Of a DNA stretch of 64,000 nucleotides, positions 1-64,000 are shown piece by piece. Each line of letters opens with the position of its first letter. Within the stretch, counting starts at the first letter, position 1. Made by a program: the position numbers and the translations under genes. The DNA lies in assembly GCA_038496445.1 (NCBI GenBank), contig JALMLS010000577.1, positions 992,001 through 1,056,000 of the forward strand, given 5' to 3'. This DNA is from Trichosphaerium sp. ATCC 40318. Its lineage: Eukaryota; Protista; Tubulinea. The notes under the pieces were generated by a model. It was not told where the DNA came from. It saw only the letters and a program-made list of their open reading frames with translations, and did no database searches.

Positions 1-1417
1 GGCATCAATCTGTCGCAGATAAAATTCTGTAGTTTCTCCATGTCTTCTTGCTGAAGGTAGGCCATGTGACATGATACCAAGAAAACCTGAAATTGGGTGG
101 TATGTGGCTGTTATACCACCTGAATAATGTGGATTATCTTCTTTAATTTTAGCGGGAATCTAAAAATAGAACAATTAGCGCTCACTTGTTTGAGTCAAGG
201 TACGATGAATGAGTGATGGATGTACTGATAACGTGTATCAGCTTATCGACCCAGATACGTGTTTTTAGATAGAAGCAACATAGAACTGAGAAAAAAAGTT
301 GTTTTCATACAGCAGGATTGTTGTTTTCATCTACTATCCAATGAAGTATTGAATTCTGATACCGAAAACCGTCCCCGACAATAATAATATCAAAACAATT
401 GCATACATCTCCGCCATAGACAACATCAAAATCGTTGGTAATTACAAGTGCTATTCCAAACTTTTAGCTCTCTTTACTTTTGTAATGTTCTTGTACTTAC
501 GAATTTGGGCACCTGTAACCAGTACTGTCTTTTCTGAGTCGAGTATTGTGTAAAAATTACCATCCCCTAATCTATACGTAATCAAATATTTGTCATCCTC
601 TATCAAAGTACATTAGATACAACAACACGTAAGCAGGAGTTTTTGCAACCATAAAAAAGACGTACTTGGGTTGTGAGCTATCCTTGGATCAAATAAAAAG
701 CGTCCGTGGGTTCCAGGGATGAGACCTCCGCCTTTCAAAAGAACCCCCTAATGGCATTACACATCATGTTTGTTCTTTCTAACGTACACCGTTTACAGTG
801 TCTTCAATAAGATAGTACATTACGCCAAAGCTAAAGTCAACGGAACCTACAATTACGAATTCATTATGCCCAATAGCAATATCAGCAGAAACAGTGCCCA
901 TAATTCGAAAGTACGTTAGTTCGCCACTTCTTAGTCCTATCATGCAGCCCTTAGTACAGAATTTTGTTACTTGTTTAAAGATGTTCTTGCTCAAACCTGT
1001 TTTCGTGAATACAACTACAATCAAGTCTTGTCTTCTGACTGCTCTACTTGCAAACTCAAAAGCAAGTACGAAATATTCCTAGATAATACTTAGTAAATAT
1101 AAATATAAACAATCACGTGTTTTTTTTGCAAATAAACTAACCACTCCGTTTATAATTCCAGACGCCATTTTTATGGCACCATTGTATAATATATGCCCTA
1201 GCCCTGGTATGAGGTCTTCAATTTTAATCGGTTTGGTGATATCTTGATAATAACATGGAGTAGACGAGGGAACTTTGACATCATATTTAGGAGGGTCAGG
1301 AGTGATGCTGGTGCCTCTTTTATAGAGAGAATCATGATCTCCGTGCATTTTAGCGATCATAGCCATGGCACAGACTGCTACAATAAGAAGAAACGAATTG
1401 GAATGTCGTTTATTCAT
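1..1417 (-). CDS. Secreted multi-exon protein of unknown function, paralog A (3' end runs off the window start)
   Basis: Signal-peptide-like start MNKRHSNSFLLIVAVCAMAMIAK. Exons are colinear with the paralog at 3.3-5.2 kb (shared GLRxGELTYFRI, EDTVNG, PRIAHNP), with gtacg/gtaag donors. Approximate. Confidence 0.6.
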
Positions 1418-1839
1418 CTTGTTCTTTGGTGATTTGCAGCTTTTTGGTAGAGGATTAAGTACTACATTGAACAGAATGTGATTTTGTGATGGATAGAGAT
1501 TTAACAAGCCAGCTTCAATCAAATAGCTCTTTAAAGTGTACATGAACTATCCACCTTATTACCTCCTTCGGACTTTGTAAGCTCCTGAAGGTAAATATGT
1601 GCACCGAGTCATCTCGAGTTTCTTTATTGCAATTTCTTGATATTTCAGAACTATAAACAGTAATGAATACAGTGGTATGTGTTGAAGAGGTTTAAATGCG
1701 CTTTGAACAATTGTAACTACACGTAAACATTTAAAAAAAGCGTACAAATCCTTGAATTGCTAAAGAGACACGTGGCTAGTCGTATTGGTTGCAATATTCT
1801 GTAGAGTAAAATAGTGTTCAAGAGCTACAAACAACTTAT

Positions 1840-2900
1840 CTTTACTTCAACTGTATGAGTGAATGTGCCTCTTTTAAAGATAGAATCAGATCTCCATGTA
1901 CCCAACGATCATAGATATGGTCGGCTGCTACAATAAGAACAATTACATATTGTCTCACTTTATCCTTGCTGTTGTACTTGGATACTTCTGCGATTAATAA
2001 GTACGAGCGATTTCGTGATAGAGATTTAGCAACTTGAAAAAAAAAACTGACAATATAGCTTATCAACCTCCTGTTCAGGCTTTAAGGGTAATGAGTGAGA
2101 TCATACAACCAAAAGTGGTGTTTCAAAGAATCTTTCGAGTGTACCGAGTCATCTCGAGTTGAATGCTCGCACTTTCTCGGATATCATATTCTTTAACATT
2201 TGATACGTTGCGTGCTAAGTAATTGGTCCACACTTCAGGTTTGTTGATTGCTCGTAACTACACGCGAAACCAGTTTGAAACATGTTGTGGGTTACTTTAA
2301 ACTTGTTGTAACGTACTAGTTTCAGAAAGTAACTTGATTTATTAAGGACCAAAAAAGTCAAGGCAGTGATATCACGCTGCACGCTCATCCGGAGTGTTAA
2401 TTTGTCGCCTAATCATATTCATCTTCCACATTGTCCTGGTTTTACATTTTTCTTTTGGTCTATGTACACCAAAGATAGTATTTAAATTAAAACTGTCCTC
2501 AATCTCGCGAAGATAAAACTTGGTAGCGCGGGCTACAAAACCTCTTTTAAAAGGTTCGCCATGTGCCATGATACCAATCAGTTCAGATATTGGATGATAC
2601 ATTGCTGTTAAACCAATGGTACCATGTTGTGGGCTATTGTCTAATGGTAGGTCCCTAGTATTGTTAATTCATCTAAGCAAAGTCATTTACTATCCAATGA
2701 AGCATGACACCATCATCACCATAGATAATAATATCAAAGCAATTGCATCTCTACCATAGACAACACCAAAATCGGAACTTTCGTTCTTCTAGTTGCTATT
2801 TGTAACAAAGAGTGAACCTCTTTTAAAGAGAGCATTGTGATCTCATGTATTTTAACGATCATAGCCATAAGACAGACTGCTACAATAAGAAACGAATTGT
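1840..2900 (-). pseudogene. Two deleted or degenerate fragments of the same secreted-protein family
   Basis: Signal-exon remnants at ~1860-1945 and ~2815-2900 (ttcttattgtagcag...catggagatc). An internal exon remnant at 2480-2780 (YHPISELIGIMAHGEPFKRGF) matches paralog C. Confidence 0.55.
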
Positions 2901-3299
2901 TCAAGGGAATGAGTGATTATGTAACTTAATGGGGTGTTTCAAAGAATCTTCCGTGTAACGAGTCATCTCGAGTTTCTTTACCCGCATTTTCTCGTTATGT
3001 TTGATTTACACGTACAGCACTCAATTTTTTCTTATTGTCATATTTCAACATTGAGTACTAAGTTATTGTTGAGCATAGTACAGCTTTCTATCAATTTTGA
3101 CCACTGTTGAATAAATGAAGTAGGTACATACACTCTCAACTGTTACTCGCAAAAGTATGACATTGGAATACCAAACTACTCTATTTTTGTGGCGAACTCT
3201 ATTTTAATTACATGTACATAGCTCAAGAACAACAAACAAGCAAACTCTATATTTTTATTCCAGGACCACTGTTGAAGTTGTTATTGTTCATATTCGTCT

Positions 3300-5189
3300 T
3301 CCACATTGGCCAGGTTTTAAGTTTATCATTCTTTCCATGCTGTTGCCAAACAAAAACAACCATACAGTACCGCCATCGCTATCTCTTTCAGTATTAAATG
3401 CAAGCTAGAGTAAAGAAATGTAACTTAGTAAAAATGAAGGATATGTGAAAAGAAATCATCATGTTAAGTTGTCATGACGTACTGCTGTTGTACAACTCAT
3501 AGATCCATACGCAATTGCAGGTTGTTCAGGATTATCATCTTTTAAAGTGTAAGTGAATAGCTGTAGCAGTAAAATGATTTCAGACTAACCTGGTGCAGTG
3601 AAAGGCACAACTTTAAATGTTTGCGTATCAGATTGATATACAGTGATATACAATAATCTGGTCATGTCAGAGGGAGATACCCCTAAGAAAGTACCACGTT
3701 CATTGGGTATGATGTCCATGCTGATGGGAAGACCAGATACATCCAATGGTGCGTCAAGTGTTCGTGCACTATCAACAAGATTTAAACTGAGGCTGGCATC
3801 AATCTCTCGAAGAAAAAACTCAGTGGTGTCACCAGAAAAACCTCTTTTTACAGTAGGCAGGCCGAATGACATGATACCAATAAACCCTGATATTGGATGG
3901 TATGCGGCTCCTAAACCACTCGAGTCATGTGGGTTATCCTCTCTAATAATAGGACCCTAAAAATAGAGTTTGTTAGCAATCTTAGCAAATTTAAAACATA
4001 CAGCAGGCATATTGTTCTCGTCTACTATCCAATGAAATATAGCTTTATCGCCTCCGAACTTGGAATCTCCACTGATGATAACATCGAAACAATTGCATAC
4101 ATCTCCACCATATACAACATCAAATTCGGCGCTTTCGTTCGCTATAAGTAAATGAGTTTAAAAAAAGTTCTGTTTCCTTTACTTTGCACTTACGAATTGC
4201 GGCACTAGTTACGGCCTTATTCTTTTGTGGGTCAAGTATTGAGTATAAAATATTAGTGTCCGATGAATAAGCGATCAAGTATTTGTTGTCATCTATACAA
4301 CATATTAAAGGGACATAATTACAAACTGTACGATAGTACAATAGTCACGTGATTAAATAGAAATAAACGAAATCAAAACAAAGTTCGTACTTGGGTTGTG
4401 GGCTAGTCTTGGTCCGAAAAAAGTTTCTCCAGCCTGTGGAAGAATTTCAACGAATTGCCCTAATATCACGCCCTATGTTGTATGTCAAGAGAATTTCTTG
4501 CATTAATGTGGAGCTACGTACACCATTTACAGTATCTTCAGTAACGAAATATACTGAAATCATAGATCGACCTCCTCCAATGCCAGTGGTGCCAGCGACT
4601 GCAATTTCATTTGTTCCAACAGTTATATCGATGTTAGCTGTTGCAGCAATGCGAAAGTACGTTAGTTCGCCACCCCTAAGCCCTGTGATACAGCTTAAAG
4701 TTAGTGAAGATATAAATGGTTTCTATGATTATTTTGCTTGTGACTGACCTTTTTTCGTGAATACAACGACAATCATGTCTTCTGCATCAGACATTGCGTC
4801 TTCATAATCAAAAGCAAGAACAAAATATTCCTATTGGATTAAATCAGGTGTTCGTTTCGTCAAGTTGTACTAACCACTCCATTGATAATTCCAGACTTCA
4901 TTACGGGACCAAAAAGGTCTCCTGTTACCTCTAGACCAGGTATGAGTTGTTCCATCATAATTGGCGTGTTGATATCTACTAAAGCATTAGACACAACAAG
5001 GAGTGGATGTATTATTCTTTAGAGAAAGTATTTACCTAGCGGACAGCTTACTTTTACTTCAACTTTAGGAGGGTCAGGAGTGGTGCCTCTTTTATAGAGA
5101 GAATTATGATCTCCATGTATTTTAACGATCATGGCCATGACACAGATTGCTACAATAAGAAGAAACGAACTGGAAGGCAGGTTATTCAT
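3300..5189 (-). CDS. Secreted multi-exon protein of unknown function, paralog C
   Basis: Start MNNLPSSFFLLIVAICVMAMIVKIHGDHNSLYKRGT. About 8 exons homologous to paralog A, with PxLAHNP/YLIAY motifs suggesting beta-rich repeats. 3' end approximate. Confidence 0.6.
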
Positions 5190-6130
5190 CTTGTTGTTAT
5201 GGTTAGCGGGTGATTTGCAGCTTTTTGGTAGAGGATTAAGTACTACATTGAACAGAATGTGATTTCGTGATGGATAGAGATTTAAAAAGCCAGCTTCCGC
5301 TCAAAAACTGTACTACCCATTGATAACCTTCTCCGGGCTGCGATACAACCTAATAAGCTGTTTCAAATAATGTTTTGTGTACCGAGTCATCTCGAGTTTC
5401 TTTGCCCGCACTTTCTCGTTATGTCTGACAAACGTACAGTACTCAATGTGTTCTTATTTTATCCACTGCCAAAGAACATGATATACGCTCTCAACAATTA
5501 CCATTCAGTTAAATCGCACAAAAAGTATTATTAACGAACGTTGAGACTAGTCACGTGATAAACAAGTATATGTGGTACTATATGATCTGTAAATGCGTTG
5601 TTGGTTAGTTAAATTTACTCCGGTGGCGTACATTGTACGGTACAATTTAGTTTTCATCTTGCCTACAATTAAGTTGTTTTCCGTTCTCTTCGACAAACAA
5701 AGGATTCATGCTTTCAGCTTACAAAATGAACACTATACATCGTAGGCTGCGCTACACTTCCTCATATTTAATACTGTTTCATAGCAGAAATTGGTCTTGT
5801 ACGTGATACACGTGATGTTGCACTTGGATTGTTACATCTGACTTTTCAAGCCAATCACGCTGACATTGAATTTCCTTCGTTGGTCTTAATGTTGCATATT
5901 GTGTTAATAAGCTCATATAGTTAGCTACAACTAAAACTTATGTATGTATGAGTTACAAGAAGAAGTAATGTTTGAACTGAGGTTACTACTAGCAGGACTT
6001 TGTCAGAAGATAAAATGTATCGGTTCAACACTGCTTAACATTAGTGGTCAAAGAAAGTATCACGCGACTTACAAAACTCAGGACTCGTTAGATATTGCTC
6101 GGAACACCGTCTAACATTGCGTGCTACACA

Positions 6131-7318
6131 ATGGAAAAAGAAATAGACGTATCAGGTCCCAAAAAGCAAAGCAAAAGCGGTTCAAAAAGGCACAATATCG
6201 AGCTAATCTCACTTCCAGTTGAAGTTATGGTTCTCATTCTAAAATGCGGGACATTTACACTGAGATCAGCCCAAACATGTCGTTTGATGCGAGATATTAT
6301 CCATTATCACGTAGGATACAATATAATTAATATTTCTAGCAAAAGTGAGTTAAACGTACTTTCTGGTAGCCCTTTACTTCAGAACACAAAAATTTCTTTC
6401 CAATCTGTCAAATATGTCTATGATGATTCGTTATATCTACTTTCAGGAGTACGCTCAATTGATCTTCGTTATTGTAAGGGAATAACAGATTATGGGATCA
6501 AAGCATTGGCAGGTGTACACACAATTAATATATCACTTACAAATGTAACAGATGAAGGTATAATAGCATTGGCCGGTGTACACACTATCAACTTAGCAGG
6601 CACAAATGTAACAGATAAAGGCTTGAGAGCTTTGTCCGGAGTACACACTATCAACTTGTTTGATTGTGATGTAACAGACAAAGGCGTTACATGCTTGGCA
6701 GGGTGTTATTGTATAAACTTGGGTGCTACATCAATAACAGATAAGGGTGTAAAGGCATTGACAGGTGTGCATGAAATTAGTTTAGCATGCACACATGTAA
6801 CAGATGAAGGTATAATAGCATTGGCCGGTGTACACACTATCAACTTAGCAGGCACAAATGTAACAGACAAAGGCTTGAGAGCTTTGTCCGGAGTACACAC
6901 TATCAGCCTGTGGGATTGCAGTAAGATCACAGATGAAGGTATAATAGCATTGGCCGGTGTACACACTATCAACTTAGCAGCCACAAATGTAACAGATAAA
7001 GGCTTGAGAGCTTTGTCCGGAGTACACACTATCAGCCTGTGGGATTGCAGTAAGATCACAGATGAAGGTATTAAGGTATTAGTTGGAGTTCATACAATTA
7101 ATCTTCGTGGTTGCCGGGGAATAACAGATTCAGGCATAAAGGCATTGGCAGGTGTCCATGAAATTGAGCTAAGGTCAACCAAAGTGACAGATGAAATCTT
7201 AGGGGCACTAGCCGGTGCTCATACCGTTGGACTTTCCCTATGTCAAGGAATAACACATGAAGGCGTTAAGGCATTAGCAGGAGTTCACACAATCAATTTA
7301 TTAGGTCCAAATAAATAA
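6131..7318 (+). CDS. Intronless F-box-like/leucine-rich-repeat protein
   Basis: N-terminal LISLPVEVMVLIL (F-box-like) followed by ~13 repeats of GVHTINLxxTxVTDxGxxAL. Near-identical DNA repeat units at 6540-7070. First ATG at 6131. Confidence 0.85.
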   Translation: MEKEIDVSGPKKQSKSGSKRHNIELISLPVEVMVLILKCGTFTLRSAQTCRLMRDIIHYHVGYNIINISSKSELNVLSGSPLLQNTKISFQSVKYVYDDSLYLLSGVRSIDLRYCKGITDYGIKALAGVHTINISLTNVTDEGIIALAGVHTINLAGTNVTDKGLRALSGVHTINLFDCDVTDKGVTCLAGCYCINLGATSITDKGVKALTGVHEISLACTHVTDEGIIALAGVHTINLAGTNVTDKGLRALSGVHTISLWDCSKITDEGIIALAGVHTINLAATNVTDKGLRALSGVHTISLWDCSKITDEGIKVLVGVHTINLRGCRGITDSGIKALAGVHEIELRSTKVTDEILGALAGAHTVGLSLCQGITHEGVKALAGVHTINLLGPNK

Positions 7319-8272
7319 AGGGTTGAAAGTGTTATCTGGTGTGCCACACTCTAGTACTGTGACAATGTTTAACTACCCCCGCGAAAATAAGGACAACATA
7401 AGAATCTAAACAGCACTGCAACAGCTGTCATGTATACCTACAATTAATAAAACGCCACGTTATACTTATTTCATCACCTTGCAATTTTTAGCAAATACCA
7501 AAGAACATAAAACAACAAGGAAGGAATCTATGACTGTGAAAAAAAAATTTCTTTTTATTTATCCCAACTGTGAATTGTTAAACGTGGTTGCCATCAAATA
7601 CACGCTAATTAGAGAATAACTACGTGTATTAGAGGCGTCGTGGTCTGGTCACGGCTAAGCTGGCTATAAAAGTCTGTACAAATATTAGAGGGATTCGAGA
7701 ATCTTTGAGGCGTTTTTACTCACCTCAGAACCAACTTAGACTTCAATTGCTATTAAACATGTAGCTACGATGCCATTCTTATACGTGTAAAAACAATTTT
7801 GTGATTTGTCTATGCTGTGCCAAGGAAAAGTAGCAATAGTCAAAGCAATTTTTTGCAAAGCATGCTTTTTCAATTTTGGAATTTCTGAAACTGTCTCAAC
7901 AGCGATGCTGGCCTAGTCTTTTATCTATCTGTAGTGTTTATAGAGTATTGGTTATGTTAGAATCAGACGCCCTGCTTGTAGTAATAGTAAAGCTAAAAAT
8001 CGCTGTTCCACGCTCAAACTAGTTTGTAGTTTACCTAAATACCTATGAAATTCATTTGTGCTGCGGTTACTCTCATTCACTCAATTTTACTGTAACCTTA
8101 ATAAACGGACATCTTAAACCCTTATTATTAACAACAGGTTGAGGAAACTTATTTCAATACAAGTTTCTCTCGCTTATGTTCAAAACCACTTTTTTTTTTT
8201 CTGCAAGTCGGTGGCGTTTAAAAAGCAAAAATGTTGGCTGAGGAGTAGATCTAGTAGTGATTTAATTCGTAG

Positions 8273-8351
8273 TTTGGGGGACGGAGACCCAGGTTCGATT
8301 CCTGGCGGGCCCCATTAATTGGGCCTGTGGTCTAGTGGTATGATTCCGTTT
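8273..8351 (+). tRNA. Candidate circularly permuted tRNA-Pro(UGG): 3' half 8273-8313, spacer 8314-8320, 5' half 8321-8351
   Basis: 3' half TTTGGGG-GACGG-AGAC-CCAGG-TTCGATT-CCTGG-CGGGCCC-C; 5' half GGGCCTG-TG-GTCT-AGTGGTA-TGAT-T-CCGTT. The halves assemble into a full cloverleaf with anticodon TGG and C73. Confidence 0.7.
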
Positions 8352-8799
8352 ATACATGTCCTTCGGGACCTAGATCTTTTTGTTGTTTTGGCACTTGCCT
8401 TGGTGCTAGGAAACTATCAAACTACTGAGCTTCGTTCTCATTTTTACAGCAAGTTTATAAGCATTGAGGGTATGCAAACATTGCGCTGTAGTACATTGAC
8501 CTTGATAGATATTTGACAGTCACATTGTTGAAAAAAAAAAAGATGGATTTGTCTATTTTGTTTATTGTGTAGTTTACTTTACTGTACCACAAACAGAAAA
8601 TTGGTACACTACATACATCCACCAACCTTAACGTTTAAGGGATTATATAATAGTGCGAATGTGTACATGTGTAAAGCAAAAGCCCAAAATCGTTGTTGGA
8701 GATGTCACTTGGCGGGCTTCTTTTTTTTTTTGAAAAATTGTTTGTTTGATCTTCCTTTACTGTCTTGAGTGTCGTACACGTATTTGTTCAGGAGATCGT

Positions 8800-11450
8800 T
8801 GTGGTGTTATAGTATAGTATGTAACAGGAGCTTCTTTTTTAGCCATAGCTCCCTAGTATAGAATATCAGGTGTTTGAAAGGTACCATTATAACGTACGTA
8901 AGCTACTGAAGGTAGTTGCTTGAACTTTTCTTCAGCTTTAGGACTTGGTACTATGTTATCAGTAGATGCTCTTGCACGGCCTATGAGGCACGAGTTTCTA
9001 CCAACTGAATACCTTCTACAAACAGCGATAGATGAAGGTTTATTAAAACGAGCCAAGAGATCCTCTAGAGTCAAATTGTTAAGAAAGCGATAACAAACAA
9101 AAAAAAATACAAAATGTTGTGTCTTACCATTGTTCGAAAATATGCCTACTATCTGGCTACAACGTGTTGCTGTGATCTCATCTACTCTTATTTTATGGTT
9201 TTGTAGTATCATCAATAGTGATCTGTCATTGTGATTTGCTATAAGACGGCAAAAGACTAAAAAAAATAATGTCAGTTTCACGTCGTTTGACACCAAAAAG
9301 TTGACAAAAACCTTTCGGTGTGGTCAGGTTTTTTTAAATGGATTTTTTAGTTTTTCTGGTAATAAAGACATACGGGAATCCTGACATAACGTAGATATAA
9401 TGCTAACAGTGACATGAAGGGATTTTGCCATAAAATCATTTCCAGCATAAGTAAACAGTCTAGGAAGCCATTTAGGAGCTTCTATTGCTGCTATCTCTTG
9501 CTTTATCTTATCTCTGCTTAATGTGTATTGTTGTAACTGCATGAGCGCTAAAATAAGATTAATATAAAAGAGAAAAACAAGGCACAATTTTATAATCTGA
9601 AAAAGAGTTTCTCCGCAAGTGTCGCTTCTTACAGAAAGATAAAGAACCCTTTTAGAAACAAATATCTTAAAAGGTTTTCTGTACTAACGAAGGTACGAAA
9701 AGAAAAAAATAATGACACACCGTGTCAATTCGGAACTTATCTTTTCGTCAGAAAAAAAAAACTTTCGGCTGAAAAAGATTGATTAAAAAAAGAACGTACA
9801 TAGAGGGTATGGGGTTGTGACTTGTGGCTTTATAAATACATCACTGTGTCTATATATAATCTCAGATAAACAAGCAAAAGAAGCTTCATTTGAGTGAGTA
9901 AGGCTGAAACCAGTAGTGGTGGAAGTTATTCTTATCGGAATATGTGCTGTTGATCTTGTGTTGGTAACATAAGACGCCGTTATGTAGTTCGGTGATGAGC
10001 AGAAACGAAATAAGAAGCTGTAGAAAAAACCTATATTTAGCATAGGAACTCGATAGGGCACGTAATAAAAGTGGTACAAAAAAAAAAATTATATCCACAA
10101 AAAATCGGTAGTTCCAAAAAAAAGCAAGAAAAAAAACTATTTACGAACCTCCCTACATCTTTACCATTAAGAAGTTTTTCAGACTTTTTCCTGTCACAGT
10201 CTGGTATAAAATACCTAAAAGAAAATATGAGATAAAGAAAGAACTAAAGACCCGAAGAACAAACTTGTTTACAAAAAAAGAAAAAAAAAGGGTCTGTTCC
10301 TCTTTTTAGGTTCGTAGACCTAAAAGTGTCGTTTGGTTTATTTTATTCGCGTGTTCGTACGGGTGCCTGGTAAATAAACCAAGAGAACAAGGGTACATTA
10401 AATACGCTTGATAATGATCTATTAATTCATGCAAGCTATTGAACGATAGAGTGTTTGTAGCCTGGTATTTGCCTAATTAAAAAGTGAGAAAAATGTTCAA
10501 AAACTTTTTTAAAAAGTCGTCTGTACCCTCTTTGCACTTTACGCGAATAGACATGATAGACTTATCGCCAACACCACCTGCACCATCATTCATTGTACCA
10601 GATCGACTACCGACATAGTCTAGAGTGCGTTATTTTAGAAGTCGACTTCTAAATTTGGAAAGTCTCTTTAGACGCACGTATAGTTAAAAAGTTTGCGTGG
10701 TTACTAAATCGCACCAAGAAGGTACCATGCACTTGTCCTTCGAGCAAGTGCATGGCATCTTCTATAGCTAACCAACCCATGAAGCAAGGCATACCAAAGA
10801 GAGTCTTAGCCTAGAAAAACTAAGGTAAATACAAAAAGGTCTGTTGTTGATTGACAAGTAAAAACCAAAAAAACAGTTGTACGTTTTTTAAAGATGCAGA
10901 TATCTCGCCAAAATGATAAGACCATCTAGTCCAACGGCTTTGAGTGACTACATATTCAGTTCGAGGATCTGAAAAAGGACAAATCAGGAAAACGTTACGA
11001 ACAGGTAAATGTCGTGATTGTACCAAAGAAATGCTGTAATACTTTCTGATCGTAGTTTGACATTGTGACGAATCGTTTGAAATGATTTACGAAGCCTGTA
11101 TAAGAGATTTGCGAAAACTTGCAGAGGTCAGCGTCTGTAACCTCAGTATGTCCTTATTACCTTACTAATTAACTGCCAGAAGTCCTTAGAGAGCGGTGCG
11201 TGTTCTAAAGCACTAGTATTTCTCCTTCCTCTCTGTTTTGATTGCATACAGTAACTACGGTGTTTCTTATGTAGCATTGCTCTAGATACATGAGACTGTG
11301 GTCTGTTTGCACTGTTTAATGGAATTAGTGGTAATCTCCGACGTATTTTTTGCAAAATCTTGTCAAACGCACTCTGGTGTTATACTGTCGCCAAAAGAAC
11401 CATATCCCTGCAATAAGTATGAACATAAACGAAGAAATTCCGAACCTTTC
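8800..11450 (-). CDS. Multi-exon protein with at least two SH2-like domains
   Basis: Exon 10680-10810 reads FMGWLAIEDAMHLLEGQVHGTFLVRFSNHANFLTI. Exons 10150-10215 and 9850-10020 read YFIPDCDRKKSEKLLNGKDVG/FLFRFCSSPNYITASYV. Ends approximate. Confidence 0.65.
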
Positions 11451-12809
11451 TTACAAACTCCAAAAAAAAAAAACAAGAAGCAAACAAACGTACGTTATCC
11501 ATACTCCTAGACTTGTGAATAGGACGATACATTTTTTTTCGTTGATGTGTACGTGTTGTCGACCTTGTGAATGAGTTCCAAATTTGATTTTCGAAAAAAC
11601 AAACTTTGACCAAACGCCATCAACTTTTTTTTCCGAAATTGGTTTACAGAAAATAAAAACAGGACATAATTGTACTGTAGTACAATATTATCTGGATATA
11701 TATTAAAACAACGCTGTTACAGAAATACCTAAAAAACCTAAACAAAAAAACTGTTGCGTGTTTCGTAGTTTCCAAGTTTAGACCTCAGGGGGTTTAGTAT
11801 TAACCCGTAATCATAGCGCCATACTTTACAGTATGTGTGAAGGGAATGTAAAACCGAGCATTGAAGTAGTAAACATCGTAAGAAAATTTTGCCTTCCTTT
11901 CTTCAAAAAACACTTGCAATTACAGGATACTTCCACTACAACACTACAACCCACTGAACTCACTGCATGTAACAACTACCATGATACAAAAAAGCCATAT
12001 TTGGAGCGACGTATCACGTTAGCCGTGTATCAACGAAGTAAACTAGTCTTTTTATGTACAAACACAAATAGTACGCGTTGAGCTTAATGTGGTACACAAA
12101 ATGTAAAAAAAACAGTTCAGAACTGCATGTAACTTCCGGTCCATAAAATAGGTATACACGTGTATGTAATAGCGCGTAAGGGCGGTTTCTTATTCAAATA
12201 GAACTGAAAAGCAGACTTTTTTTACAATTTCTCGAGAACCAAATTACAAACCTAAACTGACAACACGTGGTTATAAACGCTCGGGAAAAACATTCAATAA
12301 ATAGCTTTGTACGTATTCCTACAGGTTCCCCGAACTATCTGCTAAAAATACATAACACACGCCTCGCGGTTTTGTTGCAAACTTTTTTTGTTCTAAAAAT
12401 TCATTTTCAACTAAACTCAATTACAAGTTCTGATCTAACAATCACTTGTATCGCGTGTAATAATTTCAAGAGTTTGAAAAAAAACGGTTTTAACAAATTT
12501 CACATTTTCTCGTTCATTTTCCACTTATCAAAAAAAAGCATAACAGCTCGCCACTAACTTGAAACAGTAATGCAAAAATCTACTAGAGGTGATTCAAAAA
12601 AAAAACATCAAAAGGAAAAAAAAGAGGTAAAATAAATAATAATGTACAATTCGTTTATTTACACCTGAAACGCGTTTTTTTTATCTTTTCTCAAACGCAT
12701 GCATAGTTTTAAAAAAATTGGTGGAGGAAATTTCTTCATCTTCTTTTTTTGGAAAGTCAAACACAAAGAAAGGAAGAGATATTTTTTTTCTTTTTTTTCT
12801 TTTTTTGGA

Positions 12810-15800
12810 CTAATACCGTTGGTAACGTTTTCGCCTCTTAAATTCATCACTAGAGGATCTATCATAGGTATCATAACGGTCCCCCGACCACCCACTACTT
12901 CCACCATCTCCATGAGACCTCGACGTATCGTAGGACGTTGAACGATACGTATCACCTTGGTTGTAATCGTGTGATGAAGATCGCCTTCCGTTGCTTCGAT
13001 TATCGCTCCAAGATTGCCCCTGATTAGAGTAATGCCGTGTCCGTCCGTTATAACTGTCATAGTCGCTTGAACTCCGATTATAAGGACTATGAGATCGATG
13101 TTGATCACGCTGTGCACTATGAGAGTGATATGACTTGTCGTCATAACCATTGTAGCTTTTTGAGGAGCTGTAATTACGTTCTGACTGAGAGGAACCGTAA
13201 TTGCTACTACTAGTAGACTGATGGCTACGAGTTCCATTATGTCCCGGAGATGCAGTCTCATGCGTTCGAGGCCGCCAATCTTGATCACTACGAGTGCTAT
13301 TGTACCGACTGCTTGAAGTATACTCGGGTTTATACGCTGTACTGTACGTAGATGATGTAGATTTTTCAGGTTCCCTACTTGGCTGTACAGGAGCAGTTTT
13401 TGACGACAGAAAGTGTGGATCGTAAGCACCAGCACTTCTAGAGCTCGTTGTCTGTCGCTTTGGCGTGTAGGTAGTTGTAGATCGGTAAATCGATTGAGAA
13501 GTACTACGCTCTGGATCGTATTGGGAACTTCTCTCGGAGCTGTTGTTGGAGTAACTTGAACGGCTTGATGTTGACCGAGATGGAGAATAAGGTTTAGGAG
13601 CATCGCGATCTTTATGATGAGAATGAGTCGGTGTATATGACTCCCGAGATGGTTTGTAGCTTGAAGTATAAGAGTCTCGAGGGGATTCATGCCGCCGACT
13701 GTATGTCTCATCTCGGTACCGCTTTGGAGACGTACGCGAACGACTATCATAACCATTTGAGGTTGGTTGCACATAGTTGCTAGTACGACTTTCGCTTTTA
13801 GGTCTACGTGGATCTGATACTCTGCTGTTAGTGTTTGTAGAAACATTATAACCGTTAGTTTGGGTTTGTGTTTCAACAGGTAACCGCACTGGCTCTGGGC
13901 TGACTTTTCTTGTTCCAGAATTCTGTGATGTTGAATATCGTTGACGAGAAATATCTTCGGAAGCACGAGGTGGAGCTGAAACAGCGGCACTACGCGTTGG
14001 TACAATATTTGTCCGATGAGATAGGTTAACCTTAGGCGCTTGCGTTCGAACCACAGAAGGTTTCTTTACAGCGTGATGCAATATAGAAGTTGGTGTTCTC
14101 TTGTTCAAGGAAGGCTTTTGTATAGGCGTCTTAATAGGAGTCTTTGTTGGTGTAGGTGTGATAGTAGCACGCTTAACTCTAGAAGGAGAAGGTGCGCCCT
14201 TTTTAATAGTAATGAGTTTGTTAGATCTGACAGCTGGAATAGTATTTGGAACAGATATATTCCTAACTGTTGTCTTTTTCATCGTTTTTGTTGTTGTTAC
14301 GTTCTTAGGCGAAGATGATAAAGTACCAGATTTACTTGGTGAGTCTCTATGCGCAATCTTTGGTCGAGTAACCGTTGTTTTAGGTGACCCTTTTCTTATA
14401 ATAACCTTTGCCATACGCATCTTCTCAGCTTCTAAACGCCAGTTTTTCTTTGGTGGCAGCACAATGTTATCATCAAGTTCTGCAGATTCTGACCAAAGCT
14501 TTGTAGTTGTTGTTGAACTCGCTCTACCACTTGCAGGCTTTCGAGGCTTTGTTTTAGCTTTTATAGGGCTTTTCTTGATTTGTGTAAAAACTTTATCATC
14601 ATCACTATCACTATCAAAAGATACTTCTGAACTATCCGAAGTTGTATCTTCTACAACTAAAGGGGTCAGTTTAAGTTTGAAAAAAAAATGATTTCGCGAC
14701 AAAAAAGCTTTTAGGCTCAGTAATCTTCATACCAACAGGTTGTACAGCAGGCCGCCGACCCCTCCTTCGGCTTTTTGGAAGAGCTTCTTCTGATGTGTAT
14801 TCACTACTCGAGGTACTCCCAAGCTCTTGTAATTTATGCTTTTCTGATTCCCTCTGAATTAATATCGCATTAAATGTAACATTAGGAGCTTGCTTCCAGC
14901 TTGACCACACCTACAAAAAACCAAAAAAATCAATATTGATTTCTCACGTTATTATTATTCTTCAAATCTCACCTTATGTATCCGAGCGTCCATTTCTTTA
15001 GTTGAAAAATTAGTAACGGGCGGTCTTGTGAATAACGATGTGTCTAAAATATGTGCATTGTTCGTGTTTTCTCTTTTATCTCGTAAAGTCCTCAGGCGGG
15101 CTAAAACTTGTTCTAAGCGCTCTTTCTTAGCTTCAACAGTCCTATTAGGACGAATTCGCCTTGGCTTGTTCACGCGTAAGTAGAAATGCTACGTATTTTT
15201 ACTTGTTTTAGCCTTACCACTGGTAATCGCTCACCAAAGTCCATATCACGCGATATAGCATCTTTTGCGTGCTTGAGAGCTTGTTTTTTGATGTACTTCC
15301 AAAACCCAACATACCAGAATTCTGTTAACGTGGCACCAGCTACGAGAGGTAAATAAGGATGAAAAAAAATCTAAATACAACCGCCTAAGTAGTAGAAAAA
15401 ATGAACAGCAATTTTTTTTCTAATTTGGCCGTTATGAAACCACTACCAAATAACGCTTGGTCATCAAGAAGGAATTCTATTAATGCTATTTTTTTTTTTT
15501 CAGCGGCCGTACGTTTTAACTTATAATCACGTAATTCCATCCCTACAACACCAATAAATACAACAACCTTGATAGTATCATTAACGCACAAACACTACTA
15601 CTCTCGCTTGGCTCATTATTTGTTTTTGATTTAGGTCGTGGACCTAAAAACGTCAAAACATTAACAACAACCAATGTAATAATAATAAAAAAAAACATGG
15701 ACTCACCTCGTTTTGCTTTCACCTCAGTCTTAGCAGTCTGTTGAACCTTCGTGCTTGGTTTTTTTACTTTAGGTTGAGCTAAACTAGAACTAGAACCTCC

Positions 15801-16870
15801 ATGCTGCTCAATCTGTCCATTTCCAACTGCACTATGGTCGACATTGCGGCTTCGTAACGTCGGTGTTGGCACTTTTTTTTTTGCTGTCCTTGTTCTTCTT
15901 GTTGAGCTACGAGAACTCCTCAATCTGCGCTGTACAGAGTGTGAATCAATGTTTTCATCCAAAGTAAGAATTACAACTAAGATAAAAAATGTTTCAAAGG
16001 CCAAAAAAAAGCAAAGCGCCTTCCAAAATTCGTTAACTTTGATTCTTTTGTTGGAAAAATTGCCTTGAAGAAGACAAAATTTTCCATGATTTTTAGGCGC
16101 CAATAGGATATAAATACGTCCGCATGTATGGTTTCGTGTTGTGTAAAGTGATAAAAAGTCCAATGGTGGCATTGTAAAGTAGAAAATTGATGTTTTTTGT
16201 TTTGTGGCACACCACAATTAAATATTGAGCCAAAAACAAGTGTGGGTATTTGTGTTGGTGCTTGTGCATGTCATTTGGGCATTGTTGAAGTGTTTAGCGG
16301 CAAAAAATTGTTTACCTTTCCGCCACTTTGGATGATCTCAAGGATCCGCTTCTGTTCTTCTATCATCTCCCTACTAAGAACACCATCGCTTTCTTCGCCT
16401 GTACGCAATTTTAGTCCGCGTTGGCGCCTGCAGTGTGCTACAAAATAATTTTTGGTCGAAGAATTATTTGTACTACACGAGATTGCAATGAATGAATTAC
16501 CTGACGAATCTACATAACTGTCGGCTGGTGCAGATGATTTCTAGAATTTTAAGTAAGTTGTAACGTTGAGATACATAACATAGGCACACATGGGCGTTAT
16601 CAGAGGTGAGGTTAGCTACATTAGAGTTTTTTATTGCTGGTAGGCGCGCAAAAAATAATTTAAGCTCAATAATGGTAAACGCACCTTATTAATACCGGAA
16701 GAAGAGCTAGTTTCAGGATCTCTGCTTATTCTTTGTCGTTTTGGTTTTGGGGTTTTTAGAATGTCTTCCACTTGAGCAGGAGAGGCTACATTGGTCATAA
16801 CACCGTCACTGGATGAATTGGCGGGTATCTTCCTCTTTCTGCTCTTCGTTGGTGATACGAGCATGTTCAT
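12810..16870 (-). CDS. Large basic low-complexity (K/T/P then S/R/Y-rich) multi-exon protein of unknown function
   Basis: 630-codon terminal ORF 12810-14702 plus upstream exon-like ORFs (14700-14910, 14955-15340, 15580-15930, 16300-16440, 16680-16870). It may represent more than one gene. Confidence 0.55.
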
Positions 16871-17191
16871 CTACATTCGAGTGGCGTCTACTACCCAAAC
16901 AACGCACATTAAGGAGAATTTGACGAAAGTTGACCCAACCGATAATAGCGCTGGTGCTCAAAACCAAAAATACACCTACACTTCGCCAAAAAGCTATTGT
17001 GACCCTCCCTAGTTGATGTAAAACAAATGTTTTAACGGTGAACACGTAGACATCGAGCGACTGGAATAGTACAATTCGAGAGCCACCTGTTTCATAGTGG
17101 TCTCTCACGTACTGACACCTAACCTGAAGCTTTTGGAAAAGTGACTTAACCTATTTTGCAAGCAAACTTAGTAGAACACAATTCAACAGGT

Positions 17192-18517
17192 ATGAGCGAC
17201 ACTCTTCAATTACGCGGACTTTTGCAAGGACACAGCGGATGGGTTACATCTATCGCTACAACCCAAGAGGGCAGCGACATGATTCTCTCATCTTCAAGAG
17301 GTACAAATTGCAAACTTTCTTAAAAACTAATAAAACTAGATAAGAGCATCCTTGTCTGGAACCTTACGCGCGATGTAAACATCAACGATTACGGATATGC
17401 CCGTAAAGCACTTTTGGGGTCAGATTTCTTTTGTGTTTCGCAAAACGCTTACTTTCGCTTTAGACATACTCATTTCGTCGAAGATGTTGTTATCTCATCT
17501 GATGGTCACTTCGCTTTGTCTGCTTCATGGGGTGAGAAGAAAAAATCCAGATCGCGTACTAATAGCGTAAATAGACGGTAGATTGCGTTTGTGGGATTTG
17601 GCTTACGGTACCACCGCCAGAAGATTTTTGGGTCACACCAAAGTACGTTTAAAGCACTACCAGCAATTTTTAATAGGCGTAGGACGTTCTCAGCGTTGCT
17701 TTCTCCCCAGACAATCGCCAAATCGTTTCTGGATCCAGAGATAAAACAATCAAGCTCTGGAATACTCTCGGTGAGTGCAAATACACCATCGATGAGCAAC
17801 AAAACGGCTCCCACGGCGACTGGGTTTCTTGCGTTAGATTTTCACCAAACACTAACAACCCAATCATTGTTTCCAGCGGATGGGACAAAGTTGTAAAGGT
17901 ACGCTACAATTAACCAAATTGGACACCGTCAATTAGAATGACAAGAATTGTTATTTGAAACAAATTTATTTGTACCTTTTTGATTGCCATTAACCTCTTT
18001 TACCAGGTATGGAACCTCACCAACTGCAAATTGCGAACCAACCTCACTGGACACACCGGTTACATCAACACCGTCACTGTATCTCCAGATGGTTCCTTGT
18101 GCGCCTCTGGTGGTAAGGACGGTACCGCTATGTTGTGGGATCTCAACGAGGGTAAACACTTGTACTCTTTGGATGCTGGTGATATCATCAATTGCTTGAC
18201 TTTCAGCCCTAACCGTTACTGGTTGTGTGCTGGTACTGAGAGCTCCATCAAGGTTTGGGATTTGGAATCTAAGAAGGTTGTATTCAACTTGAACAAGAAC
18301 CACCCTAACTTCCAATCTACTCTTCGTACGTTTACTCATTTTTTTTTTTGGACAAGAAAACCGTTTTTTATTTCGTTTGTTCGTTTGCTTATTTTTCTTT
18401 TTAGCTACTACTGCTTGTACTTGCTTGTCGTGGTCTGCAGATGGATCTTCCCTATTTTCTGGCTGGACTGATGGTAACATTCGCGTCTGGGCCGCTATGC
18501 CTGCTGCTTTGGGTTAA
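17192..18517 (+). CDS. RACK1: RACK1 / G-beta-like WD40 ribosomal scaffold protein (multi-exon)
   Basis: [45 protein letters not shown]|[44 protein letters not shown]. Confidence 0.95.
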
Positions 18518-18888
18518 TTGTTCTAATTACTCAAAAAAAATAAAAAATAAAATAATTAAAGTACACCTGTCCTGTTAATTCCAATAGTTCGCAATCAATA
18601 CCCGTGTTACAGCTTCCTTGTGTAAAGTGCAACGACACTTGTCTCAACTAGCAAGCTTAATTACTAAGATTCGGAGCAACAGAACTTGGTGTACATGCAT
18701 GTCACATTTTGTTGTTTTTTGCCACGTGTACATCATTAAAAGTAGTTCTTCAGGGTCGCAACGCGCTTGGTTTTCGTACCGCTTGTTCGTCTATTCGTTT
18801 AATTATCGCAAGATACTTGATTTAGCTGGAGATTCCGTTGAATTTCAATAACATTTTAAGTAAGGCTTTTTGACACAAACGAATAAAA

Positions 18889-20232
18889 ATGGACACCTGC
18901 AGCAACGAGGTCATACAGTTGATTATAGCGCAAATACCAGAATCATACCAAGTTGTTTGTCTTCATGTATCAAAGTTATTTAGAACGTTTGCGGATAAGC
19001 TAACACCTGATTTGTTATTTGCGTACAACATGTTGCTTGTAGAGGCAGCTCGAGATGGTCATAAAGAAGCGTGTATTTTCGCAAAAGAGCGTGGAGCGTT
19101 AGAATTCACGGTAGCGCACCAACGTGCTAAAAAAAACGGCCACGACGCTATTTGCGCTTTATTGTTGGAATGGGGCGCCGTTACAGCAGAAACCGTCAAG
19201 CCAGGTAACACTTACGCGGTATGTGCTGGTGGGAGCTGGTTTAAAGGCCAAATAAAACATTGCAGTATGGATGGCACTTTCATCGTAAAAGACATGGACT
19301 CGTCTTCGTTTATGGACACTTACCATGGTATCACGCCGTCTTCATTGGCTGTAAACGACAGGGACGCATGGAAACATATGGAAAAGCATTTCTGGCCAAA
19401 TGCAAAGTACAACGCTTCCTTCTTGGCTACATTTGTTAAAAAACTGGCAGGACAAGTAATACCGATGGACAAATGTAGGGATTATTGGTCTGCTAGGTGT
19501 CAATCGATTTTTGAGATACCAGAAGCAGAGGCTCCAACAGCAGAGTTGACAGCTGATCAAATGTATAATTTTGTGATAAAAATGGAGTACTCATCAAGAG
19601 CTCTTTACAGTAAACCGTTCAAATCACGTTATTTCGAGCTGTACTGGAATCAAACCAGAATGGGTGGTCGCGATCCTGATATTGTTTCTCGTGTCGTAAC
19701 CGTAGAAGACGCTGTTGAGGCACTCGGTGCAGAACTTACAGATGTTGATGAAGAAGCTGAACCTCATTTTATGGATCAAGAGAAAAAAAATGGTATTGTC
19801 ATTCCAGCTTCTGTAAAGAAACTTCTTTCGTGCCCTGGAGTAGCTACTGGGTTCTTTAAGACGCACTCTAACAATCCATATATGATTAAACTTGAGGAGT
19901 GTATCGTAAAGGAGAATTCGGATGAATTACGAGAGCAAACAAAAAGTTTAAAAAAATACACATTGCCTTTCGCTAGACCGCACCAGGGTAGTTGGGAATG
20001 GGTTGTTTGCTTTGATTCGGGAGATGAAGATGCAAGTGTTTGGATGGAGAATAGCAATGAACGTAAAACACTTGTTGCACCTACCATGCAAATGTTTTTA
20101 TGGGATTTAGCTCAAACAGGTTTATGTTGGTGGTATGCTTTGGACTCTAAAGATACAGAGTTTGAGTTGAAAAAAACGGATATAGGCGTTGCATCCTCTA
20201 CAAAGCCATTCGTATCCCCAAAGAATTGGTAG
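18889..20232 (+). CDS. Intronless protein with an F-box/ankyrin-like N-terminus and a C-terminal SMI1/KNR4 (SUKH)-like domain
   Basis: 447-aa ORF containing EAARDGHKEAC/AKKNGHDAIC ankyrin-like motifs and EKKNGIVIPASVKKLL...PFARPHQGSWEWVVCFD...VAPTMQMFL. Confidence 0.6.
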   Translation: MDTCSNEVIQLIIAQIPESYQVVCLHVSKLFRTFADKLTPDLLFAYNMLLVEAARDGHKEACIFAKERGALEFTVAHQRAKKNGHDAICALLLEWGAVTAETVKPGNTYAVCAGGSWFKGQIKHCSMDGTFIVKDMDSSSFMDTYHGITPSSLAVNDRDAWKHMEKHFWPNAKYNASFLATFVKKLAGQVIPMDKCRDYWSARCQSIFEIPEAEAPTAELTADQMYNFVIKMEYSSRALYSKPFKSRYFELYWNQTRMGGRDPDIVSRVVTVEDAVEALGAELTDVDEEAEPHFMDQEKKNGIVIPASVKKLLSCPGVATGFFKTHSNNPYMIKLEECIVKENSDELREQTKSLKKYTLPFARPHQGSWEWVVCFDSGDEDASVWMENSNERKTLVAPTMQMFLWDLAQTGLCWWYALDSKDTEFELKKTDIGVASSTKPFVSPKNW

Positions 20233-20510
20233 AAGGTTTTATCAGCAATAAATACTGCTTTCTAAGCATGTAGTTTGCGTGATTGTTCTCGTGCCTAGTT
20301 TTCCATTTTATCAATCTACAGCTGAGTTTGTTACACAGTCTACGTGCGTTCTTGTTTACGTTGACTTGAGTTTCAAACAAAAGCACGTGAATCACATTTT
20401 TTTATTAAGTGATGTTAAGTTAGTGCTTTCGCATGTACAAATATCAGTTAGCAAATACATAGGAAGCATCAATGTGGGAGGAAAATAAGCACCCTTTGAA
20501 GGAAACAATA

Positions 20511-21323
20511 ATGGCGTACGCCTCCGGTGGATTGGTGAGTACTTTTACGTTTAGCTCTAGAGCTCGTTGCTGTTGAGTTACCGGCTCCTAGAGCCAAGGA
20601 AAGTTAGAATTAGCTTTTACAAGTTAGAAAATTAAGCTCCTTGTATTAACGCGCATAGTTCGCCATCGCTTGGTGGATATGGATTGACGCCGCTACAGTC
20701 GACGCGCATCTCGAATGGAACACCATTCAACCTGGGCACTATTTTCCTGGCGTTTTTGCCACAATCGCGTTGATTATGGTTAATCTTGTCAGTTGGACAG
20801 ACTTAGACGGCTTTGGTTTTGGTGACGACGGTTCTCAAAAAAGGCATGATTATTTTGTTCCTATAGAGGTGAGAATACCGTGTAATTAATTTAAAACGTT
20901 AGGACGCGTTTTTGGCTTTTTGGTTCGTTTTCAATAATGTTTGGAGCACTTTTCGCCGCTGTGTGGCTTGGTATTGATCACTGGTACGTTAACGCCAATT
21001 GTAAATTGACGTTTGAAAATTGAATATTTGAAAAAAAAGAGTTTTGACCTTTCCTCAGGTTCATGAAGAAGGATGTACCAAATTCATGGCCTGGTATTGC
21101 TCTCATACTTGAAAATGTTATTATCATGTGCAGGTACGCTCATTTACGAATGCTTCTGAAAAAAAGAGCCTCAAAAGACTTTGTTTGGTGATTTTTTTTA
21201 ACACTCTTGTAGTGCTCTCATGTATCGTTTCGCAAAGACGCCTGGTGACGTACGTGTTCAACAAATTATTGATTATAGGCTTACCCTAACATTTTTTTCT
21301 TACAGGACTACATGTCACTTTAA
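20511..21323 (+). CDS. TMEM50/Vps68 (UPF0220) family membrane protein
   Basis: Spliced reading YASGGL|FAIAWWIWIDA...FPGVFATIALIMVNLVS...RTRFWLF...WPGIALILENVIIMCSALMYRF. The start may lie further upstream. Confidence 0.8.
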
Positions 21324-21497
21324 GATGAGCCACAATCTCAAGCTCTACAGTGTAAATACAAGATTTTGTACCTACGATCAGTAAAAAAAATCTACAACTT
21401 CCTTAGCGTATGTTTATGAGGAGAGGATTCCACAACGTTTGCGTTGTTAAAGACCTTAATCACAGTCATAAGTCAGTTAATTTTATTGGTCCGTATA

Positions 21498-22280
21498 ATG
21501 TTACGTTTCAGTTCGTGTGCTACTCGTAAAGCAGTTAGCTGCCGCGTAGTACGTGCTACTGTGACACCCAAAAGGCATTGTACAGCATATTGGAAAGATG
21601 CTTCAAGCTACCCAAAAGCCGCAAGTACGTCATCCGTTATACGTATAGTACTAATTATACGAAGCTTCCTACAAAAAACATTGTATTCTACAATACCACT
21701 ACACAAGCGACTATTTTCAAGCTAGGTAAGCGTGATTTCGCCATTTCATAATCATTTATCAAGAATAGGCGAAAATACCGCAAAGATCACATAGCACATG
21801 CTAAAAATTGCCCCCAAGCACGTATAGCGGGTGTTTGCACAGAAGTACGTTAATTGTACAATTTAATTTCAAAACAGCCAGTGACTATCCTTCTAACCAT
21901 TCATAGCACTCTAAAATGCTTAACGACAGCGCACACAGGGTACTAAAAATCTCAACAATAGAATCAGTTATTGCTCACTAAAAAAAACCGTTTAGACAGA
22001 TGATGCACCAACAGCTTGCTTCCTTTTTGAGACAGCAGACCGTACTATACCTGAAAACTTTGCAAAAGCAGACCCTTATGTTATTAACGGTTTGGTTACT
22101 TTTTGGGAAGTTAGAGAGGCTGATACATTTGTTGATTCCCGTCACGAGGAAGAACAACGTGCAGCAAAAGCTGCAGAGTCTGAAAAAATAGCTAAGGAAT
22201 TTCAGGAAGAAAAAAACAAGGAGAAAGAACAGCTTGATAAAGTAGCACAAACTCTAAACAGAATAAGTAACGCTCGTTAA
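21498..22280 (+). CDS. YciI-like protein with a putative mitochondrial presequence
   Basis: R/S-rich N-terminus MLRFSSCATRKAVSCRVVR, then RKYRKDHIAHA...RIAG and FAKADPYVINGLVTFWEVRE motifs. Confidence 0.7.
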
Positions 22281-22595
22281 AAGAAAGAGGGTGCACGCTC
22301 AACTGTTAAGGTCATTGGCCTATGCCTTCAACAATAAAGGTTTCCCTATACAATAGCATGAGTGAAAAATAAACAAATTTTGACACGCACGTGACAAATG
22401 TAGTAATGTTCGCTTCCGAGGTGATGTAGCGCTTAAACCTTCAAAGCTTATTCTAGGGTCGTTCTAATGGATACCAAAACATATTCATTTTTGCACGAAC
22501 AGTTTCTGATTTTAGACAGAACCAATTTAGTTTGTACCTGACTTAACATAGTGATCATACGGTTTTTTTTTTGTTATTGCTCTGTAAATAGTACT

Positions 22596-24605
22596 ATGTC
22601 TAGCCACCTCGAAAGCGTACAGCGTATAACGTTCCAATGTGGAGAATTTGAATTCTCGCTGTCTGAAGATGCTCTAGAAGATCACCCTTCATCGCTGTTC
22701 GCTACAAAGCACAATTTCGACGCTGTGGCTAGCGGTGATAACCATTCTAGCGCTATTTTGGAATTGGAGGAAAACAGGTACGTAAATAGCCTAGGATTGT
22801 ACACAAATCTCTAAAATTGCTCTCTATGAATTACTCGAAAGCAATTGGGAAGAACGAGCTAATGAGCCACAGGTTTTCTCCATTTCTCATTGATATAGTA
22901 AGTGTAATCAATACAGGGAAGACTGCAGGCGTTATAAAAGATCCTATAGCGTTTTTACACTCTGCAGACTATTATGGCGTAGATGTGTACTGTGATAACA
23001 TGCGCTTGTCTTTTAGTATGTTATACGCGTTTAAGTCAATCTTTAATTAATTTTTCTTCAGAGGACAGATTAAAGTTCGAAAGTATAGAAGCAATGTTCT
23101 TAGATATACGAGAAATGTGGTCAGGCCTAATTGATATTCTTCGTCAGAGTGTATGAGCTGTACTATTTTTATTTTTAGAGTTTTTCTATCTATCTAGTTC
23201 GTGTATGTACCAACTTGTGGTACTTTTGTTTATCGAAAGGACATAATCATTTCGGCCATTTATGGTAATATGATTATCCAAAAAAAAAGCTCGATTCATC
23301 CATAAAAACACCAGAATTTCCATTTCTGATTTTGATTTTTACTTTAGGCCAAAACTGGGGAGATATACATAACTGTATGTTTTGTTGACGATCCTTCTGA
23401 GAGATACAGTGATGAACCACATCGTACTTATGTATACCTATCAAGGTACGACTAGTATTTCAAAGACTTTTTTGGCTTCATTTCAAACATGAACTGTTCC
23501 TTCCCGTAATTCGCACCCTTCATATAACAAAGAAAAAAACATTAATTTGATAAATGTTACATATGTATGAGGTGTGAAGATTCCATTGTATTTATTAGTG
23601 AGGCAAAGCAATTTGCTAACAACAAATCTCTTTTTTTTATTATTGTCTATGTTTGCTACTGGCTTAACTATTGCATTAGTGAACGATATGATTTCTTACA
23701 TTCAAAGTTTGGACGAGCTGCTTGCAAGAGTTATCTAGCTACACATGAATTGGCATGTACTTTACTAGCTAAACTTAAGTGTAGACTACTTTTTAACTGG
23801 TAACTAGGGTATTACTTTCACAAAAAAGAGCAAATGTACACCAAATCTACATTTAAAAATTGCATGGAGTAAATCTAAAGGAACAAGTGAACAACAAATA
23901 GAGGCAATTAATGGCCGATTTTGGGAATTTAAAAGTAAAGGTATTACAGTGAACACGTTTTGGTTTTTTTTTTATCACGTGCGTGAATAACAATTTAATT
24001 TTTTTTTTGTAAAGCCCAGGAGTTATGGGCGTTAGCAGTACATGCGATGTGGACAGTAGTATTACCTAATATACAGAAACGTGTATCAGAACAATTACTT
24101 AAAAAAGCAAAGTGTGGAAATGATGAGTTTACTATATTTGTTACATCTAGGTATAAACATGAGATACAAGACTTACCTATTTGTGATTGTATAATATGCG
24201 GGTACTTAAAAATCAATCAATTCTGGCTTGGTGTTCATTTTCAAAGTTACACAATGCACAATCCCTTTGGTGAAAAAAGTGAATGTTTTTTTCCTTATTT
24301 GAAACTGTTTTCTAATACGTCTTCTCTTAGTGATGGTACTACATCCAATATGTTTGGTGATGATGCTGGTTGTGATTATGCAGTAGAGATATTCACAATG
24401 TGGTTAACAACTTCGTTTGAAGTGGTAGGACAACAATAAACTCTTTTGTATTTACTAACAGAATATTTTATAGGTTGTTGCAGTAGACAAAATTGAAAAA
24501 CAATCTTGTTTCGGAACAGGTAAATTTGATACTCTCATGTTTACATTGTATATACCCATGTGTTCACAAGAGGAAATGGAAGAGTTAGTACCCCTGTATC
24601 AGTAA
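22596..24605 (+). CDS. BTB/POZ (KCTD-like) domain protein, multi-exon
   Basis: ITFQCGEFEFSLSEDALEDHPSSLF...FLHSADYYGV resembles a BTB fold. Downstream exons extend to ~24605 (approximate). Confidence 0.5.
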
Positions 24606-25219
24606 AATAGAGTGTAAAATAAAACAAAAAAAAACTCGATTATCTTAGCTATGTTTTTTTAAATGTGCACTGTTGTCCTGCATGGTCGTACAATTCTGTG
24701 TCCCGTGGCCTTGATGTCATGATACACAACCTCTCGTTAAGAACATCGTGTCAGTTTCTAAGCAATCGGCAAAGGGAGCCTGATTCCTGACTGCCGTTAA
24801 GCCTGTATTCAGAAGAACTACATTGCCAAACCTAAAAAAACGTGGCTCCTACAGTTATTTCTACTTTGGGAGTTACCAAGTAACCCAACACGTGGTGAAC
24901 AAGAAGTAGTTATTTCGCCAGTTATTTTTCGCTCTGGAAGCACTTTATTTGTTGTAGTATCCATTGGAGCACTTTGTAAGAGAAAAAAAAAAGATGAAAT
25001 AACTAGTTGACTAACTTGACTGAAACGGATAATACATACTATTGGTACAACGCCACACGAACTGAATAACAAAGAAGTGACGCAACGGGTCTATTAACTA
25101 TAAACATGGTTTAATATACGTTAAATCATTTATTTACACAGTCCTTGAAGTTGACACGAGGAGTGAACCCGGTATTGAGCATTTGCTGGCTTTAGTTGCC
25201 GTTTGTTCTAAAAATACTG

Positions 25220-25540
25220 TCATTGTTGCCATAGAGAAACTACAAGGGCTCCAACTTCGTTTTCAACATCGCGTGGACATCCCCAAGTGTATCCGCGCGT
25301 GAATGAGTTTGTAGGTATCGCAAACCCTGTTGGCTGGTTTTCTTTTTCATAAGCCCATACTTCAGCTACGACACTACCCATGCCGTTTTTAACCTTATAT
25401 ATAGTTGTTGGCTCTGCTACCTTAGCCATACAACCATCAGTAGTGATTTTGCGTATTTTCTTCTTCAATTGCTGTAATTCATCGCTGCTTGCAAGTGTCT
25501 TCGTTGTTTCTCCAACAGTTATACTGTATGATCCACCCAT
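25220..25540 (-). CDS. Hypothetical protein (106 aa)
   Basis: ATG-initiated ORF with protein-like composition; no family recognised. Confidence 0.45.
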   Translation of the reverse strand: MGGSYSITVGETTKTLASSDELQQLKKKIRKITTDGCMAKVAEPTTIYKVKNGMGSVVAEVWAYEKENQPTGFAIPTNSFTRGYTWGCPRDVENEVGALVVSLWQQ

Positions 25541-25929
25541 GTCTTGTGTTTTTATACTCTGGGTTTAAGTACATACATTGTAGTAAATGATTTCAATGAA
25601 ATGGACAACAAAAAACCGAAAAAGTAGTATGTGTCTTTGATCAATTGGCAAATTGCAATATTTTATGTGTAGTTACGATACCATTTTTCACGTTTACAAT
25701 AATGTTGAAAACGATTTGTGTTTGCGCTAAGCCTGATTTTCGGGGTGGTTTGCGAGCATTGGTGCCCCTTTGTGCAACTCTGTAAGGTTTGCATTGGTGT
25801 ATCCCTATGGTGTACTTTACGTGAGGGTAGAGCAGAAAGGCACGTGTGCTATTTTTCACGTTGGGAAAGTCGGAACATTTCACTCATTATTGTTTGAGTC
25901 ACAAAAAGTAAGTTGCTTCTATAAGCGTA

Positions 25930-26800
25930 ATGGCGGATACCAATATATGGAAAGGCTTCTTTGATCCAGTGCAGTTTGATGCCAATGAAGTATGGCCTAA
26001 CTTGTGGCTTGGGAGCGAAATGGCTGCAGAAGATGTTGAAGGTTTAAAAAAGCGCCAAATTACATCTATGTTGAGCGTTGGGCCCTTTGTTGAGGCAGCA
26101 AAGGTGAATTTCAGTTGAAATCTGTGAAACCCGTTTAAATGAGCATAGAAATTAAGAAAATCGCATAAAAAGATAACGGTGATGAATATAAACGTTGAGG
26201 ATACAAGTGCCGCTAATCTACTCTCAGTGTTCCCTGAAGCTATAACTTACATCACAAACCGCATCAAGAGAGGTCCGATACTCGTTCACTGGTACCTAAA
26301 GGAAGAATACGCGTAAGTAACCGAAAGTCCATGCTTACGTTTAAAACAGCGCTGCAGGAATATCAAGATCAACTACAATAGTATTGGGTACGAAAGAACA
26401 GTCATAGCTAGCTCTACAGTCTATAAATTCCAAAATAACGTTTTTTTTAAGCATACTTGTTGTTCAGTTTTCGCTCTCATTTTGGAACCTACGACGAAGT
26501 ATGTATAGCATGGTTACCTTTTGCGTTAACTGGCCTCCATTTGAGGTTAACAGTATTGTGTTTAGGCACTAGAACATGTGCGCAAAGCTCGGAAGTTTGC
26601 TTCACCAAATTTTGGATTTAAAGTGCAACTTGAGGCTTTCATAGCCTCTGGTATAACAAATCTTTCAGATAAAGAAGCATTAGAAGAATTGTTTAAGAAG
26701 AAGAGTAAATACTCATTGAAAAAAGGGCCAAAGCCGGATGTAACATACATTGGTATGTCAATTTTCTCATAATTTTCTGGTCGCCATTTTAGTGAATCAC
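25930..26800 (+). CDS. Dual-specificity protein phosphatase
   Basis: EVWPNLWLGS, INVEDTSAANL, spliced active site VHC|AAGISRS, and RKFASPNFGFKVQL. End approximate. Confidence 0.9.
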
Positions 26801-27028
26801 CAAATCAACAAAACAAGACCATCTTTATTCTATAGTGCCTCACTTCTGTTGTCAGTCAACAACAGAAAGCAGGTAGTATTCAAATTTAAGTTTACCATCT
26901 ATAAATTATGCCATCAATATACCATAATAAGACTAATAGGCACTAGGTGATAAGAAAGAAATTTTAAAGTAACAACAATGACATAAATGTCAGAGGTGAG
27001 TGTTCTATACTACTTCCTAGCACTTGAT

Positions 27029-30000
27029 TCACAAGGTTTTTAGGTAGAAAACGTGTGTGCATTGCCGTGTTTGTTCTCCGTCATGGAAGTCTCTTCATAA
27101 GCTGGTGAATTCATTTATGACATGAAACTCTTCAAAAAACGTTTGCAACCACTTATGTTGTTTGCTTACAAGTTGATAAATGCAATACCCTGGATTTAGC
27201 ATAGTGCTTAAGTGTAGTTCAATAAAAAAAATCAATAAAAAGTTAAAGATGTAGTAGGTGTTATTGTAGTACAACCAAAGTAGCCTTCACAAACAGATAA
27301 TATATCAAAATTGGTACAGTTCAAATCATTCATATTCTCTACTTTTTTCCCACAAATAGACGCCTTGTGTTTTATTTCATTTGCAAAGGATTTGATGCAT
27401 AGAACTGTAATGTGAAAACAAGCGAATTGTAGCTCTCTATTTGCTGAAAAAGGTTTTGATAATAAAGACAGAAACTATGCGCCTAACGTAGAAAGTATTA
27501 TGTAGAACACAGAGTGAGATTTTTCGAAAAATGAAAAAAAACCCCAAAAAATGTAAGAGTTTGAAAAAGCAACGTGTTTGGTTTTATTTAGATGACCACA
27601 GGCTTGCAAGTGAAAATTTTTCTTCTCTGTACTTGATCATATAAGTCTTATGTTCTACTGACCCATAAGCAGTTATAACACTATCTAATTGATTATCAAA
27701 AAATACTTTAAGCTCTCCTTTTTCAATTGCATTTACAACACATTTTGTTGCTTCTCCTAGGAGTTTTGTACTTCCACAGGATATCAATGCTTTGAGTATG
27801 CGACTATTACATAGCATTAGAATTATATTTTTAAAAAGGGGTTAACGTAAAGACCAAACAGGGCAAAGTGTGCTTTTGCATTGAATTTCCTGAAAAAAAA
27901 AAGTTCTAAATATTTCCTTACGATTGCGCGATCTTTAGTGATGCTTTTTTACAATCAAACCAACCCATGTGGTCCATAATAGGTGTTGTTAGTGCCTCAA
28001 GATCTGCTACTGAAAACAAAGAGTCTGCCTCTTCTAGGATAGGGATCATAGCGTTCCAGTAGTATTCGTCCTAAATAAAAAAGTTTAGTACAAACATATA
28101 CAGTTTAATTAAGTAGTTGCGTACCGTGCTGTCTTTGAAGCAACGAGCAAGTGGTAACAACAATTTTTTATCATTAAAGTAAGCAGCCTTAAGTAAAGTT
28201 AAAAAAATGAGCGCTTAGGTAGAGAACTATTAAAGTTTGATTAAAAACCTGGAACAAATTTTTTTACAGATTATGTGTTAGACGTACATCCATAAGTATA
28301 CCTAATGCATCTTCTTCTGGCATTTGCCCCTTTACAATAGCTTTAGTATACTGGTCCATTATTTCAGGTGCATATTCTGATCTGTAAAGGCAAACAAGCT
28401 GTTAACAACAAAAAACCGTTCATTGTTTCATTGAACGAAGAAGAAAGTACTTGCCTGAAAAATCCAACATGTTTCCAGTTGAACTTGACCATGTCTCCTG
28501 GGTTATGTTCGACAACAAGGGTATTAACTTTTTTATCTAATAGAACTTTATGAATATTTTCGCCTACTTTATACACGAGCGGAATACACCACAATGTATC
28601 AGAGTCTAGTTTCTGTAAAAAAATTAGATAAAAGGATTTCACAACATGTTGTTGTTTTGAAAACTGCTTTAAAATATACCCCAGCAACACTTTGTGTTAT
28701 AGTGTAAGTATTTTGACCTGGTTTTACTTCGGATATGTCATAAGACAAAGAAGGATGACCTAGAAAGAGTAAATAAATACAAGACAATGAATGGCCAAAA
28801 GGAAAAAAGTAAGAAAGCAAAAGGTACCAGGTTTGTTTATCCAATTATCCATCATTGAAGAAACATCTTCGCCACAAGTTTCACTGATTATACTCCACAG
28901 ATCCTTTAACAAAATAAGGACCAAAGTTTAACTACGAAAAGAAACATTGACATGTATGAGTCAGTAGTACCTCAAGAGCAACACTCTTCCATTGATATTT
29001 GTTAACATATGCGCGCATTGCTTTCCATAAAGTATCTGAACCAATATATTCTATCAACATACGCAAGCAAGATGCACCTTTACCATAACTACAAAAAAGA
29101 GGTAAATAAGGTGACAGACGAGAAAAGATATCTCAAAAAAAGGAATTGTTCATTGAAAAAACTTGAAGTACAGCTCGAACTCACGTGATTATATCAAAGA
29201 TACTATGAACATCTCTGGCCTGTGGAACATCTTGTTGAACTGGATGGGTAGTTTTCGATTCATCCGCTGATAGAGCTCTATTTAGAAATCAGTTGTTAGT
29301 ATGAAGAACACAATGGTGTTTTTGAGGAGGTTAGCTAACCTTCCGAATACAGTCAACATAAAGTTCCGCCAATGCTTCCACTCTTTTGGACAATGTTCTT
29401 CAACTAAGTAGAATTCCATGTATCGTACAAAACCTTCTTTGAGCCATAAATAATTCCACCAACGGATTGATACAAGGTCACCAAACCAAGAATGCCCAAC
29501 CTGTTGAAAAATGAGAATGCCAATAATTTCAAGTAATATTCTTGGGCGTTCTTCGTACCTCATGACCAACTAAACGAGCTATGCGCTTAACTATTCTAGG
29601 CGATGTGCTTTCATCAACAAGGAAATAATCCTAGATTAGGTTAGGAAAGTTACAAGAAGGAAAACACCTCTAACACGAAATTATGTACCTGGTGAAAACT
29701 CATACATCCAAAGTTTTCCATACCGAGTGAACCAAAGTCTTTAACGCCAACAATATCTAGTTTTGGTAGTGGATACCCACATTCTAGTTTGCTACAATAA
29801 AAATGCAAGGTCTAAGAACAAACAGTGTTAGTCATCGCAACGCAGAAAAAAAAAGGAAAAAAAAACTTTAACAAATACCTTTATGGAAAGATCCATCATG
29901 TATCGACCTGAAGAAAATGTCAACTACACACTTGGTATTCTTGTACCTTTTTCTGTTTCTCCTGGAGGTGTGAACATACGCAAACGAACCACAGTAGGTT

Positions 30001-31041
30001 CTTTCTCGTTTTTGGAGCTAGAGATAGTGAAGGAGCATGTGAGCGCTTATGTTTTATAAAAAAAAATAAGAGTTGTTCGAAACCCATCGAATAAATAGTC
30101 TAACTGAGTAGGTAGTGTAGTAGGATACTTATAAGGTAGTGTGGTAGATTCTTCCAAAGCATCATACATACCCACAATGAATGTAAAGAGGTATGGACTC
30201 ATTGGTGGTGAAGTTTCAAAAGTTACTTTTTTTTTAGCTTCTTTAGAGATGCCCTGAAAGAATCCAACGTGGTCTTCAGGACCAACAGGTGAACTGCTGC
30301 TTTCATCCATGTTTGATATTGCCAATAGGGGTTCTGGTACAATAACAGAGATCTTGAAAAAGAATTGTGGTGAGACACAAGGCAAAAACAAAAATAAAGA
30401 GTTCAAGGAACGAAAAGAAAAACTTGTGTTTGCTGTTTGTATTGAGCGTACATTGAAAGTACATCGTAAAGCTGGTTCATCAAAGCAAGGGTATGCTGTA
30501 CGGGCGTAACAAGGTTCAAAATCTGTTGCGAAACCACGTTTTGTCTTGCCTTCTGCGTCCAAGTACTTCATGGAGTATACACCTGTAGTTGATTGTAAGA
30601 GCTACAACGAAGAAGATTTGAGGATTTTTTGGGTATTTCGTACCTGACGTTTTGGTTTGGTTCACTGGCGCTTCAAAGTTGATTACAAGCGTGGCTGGGC
30701 CCACTGGTAAAGTTTTGTTGAATTTGAAGGTAACCGTTTCATAGTGATCGTCATAGCTTGTTTCTTCTGACACTAGCTTCTCACTAGCCTAAACTGGTCT
30801 TGGTGGTTTTTTCAGTTAAAAAACGTACTGCCTGCAGATGAGTGCTTTTAATGGTTAACCCAAGCGCGTGTACGGCAATTGTGTTGTCAACTCCCTTCAA
30901 AATATCAACTGTAACTGTGCTTACACCTGCCACTTTATCTACTCCTGTTTCCATCTCAAACAAGAGCGCATAGTGCTTTGGTATGATAAATTTACTCAAG
31001 GCAGGAGTATAAAGCCCAGGTAGTGCGTATGATTCAGCCAT
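27029..31041 (-). CDS. M1 family (puromycin-sensitive-like) aminopeptidase, many exons
   Basis: [26 protein letters not shown], spliced HE|[19 protein letters not shown] and YGKGA motifs. Confidence 0.9.
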
Positions 31042-31260
31042 TGTTTTGACGATTCTATAAATGCACTTTGAATGCTGTTGAACGCTACTAAGCGGGGCGG
31101 CTTGTGTACAAACGGTTTTTTTTAAGCAATGCCTTGTAAACACGCCAACGCCACCATCATGGCGATTTAATGCGTCCATGTGTCAAAATGACACCGTGGA
31201 GCGTAACTAAAGTTTCACTGTTCGACAGAATATTCTTCCTAAGTCCATTATCGGTTTACA

Positions 31261-33220
31261 ATGCATTTGATAACAGCATTAGCCGCTCTAGTATTTGTTG
31301 TACTCGTTGCCGCTCAAGGAAAAGGCACTGGCTATGTTAGTACTAGTTTACGTAAATTGCCTACGTTTAGCTAATTTCTTCTTCTTAGGGTCCAGAGAAA
31401 GTAAAACAAGAGGTTGGGTACGAATCCGTAATTACTTGCGAAATTTTTTGCTAATGACGAAACAGTTACATTACCGTAAATGGCACAAGAGGCGGTACGG
31501 TGATAAAATACACGCAATTTTACTTACATCAGTTTAGACGAAGGCGTACACATGTGGTACTGGTTCTTTGAGTCCCGTTCTAATCCATCCACTGACCCAC
31601 TCCTCTTGTGGATGACTGGTACGTGTTTTAATCCGTTTCGAACGAATACGTTTTTTTCTTCAAGATGCGCTAACGTATTTCTTAGGTGGCCCAGGTTGTT
31701 CATCACTCGTTGCTCTATTCTATGAGAATGGTCCTTACCACATAGATAAAAACTTGTCTCTCAGTTTGAACCCAAACAGCTGGAATGAGGTTGCTAATGT
31801 AATTTGGATAGATCAACCAGTAGGCACAGGGTACTTTAAACGTTTCTAAGTGAAAAAAACTTGAACAGAAAAACTGCACAAACCGCTTCTTATTTGCTCT
31901 GCAATTCGACTCAGCTAATTGTTTTCTAGATTCTCATATGCTGATCATACAGATGACATGATCACTAATGAGAAAGAAATGGCAGAAGACATGTATGAGT
32001 TCTTACAAAAGTTTTTGACCCAAAACCCAAAATACCGTCCTTCAGATTTCTATATCTTTGGTGAATCATACGCCGGACACTACGTACCTGCATTGTCTGC
32101 ACGTGTTGTTGATGGTAATAATGCTGGTGGTAACCCAAAGATTAATTTGGTTGGCTCTGCTATCGGTAATGGCTGGGTAGACCCTTTGGAGCAATATGGT
32201 AAGCTAAATTTTGATATGAGGCTTTTTTTGCTAAAACTCTTACTTGCCTAGGCGCTTACGCTGACTTTTTGCACTCTAAAAAACTTTTGGACGTTGTATC
32301 ACAAGGTGTTTACAATAACGTACTCTATCCTACTTGTGAGGGTCTTATAGACTCTGGTGTATGGCCAGCTGCTTTCTTAGAGTGTTCTCTTGGCATGACA
32401 GCTGCTTTGAGTGGTGCGTTTTTCGAACTTGTACAACAAGTTTTGTCTAATAGAAATGTTGTAGATGCTGAAGCACAGAATGGTCGTACTATTAACGTAT
32501 ACGATGTTCGTATTCCTTGTGAAGTTGAACCACTTTGCTATGACTTTTCACTAGCCGACAAACTCTTGGCTGTACGACTTCGTTTTTTTCATCAATTCTT
32601 GACAAAAACCTCAAATTTCCTGTGTTAACGCTCGTTTTATAGAGCGCCGATGTAAAAAAAGCATTGGGTGTAGATCCTAGCCGTGGATGGGTTGATTGCG
32701 CAACTGAGGTATTTATCAGTGATATTACAACTTCATAACTCTTCTTACTTTGTTTCTTAGGTCCACACTTTGTTGATTGGTGATTGGGTACAAAGTTTCC
32801 GTGATGACGTACCAAAACTATTACAAAACGGTGTCCGTGTTCTTGTATACAGGTACTACAAAAACTCTTCATTCTTTGTTTAATAAGTGCTAGTGGTATG
32901 GAAGACTTTGTATGTAATTATATGGGTGGTGAACGTTGGTTGAACTCCATGAAATGGTCTGGCCAAGATCAATTCCTTGATGAGGAAATGCAACCGTGGA
33001 TTGTCAATGCTACAGATGCTGGTTTTAAGAAATCAGTAAAAGGTCTCACATGGCTCACTGTTGCAAATGCTGGCCGTATGTTTCACTTGTTGACAATTTT
33101 TTATTTTTATTGTTTTTCACTTACATTGAATACTGATTTGTATTATTAGATATGGTACCAATGAACCAACCAGAGAATGCTTTGGAAATGGTCAAACAAT
33201 TCTTCTCCGGAAAATTGTAG
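31261..33220 (+). CDS. Serine carboxypeptidase (S10 family), secreted
   Basis: [51 protein letters not shown] and AGHMVP motifs. Confidence 0.95.
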
Positions 33221-33459
33221 AGTTGGCTGCTGTTGAGGAAGCCTTTTGATAATAAATCAAAGATATCACAAAATTGGACAAAAACAATAAAACTGTTTAT
33301 TCGATTCGATTTTTTTATATTGTTTTATTTTACATTGTATGAATCGTTTATGTGTTGTTGATGTTATAATTGGAAATATTTTTGCCTAGGAGGGTGCGGA
33401 TGAAAGATCATGAGACTTCGTAGTATCACGTGTTTTAGGTGCGATTGTTTTGTTCGTTA

Positions 33460-34161
33460 CTAGATATACTGTCTGGTTATCCTGCCAAGTTCAGTACATA
33501 TGATGTATTCACCACGCCTTGAACCATCCTGATAATAACACGAGATTTTTAGCTGTCCATTTTCAAACCATTTCTTGTACTCACCCTGAAGAATACCGTT
33601 TTCTTTGTACAATTGTAATTTTAGTTTACCGTTTTTATACCAGCGTTTTTCTACACCGTGACATTTGTTGTCTTTATAAGTATTATACGTTCTCATCTGT
33701 CCATTATCATACCATACTATGCCCTCACCATTCAGCTCTCCATTGGTATAGTTGCAAACACTCTGTAATTCTCCACTCTTAAAGTATCGTTTACACACTG
33801 AATCTGCTTCATTGTTTGTATACATGCTCTCACTTTCTAATTCACCTGTCCTGTACCACATTTTAAACGGTCCATGTATCTTATCATTTTTGAAAAAACA
33901 AGAAAATTCTAATTGATTATAATCAGGTGAGTACCATCTCTTTTCTGAATGTCTTGAACCGTGTTTCCAAATTACAAGTTGCCAACATTTATTACTTGAA
34001 GTGCGACTTCGCACGCAACGTTTCTTCCATGCTCCATGTTTTTTCATGTTTTTGTCATAACGTGTTGTTGTAGCTGATTTTATACAAAGAGATGGCCATA
34101 GTTTATAAATTTTTGGGCAGTAGTCCATAATTTCGAGGTGTAGTTCAACTGGTAGTGTCAA
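33460..34161 (-). CDS. MORN-variant repeat protein with an F-box-like N-terminus
   Basis: LPVELHLEIMDY followed by repeats of G...WY.NGQL.....Y.NG. No in-frame ATG at the ORF start, so an upstream exon or truncation is likely. Confidence 0.75.
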   Translation of the reverse strand: MTLPVELHLEIMDYCPKIYKLWPSLCIKSATTTRYDKNMKKHGAWKKRCVRSRTSSNKCWQLVIWKHGSRHSEKRWYSPDYNQLEFSCFFKNDKIHGPFKMWYRTGELESESMYTNNEADSVCKRYFKSGELQSVCNYTNGELNGEGIVWYDNGQMRTYNTYKDNKCHGVEKRWYKNGKLKLQLYKENGILQGEYKKWFENGQLKISCYYQDGSRRGEYIICTELGRITRQYI

Positions 34162-34544
34162 TAAAGTTAAATTCTGTAGCTCGCAGTTGCTCTAAGCTGA
34201 AATTAGAGGAGTACATGTTTGTGGTGTAAATTGGCGAAACGCACACGTGCAGGTAATACTACAGGTTTTTTGTCAATTGTTTTTTGATTTGGGTTTAGAG
34301 TGGTTTGACGTACTTTCTCTGTCATTCTAACTATGTTTGTAGTTTTGTAATTCACCTACTGCAGGTGTTGCTAGTAGAGCGCGTTAACGATGTTCAAAAC
34401 TTTAAGTACCAGATTGACCTGAAATAACACTATTTCGCTAAGCTACTTTTCAATGAGTAACTCTGATCACGTGACTTTCTGGTCCTACCATCACACAGTG
34501 CTCCATAAGGATACATCAATGAGCTAGCTGGTGTACTCTAGTGG

Positions 34545-34850
34545 ATGGCACTTTGGTTTGTCTACAAGGAGGTATTACTGTATATCGGAACCGACAAATG
34601 TGTGGAAAGTACCGAAAACGATGAAGGTATTCAAGAATGTCATGACGCTCTGAGAACGTGTCTTACAGAAGAATGTGATATTGATATTCCAATACCACGA
34701 CCAACTGAAGAACCTACTTGTAGATAAATGTGCATTAAAACATTCAATAAACGAACCATGTTGCAGAAAACTGTGTGTTGATGCCTTCAGGGCATGTCCG
34801 ATGGAGCAGCAAGTCAATGTGTTCCAGTTCAGAGCATGTAATGAAGAGTG
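34545..34850 (+). pseudogene. Frameshifted Cys-rich repeat protein remnant
   Basis: DKCVE..ECHDALRTCLTEEC continues in another frame as DKCAL..LCVDAFRAC..FRACNEE. Confidence 0.3.
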
Positions 34851-35105
34851 ACTTGTACTCACAATAAACCAGCTACAGTAGCCTGAAAAAAGTACACATG
34901 ACCAACTCCAGCGCTCAACTTGAGGTATGATGACTTGTTTTTAATGTAGACAGGCTCCAAATCTCAAGAGCAAAAACCGCGAATCTTGACAAAAACTTCA
35001 TTCTCAGCTTGCAACAACAAAATAATTTTTCGCTGTGATTAAGGTATGCTGTAGCTTAGCCAAACAGTTCGTTTACACCTATGGTACTCTCTTGAGGGTG
35101 AAAAC

Positions 35106-38100
35106 ATGGCTCAACATTCGTTTATAACGCTACCGTTGCTTATTCGAGCGAAAGTACTCCAAACCTTACGAGCCAATGAAGTATGCGCTTTGCGCGGCGT
35201 AGCACGTAGCTGGAAGATAGTTGTAGAATCTGCCGATCTGGTATGTTTGTCCTCGCTTTAATTAACATTTGTCTTTAAATCCACGCTCTTACGTTATATT
35301 TGTATTAGATTAGGCTACTGTTAGCAAATAAGCGAAAAGTGCGCCAATCGCTAACAACATGGAAAAGATTTATTGCGCTCGTTAAACCACATTTCAGAGT
35401 ATCAAAAGGTGGCGTTAAATTTCTCCTTGCTTGCAAAATAAGAAAACAAGTTTTTGACAGCACATAGAGCCATCAGCTTATCACGTCATGTCTAAAATGG
35501 GTAGTGGTCATTACGGCACAGCATATAAATGGTACGTTATAAAATGACACGCTCTGACAAAAAAATTCGGTTTTTTGACAGAATTTCGGTTTAATACTCT
35601 TTGTAGTGTTACAAAAAGCTACCTGGATCCTTTACTGGTGATTGTTATACGTGATTTTCCTGAATACCTAGTTGCAGGCGTTAAAACCGCACTTGCACCG
35701 TATACAAAGATAATTCATAAAAATCTGATAAAGTACCATACGTGTTCGTATGTTCATGGTACTCTTGTAATCGTAAGAGATTATATCAAAGGTGTATGCC
35801 TTAAAGAACTTGTACGCCGTAATTTAAAGCCTTGTGTCTTTAATCTAACGGTCTGTTTAGCTAAGAGTTCAATTACTTTCTCAAAAAGATGTAGCAGTAG
35901 TAACAAGAGAAGTGTTAAAGGCTGTTGCTCATTTACATGAGCACGGATTAAAAGCAAACCCTGTTAAAGGTATAGAGCTTATATATTTGTATCAAATGAA
36001 TGACTAAGTGGTTACTAACTCGGTTGCTTAGCTTCTCGTATATTTATTAAAGAAGATGGCACTATTGTGCTTAAACCAGGTATTCCATTCGGAAAGCAAA
36101 CACCTCAAGAGTTAAACGCTGTGATGCCATATTGGCTACCACCTGAGAATCTAAAGCAAGATAGGGTAGTAAGTTGGCGAGGTACTTCACTGGTTCTTAT
36201 CTTTAACAAATGTCTAATTTCCACGTTTTCTAGCAACTGGTAAAGGAGATGTTTGGAGTGTTGGTACGTTTTTCTTTGTTGCAGTTTTGTTATATCGGGT
36301 TCACTTTGTAGAAGTATGGGGTTAATTTTGGATTTTTTTAGGTATAACTGCTATAGAAATGTCACAAGGAGAACCTCCTTACTTTAATTTCTTGCCGCCT
36401 ACAGCCATAACAATGCTTAAAAGCAAACCATCCCCAACTGTATCTCAGAAGTATCCTCGATTGAAAAAGTTCTTAGCTCAGACTCTTAAAAAAAATCCTA
36501 GAGATGTACGTAAGCCTTGTCATTTAACTAACTTTTCAGACCGTCATGCCTTTGTTTTATCATTATCGAAGTGAGATTGTAACCCTTTTTACTTTTGTAG
36601 CGTCCAGCTGCTAGTTCTTTGCTTGCTTCTTCTTATATTCGCCGGTATGCTAGTAGAACACCTAATGATGTTCGTGCAGTGTATAAGAAGCGGTTGAGAG
36701 GGATTATGGCTAAACAGACATTACTTGAGGATGAGCACTTTATACTACCTACTTGTTTAGGAGGTCGTGCTCGTGCTATTCCAAAGCTTGAAACGCCAAG
36801 TAAGAGAACTAAGCGTCAGACAATGTATACACGTAGATCGCCATCTGTTTCAACAAAAAGTAATATTGCAAAGAAAGCTAGGCGAGGATCAATTATAAAA
36901 CTAAAACGAAATCAATCGAATGATTCTGCGGCTCATTCGCGAAGGTAATTGTTTTCTGTTTCCTTTTTGGTTCTTACTTCTATGTAGTATGTCCTTGACT
37001 GAGTTTTCTCGGGATAGCCCTCTGGCTAGGTCGAGATCAGGTAGTCATGGTCAGTGGGTATCACCTTTGGATGTATCCTCTACAACGCTTGATGTATCAA
37101 AAGATGAACTGCCAAAAAAGAAAAAAATAACTGTTGCGGAAAAAGCTACTGCTAATGAGATTGCTGAGATGACTGAACTGGAAGGTATTGGGAATACAGG
37201 TATGTAAAACAAAGTTACCGGTTTTGAAAACAAAACGTGCACGTGATACAATTTTAACTCTAAAATATAGGATGGCTTAACTCCAAAGTTAAGGAAGGAA
37301 AAACGAGTAGAAAAAAAGGTATAAATGTCCTTGCTTGTGCGTATTTCTTTACTGATGTTTATGGTTTAAGGAAGAAGAGCTTTATGTAAACATGTATATC
37401 CTGCTCTTACACAGGTTGTAAAAGAATTGTCAGACATAGATGAAGCGACTTACAAGAGTGGGTCTGAGAATGTTTTTTCTGCTTTGTATGACATACAACA
37501 CGCTTTGAATATGGTACTACTTATAGTTTTATATTATTTAAATACTGTATTATATTCTCTCAGTACTAACGTTTTCAAAAAACAGGGAGAGGAGGCTCAG
37601 AATGGATTCACAAAGGACTTTTTGGCTCAAATTTTTATGAGTCTTCAAAAAGGGTTTGAAGTTGAAGAGATGGCTGAGACTCCTGTTGATACTATTGATC
37701 CTATAGAGCGTAGTGAAGATAGTATAGATTCTAAACCAGCTAAAGAATCTAGTGTTATGGATAGTATAGATGTGTTATCGCCTCTTACAACTGATAGAGA
37801 TTGGGATATTTCTGAAGGAGATATAAGCCTTCCAAAGTCTCCTGCTGTATCAAAGGATGACAAAGAGTCTTTTGCTGACCTTTTTAATGATCTACAACAA
37901 CTTCATGATGACCTACAGGATGATGATGAACCAAAAGGGTCAAAAGACAAAACAGAGGTATCAACGAAAGTCAATGACTCTGATGATGACCTTGGCGAGA
38001 GTTTGATGGATTCAAGTAAAGAGGAAGAGGTTTTCTCAGATGATGAATTAGGTGCAAGCTTGATGGGTATCCGTGAGAGCCTAGAAAAGACATCTGATAA

Positions 38101-38347
38101 AGCTGAAGACTCTGAAGATGAACTTGATAAGAGTTTACAGATATTACGTGGTGATACTGGTCCTGTTGAATCAGACGTTGATTTAAAAGTTGACGATGAC
38201 AATGATAGTATTCTTTCATCTCTTAGCTCTGATTTTTCTGGTGGTGAAGCGAATTATGATGCATCTGAATCAGATGCGCCTCTTCCTGCTGACGAAGACG
38301 ACGAGTTCAGGTTGAGTGATTTATCTGACCTCTCTGATGGTTTTTGA
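35106..38347 (+). CDS. F-box-like + STE20-like pseudokinase with a long acidic C-terminal tail
   Basis: MAQHSFITLPLLIRAKVL; MGSGHYGTAYK; PYWLPPE; DVWSVGITAIEMSQGEPPY; RPAASSLL; D/E/S-rich terminal exon. Confidence 0.75.
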
Positions 38348-38539
38348 GGAATGTATGGTGTAGTGAGTAAAGCGAATTTAATATCAATGGATAAAAAAAG
38401 AAAAGTAAACACAGAAAAAAGAATAAAAAATCAATTTTACTTTAAGTCACTGTGTAATCTACTGCCTAAAAATGTCTTTATGTGGTAGTACACTAACTCC
38501 TAGATAATTTTTGTTTCTCCGAAATCACATTTTTTTTTT

Positions 38540-41500
38540 ATCACGTGATTTCAAACAGAGCGAACGAGTTATTATTAGATTATTAGCGGTTTTTATTGTT
38601 TGACTGTTTTTATGGCTGTAAAACCTGAGTTGTCACATGCAGCATTGTATGGCTGCTGCTGCTTTTACATTTTGTACAAACTGTCCTTTGTCAATGTAAA
38701 CCAGCCTCTCATTTGTGGTCGTGCGTAGGCGTACCCACTCCCAACGAATAACAGGTCTATAATGTAACAATATTATTGTTTCATCTCTAATGGTATACCA
38801 CGACTGTCGTCGCTTTGGTCTTACTGAAAATCGCCATGGACGATCTCTTTTTCTCACGTTTGATGTCTTTATCCACCTAACAACATGAAGTTAACCACCA
38901 AAATAAATCACAATTTTCAAACCGTTTTAGTTTTTTCTCACTTGCCTTGTGAACGATTTGTACATATTGTACGAACCCTTTGACGATACATTGTGTCGCT
39001 TTGTTTTTTCACTCATGAATAAGTTGACTGAGAACAAGAAAAATCGTGTGTCCCTTGGGAGATGGTTTAGTTTAACCCCGAAATACTGAACAGCCGAGAG
39101 AAATGAGCACTTTGATGGATACGTACCACACGTAATAGTCGTGAACTGAAGGAACAGATTCTCTAGATACACCCATGCCAAGGAGTGTGGCAAGAACGAG
39201 AGCATTGAGTACAGGCTTTGTATTATCGCCAAAAAATCGCGATATTGAGTTTGAGTAACTGATAGAAAATTCCTATCAGGCGTTAGGAAGGCTAGAAACA
39301 CAGATAGGATACAAAGATTTGAGGGCGAAACTACAAAAACGTGATATAAAAAAATGAGATACAGGCACTACCACCCTTCAAAGGCAAGTAAGAAAGAAAC
39401 TGCAGTTATGCGAAACAAAATTGTAGGTAAAGTGAACTAGTAAAAGCTAAATCGTACGCTGTAGTTTACTGTTGTATGGTTGGGTTGCCTGTCTATAGGT
39501 AATGTGTGGTTAATCTCGTTGTCTTTTCTTAATTGCAATAGACGAGGGTCTACCGACTGTACTCTCGTTGCAGCTTGGCGTTGTCGTGTTTTGGGTGGGT
39601 GCTGAGTTAGTTGTGTTGGCGCTTTATTAACTTGCGGTTCTGGATCAACATGCAGCCTTCTCGGACCGTATTGTAGAAAATCATCCATACTATTGAATAA
39701 TATAACCTCCTCGTGATGCATTCTATGTTTTATTTATTGTTGTTTCGTTTAGATTGTGCTTATGTGAATGTTTAAATAACAAATGCATGTTTTGCATTAT
39801 AAAAAACATTACAGGTGTCAAAGAGCTGCAAGGGTACTCGTAAAATTTACAAACTGGGAATACACCACTTAAAAATATTGGTCACAGTGCAGCATTTCCA
39901 AGAGAGTGATAAAAACCGCCTACATAGCACTAACCGACAGCATCCCCAGAAGTAATGCAGCAAAAAAAGTTCACTTTGTGCAGTACATGTTTTATTTTTT
40001 TTTTGGAGGACAGCCAACACAAATAATGTAAGAGTGCAATAGCACGTCTGCCTGATTTAATATTAAGCTTCTGGGCTAGCGACGGATCTCGGAAAACTGC
40101 TTTTTTAACATAGTTCCAAAAACACAAGTACCAATAATGGTTCTAGCTTTGAATATTGTTAACGGTGGTGGCGGAACAAGAAGCTGAAATGTCCATGTTT
40201 TGTCGGAATTTTTTTTATTTTCGTAAAAACAAGGTAACCGCAATAGTTTTCTGAACGATTATCTACACAAGTTTTTTGGGAATTTACGTTCCAAGTTTTT
40301 TGTTTGTTAAACCATGCCATAAAAAAAATCAGGCGGAATGTTAATTACTGAGGAAACCTTTTCATACCATTCCAGGACTCATTTACAACGTTCTCTTTTT
40401 TCGTAAATAGTTTCGTATTGTTGAAAAGTAAGAAGTACAATTGCCTTCACGTTCATTGATGTCATTCTCGTGGGTGTAAGCTGTACGTGGTTTAACAGTA
40501 GTTTGGTAGCGCTAGTTGCTTCTTTGTAGGTGATAAATCGTACCTGTAACTTCGCATGGAATAAAGGTTAATAAGTGCAGTATGAGAATAGAAGAAAAAC
40601 AGCTACAGTAGTATCATAGAAAAAAACATGTGTACGCTGCATTTCCTGCCATTCTGACAATGTATGTTAACCGTGTAGTATTACTATAATGGTTATACGA
40701 ACAAGTTGCACGCAGTTATAGGAACAACAAAGTTGTTTATCTCGTCTGTACAAATAACTAGTTAAAAAAAAAACCAAAGACACGTGTGATTGCACTTTGG
40801 CATATTCTACTATGGAGGAGGAACTTGTTATGTAAACAATAATAATTCTAGGATTGAGAGCTTTAAGTCAATCTAAAACACGCTTGGGACTACATACAGG
40901 CGTCATTTGGCCGGAGAAGTGCCAGCAGCGAATTTTTAGAATTTCAATGATAGTTATTCACCATATTCACCACAATGCTCCCTATGGTCTATTTCTACAT
41001 GTTTTTGATTGTTCTTACCGATCAGTTTAGTACTGCATATAGCCTACCAATCAATTTTCGGTATGTATAAATAGCCTGGCGTTCTACACATACGACAGAA
41101 TCTTTTGTGCATTTTCATCTATTGAACTGGGTATGTGTTCCACCGCTACAATTCTAATCATCCGTCAAAGGATACATGTATGTAAACTTACAATGCAATG
41201 GAACGGTGAAAAATCTTAGGTAAGTGTTATCGTAACATTGTGAAAAAAAACCATAAAAAACACCTGCTGCTTCACTGCGTGGTATGCACAGACCGGAGTT
41301 CGTCCATAGCGTATTTTTTTGATATTTAGTATCTCCTAAACCCCTTTCTGTACTTCGCAGGTTTAGGGGATGTGATCGATTGCCAAACTCCTGAACCAGC
41401 CTCCTATTTTCGAGATGACAGAATTCTGCATTTTAGGAAAAAAACGGCGTGTATCGCTTCCCAGGTGCGCTAGAAATTAATTGGAGTAATTTCATCTAAA

Positions 41501-41590
41501 AACATTTTCTCAATGCTTTGCTTTTTTCAACACAACTTCTATCACGTGATAGAATACTCTACACTTTTTTGAGATTGGGTTCTTTCTACG
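38540..41590 (-). repeat. ~3.1-kb cassette copy 1 (gene + conserved non-coding region)
   Basis: Colinear conserved blocks shared with copies 2-4. Confidence 0.85.
38633..39721 (-). CDS. Orphan 4-exon protein, cassette copy 1 (253 aa; exons 39721-39458, 39272-39127, 39053-38946, 38876-38633)
   Basis: Exon phases join in frame (762 nt). Substitutions among the four copies are mostly synonymous in this frame. Intron 3 has an AG|GCAAGT donor. Confidence 0.8.
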
Positions 41591-42009
41591 GAGGTGAAAT
41601 TACTTCGTAAAAGCAGAAAGAAAGTGTTTCAAGGTTCGGATATCATTAATCTGTGGTAGAATAATAAAACGCTCAACTCGTACTAGTGCCTTGTTAATCC
41701 TAAGAATTTAACTTTACCACGGAAGTTGCCTATAAAAAGGCTAGTTGGGTATAAAACGTGACTGCTTATCGATGAGAGGCAAAAAGAAATCTTTGGTTGC
41801 TTGCTGGCATTCGGTAGCGATGAGTTCGGCTGTACAGCTTACAATTGAATCGTGTAGCTAAAGAACTGAAACAATATTATGTGGGAATGTGTGAGCGCGT
41901 GCTTGGTCGTTGATAACTAGTAACTCAAACAAGAACGAATTGTAAACCAAAGCTTTGACGTGATAATTCATTAACTCACTCGAAAGCAAATATGTTCTCA
42001 TAATTTTCA

Positions 42010-45000
42010 GTCACGTGATTTCAAATATTACCTGTTTACTCTGTTTATTTTGCTTTTGATCTGTAACCGGAGTTGTCACATGCAACATTGTATGGCTGCT
42101 GCTGCTTTTACATTTTTTACAAACTGCTTTTTATCAATGTACACCAACCTCTCGTTTGTGGTTGTACGCAAGCGTACCCACTCCCAATGAATAACAGGTC
42201 TTTGATGTAAAAGTATTATCAGTTCATCTCTAATGGTATGCCACACGTGTCGTCGCTTTGCCTGTACTGAAAATCTCCATGGACGATCTCTTTTCCTTAC
42301 GTTTGATGTCTTTACCCATCTAAGTACTGGAGTTAGTCTTAAAAACAATATTACTTTCATTTCAGAGGCTGTTGTGGTCATCAAAAACCTCTGGCGTATT
42401 TTTTTTAGTTTTTTCTCACTTGCCTTGTGAACGATTTGTACATATTGTACGAACCCTTTGACGATACATTGTGTCGCTTTGTTTTTTCACTCATGAATAA
42501 GTTGACTGCGAACAAGAAAAATCTTGTGTCCCTTGGGAGAAATATTAAACAAAAAGCCCGAACAACGGTACACAAAAAAACATTTACCAATGACGTTTTG
42601 GGAAGGAGCTGATTTTAAATGGTACGTACCATACGTGATAATCATGTATTGAAGGTCCAGACGCTTTAGAGACACCCATACCGAGTAGAGTTGCCATGAT
42701 AAGAGCGTTGAGTACAGGCTTTGTATTATTGCCAAAAAATCGCGATATTGAGTTTGAATAACTGATAGAAAATTCCTATCAGGCGTTAGGATGTAATAAG
42801 AATGTAAACAGAAAACTATGGAAGACCAGGTGAACTGCGTATAGAAACAAAAAGTGTCTCGTGACAAATTAAACAGTGCCTTTTACTAACTTTGCAAAGT
42901 ATATGACACGTTTTGCTACTAGTGCTAGTCATCACGTGTCCAGAAAAAAGACTGTTTGTTGGGAAAAAGGAATATAAAAAAACCCGACAGGACAAATTAA
43001 AAGTTAATTCGTACGCTGTGGTTTACTGTTGTGTGGTTGTAGTGTCTGTCTATAGGTAAGGTATAGTTTCTTTTCTTATCTTTGGTCATTTGTAATAGAT
43101 GAGGGTCTATACACTTTACTCTTGTTGTAGCATGGCGTCGACAGTTTTCTTGAAGCTGTATTGTTGGTTTTTGTTGAGTTTCTTGTGTTGGCTCTTTTTT
43201 AACTTGCGGTTCTGGATCAATATGCAGCCTTCTCGGACCGTATTGCAGAAAATCATCCATATTATTAAATAATATGACCTCCTCGTGCTCCATTCTATGT
43301 TTTATTTGATGTTATTGGCCAGGTTCACAGTGATTACGTGAATGTTTAAACAAACAACGTCAACAGATAGTAGCCGTAAGCACTTCACTAAGTTCAGAGG
43401 CCTGTTTAAATGACTTTGTACGAAAGTTGGATCACACTAGAAGTAGCTACCTTTCACAGTGCGGTAATTCTATTACAAGGGGTAAACAGCGCCTACATAG
43501 CGTTCAGTGGAGTATCCCGCGGAATATTAAAGGGCAAAAAAGTGCACTAGATTCTACAGCGAATGGCGCTATTCTCCCATATTATTGAGTTCTGTGTACC
43601 TCCACGGAAGCAAAATGATCAGTTTTACTTCACTTTGGGAATGCGAAGGGACTTTTCATTTTTTTTTTAAGTAGGAGAAGTCTACAGCCCTTTTTCGAGG
43701 AAGTTGGTGTGAAGCTGTTTGAGAATTATGTACAACACAACCTTCGGGTACCCTTTTCAAATATTCGAAGCTACAGTATTATTCATAAGTGTTCACGTGA
43801 CACTGGAGTTTGACGGAGGCGGAGCGAGACGGTAAATAGTGCATATTTTGTCGGGGTTGTATTGTTTAACACCAACCGTAATAGTTTTCTGAACGATTAC
43901 TGGCTGGGTGCACAACTTTTTTGGGAATTTGTGTTCCGTTCTTTACTTGAGTTAAAAAAAGACTCTTTCTTAAACATACCTTTCTGGGACTAATCGATAG
44001 TTTTCTGAGCTAAACAAGACATTATCATTCATACGAGTCTAGCGCTTAAATTCTTAGAGGGTTTTTTTCAAAGTTGTTCCTTCAAAATTTTCACGTGACG
44101 TTGTTGGAATACGCCTAATATTCGGCTGTATTTCCAAGGGTTCTTTTGTGTTTTTACCACGCGCTAGTGATTTAAACCAGTTATTTTGTGTTAACAGTTC
44201 TGCTGATGGTTAGCGGGGTACGTGATTCTTGTTCTCGTAAGTTGTTTTATGTTCAAAAAAAGTTGGTGTTGTTTTGTCATAATAACTTAAAAAAAACATG
44301 TGTATACTGCATTTCCTGCAATTCTGACAACGTATGCTAACCCCGCAGTATTACCATAACTGTTATTAGAATAAATACGCGCAGTATTGGAAAGTTTAGT
44401 ATAAGACAATCTTAATGTTATAACAATATTAAAACAACAGATCGCTGTTGCTCCATGCTGGATGTAACGTCGTACCTGTAAGTCGCATACAGAAAAGAAA
44501 ATATCTGCGTTATAGTACAGAGAGCATTATGTGTCGAGGATAGCAACTACAGGCGTCGATTTGCCACAAAAGAATGGATAAACGTGTTTTTCGTCCTTAG
44601 TTGATAAGAATTTGTTTAACGCAATGGTGGCAATAACCACTACACCCATCCCTGTTGTTGAAAGAACAGATACATTCTTTACACCGAGGATAGATTGACC
44701 CTCTCCTTTGGCTATTGGAAAGCGTATAGTGGCGCCGTGCGTATACAGTATGTGTGCGTAGTTTTGTATCAGTAATTACTGTAGGTTTGCGTTCCATCGA
44801 TACAATGCTAATTATTCGATAAAGGAGACCTATACATAATAATACAAGACAGTGGTACGAATGAAAAATCTTCGGTAAGCGGTATCGCAACTTTTTTTTT
44901 TCTTCGATTGTTTTCAAAAAACAGACAAAAACGCCTGTCGGGCACTACAAACACAGCCAATCGCGGAGAGACACCACACAAGGAATTATTGAGGTTATTA

Positions 45001-45130
45001 TCTCCTAAAACCCCTTTCTGTACTTCGCAGGATTTTAGGGGATGTGATCGATTGCCAAACTCCTGAACCAGCCTCCTATTTTCGAGATGACAGAATTCTG
45101 CATTTTACGAAAAAAACAAGTACACGTGAT
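42010..45130 (-). repeat. ~3.1-kb cassette copy 2
   Basis: Colinear conserved blocks shared with the other copies. Confidence 0.85.
42076..43293 (-). CDS. Orphan 4-exon protein, cassette copy 2
   Basis: Same exon structure as copy 1: MEHEEVILFN...KPVLNALIMATLLGMGVS...WDTRFFLF...RWVKTS...IQCCM*. Confidence 0.8.
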
Positions 45131-45743
45131 TAATTTATTTCATGAGGCGCGCTATAAAAACGTTTCAAAGGAACCACTTCCTGTTTTTAGACGTTTGATT
45201 TCTTAAGCAAAAATCTCCGCACGTGTTCGGTATTATCAGTTTTTTAGTAGTTCGAGCAAAGAATCCCTATGTACGTTATTTACCTTCTTGACGCGCGTAT
45301 GTTAATAATAACCCTTCGTGTTGTTTAATGGTAATTTTCAAAACTAATTGTTTGTAGCCCAATCGAGCTCTGAATGGCCCAATACGCTTCTAAACAGTGT
45401 CAAAACTACATCCGATAATGTAATTTTGATTGGTGGCGGTTTTTTTTTCAATTATTCACAACTCTAAAAAGGTGTGTAGGGAGTAATTTGATAAACGCGA
45501 GTAGATTACACGCACGTGCTTTTTTGCAACGCTTCCAAACGGCTCTTTTAGAAAATATTTTCACAAGGACTGGCACGGGTCTTTTTTAGTAAAGCGTTTA
45601 ATTAAACATTTTATTAAAGGCACGTTGTACCATAGATTGTAGTATGTCTGAATAAAGTAGAAACTGGTTTTTTTACCAGAATCTATAGCTTTACATTTTT
45701 ACACGTGTTTTCAAATGTCGTTGCTGTTTATTTACTGTGTAGT

Positions 45744-46784
45744 TCATGATATTACGCATCTACCTGTATTCTTGTCGATGGGTTGTAGTTGTATAACAGC
45801 ACGAATAGCTTCATCAAATACTTCTTTTAAACCAGTTTGCGTTATAGTAGAGCATTCCATGTATTTAACAGCACCAATATCTTTTGCTAATTGTGCACCT
45901 TGTTCATAAGAAATTGGTGCTTTTTTTATTCGTGACAACTTTTCAATCGTATCTGGTTTGTCTTTCAAGTCCAGTTTTGTGCCAACAAGAATTATAGGCA
46001 CATTTGGACTGTAATGTGATATTTCTGGCTTCCACTAGAGATCGGAGGTTAAGAAACAGAAAAATCAAAGAATTAAAAAGATTGCTATCTTTACGGGCTC
46101 AAAGATGTTGAAACTACCATAAGGAATAAAAGAAAAGTTGTTGTTACTGAATTAGTGTTTGTTTTTTGCATTTTACCTTTGATGTTACATTTTCGAATGA
46201 GCTTGGGTTTGCTATTGAGAAACAAATCAAAAATACATTTGTTTGCGGGTAAGAAAGAATTCTAAGGCGATCATATTCCGCTCGTCCCGCCTACAAAAAA
46301 AGATTAGTACAAAACGTATTCGCTTATATCGATAAAAAAAATTGGCGATATTCCATTTTTAGTGCATCATAACTCATAACCTACACCTTTTTCATCCCTC
46401 ATAGTTGGTATTATAGGTGCTAGCATGTAAATAAAACAGTGGTTGCTTGTTAACATGAACTACATACTCACAGTGATGAACAAATTGGAGCTCCAAATAT
46501 GGATTATCGTTTCTCTTTTGAATCAAATAATCCGTTGTCAGTTTGAAAAACGTACAGTGTCCCAAAGTCCTAATTTAACAGTTTGGTCGTCAACACGAAC
46601 ATTTGAGCTATAGTTATCTAACGAGAAGTGAATGTTACAGTTTTTAGCTTTTTAGTCGTTTACCGGGTACTGGCGGTATATATTCGCCAGGGAACGCGTT
46701 TGTTGTGTATGAAATGAGCATAGTAGTTTTACCGACTGTTCCATCTCCTACTATAACGCATTTTATTTCTCTAAATGAGTACAT
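45744..46784 (-). CDS. Atypical Rac-like Rho GTPase (4 exons)
   Basis: [40 protein letters not shown]|[22 protein letters not shown], and a C-terminal CVIS. Confidence 0.9.
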
Positions 46785-47455
46785 AAGATATTTATTGGTT
46801 TAGGGCATTTGTGGTGCCCGAAATTATATTTTACCGGCACTAAATTGCTACAGATTGTATGTACAATCTCTGGCATACCTTACGTGCTTTTCTTTACTCA
46901 TTTCGGCGTTTTGTAAAGCCCAGAACCTTTTATAGTATGTTCAGAAAAATAAAGATCAAGTCAATTCGGGTAAGGCGACTATTCTGACTTTAAGTTGGGT
47001 TTGAAAAAAAAACAGTGACAATATAGTATGGGTGTCAAAAAAGTGATAACGAATCTAGTGTCGTTCAATGATTGAGATTGACTATAACACTTTAATGCGC
47101 CACAAATATTCTGCAGGTCCTTCTAAAATGTCAATGCATTAGAACATATAAACGACAATGTATTGAAGGTTGAAATACACGTCCAGTTGACATTTCTCAG
47201 TGCACTTGGTTGCATTGTATCGCACATAAACCAAGTTCACGAGCAACTCAACGAGCTGGCTTACACTTTTTTGATCTTTCTACTCAATCTTGATGTTTAC
47301 ATTCATTCAGTTTCACATGGCTACAGCTATTACTAGAGCTTATTATCAGGGGTTATACAGTTATTTATTATCATACATTTATTTACAGTTTTTTTTAATC
47401 CTTCGCCTGAAGCCAAGCATGCTTGAATGCGATATTTTTAGAATGTTTTCTTTTT

Positions 47456-48260
47456 TTACAAAATCGCACATGATTTTTTTTTCTTGTTCTTCTTTTTATG
47501 CGTAGGCTCTAGTATAACAGAACGAATAGCTTCATCAAACACGTTCTTCAGCCCACGCTGTGTTATGGAAGAGCATTCCATGTATTTAACAGCACCAATA
47601 TCTTTAGCTAGTTGTAAACCTTGTTCAAAAGCAATTGGTGATTTTTTTTGACGTGACAGTCTATTGTTCGTCTCTGGATCATCCCGTAGGTCTAGCTTTG
47701 TACCAACAAGGATTATTGGTTTACCTGGACAGTGATGGGATATCTCTGGGTTCCACTAGAGACAGAAAGTTAGAAATGGAGAAGAAGCAAGGGGAATCTC
47801 ATTCTTGATGTTCGTGCTTACCTTTGATTTAATGTTTCCGAACGAGGTTGGCATGATTATTGAGAAACAAAGTAAGAATACATCAGTTTGCGGGTAAGAA
47901 AGAGGTCTAAGACGATCATATTCTTCTTGTCCTGCCTACAAAATAGATTTAGACATACTTCATCTTAAAACAAGGTTTTTTGAGGTTGTTCTTAAAACGT
48001 ACCGTATCCCATAGGCCTAAGTTAATTACATTTCCATCAACGATAACGTTTGCGCTGTAGTTATCTAAAAACAAGAATGAGTAAACGAGCAATTGTTGAC
48101 AATATTTTTTGGTGTAAAAAGCGCACTTACCGAATACTGTTGGAACGTATTCTCCTGGAAACGCATTTGTTGTGTATGAAATAAGCATACACGTTTTGCC
48201 AACTGCGCCATCTCCGACTACGACGCATTTAAATGCTCTACAACGGCTTGCGTATGACAT
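47456..48260 (-). CDS. rac: Rac-like Rho GTPase (4 exons), canonical
   Basis: [40 protein letters not shown]|[17 protein letters not shown], and a polybasic tail [13 protein letters not shown]. Confidence 0.93.
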
Positions 48261-48629
48261 TTGTTGTTGTTATGAGGTTGTTAGTTGATTATGAGGGAGT
48301 TTATGCGAAAAGCACTGTTAGGCTAAAATTATGTTCAAATTTTCGCCTAACGCCATGGAGTACTTCTTTCACAATTGCGCATAGTGGTATAGCGTAAGGA
48401 GGAAATAAACGCTGTCAAGTTTGGTTTAAGCGTATAGGTGTACTGATTGAGGTAAATGGTGTCAACGCGGCTAGGTCTTTACAGAAACCATGCAGATACA
48501 CGCAACGGTAATTCGCATTACAAAAAAAGAACATTGCTGTACTAAAAGTCAAACAGAGTAAAGATGGATACATTGTACTTGTGTTGTCTTAAACATTTCA
48601 CAGTATTTAATGCTCGTTTTTGTATAACT

Positions 48630-49010
48630 TTAACCTAGAATACTTGGACCAAAACCTCCTGTTTATACTATAAAAACTGTCAGAATAAGAAAGAAATAAG
48701 AAAAAATACTCTTACCAATCGATACCAGCATGATCTTGGTATCCAAACGCCAATACCCCAAGCTTCAATTCCAATACTTAGCTCTCAGTTGAGATCCATC
48801 TGAAGTATGAATTAGCGTTTCCATCAAAGCAACTGGGAAACCTGCGTAAAATGTAGTTGTACAGGGTTTAGTTTGACTGGATACTCCAAAAAGCAATCCA
48901 GGGTCGGAGTTCACACTATTTATCTGACGTCGTTTGGTATTACAGGTTTATTTGGAGTACATAAGATAGATTTAAGGGTACAGGCCACAGACTTTGGTCT
49001 AAAGCAATTA
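48630..49010. pseudogene. Degenerate LRR-gene fragments; 48630-48870 is duplicated at 52370-52660
   Basis: GVHTIYL..GVHKIDL on + resembles the 6131 LRR gene. Shared strings (gaatacttggac, aataagaaagaaataagaaaaa, ttccatcaaagcaactggga) recur at 52.4-52.6 kb. Confidence 0.45.
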
Positions 49011-52000
49011 ATTTTTATTAGAGTGTTTTTACACTCCGGCTATGTAACCGGAGTTGTCACATGCAACATTGTATGGCTGCTGCTGCTTTTACATTTTTTA
49101 CAAACTGTCCTTTGTCAATGTACACCAAACTCTCGTTTGTGGTTGTACGCAAGCGTACCCACTCCCAATGAATAACAGGTCTTTGACGTAACAGAAAAAT
49201 CATTTCATCTCTAACGGTATACCACGCCTGTCGTCGCTTTGGTCTTACTGAAAATCTCCATGGACGATTCTTTTTCCTTACGTTTGATGTCTTTACCCAT
49301 CTAAGTACTGGAGTTAGTCTTGAAAACAATTTACGTTCAATTCAGAGGCTGTAGTAGTCATCAAAAACCTCTGGCGTATTTTTTGTAGTTATTATTCACT
49401 TGCCTTGTGAACGATTTGTACATATTGTACGAACCCTTTGATGATACATTGTGTCGCTTTGTTTTTTCACTCATGAATAAGTTGACCGCGAACAAGAAAA
49501 ATCTTGTGTCCCTTGGAGAAAGTTAGTTTTGAACCCGAAATAGTCAACAAGAAATCGGTTTTGGTTGGAGCAACTACCAAACGGAGAAAAATATCCACGG
49601 ATTAGCAACGCACCATACGTGATATTCATGTTGAAAAGCACTGGAAGCTTTAGAGGCTCCGATACCAAGGAGTGTGGCAAGAACAAGAGCATTGAGTACA
49701 GGCTTTGTATTATCGCCAAAAAATCGTGATATTGCGTTTGAGTAGCTGATAGAAAATTCCTATAGGAGTGTTAGGAAGGCTAGAAACGTGATATGAAACG
49801 AGCCAAACTATAAAAACGTGACTGGACAAACTAAGATACAGGTACTACACGTCATAACGCTGTAGTATAGCAATGCTATGGTTGTCTGCACGAAGGAATA
49901 AAACTTTGAAATAGGTAATTTAAACAACTAATTCGTACTTTGTGGTTTACTGTTGTATGGTGTAGATATCTATCAATAGGCAGGGTATGGGATCTTTTAT
50001 TGTCTCTTCGCATTTGTAATAGGTGAGGGTCTATACGCTGTACCCTTGGTGTAGCATGGAGCCGACGGGTTTTTTGCAGTTGTGTTGCTGGTTCCTTTTT
50101 AACTTGCGGTTCTGGGTCAATATGTAGCCTTCTCGGACCGTATTGCAGAAAATCATTCAAACTGTTGAATAGTATGACCTCCTCGTGATGCATAAGGTGT
50201 TTTATTTCAATTCAATTGTGCTTATGTGAATGTTTACACGAATGCATTTTGAACTAAAATAAACGTGTTATCAAAACGTCTAAAGGGGAAACTGACAATG
50301 GAATGTATGACGGAAAAATATGCGTCACAGCACGGTATTTCTTAGTGAGTGATACACATCGCCTACATAGCACTAACTGAGAGCATCTTGCGGAACTTAA
50401 TGCAGTAAAAAGTTGACTTTGTGCAGTACATGTCTCATTTTAGGACCTACATTTTCTCTCCCTAACACAGCAACTCAAATTATGCTACACGCTACAGCAC
50501 CAGTTATTATCCACCACCGGGTATGTTACGGATCTCGGATAAACTGTATTTTAACATTGTTCATATAACGATTACCAATATGTTTCTAAGTGTTAAACTG
50601 TTGTTTATGGTGGAGGCGAACAAGAAGCTGAAATGTCCATGTTTTTGTCGGGGGAGTTTTTATTTTCTTTTGCAAGGCAACCGTAATAGTTTTCTGAACC
50701 GTTATTTGCACAAGTTTTTTGGGAGTCTCAAAGTTATGAAATGTACAACTGAAACTCATACTATCACGTGTTTTTAAATTCGTTCGACAATTTTGTAGAT
50801 TATTTGTGTACGATTTTATTTCCCTGTAAACAGAGAAAATTAAAAACTGAGAATAGCTTTCAATACCTTGCTACGACTTACAATTATTCGATACGTCCAA
50901 AAGGGGTCAAATCTCAAACAGAGTAGTGTAACGAATTTTGAAGCCGTGTTAAATTTTAAAATGTCCTTCTTGTGTTGACGTTTGATGTCAACCACTTGAA
51001 TGAAGTGTAAAGAATGCGTGCGTACAAAGTTTATTTTATTGTTGTTTGGTACCCGCCCGTTAGTTTATTACTAACGGTAGTCAAATTCTTCTGTTTACTG
51101 CAGGCTCCTTAGATGAGAAAAAAAACCAACTGTGCATTATGATAACCAAAAAAAAACATGTGTACACTGCGTTTCCTGCCATTTTCAAAACTTATTCTAA
51201 CCCCGCAGTATTACCATAACTGTTATTAGAATAAGTTGCATGCAGTTAAGTAGACAAAAGGTTTTTATCCGGACAATTGAGACGAGTTAAAAAAACTGCC
51301 AAGCATAAGGTTTTTACTACCACCAGTGGTCGTATCGGTGTATTACCCACAGGGATGAAAAAGATATGTATAAGTATTTTAGTCGAAGTATTGAGCTTCA
51401 GTGGCATCTTCAACAAGCTTGCAAGTACAGAAAGGCGTCAGTGTGTCAAAACAGAGTGAAGTAAAAGTGAAAATTAGTTCATTATTTCTCTACACTAGGC
51501 AGGTAAACACAGGCCTTACTCTATACCCTCATTTCTGTAGATGGTATTTACTATCAGCTTAGCACCACACAAGACTAACCGCAAGCGCTTTTTGTTATTG
51601 TCAGGCGCGTGACAACCGCCTTAGCGCCTCTACACTTTGCTGGAGCATTTTGTACATTTTTTATCGGTGTATGAACTGAGTACGCTTTCCATTGCTACAA
51701 TGCTATTAATTCGATAAAAGATACATTATAATACAATACAACAATAGAAAGAACGAAAAATCTTCAGTAAGCGTTATCGCAAACTTTTTTTTTTTTTCTT
51801 TGTGATTTTGTAAGAAAAACATAAAACGGCCTTAAATAGTATTGATGAAATGCAAACAACCGTATAGAGTTAGTCTAGGATGCGTCATTTGATATTTCTA
51901 TTCTCCTAAAACCCCTTTCCGTACTTCGCAGGATTCAAGGGTATGTGATCCATTCCCAAACTCCTGAACTAGAGTCTTTCGTTCGAATACCAGAATTCTG

Positions 52001-52170
52001 CATTTTAGGAAAAAAACTGGCGTGTATCGCTTCCCAGGTGCTCTAGAAATTATTTAGACTAATTTCATCTAAAAACCATTCCTCAAACAAATATTAGGCT
52101 TCTTTTTTTTCAACACAACTTTTATCACGTGATGTGGCGATAGAATACTTTACACGTTTCGAGATCGGTA
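49000..52170 (-). repeat. ~3.1-kb cassette copy 3
   Basis: Colinear conserved blocks shared with the other copies. Confidence 0.85.
49057..50193 (-). CDS. Orphan 4-exon protein, cassette copy 3
   Basis: Same exon structure and intact reading frame. Confidence 0.8.
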
Positions 52171-52875
52171 ATCTAGAGTGGCTCGGTACTGCTAAACAAG
52201 CGCCTTCTTCTTATGGATAGTCTATCTAACCAGTCGAACAATACAAAAGTGCATGGTACTAATAATAAATTTTGAAGGAAGTTTCTTTCTGTTGATTTGT
52301 CGTCTTACACAACATTGCATTTCCCTATGTAATTAGTACTTTTTGATAGAAAAAGAGCTATAACTTTAAAGCGAGAATACTTGGACAAACCTGTTTAGAG
52401 CATGATAACTGCCAAATAAGAAAGAAATAAGAAAAATTAAGCCCTTACCAGTCTCCTTCGACAAAACCAGGATGATTTGTTATAGTGCAAAAATCACCAA
52501 GATGGACATCAGCTTTTTTTCGTTATGTTGAAATAATTCTTGTCACATCTCCAATTTCAATATGTCAAGCTCTCTTTTGAGATCTGGTTGACAAACGGAT
52601 CAAATCTTTTCCATCAAAGCAACTGGGAGAACCTGCATTAAGTGTAGTTGTTATGGTTTACTTCCAGGGCTTTAATTTGTTGTTTGATGGATTACATGGT
52701 TTGAAAGCCTTACTACTCGTTGTTCTTTTTTGAGTCGTTAGCTTAAGTGCAATTACGTTGACGCCCATTCGATGAGGGTTCACTGACAAACGCATCTAGA
52801 ACATGATCTAGTAAGGACTCATAGTGTACTTAAAGTAATCTCAAAAAAAAAGGTATTTATTGGATGTTGAAACTA

Positions 52876-53373
52876 TCAGATATCACGTGTAGCAATGTAC
52901 ATTTTTACTCCATGTTGCATGTGATCTCCAGTGACCTTAAACCCTCTCCCTTTATAAAATTCTTTAGCCTTTGCAGTCTCCAATACAGCTTGTTTACATC
53001 CTTCTTTCTTGCCGTACTGGATACAATGTTCTAAGAGTTTACTTCCGTAACCTTTGCCTTGATGTCCAGGTACAACAGCCAAACTTGTTATACACAAAAC
53101 CTTTCCGTTTGGATCATGAGTTTCATGAGGCGATTCATCTAGTGTTGGTATACGCATTTTAGGCCATTTTTCTGATGTTATGTAACCTAGAAACGTTGGA
53201 GTCTTATCTTTTTGCTCTTGTGGCTCGTATAAGATAAAGCAACCGTTATTATTTACTTTTACGCGTTCTGTTATTATTTTAGGTAGCTCTTCGGTCCCAT
53301 ACGGTGAAAATACGAGATTATCGAGCTTTATTAGTTTTTGAATATCCTCTGGTTGGTCTGCTACGCGTATCAT
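52876..53373 (-). CDS. GNAT-family N-acetyltransferase, intronless
   Basis: LCITSLAVVPGHQGKGYGSKLL (motif A) and AKEFYKGRGF. Confidence 0.9.
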   Translation of the reverse strand: MIRVADQPEDIQKLIKLDNLVFSPYGTEELPKIITERVKVNNNGCFILYEPQEQKDKTPTFLGYITSEKWPKMRIPTLDESPHETHDPNGKVLCITSLAVVPGHQGKGYGSKLLEHCIQYGKKEGCKQAVLETAKAKEFYKGRGFKVTGDHMQHGVKMYIATRDI

Positions 53374-53736
53374 TGTATATAGGCGACTTTGCTTTTATTC
53401 AGGTCAAGATTCCCGTTGACGGCCGGTTTGTACAAGTTTTATTTGAATAATTTTACTTCTCCATTCATCAAGTATTGTACTCCCACCATTCCACTTGTCA
53501 CCAAGGGCCCAGTTTGTCGCAGAGCAGAAAATGTGCTAACTTAAGCGTTTATGTCAGCGTTAAGGAAGGTCAGAATGAAACTACGCTGTAGCTACAAAGG
53601 TGAAATTCGTTTTTTTTCGCTAATTAAATTGTTTTATGATAGAGTAAAAGTGCAAATGGTTGTCATCCTTTGATAAACAACCAGGTGACTTTAAATCAAT
53701 GCAACAAGGCTACTGTTACAATTAGACTTTTATATT

Positions 53737-55206
53737 TTATTTCAGTGGTACAATAACTGTTTTACTAGGCTCTCCTTTTGCATAAATACGCTCTACTCCA
53801 GAGACCAGATACGCTACATTTCCGGCAATCACGTGTACTTCAGGTCTTTCACGTCTTATAAAACTGATTGCACCAGTTTTTAATGGAACAGTCGTATTAT
53901 AAGCGATTGTTGTACTCAGTTGCCAGTTGATCATGTCCTACAACCAAAAATGAGCAACTTATGAAAGCTTATAAGTGATATGATTACACATACCTTTGAG
54001 TAAGCATGCCCACCAGAGTTTGGGTTTAACGGTGTGTCATCAAAATTTACTGTTTTGTAATGAAAAATAATATGAAAGCCTCTGTTTGTTTTATACAAGC
54101 TTGCATCTTCAGCGAATGCCTCCTCCCAAATTGGAACCTTTAGTACACGATATGTTTCGTCGGTCCAATGGTTAGCTATAGCTATACCAAGGTGCTCCGC
54201 TAAAAAATATTAGATGGAATGCTAGTTTGAAAAATCCCAATTAAAGTACCTGTAGGATTGTAAAATGTTGCAGTAAACACGAGGAGTATCGAACCGTTTT
54301 GCAGTTGAAGTGGCGCAGGATTACAATTTGATGTATCCCACGTTGTTTTAGGCTCAACCGAAAACTTGTGAATTGTCCAAGGCCCATACAAACTAAATTA
54401 TCAGGTAACAATTCTTCTACAGTTTTTTGTTGTAATATACCTTTTACTAGATGCTATCGCTGGATATTCACCTTCTTCTGTTGCTCCTGGAGCATAAAAT
54501 ACTTCCGCAGTAGGTAGATCAGTTATATTGCTACTCCTTTGGCCAGTACAGGGAGTGTCCGGTTTTTTAGGACCAAGGTGATAATGATATAAAAGATACG
54601 TTCCATCTTGAGCACGTATAATATGTGGATTTATATTAGAAGCGCTCAGCGTCACTTCCTTAAAATAAAATGGGCCTTCAATACTATCACCAACAGCATG
54701 TGCAATAACTGCATTATATTCATGGTTTTCAGTAATAGCAGAACAAACAACATCAACCAACAAGTGATATTTTCCGTCTTCTTCAGCTCTTATTATAGAA
54801 CCGCCCCAACTAGATATCACGTGATTAATGACTAAAAGCTGTAAAAAAAATTATGACTTTACTAACGTTGATGCAGTAAGGCTCTTATTTTTGTTTGGGG
54901 GCAGTTCTTGGTTTGGATAGATTATTTCGCCTGGAAGTTGGTTTAGCGCTCCACAGCTTTAATAAATTAGCTTTTAAATAATTTTTATACAATATATAGA
55001 CGTACTCTGGGCCAGTCCAACCTTTATCACAGACGCAATTGCCGTTTGAGCAAAAACCGTTTAAGTTACAGTTCTCATCAGTTATACACGCTTTCCACGC
55101 GTAAATATAAGTGTTCATACAGAATTAACGTACAGGCAGCGTGTACTACCAAAAAAATCAGAATCTGTATCCCTAGTACTCTAAATAACTTTATCGAGCA
55201 ACACAT
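53737..55206 (-). CDS. Secreted EGF-like + beta-propeller glycoside-hydrolase-like protein
   Basis: Signal peptide; CITDENCNLNGFCSNGNCVCDKGWTG; SSWGGSII..DGKYHL; NPHI; NPAP; RRERP. Confidence 0.6.
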
Positions 55207-55335
55207 TGCGGTAACGCGAGGCGTTTCCAATATTGTAGAATAAAGAAAACCAGCTTCGAAAGTCAATATCGTTCAAAACTGGTTTTTTTCAAATTCCCGC
55301 TGTAAAATAACCGCAACAATCAGAAATACTTCCAA

Positions 55336-57980
55336 ATGGCTATTACATTGGAAGTGCTCATGCAGAGCGTTAAGGAGAACAATATTAACGTAAATAAGAG
55401 AGTTTTAGTTCGTCATCAAAAGCCAAAAATTGATTTTTTGTTTTTTAGGGACGTACTGGTTCTCCTACGCGATTAAGATTTCCTCGTAAAGCGCGATCGC
55501 CTATGAAACACGATATGTTCTCATCCGTTATAAAATCAGAAGTATTCAAAAAAACTCCTCCTCGCAAGCCACGTAATCGTAAAAGGCGTATTACACTCGA
55601 TAGTAGTGAAGTTGCTTTTCGTAATTCAACATACAAGGTAAGTCCAATTTGATCAATCGCAATACGTTCCAATAAGTGTGAATAAGCGAATACAGACATT
55701 ATTGATCAACGCTTTTTCTGGTTTTTGAATCTCCCTTTTTGTTTTGGATGCGTGTTGCTAAATTAAGTTTAGAAAGCCCTGCGTGATACCCTTACGCCTA
55801 GTAAAACAGTAAAACGGAGGTTTTCAAGCCTAAGGAAGAAATTTAGCAAGGTAAAACCCGAAAAAATAGAAAAAAGGGAAAAACGCAAAAAGCAAACAGC
55901 TTATTTTGCTTGAGTTCGGAGTTTATGGGTTTCTATTAATATGAACTACAACTATATGCTTACTATTTATAGGAATCAATTAGACCTGTATTTGGTACTT
56001 CGTTGGCACACGTGATAAAAAATCAACACACGTGTGGTAACGTATCAAATATCCCAGCAATTGTACAACAATGTATTGATTACCTCGTACCAGCCAAATG
56101 TACGCCTTGACGTTTTTGATGTCAAAATACAAAGCTTTATACGTACTGATGTATTTAGTGAACACTGTTGGTCTATTTAGAGTACCTGGTGACGTAGAAG
56201 CAGTTCGTAAACTAACATCAGCTACAGATGCTTGTACGACTTTCTTGATTATTATGTTAAATATGAGAAGTATTGACACGTTTGTTCTAGGCCGTGAGCC
56301 TGATTTTGGTTCTGTTCAAGTTCATTCTGTAGCTTCTCTTATTAAAAAGTACATAAGGGCTCTTCCTGAGCCTTTACTAAGTTCAAATCTTCGAGCTGAA
56401 TTTCTCTCTACGTGTACGTTAATGAACTTGTTTACGGTTCCTAGTATTTTATTTATGAGCTTCTAGGTGAATTAGATAATGAAGATTCGGAAGCTATCAC
56501 ATTATACCTTATTGGTATCATAAAGGAGTTACCTACACTCAACTTCTATCTTCTTAAAGTGCTCATTGAGATGTGCACCAAAGTTGCAAAAAATAGTGAC
56601 GTGAACAAAATGACAGCAAAAAATTTGGGTGTTGTATGGGGATTAACTCTTTTTGGTGAACAGCATATTCCGCCACTGGAACTATTGAGCATCACGCCTA
56701 GACTTAACAAAGTCGCAACACTAATGATAGAGAATTACGATGTATTATTCAAGGCAAGTCGAAAATACTTAATTTTTTGTTGAACACATGTTGTACATAT
56801 CTTCACTCTTATACTCATGTTTGTCTGGTTTACCTTTCTCCGTACGATAATTATTTTCTTATTAATTCTATTCAGGAACGTACACTTCCTTCTTTAGCAC
56901 TTGACAGTATAAACGAGAAGGTACCAACCTTTTTTTTAAACAGTATCCACGAATCACTAGAAAACGATTTTCATGAATTGTTTTGGCCATCTCCCACGAA
57001 ACTTATGGCTATATCTAAGCTCCTCTCTCTGTGTTTAACATATTATATAGGAAGAGTCAAAGGGCGCAGTCCCAGCTCCTTCAAGCTGGCGTAATTCTTT
57101 GCGATTAAAGGTAAGCTCATACGAAATGAAAGTGATGAAGTTCTTGCTAATATGTTTCTTGTAGAATATGGGCTCACTTCATAGAAGTGTTTCTCAAGTA
57201 TTCAAAAAAGGACGCTCTGGAAGTCATAAGAGGAAATCAAGTGCGTTGAAATGATGCCAATGCGCATACCATTCCAAAAAAAGCGATTTCTTGCTGACAA
57301 TCTTTATTCAGGTGGTGACTTTGAGACTATTAATGCGATTTCTACTGAATCGGCACCACCGAGAGTCCATAAAGAAATAGTCTCATTACGGCCTGCGTTA
57401 CTTCTATACATAAATACAGATGAAACATCATCATGTAGAGCTTTAAATTTAATTGAAAGAATGCAAACAAAGATAGTGAAGATGTGTAATGAGAAAAAAT
57501 CTGAGCTGTCATCTAAGGAAGTTCTAAAGTTAGCCAAGGAAGCATCTTCAGTTTACGTCTGCAAGGCACGTGATAACAAAAAAATACCGTTTATTGAATA
57601 TCATGCACGCACGCGGATGCTAATTTTTTATGGTACAGGGCGAAACCGTTGAGAGGCATTCAATGTCCAAGTTGAAAGGAGAACTTTCAGAGAACGTATG
57701 TTCATTTCGTTTTCACTTTTTTTTCGTTTTCTAAATTGGATAACCTTTATCTAGTCCGCTGATGCATTAAATAACAACCTTGAAAATATTATACTACGCG
57801 ATGATAAATTACGTTCGCCAATCTTAATCACAGAGGTATGGAATCTCATGAGAAAGTTTTTGATATTTTTTTATGTAACAAAAAGCTCTTACTTACGCTG
57901 GCAAAATATAGAGGTCAATGGTTGTAGGCTATAATAAAAGATACTGGCAAAGAGCATTAACGTCTCAAGCCAGGTCATAG
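55336..57980 (+). CDS. RhoGAP domain protein
   Basis: IPAIVQQCIDYL, VGLFRVPG (arginine finger), VASLIKKYIRALPEPLL, NKMTAKNLGVVWG. End approximate. Confidence 0.9.
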
Positions 57981-58169
57981 ACCCGAATGGGCTTTTTTTT
58001 AAGAAAACTGTACAATGTATAATAAATAAATAAAAGAGTTGTAATAAATTGATAAACGGCATTCTTTATTATTAGTACCATGTACTTTTTGTATTGTTCG
58101 ACTGTACAGGTGTTATATAGACTATCCATAAGAAGAAGACACTTGTTTAGCAGTACCGGCACTCTAGTT

Positions 58170-61100
58170 AGTAGAAAGGACCCAATCTCTCAAAAGCGTG
58201 TAAAGTATTCTATCACGTGATAGCAGATGTGTTGGTTAAAGAGCCAATATTTGTTTGAGAAATGGTTTTTAGATGATTATAGTCTAAATTCTGTCTAGCG
58301 CACCTGCGAAGCGATACACACCATTTTTTTCCCAAAATGCAGAATTCTGGTATTCGAACGAAAGACTCTGGTTCAGGAGTTTGGGATCGATCACAGCCCC
58401 CTTGAATCCTGCGAAGTACGGAAAGGGGTTTTAGGAGATTAGAAATATCAAATTATGTGTACTAGAGGTCCTCTACGCGGTGGTTTGCATGTCAGTACTG
58501 TTTAAGGCCGTTTTTTCATGTTTTTCTTACAAAATCACATAGAAAAAAAAAAGTTGCGATACCGCTTACCGAAGATTTTTCGTTCGTACCGTTGCTCGTA
58601 TTATTACGTATAGGTCTCCTTTATCGAATGAATAGCATTGTAGCAATGGAAAGCGTACCCAGTTCATACATCGATAATATCTATTAACTACGCTTCCGTC
58701 GCAATGGTAGACGCTAAGGCAGTTGTCAGGTACCAATAACTACAAGGGCTTGTGTTTTGTGTTGTGAATTACTTTTCTGATCGGAAATACTACCATCGGG
58801 AATGAAGATCTAAACCAAGGGCATCGTTGTGTTGAACTGTTTGGTTCTAGAGAAATTCTTACATTACACTTTTCTTCATTCTGTTTTGACATGCTGACGC
58901 CTTTCTGTACTTGCAAGCTTGTTGAATTGAAGATGCCACTGAAGCTCAATACTTCGACTAAACTACTTTTAGATATCTTTTTCATCCCTGTTGGTAACAC
59001 ACCGATACGACCAAAACGCTGTGTTTGTAGTAAAAAACTTCCGTTTCGTTTTTTTTTAACTCATCCCAGTTGTACCTTTTGTACTGCTTTAACTGCATGT
59101 AGCTTATTCTACTAACCGTTATGGTAATACTGCGGGGTTAAAATACGGCAGCAAATGCAGTGTACACACGTTTTTTTGGTTATCATAATGCAGAGATGTA
59201 AATCTCAAATAAACAACTATTACAAAGGAGTCTGCTGTACAAACAGAAGAGTTCTACCGGCGTTAATAAACTACGCTCCAAAAACAATAAAATACACTGT
59301 ATACGCACGCACTGTATACACTCACTCAAGTGGTTGACATTACACGTCAACACAAGAAGGACATTTTAAAATTAAACACGTTTCAAAAAGAATGTATCGC
59401 TAGATTTGATGACCCAATTTGGACGTACAGAATAATTATAAAAAGGTATGGAAAGCTTTTCTCTTTTCTCGTCCCATATGAAAATATAAATCATTCACAT
59501 ATTCAACAGAATGGTACAAACGAATGTAGCAACAATCACACGTGATAGTTTGAATTTTTCTATGGTTCATAACTTTGATTTTCCCAAAGAACTTGTGCAC
59601 ATACAAATAATGGTTCAGAAAACTATTACGGTCGCGTTGTAAGGAAATAAAATCACCCCGACAAAACATGGACATTTAAGCTTCTTGTTCCGCCTCCGCC
59701 ACTACAAAACATTCAAAAGGAAGAAACAATATTGTTCCGAGCCCATTAAATAGTTGAACACTTAGAAATATAAATAGTTAGTGAACAACACACGTTATCC
59801 GAGATCCGGAATGAACCCAGGGGTGGATAATAAATGGTGCTGTAGCGTAGCATAATTTGAGTTGCTGTGTTTGGGAGAGAAATGTAGGTACTAAAATAAG
59901 ACATGTACTGCACAAAGTCAACTTTTTACTGCATTTAGTTCCGCAAGATGCTCTCAGTTAGTGCTATGTAGGCGATGTGTATCACTGTCTCGGAAATATC
60001 GTGCTGTGACGCGTATTTATTCATCATATTCCACTATGACGTTATCAGTTTCCCTATTAGTTGTTTTGACAGATGTAACACGTTTATTTTAGTTCAAAAT
60101 GCATTCGTGTAAACATTCACATGAGCACAATTGAAACGAAATAAAACTTAGAATGCATCACGAGGAGATCATATTATTCAATAGTTTGAATGATTTTCTG
60201 CAATACGGTCCGAGAAGGCTACATGTTGACCCAGAACCTCAAGTTAAAAAAGAGCCAACAAAGGAAACTCAACATAAACCAACAATACAGCTTCAAGAAA
60301 ACTGTCGACGCCATGTTGTAACGAGGGTAAAGCGTATAGACCCTCACCTATTACAAATTCGAAAAGACACTAAGAGATCCCATACCCTACGCATTGATAG
60401 ATATCTACACCATACAACAGTAAACCACAAAGTACGAATTAGTTGTTTAAATTACCTATTTCAAAGTTTTATTCCTTCGTGCAGAACCCATAGCATTGCT
60501 ATACTATAGCGTTATGACGTATATTACCAACACCCTAGTGTCTCTAGTCATGTTTTTATGGTTTAAAGCTTCGAACCGATGTTTCATATCGTGTTTATAG
60601 CCTTCCTAACACTCCTGATAGGAATTTTCAATCAGTTACCCAAACTCAATATCACGATTTTTTGGTAATAATACAAAGCCTGTACTCAATGCCCTTGTTC
60701 TTGCCACACTCCTTGGTATGGGCGTATCTAAAGATTCCAGTGCTTTTCAACATGAATATCACGTATGGTGCGTTACCGATTGAACGGGAATATTCTTAGC
60801 TTGTTCGGGGTTAAAACTAAACTTTCTCAGGGACACGAGATTTTTCTTGTTCGCGGTCAACTTATTCATGAGTGAAAAAACAAAGCGACACAATGTATCG
60901 TCAAAGGGTTCGTACAATATGTACAAATCGTTCACAAGGCAAGTGAAATAAAACTTCAAAAAACCTAACTATTTGTGCCACAGTTTTTTTTGATGGCCAC
61001 TACAACTTCTGAATTGAACGTAATATTGTTTTTAAGACTAAATCCAGCGCTTAGATGGGTAAAGACATCAAACGTAAGGAAAAGGGATCGTCCATGGCGA

Positions 61101-61330
61101 TTTTTAGTGAGGCCAAAGCGACGACAGGCGTGGTATACCATTAGAGATGAAATGATAATTCTGATACGTCAAAGACCTGTTATTCTTTGGGAGTGGCCGT
61201 GCTTGCGTACAACCACAATCGAGAGTTTGGTGTACATTGACAAAAAGCAGTTTGTAAAAAATGTTAAAGCAGCAGCAGCCATACAATGTTGCATGTGACA
61301 ACTCCGGTTACATAGCCGGAATGTAAAAAC
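58170..61330 (+). repeat. ~3.1-kb cassette copy 4 (inverted)
   Basis: Reverse complement of the same block series. Confidence 0.85.
60153..61298 (+). CDS. Orphan 4-exon protein, cassette copy 4 (inverted)
   Basis: Same exon structure and intact reading frame. Confidence 0.8.
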
Positions 61331-61931
61331 TCAAAAAGCAATAAAAAAATTGTACATCATAAGATAACGGTATAATGAGTTCAAACGTGCATATGAGGCT
61401 AATCTATCGTACATCCACACGTGCCAGAATAACACAAAAACACTATAATTTTAACTTTGTTGGACAATATTTCGATGATACTATGTTGTATGGAGTTAGA
61501 GGTGGTCGTGGTCCCGGTTAACTGACGGCTAAGAAACTCAGCGATTACAAAGTGATAGAATTCATCATGAGACAACTCTACACAGACAAGAAACCTCTCA
61601 TTTCCGGAAACTGAAGCATTAGAATTAAAAAAAACAGGGAAAAACGTGAGTTGCAGTCACTACTTACCTTCAAACTCAGTTTGATCAAATGAAAAGAAAT
61701 ACCTAGCTTCAGATCCAGTTGCATTTGCCAAATCGTAAAGGTCTGAAATTGACGCCTAGAGGAAGTTAATGTTGTGTTAGCACGTGCTCCGCAAATCAGA
61801 TGCACGTGTGTTTGTAGTGCGAATTAAAAAGTGTAACGACATAGGTACCCGAAAGCGTGACTTTTCAGCAAATAAGTACTTGATCATTTTTCGCTTGCTT
61901 CTTTCGAAATACTCTTCCATATTCAAGAACT

Positions 61932-63850
61932 ATGCCCTCCATAGCTATTGAACCAGAAGGAAACTGTTTTGACCAGCAAAGAAGGCTACACGCTTGTTTA
62001 GATTTACAAAGCTAAAAGAGTACAAAACTATCTAATGGTCCTTTATGTAGCTTCAGAGTATGCTTTACTTACCAGAGATTGATTTGTAGCTACTAACAGT
62101 CTGTACAAAAAAAAGTAGTAGCTAAAACGACAACCAGCCTGAAGCGCTATTATCAAACAGCGTGATGCCATGATTGTACAAATACTTACGTCTCTGCCAG
62201 AGACGTTTACAAGGGTTGACTTTAAACGAAAGCTTTCCTCCTTTCAAACTCCCTGTGGTCTACCCAACATGCTGGCTATTACAAAATCTGCATGTATTCG
62301 TAGGATTGCTTCGAAACGACCGTCGAAGCGTCTAAAGCCAAAAGTACGCTTGATTTTATTCAAAAAGGCTTATAATAGCATTTAGGCGTACTCTACGGGT
62401 TGGGGAGATAATATAACTATTCTACCGACTGAACAGTCCCTAAAACAATCTGTCGATCTTATAAAAGCTGCCAAAGGCATTATAGTTACAGCTGGAGCCG
62501 GAATGAGCGAAGAATGTGGCATTCCAAGGACTACAGGTTAGAAATCTTACATTAGTGTATCTAATACGCGTAGAATCTCTTAAAAATGTTTTACCGCAGT
62601 TTAAAGACACAGAACACGACTTAAACGACTTTGTACAGTACATTCTGTTAAATAGTCGCTAACACAATTGTAGGCTGATCGAGAGTGGATGGAAACGAAC
62701 CCAGAGCAAGCGTGGGGATTTTATGGATCTCTCCTTGATTATTATCGTAAAACAAAACCTAGTAAAGGGTTAGAACCTCTTTTCACTGCGTAACGCCTGC
62801 GTTTAATGACAGATTACTATTTAGGCACGAATTGCTACTGGATTTGTGCGAAAGAATGCCATACGTGCGTATTTTGAACTATGCGCACTACTGAGTATAT
62901 TATAAACACCTTCTCTACGTTTACAAGTATTTTCGGGCCTTAAAATACATTCTTAAATGCTTACAAGAGATGCTACTCCGTATTCTTTTTTTTTTTTGGA
63001 ATTGAAGGCCAAGTCAGAAATAATTTTTTACTCTATTCTATTCAAGCTTAACTTACTGTGTTTATTGTAGGGTTACTTTGTTGTAACGAATCTAACTGAT
63101 GGAATATTTCAAAAGGCAGGATTTGATAGTGATAGAATTGTAGAACTCAATGGAAGCTTACATCAAATGCAAGGGTTTAATTCTGTACGCAACATATTAG
63201 TGTATTTATAGCTTACTATAAAAATAGGATAGCCCGATTGTGCCGGCACCAGAAGAATTACTAGATATCGATTATAGGACAATGCGGGCTGTCAATGTAC
63301 CTAAAGATACTGATGGTAACCCTTTACGACCACACGTTACATTGTACGCACATAAAAACAAAACGAAAAAAACAAGAAAAAAATGAGATTCATCGCTTGA
63401 TTTGTGTCTTGCTCAGAAAACATTACAAAATAACGCGCCAAAATTTCGGTTTCTATTTTATTAATTATTTCATTCAAGGAGAAATGATATGTCGTGGAAT
63501 TCAAAGAGAACTGACGGCCAAAGTCTTCGTATGGATAAATGGGTATCTGAATTCACTTATAAGGATCCTATGATAGTCCTTGAGCTTGGTGCACAGCCAG
63601 GAAGTTCTGTTAGACTATATAGTATGTAGATTAATTCTTTTACTTTGTCTTAAACTTTTACCACGCCTGTAACAAGCAACTGTTACCAACATTCTTTCTT
63701 TTTTTTCAGAACTAGGTTACTTGTTTTTTTTTTGACATTTATGTCTAGGTACACACCTTCTATTTTATCATAGAAATTCGCGTATGATTCGCATTCATAA
63801 AGAAGACCCAAAGATAGAAAGAGGTCACTTAGGTAATTAAAATCGCAAAA
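61932..63850 (+). CDS. Sir2/sirtuin-like protein, catalytically divergent
   Basis: IIVTAGAGMSEECGIP, NPEQAWGFY, YFVVTNLTDGIFQKAGF, IVELNGSLHQMQ, LRPHVTL, IVLELGA. Both ends approximate. Confidence 0.75.
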
Positions 63851-64000
63851 ACAAAAAAATACATCCAGATTTTCAACAAGACAAGAAAACTGACGCTTTT
63901 CTGCAGGTATAAAATTAGGTATGACTGAGGCTCTATCTGAACTAACTACCTTAATGGATGGTGGTGAAATAGGCGAAAACAATAACAAAAAGGATGTATG

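Follow-up and report, generated by a model that had tools for sequence, protein, structure and literature searches.

The two halves of a tRNA-Pro(UGG) lie in permuted order in the window, by which we mean the whole 64-kb stretch of DNA analysed here. On one strand, the 3' half comes first and the 5' half follows after a 7-nt spacer, which is the order that defines a permuted tRNA gene, and the pair is flanked by a leader and a trailer. The halves, the spacer, the leader and trailer arms, the trailer hairpin and the T5 run were all found where a sequence-only reading of this DNA had placed them. The features are as follows, in window coordinates.

8217-8224 (+): TATA-like box TTTAAAAA, 23-30 nt 5' of the leader arm; a match at consensus level only
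8246-8262 (+): putative leader remnant of a tRNA 5' half, found by local alignment, with an A-box-like element and a D-arm-like hairpin
8247-8254 (+): 5' arm of the terminal helix, AGATCTAG, exact complement of 8370-8377
8255-8272 (+): leader interior, 18 nt, in which TCGT at 8267-8270 can pair with ACGG at 8281-8284
8273-8313 (+): tRNA-Pro 3' half, positions 32-73, from ARAGORN on the rotated sequence and the cloverleaf pair count
8273-8279 (+): anticodon loop TTTGGGG of the 3' half, with UGG at 8275-8277
8280-8284 (+): anticodon-stem strand GACGG of the 3' half
8285-8288 (+): variable region AGAC, 4 nt, of the 3' half
8289-8305 (+): T arm CCAGG-TTCGATT-CCTGG of the 3' half, with the B box at 8292-8302
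8306-8312 (+): acceptor strand CGGGCCC of the 3' half
8313 (+): discriminator C (C73) of the 3' half
8314-8320 (+): spacer ATTAATT, 7 nt, which closes the acceptor stem into a hairpin and has neither CCA nor a T4 run
8321-8350 (+): tRNA-Pro 5' half, positions 1-31, from ARAGORN on the rotated sequence
8321-8327 (+): acceptor strand GGGCCTG of the 5' half, followed by TG
8328-8338 (+): true A box, in the 5' half
8330-8344 (+): D arm GTCT-AGTGGTA-TGAT of the 5' half, followed by T
8346-8350 (+): anticodon-stem strand CCGTT of the 5' half
8351-8357 (+): trailer linker TATACAT, which would give A33 if used as anticodon loop
8358-8369 (+): trailer hairpin GTCC-TTCG-GGAC (UUCG loop), adjoining the terminal helix in a possible stack of 4 + 8 bp
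8370-8377 (+): trailer strand (3' arm) of the terminal helix, CTAGATCT, exactly complementary to 8247-8254
8377-8381 (+): T5 run resembling a Pol III terminator, starting at the last base of the helix

With the 5' half placed before the 3' half, ARAGORN called a 71-nt tRNA-Pro(tgg), that is tRNA-Pro(UGG), which bears out the identity that had been read into the rearranged halves. In native order ARAGORN found no tRNA in the 64-kb window, whether introns were allowed or not, and Rfam gave no match at its gathering thresholds. The halves pair with each other as had been claimed, over 7/7 positions of the acceptor stem and 5/5 of the anticodon stem with one G-U pair in each, and the rotated cloverleaf holds 20 of its 21 pairs. 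Its sole mismatch, U13.U22, is common to true tRNA-Pro genes. The rotated tRNA also has U8, A14, G18G19, U33, G37, G53-C61, the TΨC loop sequence and C73, and all 71 of its 71 positions are fit for a cloverleaf. Positions 7-26 are identical to those of four linear tRNA-Pro(UGG) genes on metagenome contigs (L002-L004 and L006). The acceptor, anticodon and T stems differ from those of the linear genes on both strands; hence, the two halves of the unit fit each other. Two features, G38 and a variable loop of 4 nt, are unusual in a eukaryotic tRNA-Pro; the linear genes have U38 and 5 nt.

The position at which the halves would have to be joined is narrowly constrained. We scored 40 possible junctions for a 71-nt product. 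Full stem pairing (20/21) holds at any junction within the anticodon loop, and U33, anticodon UGG and G37 are given together by joining at 31/32 or 32/33 only, two positions that are equivalent since one T is ambiguous. All junctions further 3' bring TATACAT of the trailer into the loop and place A at position 33. The predicted joined sequence would therefore run from ...GAUUCCGUU directly into UUUGGGGGACGG. An unusual junction near positions 31-33 had been suspected before, and 31/32 or 32/33 is indeed the sole junction with a valid loop. ARAGORN also called other rotations as Thr, Val and other tRNAs; we rejected these, as they lose stem pairs or U33. Many wrong rotations are still called as tRNA because three of the arms stay constant.

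A rotation scan of the window shows how rarely such a structure arises. Sites were taken where a 5-bp hairpin with a 7-nt loop is followed, in the acceptor position, by a hairpin in which 6 or all 7 pairs form, and both strands, every possible junction and products of 70-77 nt were covered. Across 722,500 rotations at 2,125 such T-arm-like plus acceptor-hairpin-like sites in the window, a tRNA was called at this locus alone, and being the sole call among 2,125 comparable sites the unit is more than a product of chance. The linear neighbours complete neither half, as the sequence-only reading had stated, and no other partner strand exists up to 3 kb away on either side. The same 3-kb search, together with the lack of any intron-containing tRNA call in the window, led us to reject a long intron and a remote partner. 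The window contains no second copy of the unit and no source gene, and a repeat or SINE reading was set aside on the lack of a second copy there.

The permuted tRNA genes of algae, a nucleomorph and an archaeon were reportedly described by Soma in 2007, Maruyama in 2010 and Chan in 2011. They are known from Cyanidioschyzon merolae, prasinophyte green algae, the Bigelowiella natans nucleomorph and Thermofilum pendens, with junctions at 20/21, 37/38, 50/51 or 59/60 and spacers of 1-74 nt (PMC3978253). None of these reported junctions is matched by the present unit. The known junctions carry motifs of the bulge-helix-bulge (BHB) type that are read by the tRNA splicing endonuclease, weakest in T. 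pendens, where the motif is listed as 'no H' (PMC3978253). A 2014 table of permuted tRNA genes has no Pro entry, and a 2026 review still places such genes in algae and archaea only (PMC13578239). No permuted tRNA gene in an amoeba turned up in full-text literature searches.

For the BHB search we used a scorer with a 4-bp central helix, two 3-nt bulges cut after their second base, and inner and outer helices. A metagenome scan supplied two controls, which are permuted tRNA-Pro(UGG) genes of algal type on contigs L001 (LKMJ01004531.1) and L005 (LFCJ01002828.1); its other finds were four tandem tRNA pairs of the ordinary kind. Both controls scored 4/7/0 at 37/38 (central pairs of 4, inner pairs, outer pairs), a relaxed hBH form such as green-algal type II genes are expected to have. 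The tRNA-Pro unit scored 2/0/2 at 31/32, 0/0/0 at 32/33 and 3/7/0 at 37/38. Hence the required junction, 31/32 or 32/33, has no BHB, hBH or HBh' motif by a scorer that detected the motif in both controls. The earlier remark that a canonical BHB is absent can be extended to the relaxed forms at these two positions. The only registers added by an exhaustive scan allowing 2-4-nt bulges are ones that we regard as spurious, for their cuts would fall within the D arm or the terminal helix. The unit thus lacks the processing signal that defines the known permuted tRNA genes. To our knowledge, no enzymes are known that would process a 31/32 junction in a eukaryote. The anatomy of the unit, its non-random nature and the absence of BHB are established; it is a permuted tRNA gene by anatomy, yet it lacks both the BHB and the junction position by which such genes are otherwise recognised.

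The likeness to known permuted genes is otherwise considerable. The 3' half comes first on the same strand, the spacer of 7 nt falls within the range of 1-74, and CCA is not encoded (PMC3978253). As in those genes, a TATA-like box lies upstream, a T-stretch lies downstream, the leader pairs with the trailer, and an origin by tandem duplication is plausible. In contrast to them, the junction is at 31/32 (or 32/33) with neither a strict nor a relaxed BHB, the leader keeps an A-box-like element in its normal position relative to the B box, and the host is outside the listed algae and archaea. The two metagenome genes on L001 and L005 agree with the unit in isoacceptor, in the order of the halves and in D-arm sequence, which is identical, and their spacer is likewise short, at 14 nt. 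However, they are classical type II genes with a 37/38 junction and an hBH motif (central 4/4, inner 7), their flanks are not homologous to those of the unit, and their contigs have about 50% GC.

The flanks of the unit look like those of a stand-alone Pol III-type gene, judging from their layout. Leader arm and trailer arm are exactly complementary, as had been noticed earlier, and the 8-bp helix between them is present in the minimum free energy (MFE), centroid and cloverleaf-constrained folds. Among 20,000 samples of the same geometry from the window, 40-nt flanks with 8 bp or more of perfect complementarity have P=0.031. The trailer hairpin and the terminal helix can stack into 12 bp, and the leader interior (8255-8272) has no stable pairing with the trailer. 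The MFE fold of the unit (-46.5 kcal/mol) is not a cloverleaf, the cloverleaf having -41.2 kcal/mol; a non-cloverleaf MFE fold is common for tRNAs. An upstream TATA-like box, a downstream T-stretch and a spacer free of signals are present at the level of consensus only. T5 runs have a density of 0.0096 per nt per strand in the window, and no run of T4 or longer occurs inside the unit from 8247 to 8376. In a genome of 37% GC, AT-rich octamers like the TATA-like box are frequent. A self-cleaving ribozyme in leader or trailer was rejected, with no family found even at E up to 10 and flanks that are too short.

The leader can be read as a decayed copy of the tRNA 5' half. It aligns, as TCTAGTAG--TGATT, with TCTAGTGGTATGATT of the true 5' half, a similarity with P=0.037 among genome-sampled 45-mers and P=0.013 when near-collinearity with a tandem copy is also required. 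The resemblance of the leader to an A box, pointed out before, is upheld: the A-box-like element stands about 46 nt before the B box, compared with 44 nt in a normal tRNA. A remnant so near the normal distance suggests that, in contrast to the algal genes, the unit may have retained promotion of the TFIIIC type. A D-arm-like hairpin pairs 8248-8251 with 8259-8262 across a 7-nt loop, and TCGT (8267-8270), able to form four pairs with the 3' strand of the anticodon stem, is a possible remnant of the 5' strand. Nothing upstream of the 3' half is able to pair with the acceptor 3' strand. Across positions 8-31 the decay of the leader consists of substitutions, a 2-nt deletion and a 4-5-nt insertion, and positions 1-7 are unrecognisable. 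The inner 71 nt, in contrast, have no disruptive change. We also compared the trailer with the tRNA 3' half; the similarity is not significant, and the trailer was not accepted as a decayed 3' half.

Two tandem tRNA-Pro genes are probably the origin of the unit, as suggested by the leader alignment, and permuted tRNA genes as a whole have been proposed to descend from tandem duplications (PMC3978253). A decayed outer half next to undamaged inner halves makes uniform neutral decay an unlikely source of the pattern. This points to purifying selection on the inner halves, a conclusion that depends on a leader homology of modest significance.

We tentatively favour a working permuted tRNA-Pro(UGG) gene that is matured without BHB, to which we would give nearly an even chance. 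Ancestrally, tRNA-Pro would have been present as a tandem pair. In the upstream copy, the 5' half would have decayed into the leader; in the downstream copy, the 3' half would have been lost or turned by decay into the trailer. The A-box-like element of the leader and the TATA-like box may still aid transcription. The predicted precursor would extend from about 8240 to the T5 run ending at 8381. In the cloverleaf that it forms, the 7-nt spacer would close the acceptor stem, and the 8-bp leader/trailer helix together with the UUCG hairpin would hold the anticodon region. The spacer would be cut out by RNase P and tRNase Z, and CCA would be added. Leader and trailer would also be removed, and position 31 (or 32) would be joined to 32 (or 33) without a bulge-helix-bulge. 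For this joining, the precursor might be trimmed to its folded body and the remaining nick sealed by an RNA ligase; another option would be an unknown endonuclease acting with RtcB or Trl1.

Different readings of the same anatomy have to be weighed against this one. The unit could specify a tRNA-like non-coding RNA that is never joined and has a non-decoding role, either whole and YrlA-like or as a two-piece, CCA-tailed mimic, which we consider somewhat unlikely. In the two-piece variant, RNase P and tRNase Z would open the RNA, and the acceptor stem, the anticodon stem and the terminal helix would hold it together, as in two-piece tmRNA. YrlA (Y RNA-like A; RF02553; 10.1101/312249), a tRNA mimic known from bacteria and phages, resembles the unit in having a T arm, a loop-closed acceptor stem, a D arm and paired ends, and the 7-bp acceptor stem of the unit, a potential RNase P substrate, is a YrlA-like feature as well. 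This partial match scored 17.2 bits (E=1.3) against a gathering threshold of 69, and aligned model positions 22-89 only, the tRNA-like part. Two-piece tmRNA (RF04321) is likewise made from a permuted gene, ssrA, its acceptor loop is excised, and its mature RNA can stay as two paired pieces; the match was weak, with 12.7 bits against a threshold of 47. An unjoined RNA would also agree with the lack of a BHB to drive circularisation. Moreover, the YrlA of M. smegmatis is cut by RNase P and gets CCA (10.1101/312249), so that CCA and an RNase P cut alone are not proof of a true tRNA. However, YrlA has no anticodon loop and carries a Ro60-binding stem. In the unit that stem module was not detected, the terminal helix is just 8 bp long, and a perfect and complete 7-nt Pro loop (U33, UGG, G37) stands beside a decayed leader. 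Two-piece tmRNA in turn comes from bacteria or organelles; it carries a tag domain resembling mRNA and lacks an anticodon arm. Both Rfam scores are far under their gathering thresholds.

The unit could also be an inert relic, either a piece copied from mid-array among closely spaced tandem tRNA-Pro genes or a tandem pair with both outer halves destroyed. It would then be of too recent origin to show decay, and its flank features would be coincidental; we judge this to be unlikely. A broken tandem pair predicts a leader that resembles a 5' half, as is seen, and each single flank feature has a P of only about 0.03-0.04. In addition, through the palindrome AGATCT the flanks share a 6-nt direct repeat that is readable as a target-site duplication. 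The decay is strictly asymmetric, however, the leader copy being damaged and the inner 71 nt not, and its restriction to the outer halves, with 71/71 inner positions fit for a cloverleaf, weakens any reading as a decayed duplicate. The helix, the adjoining T5 run and the TATA-like box are also placed just where a gene needs them, the spacer lacks a terminator, and the window has neither a second copy nor a source gene. Very improbable, in our estimate, is a cut at 37/38 by the ordinary splicing endonuclease, which would make TATACA loop positions 32-37 and give a Pro body with a UAUACAG loop and anticodon UAC. The degenerate hBH at this position, with 3/4 central pairs (U-A, U.U, U-A, G.U) and 7 inner pairs, has the same shape as the motif of the two algal-type controls. 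Against this, from pair frequencies we infer that 3/4 central pairs are expected by chance in about 15% of cases, and the product would combine a Pro body and C73 with a Val anticodon, and A would replace the U that is nearly universal at position 33. Such a cut would also leave the intact UUUGGGG loop unexplained.

If the tRNA-Pro(UGG) unit is a working gene, the range of permuted tRNA genes would be widened to another eukaryote. Permutation would then be separated from BHB processing, with a hint at an unknown route of RNA cutting and ligation. Standard tRNA finders would miss part of the tRNA set of this genome, ARAGORN and Rfam being silent here. A broader proposal, possible and distinctly short of an even chance, is that this eukaryote has many permuted tRNA genes, possibly with its only Pro-bodied tRNA-Pro(UGG) among them, and joins their halves at varied positions by a BHB-free pathway of cutting and joining or of nick sealing. 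If such joining at varied positions is true, the maturation route of these tRNAs would be one undescribed in any organism, and no permuted tRNA genes would have been seen before theirs outside algae and archaea. The preserved, putatively decayed outer half lends direct support to the tandem-duplication model of permuted-gene origin, with a leader homology that is only modestly significant.

No kin of the unit was found in the scanned metagenome contigs or viral contigs, and the products of the flanking genes at 6131-7315 and 18889-20229 had no exact record in protein searches for a sister locus. The best relative of the flanking LRR protein is 42% identical. The DNA is that of a eukaryote with split genes: it has 37% GC and few long ORFs, and an M1 peptidase gene is present in it in exon-sized pieces (Pfam and Atlas searches).

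In the canonical 37/38 register, bases UUUG of the anticodon loop of the candidate permuted tRNA-Pro(UGG) gene can pair weakly with UAUA of the trailer (3 of 4 pairs; 8273-8279 with 8351-8357), and this pairing adjoins a GGG bulge, giving a degenerate BHB-type (hBH) motif. Its use as a cutting signal would yield an A33 loop, and it is therefore probably a chance occurrence.

Classical type II permuted tRNA-Pro(UGG) genes, with a 14-nt spacer, a 37/38 junction and an hBH motif, are carried by the two metagenome contigs that served as controls for motif scoring, each of about 50% GC:

LKMJ01004531.1, 11848-11907, minus strand
LFCJ01002828.1, 11402-11461, minus strand

Because the word Pro is absent from the text of a 2014 review tabulating permuted tRNA genes (PMC3978253), these genes may represent an unlisted isoacceptor case, in an alga-like organism.

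Within the leader of the candidate gene, a D-arm-like hairpin (8248-8262) draws on bases that also make up the 5' arm of the terminal helix, and the two structures are therefore mutually exclusive. Leader TTAAT (8262-8266) is also complementary to spacer ATTAA (8314-8318) through five A-U pairs. A leader–spacer contact is possible; in DNA this AT-rich, the complementarity may well be due to chance. About 50 nt upstream of the candidate gene lies a T11 run (8190-8200). It could stop any Pol III transcription entering from further upstream, or it may simply be a repeat tract of low complexity.

Protein-coding neighbours in the window are as follows:

6131-7318, plus strand, LRR_6 repeat protein, 395 aa (Pfam E=1e-33)
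30047-30571, minus strand, M1 aminopeptidase fragment of exon size (Peptidase_M1_N, E=3e-16)
33460-34161, minus strand, ordinary MORN-repeat ORF
52876-53373, minus strand, ordinary GNAT acetyltransferase ORF

The exon-sized aminopeptidase piece shows that the window is eukaryotic DNA with split genes. The LRR_6 ORF stops about 0.9 kb upstream of the candidate gene, and its best relatives, among them MMETSP protist transcripts and a moumouvirus F-box/FNIP protein, reach only 42% identity.

Follow-up and report, generated by a model that had tools for sequence, protein, structure and literature searches.

The closest described parallels to the locus analysed here are the conserved non-coding elements of animals (for example, PMC1896008; PMC1852409), which form ordered blocks beside paralogs of probable regulator genes, reach about the conservation of exons and alternate with spacers that evolve freely; the present locus displays all of these features. 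It differs from the animal elements in that it belongs to a single-celled amoeba with a small genome, in that the blocks lie within 2 kb and are known here from sequence alone, and in that its copies arose by local duplication, in tandem or inverted orientation, rather than by whole-genome duplication.

The locus lies in a 64,000-nt stretch of the genome of Trichosphaerium sp. ATCC 40318 (contig JALMLS010000577.1, positions 992,001 to 1,056,000; hereafter, the window, to which coordinates refer unless stated otherwise). A second point of comparison is provided by polycistronic C/D-box snoRNA clusters, which occur beside protein genes and likewise consist of short conserved blocks with variable spacers between them; moreover, as in such clusters, some of the blocks at the present locus terminate in CTGA when read on the strand opposite to the gene. 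However, unlike in those clusters, the boxes are not kept across copies and there is no significant model match.

Copies and their arrangement

Alignment of the window delineates four cassettes of ~3.1 kb, of which three are direct repeats on the minus strand (A, 38.6-41.6 kb; B, 42.0-45.2 kb; C, 49.0-52.1 kb) and one is inverted, on the plus strand (D, 58.2-61.3 kb). This is the arrangement given in a preliminary description of this DNA, to which a whole-genome search added a fifth copy, E, on the plus strand of the same contig (contig positions ~1,119,150-1,122,580), ~66 kb further along from the cassettes in the window. The same search detected no additional cassette beyond A-E, and all five lie inside ~92 kb of a single contig. 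The genes located between the cassettes, which had been noted as unrelated, are of the Ras/Rac, GNAT and RhoGAP types. Synonymous divergence (dS) is 0.20 between C and D, 0.34-0.48 within A-D, and 1.0-1.3 between E and the rest; E is an older copy than A-D.

The protein-coding gene

The four-exon gene is intact in all five copies, with an open frame of 250-258 aa and no internal stops. Frame and splice checks place the gene of copy A (253 aa) at 38633..39721 on the minus strand (exons 39721-39458, 39272-39127, 39053-38946 and 38876-38633, stop included), that of copy B (258 aa) at 42076..43293 on the minus strand (exons 43293-43015, 42775-42630, 42531-42424 and 42319-42076), that of copy C (250 aa) at 49057..50193 on the minus strand (exons 50193-49939, 49759-49614, 49511-49404 and 49300-49057) and that of copy D (258 aa) at 60153..61298 on the plus strand (exons 60153-60431, 60622-60767, 60831-60938 and 61055-61298). 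The introns are 63-239 nt long, and the splice sites are GT-AG in all five genes with the exception of intron 3 of A-D, which is GC-AG. Searches were performed exon by exon, the joined model of 250-258 aa serving only for length and stop counting. The dN/dS values of the exons, 0.11-0.33 across copies, indicate purifying selection on the protein, and the substitutions between copies A and E fall mostly in third codon positions.

This gene, which had been described as an orphan, turns out to have numerous relatives: exons 2-4 encode the conserved domain of an uncharacterised family, which occupies at least 28 other loci in the genome. Intron positions are conserved, as in an ordinary cellular gene family, and the family includes transcript-derived relatives, of which one matches a Trichosphaerium locus exactly. 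The products of the five cassette genes themselves are absent among 1.84 billion cluster representatives, though transcript-derived paralogs are present. Neither a Pfam match nor a PDB sequence match was obtained for the protein. When a model of one paralog, P0001, is compared with known structures, nearly all of the top-ranking matches are DNA-binding domains of the winged-helix type (MarR, ETS, HSF, IRF); Z scores are 5.1 at most, and the model, which represents a paralog and not a cassette protein, has a mean pLDDT of 68. This model shares with ETS/HSF-type winged helices the helix-strand-strand-helix-helix-strand-strand order and the basic residues before the third helix and in the wing; in contrast to those domains, recognition by sequence fails and the structural similarity is low. 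The family is possibly a lineage-specific, winged-helix-like group of DNA-binding proteins, an assignment that we regard as weak. Other subfamilies have undergone multi-kb duplications as well, yet their duplicates of comparable age have retained nothing but the gene, so that retention of upstream blocks is not demonstrated as general for the family.

Ordered blocks upstream of the gene

Five-way alignment with a block caller resolves, upstream of the gene, ten non-coding blocks that account for ~370 of 2,000 nt and are collinear in all five copies; every motif that the preliminary description listed among its ordered islands upstream of each ATG is recovered among them. On the minus strand, the blocks span 39760..41441 in copy A (distal block, 41329-41441), 43334..45113 in copy B (distal block, 44998-45113) and 50222..52013 in copy C (distal block, 51899-52013). 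In copy D, on the plus strand, the distal block (58327..58441; mean pairwise identity 0.80) comprises a T-run, GCAGAATTCTG, GGTTCAGGAGTTTGG, CCTGCGAAGTACGGAAAGGGG and TTTTAGGAGA, and is followed by nine further blocks within 58559..60124 (58559-58587, 58621-58657, 59106-59136, 59145-59174, 59579-59594, 59610-59632, 59657-59697, 59957-59980 and 60108-60124). The distal block is the largest, at 117 nt; it is located 2 kb upstream and is about as conserved as the exons, with copies D and E matching at 79% over 89 nt by BLAST (E = 3e-9). Dyad motifs read from the alignments include ATAAC-N1-2-GTTAT, GCAGAATTCTGC, ACATGT and GTAAT-N13-ATTAC, the last of which takes the form TAAC...GTTA in copy E.

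A genome search showed the blocks to be private to the cassettes, with no occurrence of the distal block elsewhere in the genome, and a metagenome search found no relatives. A dispersed motif or repeat was considered and rejected, given that the blocks are confined to the cassettes and that their short motifs occur elsewhere at control level only.

Some 90-110 nt beyond the distal block, a CACGTG palindrome occupies the same place in all five copies. In copy A it forms part of TCACGTGA at 41542..41549, ~100 nt beyond the block; in copy C, TCACGTGA lies at 52125-52132, and in copy D at 58213..58220, ~105 nt upstream of the block, while copy B has CACGTG sites starting at 45123 and 45220. There are 12 occurrences of TCACGTGA in the window versus 0.74 expected. 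The CACGTG palindrome occurs genome-wide.

Conservation of sequence rather than fold

In comparisons with copy E, spacers and introns show 0.42-0.50 identity, the level of shuffled sequence (0.48), in keeping with the earlier remark that the spacers are poorly alignable, whereas the blocks show 0.65-0.69; E keeps at least seven of them in order, at 0.61-0.70 identity. Within A-D, block identity is 0.82-0.92 and spacer identity 0.50-0.57, or 0.72 for the C-D spacers. Moreover, the same block caller applied to the ~590 intron columns of the gene returned no blocks. By these measures, together with dS, block conservation clearly exceeds the local neutral rate.

The blocks had been judged non-coding from indels that are not multiples of three, and this is confirmed: by alignment reading, no frame is open across all copies, the distal block contains 1-nt indels, and inter-anchor lengths of 54-57 nt are not congruent modulo 3. 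Hidden exons or a micropeptide were rejected as candidates; the distal block does contain an upstream ATG, but its frame shifts from one pair of copies to another, and E lacks it.

The proposal that the unit contains a structured RNA is not supported. Rfam yields no match at gathering score, the best being a C/D-box model in copy D (E = 0.44). A single compensatory pair was found among 28, a result equalled in 95 of 500 shuffles and not significant, at the low power that five sequences afford. Nine blocks have a structure conservation index of 0.03-0.24; the distal block scores 0.58 (z = -2.0, a value attained in 5 of 100 shuffles). Single-sequence folding energies are ordinary (z from +0.5 to -2.4), with folds that differ from copy to copy, and no consistent duplex forms between blocks (best mean z of -1.4 among 110 tests). 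A ~90-nt hairpin noted among the islands has a consensus energy of ~-4 kcal/mol, no compensatory change, and no conserved or stable fold. A compensatory pair in copy A (ATGCAGC with GCTGCAT) was discarded, being explained equally well by a repeated motif and missing in B and E. It is the sequence of the blocks, rather than a fold, that is conserved. What stands of the unit originally proposed is that the gene and ~2.1 kb of 5' flank were duplicated together and that both protein and blocks are under purifying selection. The blocks carry no coding or folded-RNA signal.

Candidate regulatory modules

The reading that we favour, at about an even chance, is that these are paralogs retaining shared cis-regulatory modules. 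The five copies are local duplicates of one gene; each duplication took the gene together with ~2.1 kb of 5' flank, which has since diverged at the neutral rate outside some ten short blocks that selection has maintained in order. The predicted layout would consist of a putative proximal promoter element just before the ATG, several middle modules with dyad-symmetric motifs of the kind bound by dimeric factors, and a distal module 2 kb upstream, made up of CACGTG, the T-run and the 117-nt block, which may serve as an enhancer, a boundary or an alternative promoter. We infer that the blocks may act as candidate protein-binding DNA and that the cassette genes are probably expressed only under particular conditions. 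Several observations count against the cis-regulatory reading: 117 nt at coding-level conservation is long for ordinary factor-binding sites, and 2 kb of control DNA is large where the genome, as seen in the window, looks compact. The weak winged-helix assignment, and the donor-like motifs and the gene conversion described below, also weigh against it.

Alternative explanations

It is conceivable, if somewhat unlikely, that the blocks belong to a transcribed, unstructured non-coding RNA. In one form of this explanation, the mRNA would start at the distal block, which would be a non-coding first exon followed by a 5'-UTR intron of ~1.9 kb or part of a long leader; the other form has an lncRNA, divergent or antisense, that would start near the ATG. 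Immediately upstream of the distal block, the CACGTG site and the T-run resemble a promoter region, and the structure conservation index reported above for this block was obtained on the gene strand. Furthermore, within the block all five copies carry, on the gene strand, a donor-like GAA/GTACRG resembling the real donors GTACGA and GTACGT, and another block contains a consensus G/GTAAG on the opposite strand; with both motifs kept in every copy, the RNA in question may be spliced. An AG directly precedes the ATG in four of the five copies but not in copy C, and the required intron of 1.9 kb compares poorly with the known introns of the gene (63-239 nt). In addition, neither strand shows conserved AG...GT pairs at the block edges, many upstream ATGs would burden a 2-kb leader that is left unspliced, and no transcripts of the five genes were present in the collections searched. 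An exact transcript look-up with a neighbouring gene, in a collection that may withhold records of this genome, gave no record. A more specific version, which we consider doubtful, is that the distal 117-nt block, possibly with others, would be the functional portion of a non-coding RNA or mRNA leader specific to the family, which acts via its sequence rather than its fold and to which, for example, the encoded protein or small RNAs could bind. If true, each copy of a possible transcription-factor gene would carry its own RNA-level switch.

That the blocks lack a function of their own and simply record recurrent gene conversion between adjacent copies is distinctly unlikely, even though A-D do undergo conversion: over the final 78 nt of exon 3 these copies show no more than one base of difference, while exon 3 of E shows 17 differences from them, mostly synonymous, and the distal block includes 84 nt at which A and B are 99% identical. 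Part of the similarity among A-D is thus not due to selection. However, the seven or more ordered blocks of E, at the identities given above, are well above the shuffled level and far below that of a recent conversion tract, and conversion would not repeatedly strike one and the same set of ten short stretches, pair after pair, while sparing the introns.

An origin of the blocks as one or more small RNA genes (snoRNA, snRNA-like or a miRNA-like hairpin) beside the protein gene appears very improbable. The weak C/D-box match in copy D, guide-plus-CTGA-like strings on the strand opposite the gene and potential pairing between the two ends of the distal block are suggestive of such genes. Nevertheless, when a C box (RUGAUGA) and a D box (CUGA) are sought in all copies, both are intact only in C and D and absent from A, B and E, and we rejected an opposite-strand C/D snoRNA cluster; a gene of the snRNA type was likewise rejected, the U2-type promoter motifs of this genome being absent from the cassette. 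The T runs at candidate 3' ends are lost in A and E, and neither the Rfam scores nor the folding energies set the blocks apart.

Finally, a mobile element whose non-coding blocks are needed for movement is scarcely tenable: the multi-copy unit is of fixed length with one copy inverted, but it lacks a transposase or reverse transcriptase and, as first noted for transposase and terminal inverted repeats, shows neither such repeats nor target-site duplications beyond the genome-wide CACGTG palindrome, its copies are confined to ~92 kb of one contig, and the dN/dS values and conserved intron positions fit an ordinary cellular gene family.

Implications

The cassettes reveal no new kind of system. 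We know of no described promoter or enhancer for this amoeba, and footprinting between old and young paralogs within one genome marks ~370 nt of candidate control DNA, tied to an uncharacterised, expanded family that may bind DNA. These blocks offer concrete targets for reporter and binding experiments, and they provide a dated protist example of non-coding elements kept after local duplication.

The cassette and its copies

Repeat finding and a four-way alignment agree on a unit of ~3.1 kb present four times in the window, as the preliminary description had it: cassettes A (38.6–41.6 kb), B (42.0–45.2 kb) and C (49.0–52.1 kb) lie on the minus strand, and D (58.2–61.3 kb) is inverted relative to them. 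The window covers 992001–1056000 of contig G000:C1, part of a 70-Mb eukaryotic genome whose genes are spliced and whose G+C content is ~37%. A whole-genome DNA search recovered a fifth copy, E, on that contig ~66 kb further downstream (L014:2650–6090), and no further cassette copy beyond these five. The copies are indeed interspersed with unrelated genes: two of the Ras/Rac type, one GNAT acetyltransferase and one RhoGAP gene lie between them. Two tandem Ras/Rac-type GTPase gene copies, 77–79% identical, occupy 45744–48260 between B and C.

The cassette gene and its protein family

The reading frames of the exons were fixed from substitutions relative to copy E, which in the candidate exons fall mostly on every third base; for exon 2, the resulting frame differs from that suggested by a plain ORF list. 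Under this model (in D, exons at 60153–60431, 60622–60767, 60831–60938 and 61055–61298), all five copies splice to an open frame of 250–258 aa with zero internal stops, in agreement with the claim of an intact four-exon gene per copy. The introns measure 63–239 nt. Intron 3 is GC-AG in A–D, with the donor AAG/GCAAGT (A 38940–38945, B 42418–42423, C 49398–49403, D 60939–60944), and GT-AG in E, with the donor CAG/GTAAAC (L014:5623–5628). Exon-by-exon counts give dN/dS of 0.11–0.33 among the cassette genes, and dS of 0.20 for C–D, 0.34–0.48 among A–D and 1.0–1.3 for E vs the rest; the last value marks E as an old duplicate, usable as a neutral baseline.

The cassette protein was searched exon by exon, and no exon had a Pfam match. 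The gene is nevertheless not the orphan it had been taken for: the genome contains at least 28 more distant matches to exon 4, and a profile of exon 4 with five paralogs, run against 1.84 billion cluster representatives, retrieved ten proteins, mostly ORFs of MMETSP transcriptomes and some on JGI metagenome contigs. The product of none of the five cassette genes was found among these representatives. Of the database relatives, P0005, labelled Trichosphaerium sp. ATCC 40318, matches the genome at 92–95%, which makes this amoeba genus, or one closely related to it, the probable source of the DNA. P0001 is identical to locus L015 over two exons, with the same intron positions as the cassette gene, which supports the splice model. 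This uncharacterised family has at least 28 loci in the genome besides the cassettes, L015–L025 among them, on contigs C11, C142, C216, C289 and others; several sit within multi-kb segmental duplicates (L020 vs L022, 98% identity over 6 kb; L023, L024 and L025, 85–90% over ~2.1 kb).

A family-wide C-terminal domain of ~150 aa corresponds to cassette exons 2–4, and an N-terminal motif of the family recurs in the cassette protein, so that translation does begin at the annotated ATG. In the AlphaFold model of the paralog P0001 (mean pLDDT 68, core 75–90), the elements run helix, two strands, two helices, two strands, and the best structural matches are nearly all winged-helix DNA binders (MarR, ETS, HSF, IRF). 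Given Z of at most 5.1 and Foldseek E-values of at least 0.05, this predicted resemblance is a lead, not an assignment.

Conservation of the upstream blocks

A block caller applied to the five-way alignment (15-column window, mean pairwise identity >=0.62) delineated ten collinear upstream blocks, 368 columns of ~2,000 nt, which contain all the motifs previously listed as ordered islands upstream of every copy. The largest, a distal block of 117 nt, lies 2 kb upstream and averages 0.80 in pairwise identity; in BLAST it matches E at 79% over 89 nt, a level similar to that of the exons (73–89%). On the gene alignment, the same caller returned the exons and nothing from the introns. With gaps counted, and shuffled sequence aligning at 0.48, E vs A–D identity is 0.65–0.69 in blocks, 0.46–0.50 in spacers and 0.42–0.47 in introns; among A–D except C–D, the values are 0.82–0.86, 0.50–0.57 and 0.51–0.60, and for C–D 0.92, 0.72 and 0.72. 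Judged by this comparison with spacers and introns, the blocks are conserved well above the neutral expectation. The genome holds no blocks outside the five cassettes, their core motifs occur elsewhere in it at control frequency only, and a metagenome scan with the distal block gave no match.

What the blocks might be

The blocks are non-coding, as had been proposed: indels shift the frames, lengths are not congruent modulo 3 (54–57 nt in the block preceding a conserved GGTAAG) and no ORF is common to the copies. An ATG within the distal block is absent from E, and the frames it opens in A/B are offset from those in C/D by an indel of 1 nt.

The suggestion of a structured RNA fared poorly. An Rfam search gave zero matches at gathering scores and a chance-level remainder. 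RNAalifold, run per block on both strands, yielded structure conservation indices of 0.03–0.24, with one exception: read along the gene strand, the distal block scores 0.58 (z = -2.0), a value that 5 of 100 column shuffles also reached; in that fold, one of 28 pairs is compensatory, no better than shuffles. Single-copy folds vary between copies (z-scores +0.5 to -2.4), and duplexes between blocks were consistent for none of the pairs. The supposed ~90-nt hairpin consists of repeated ACTGCA/TGCAGT motifs with no stem. A less likely alternative to control DNA is that the blocks are transcribed, as part of an unstructured leader or lncRNA. Two donor-like strings are conserved (GTACRG on the gene strand, within the distal block; GGTAAG on the opposite strand), and no matching acceptor is conserved across copies.

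Small RNA genes are an unlikely source of the blocks. One weak Rfam C/D-box match prompted a test for a snoRNA cluster on the strand opposite the gene, which was rejected, the boxes being intact in C and D only; moreover, the cassette lacks the promoter motifs that accompany U2 snRNA genes in this genome. Of eight U2 genes retrieved (L026–L033), seven have upstream CCACAAT(A/T)AA near -55 and GATAAATCATGTTCAA near -30, and six also have a common 3' box (CTCTAAACA.CAAAGAAAAAC).

Gene conversion does occur among A–D. Over its final 78 nt, exon 3 (whole exon: A 38946–39053, B 42424–42531, C 49404–49511, D 60831–60938) differs by at most one base among these copies, against dS of 0.2–0.5 elsewhere, which points to a recent conversion tract; exon 3 of E has 17 differences over the exon as a whole, mostly synonymous. 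A and B have 84 nt in common at 99%. Conversion alone is unlikely to account for the blocks, since it cannot explain their intermediate, ordered conservation in E.

That the cassette is a mobile element is likewise unlikely, since it has no terminal repeats, inverted ones included, as first noted, apart from a palindrome common in the genome.

In all five copies, a CACGTG palindrome followed by a T run lies ~90–110 nt beyond the distal block. The window has 44 CACGTG cores and 12 occurrences of TCACGTGA (4345, 5551, 29181, 34467, 38541, 41542, 42011, 43793, 44091, 52125, 54817, 58213) vs 0.74 expected from shuffles; with this excess it is a signal of general use in the genome, probably one that marks promoters or boundaries. 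Where checked, around the cassettes, it is intergenic. Dyad motifs are present in several of the blocks, namely ATAAC-N1-2-GTTAT, GTAAT-N13-ATTAC (TAAC...GTTA in E), GCAGAATTCTGC and ACATGT.

The most economical reading, which we hold with moderate confidence, takes the blocks as a modular control region common to all copies and retained since a regulator gene, whose product may bind DNA, was duplicated locally. The closest known kind is found in animals, where duplicated regulatory genes have kept conserved non-coding elements next to them (PMC1896008, PMC1852409). The cassettes would be an instance of this in a protist, on a small scale.
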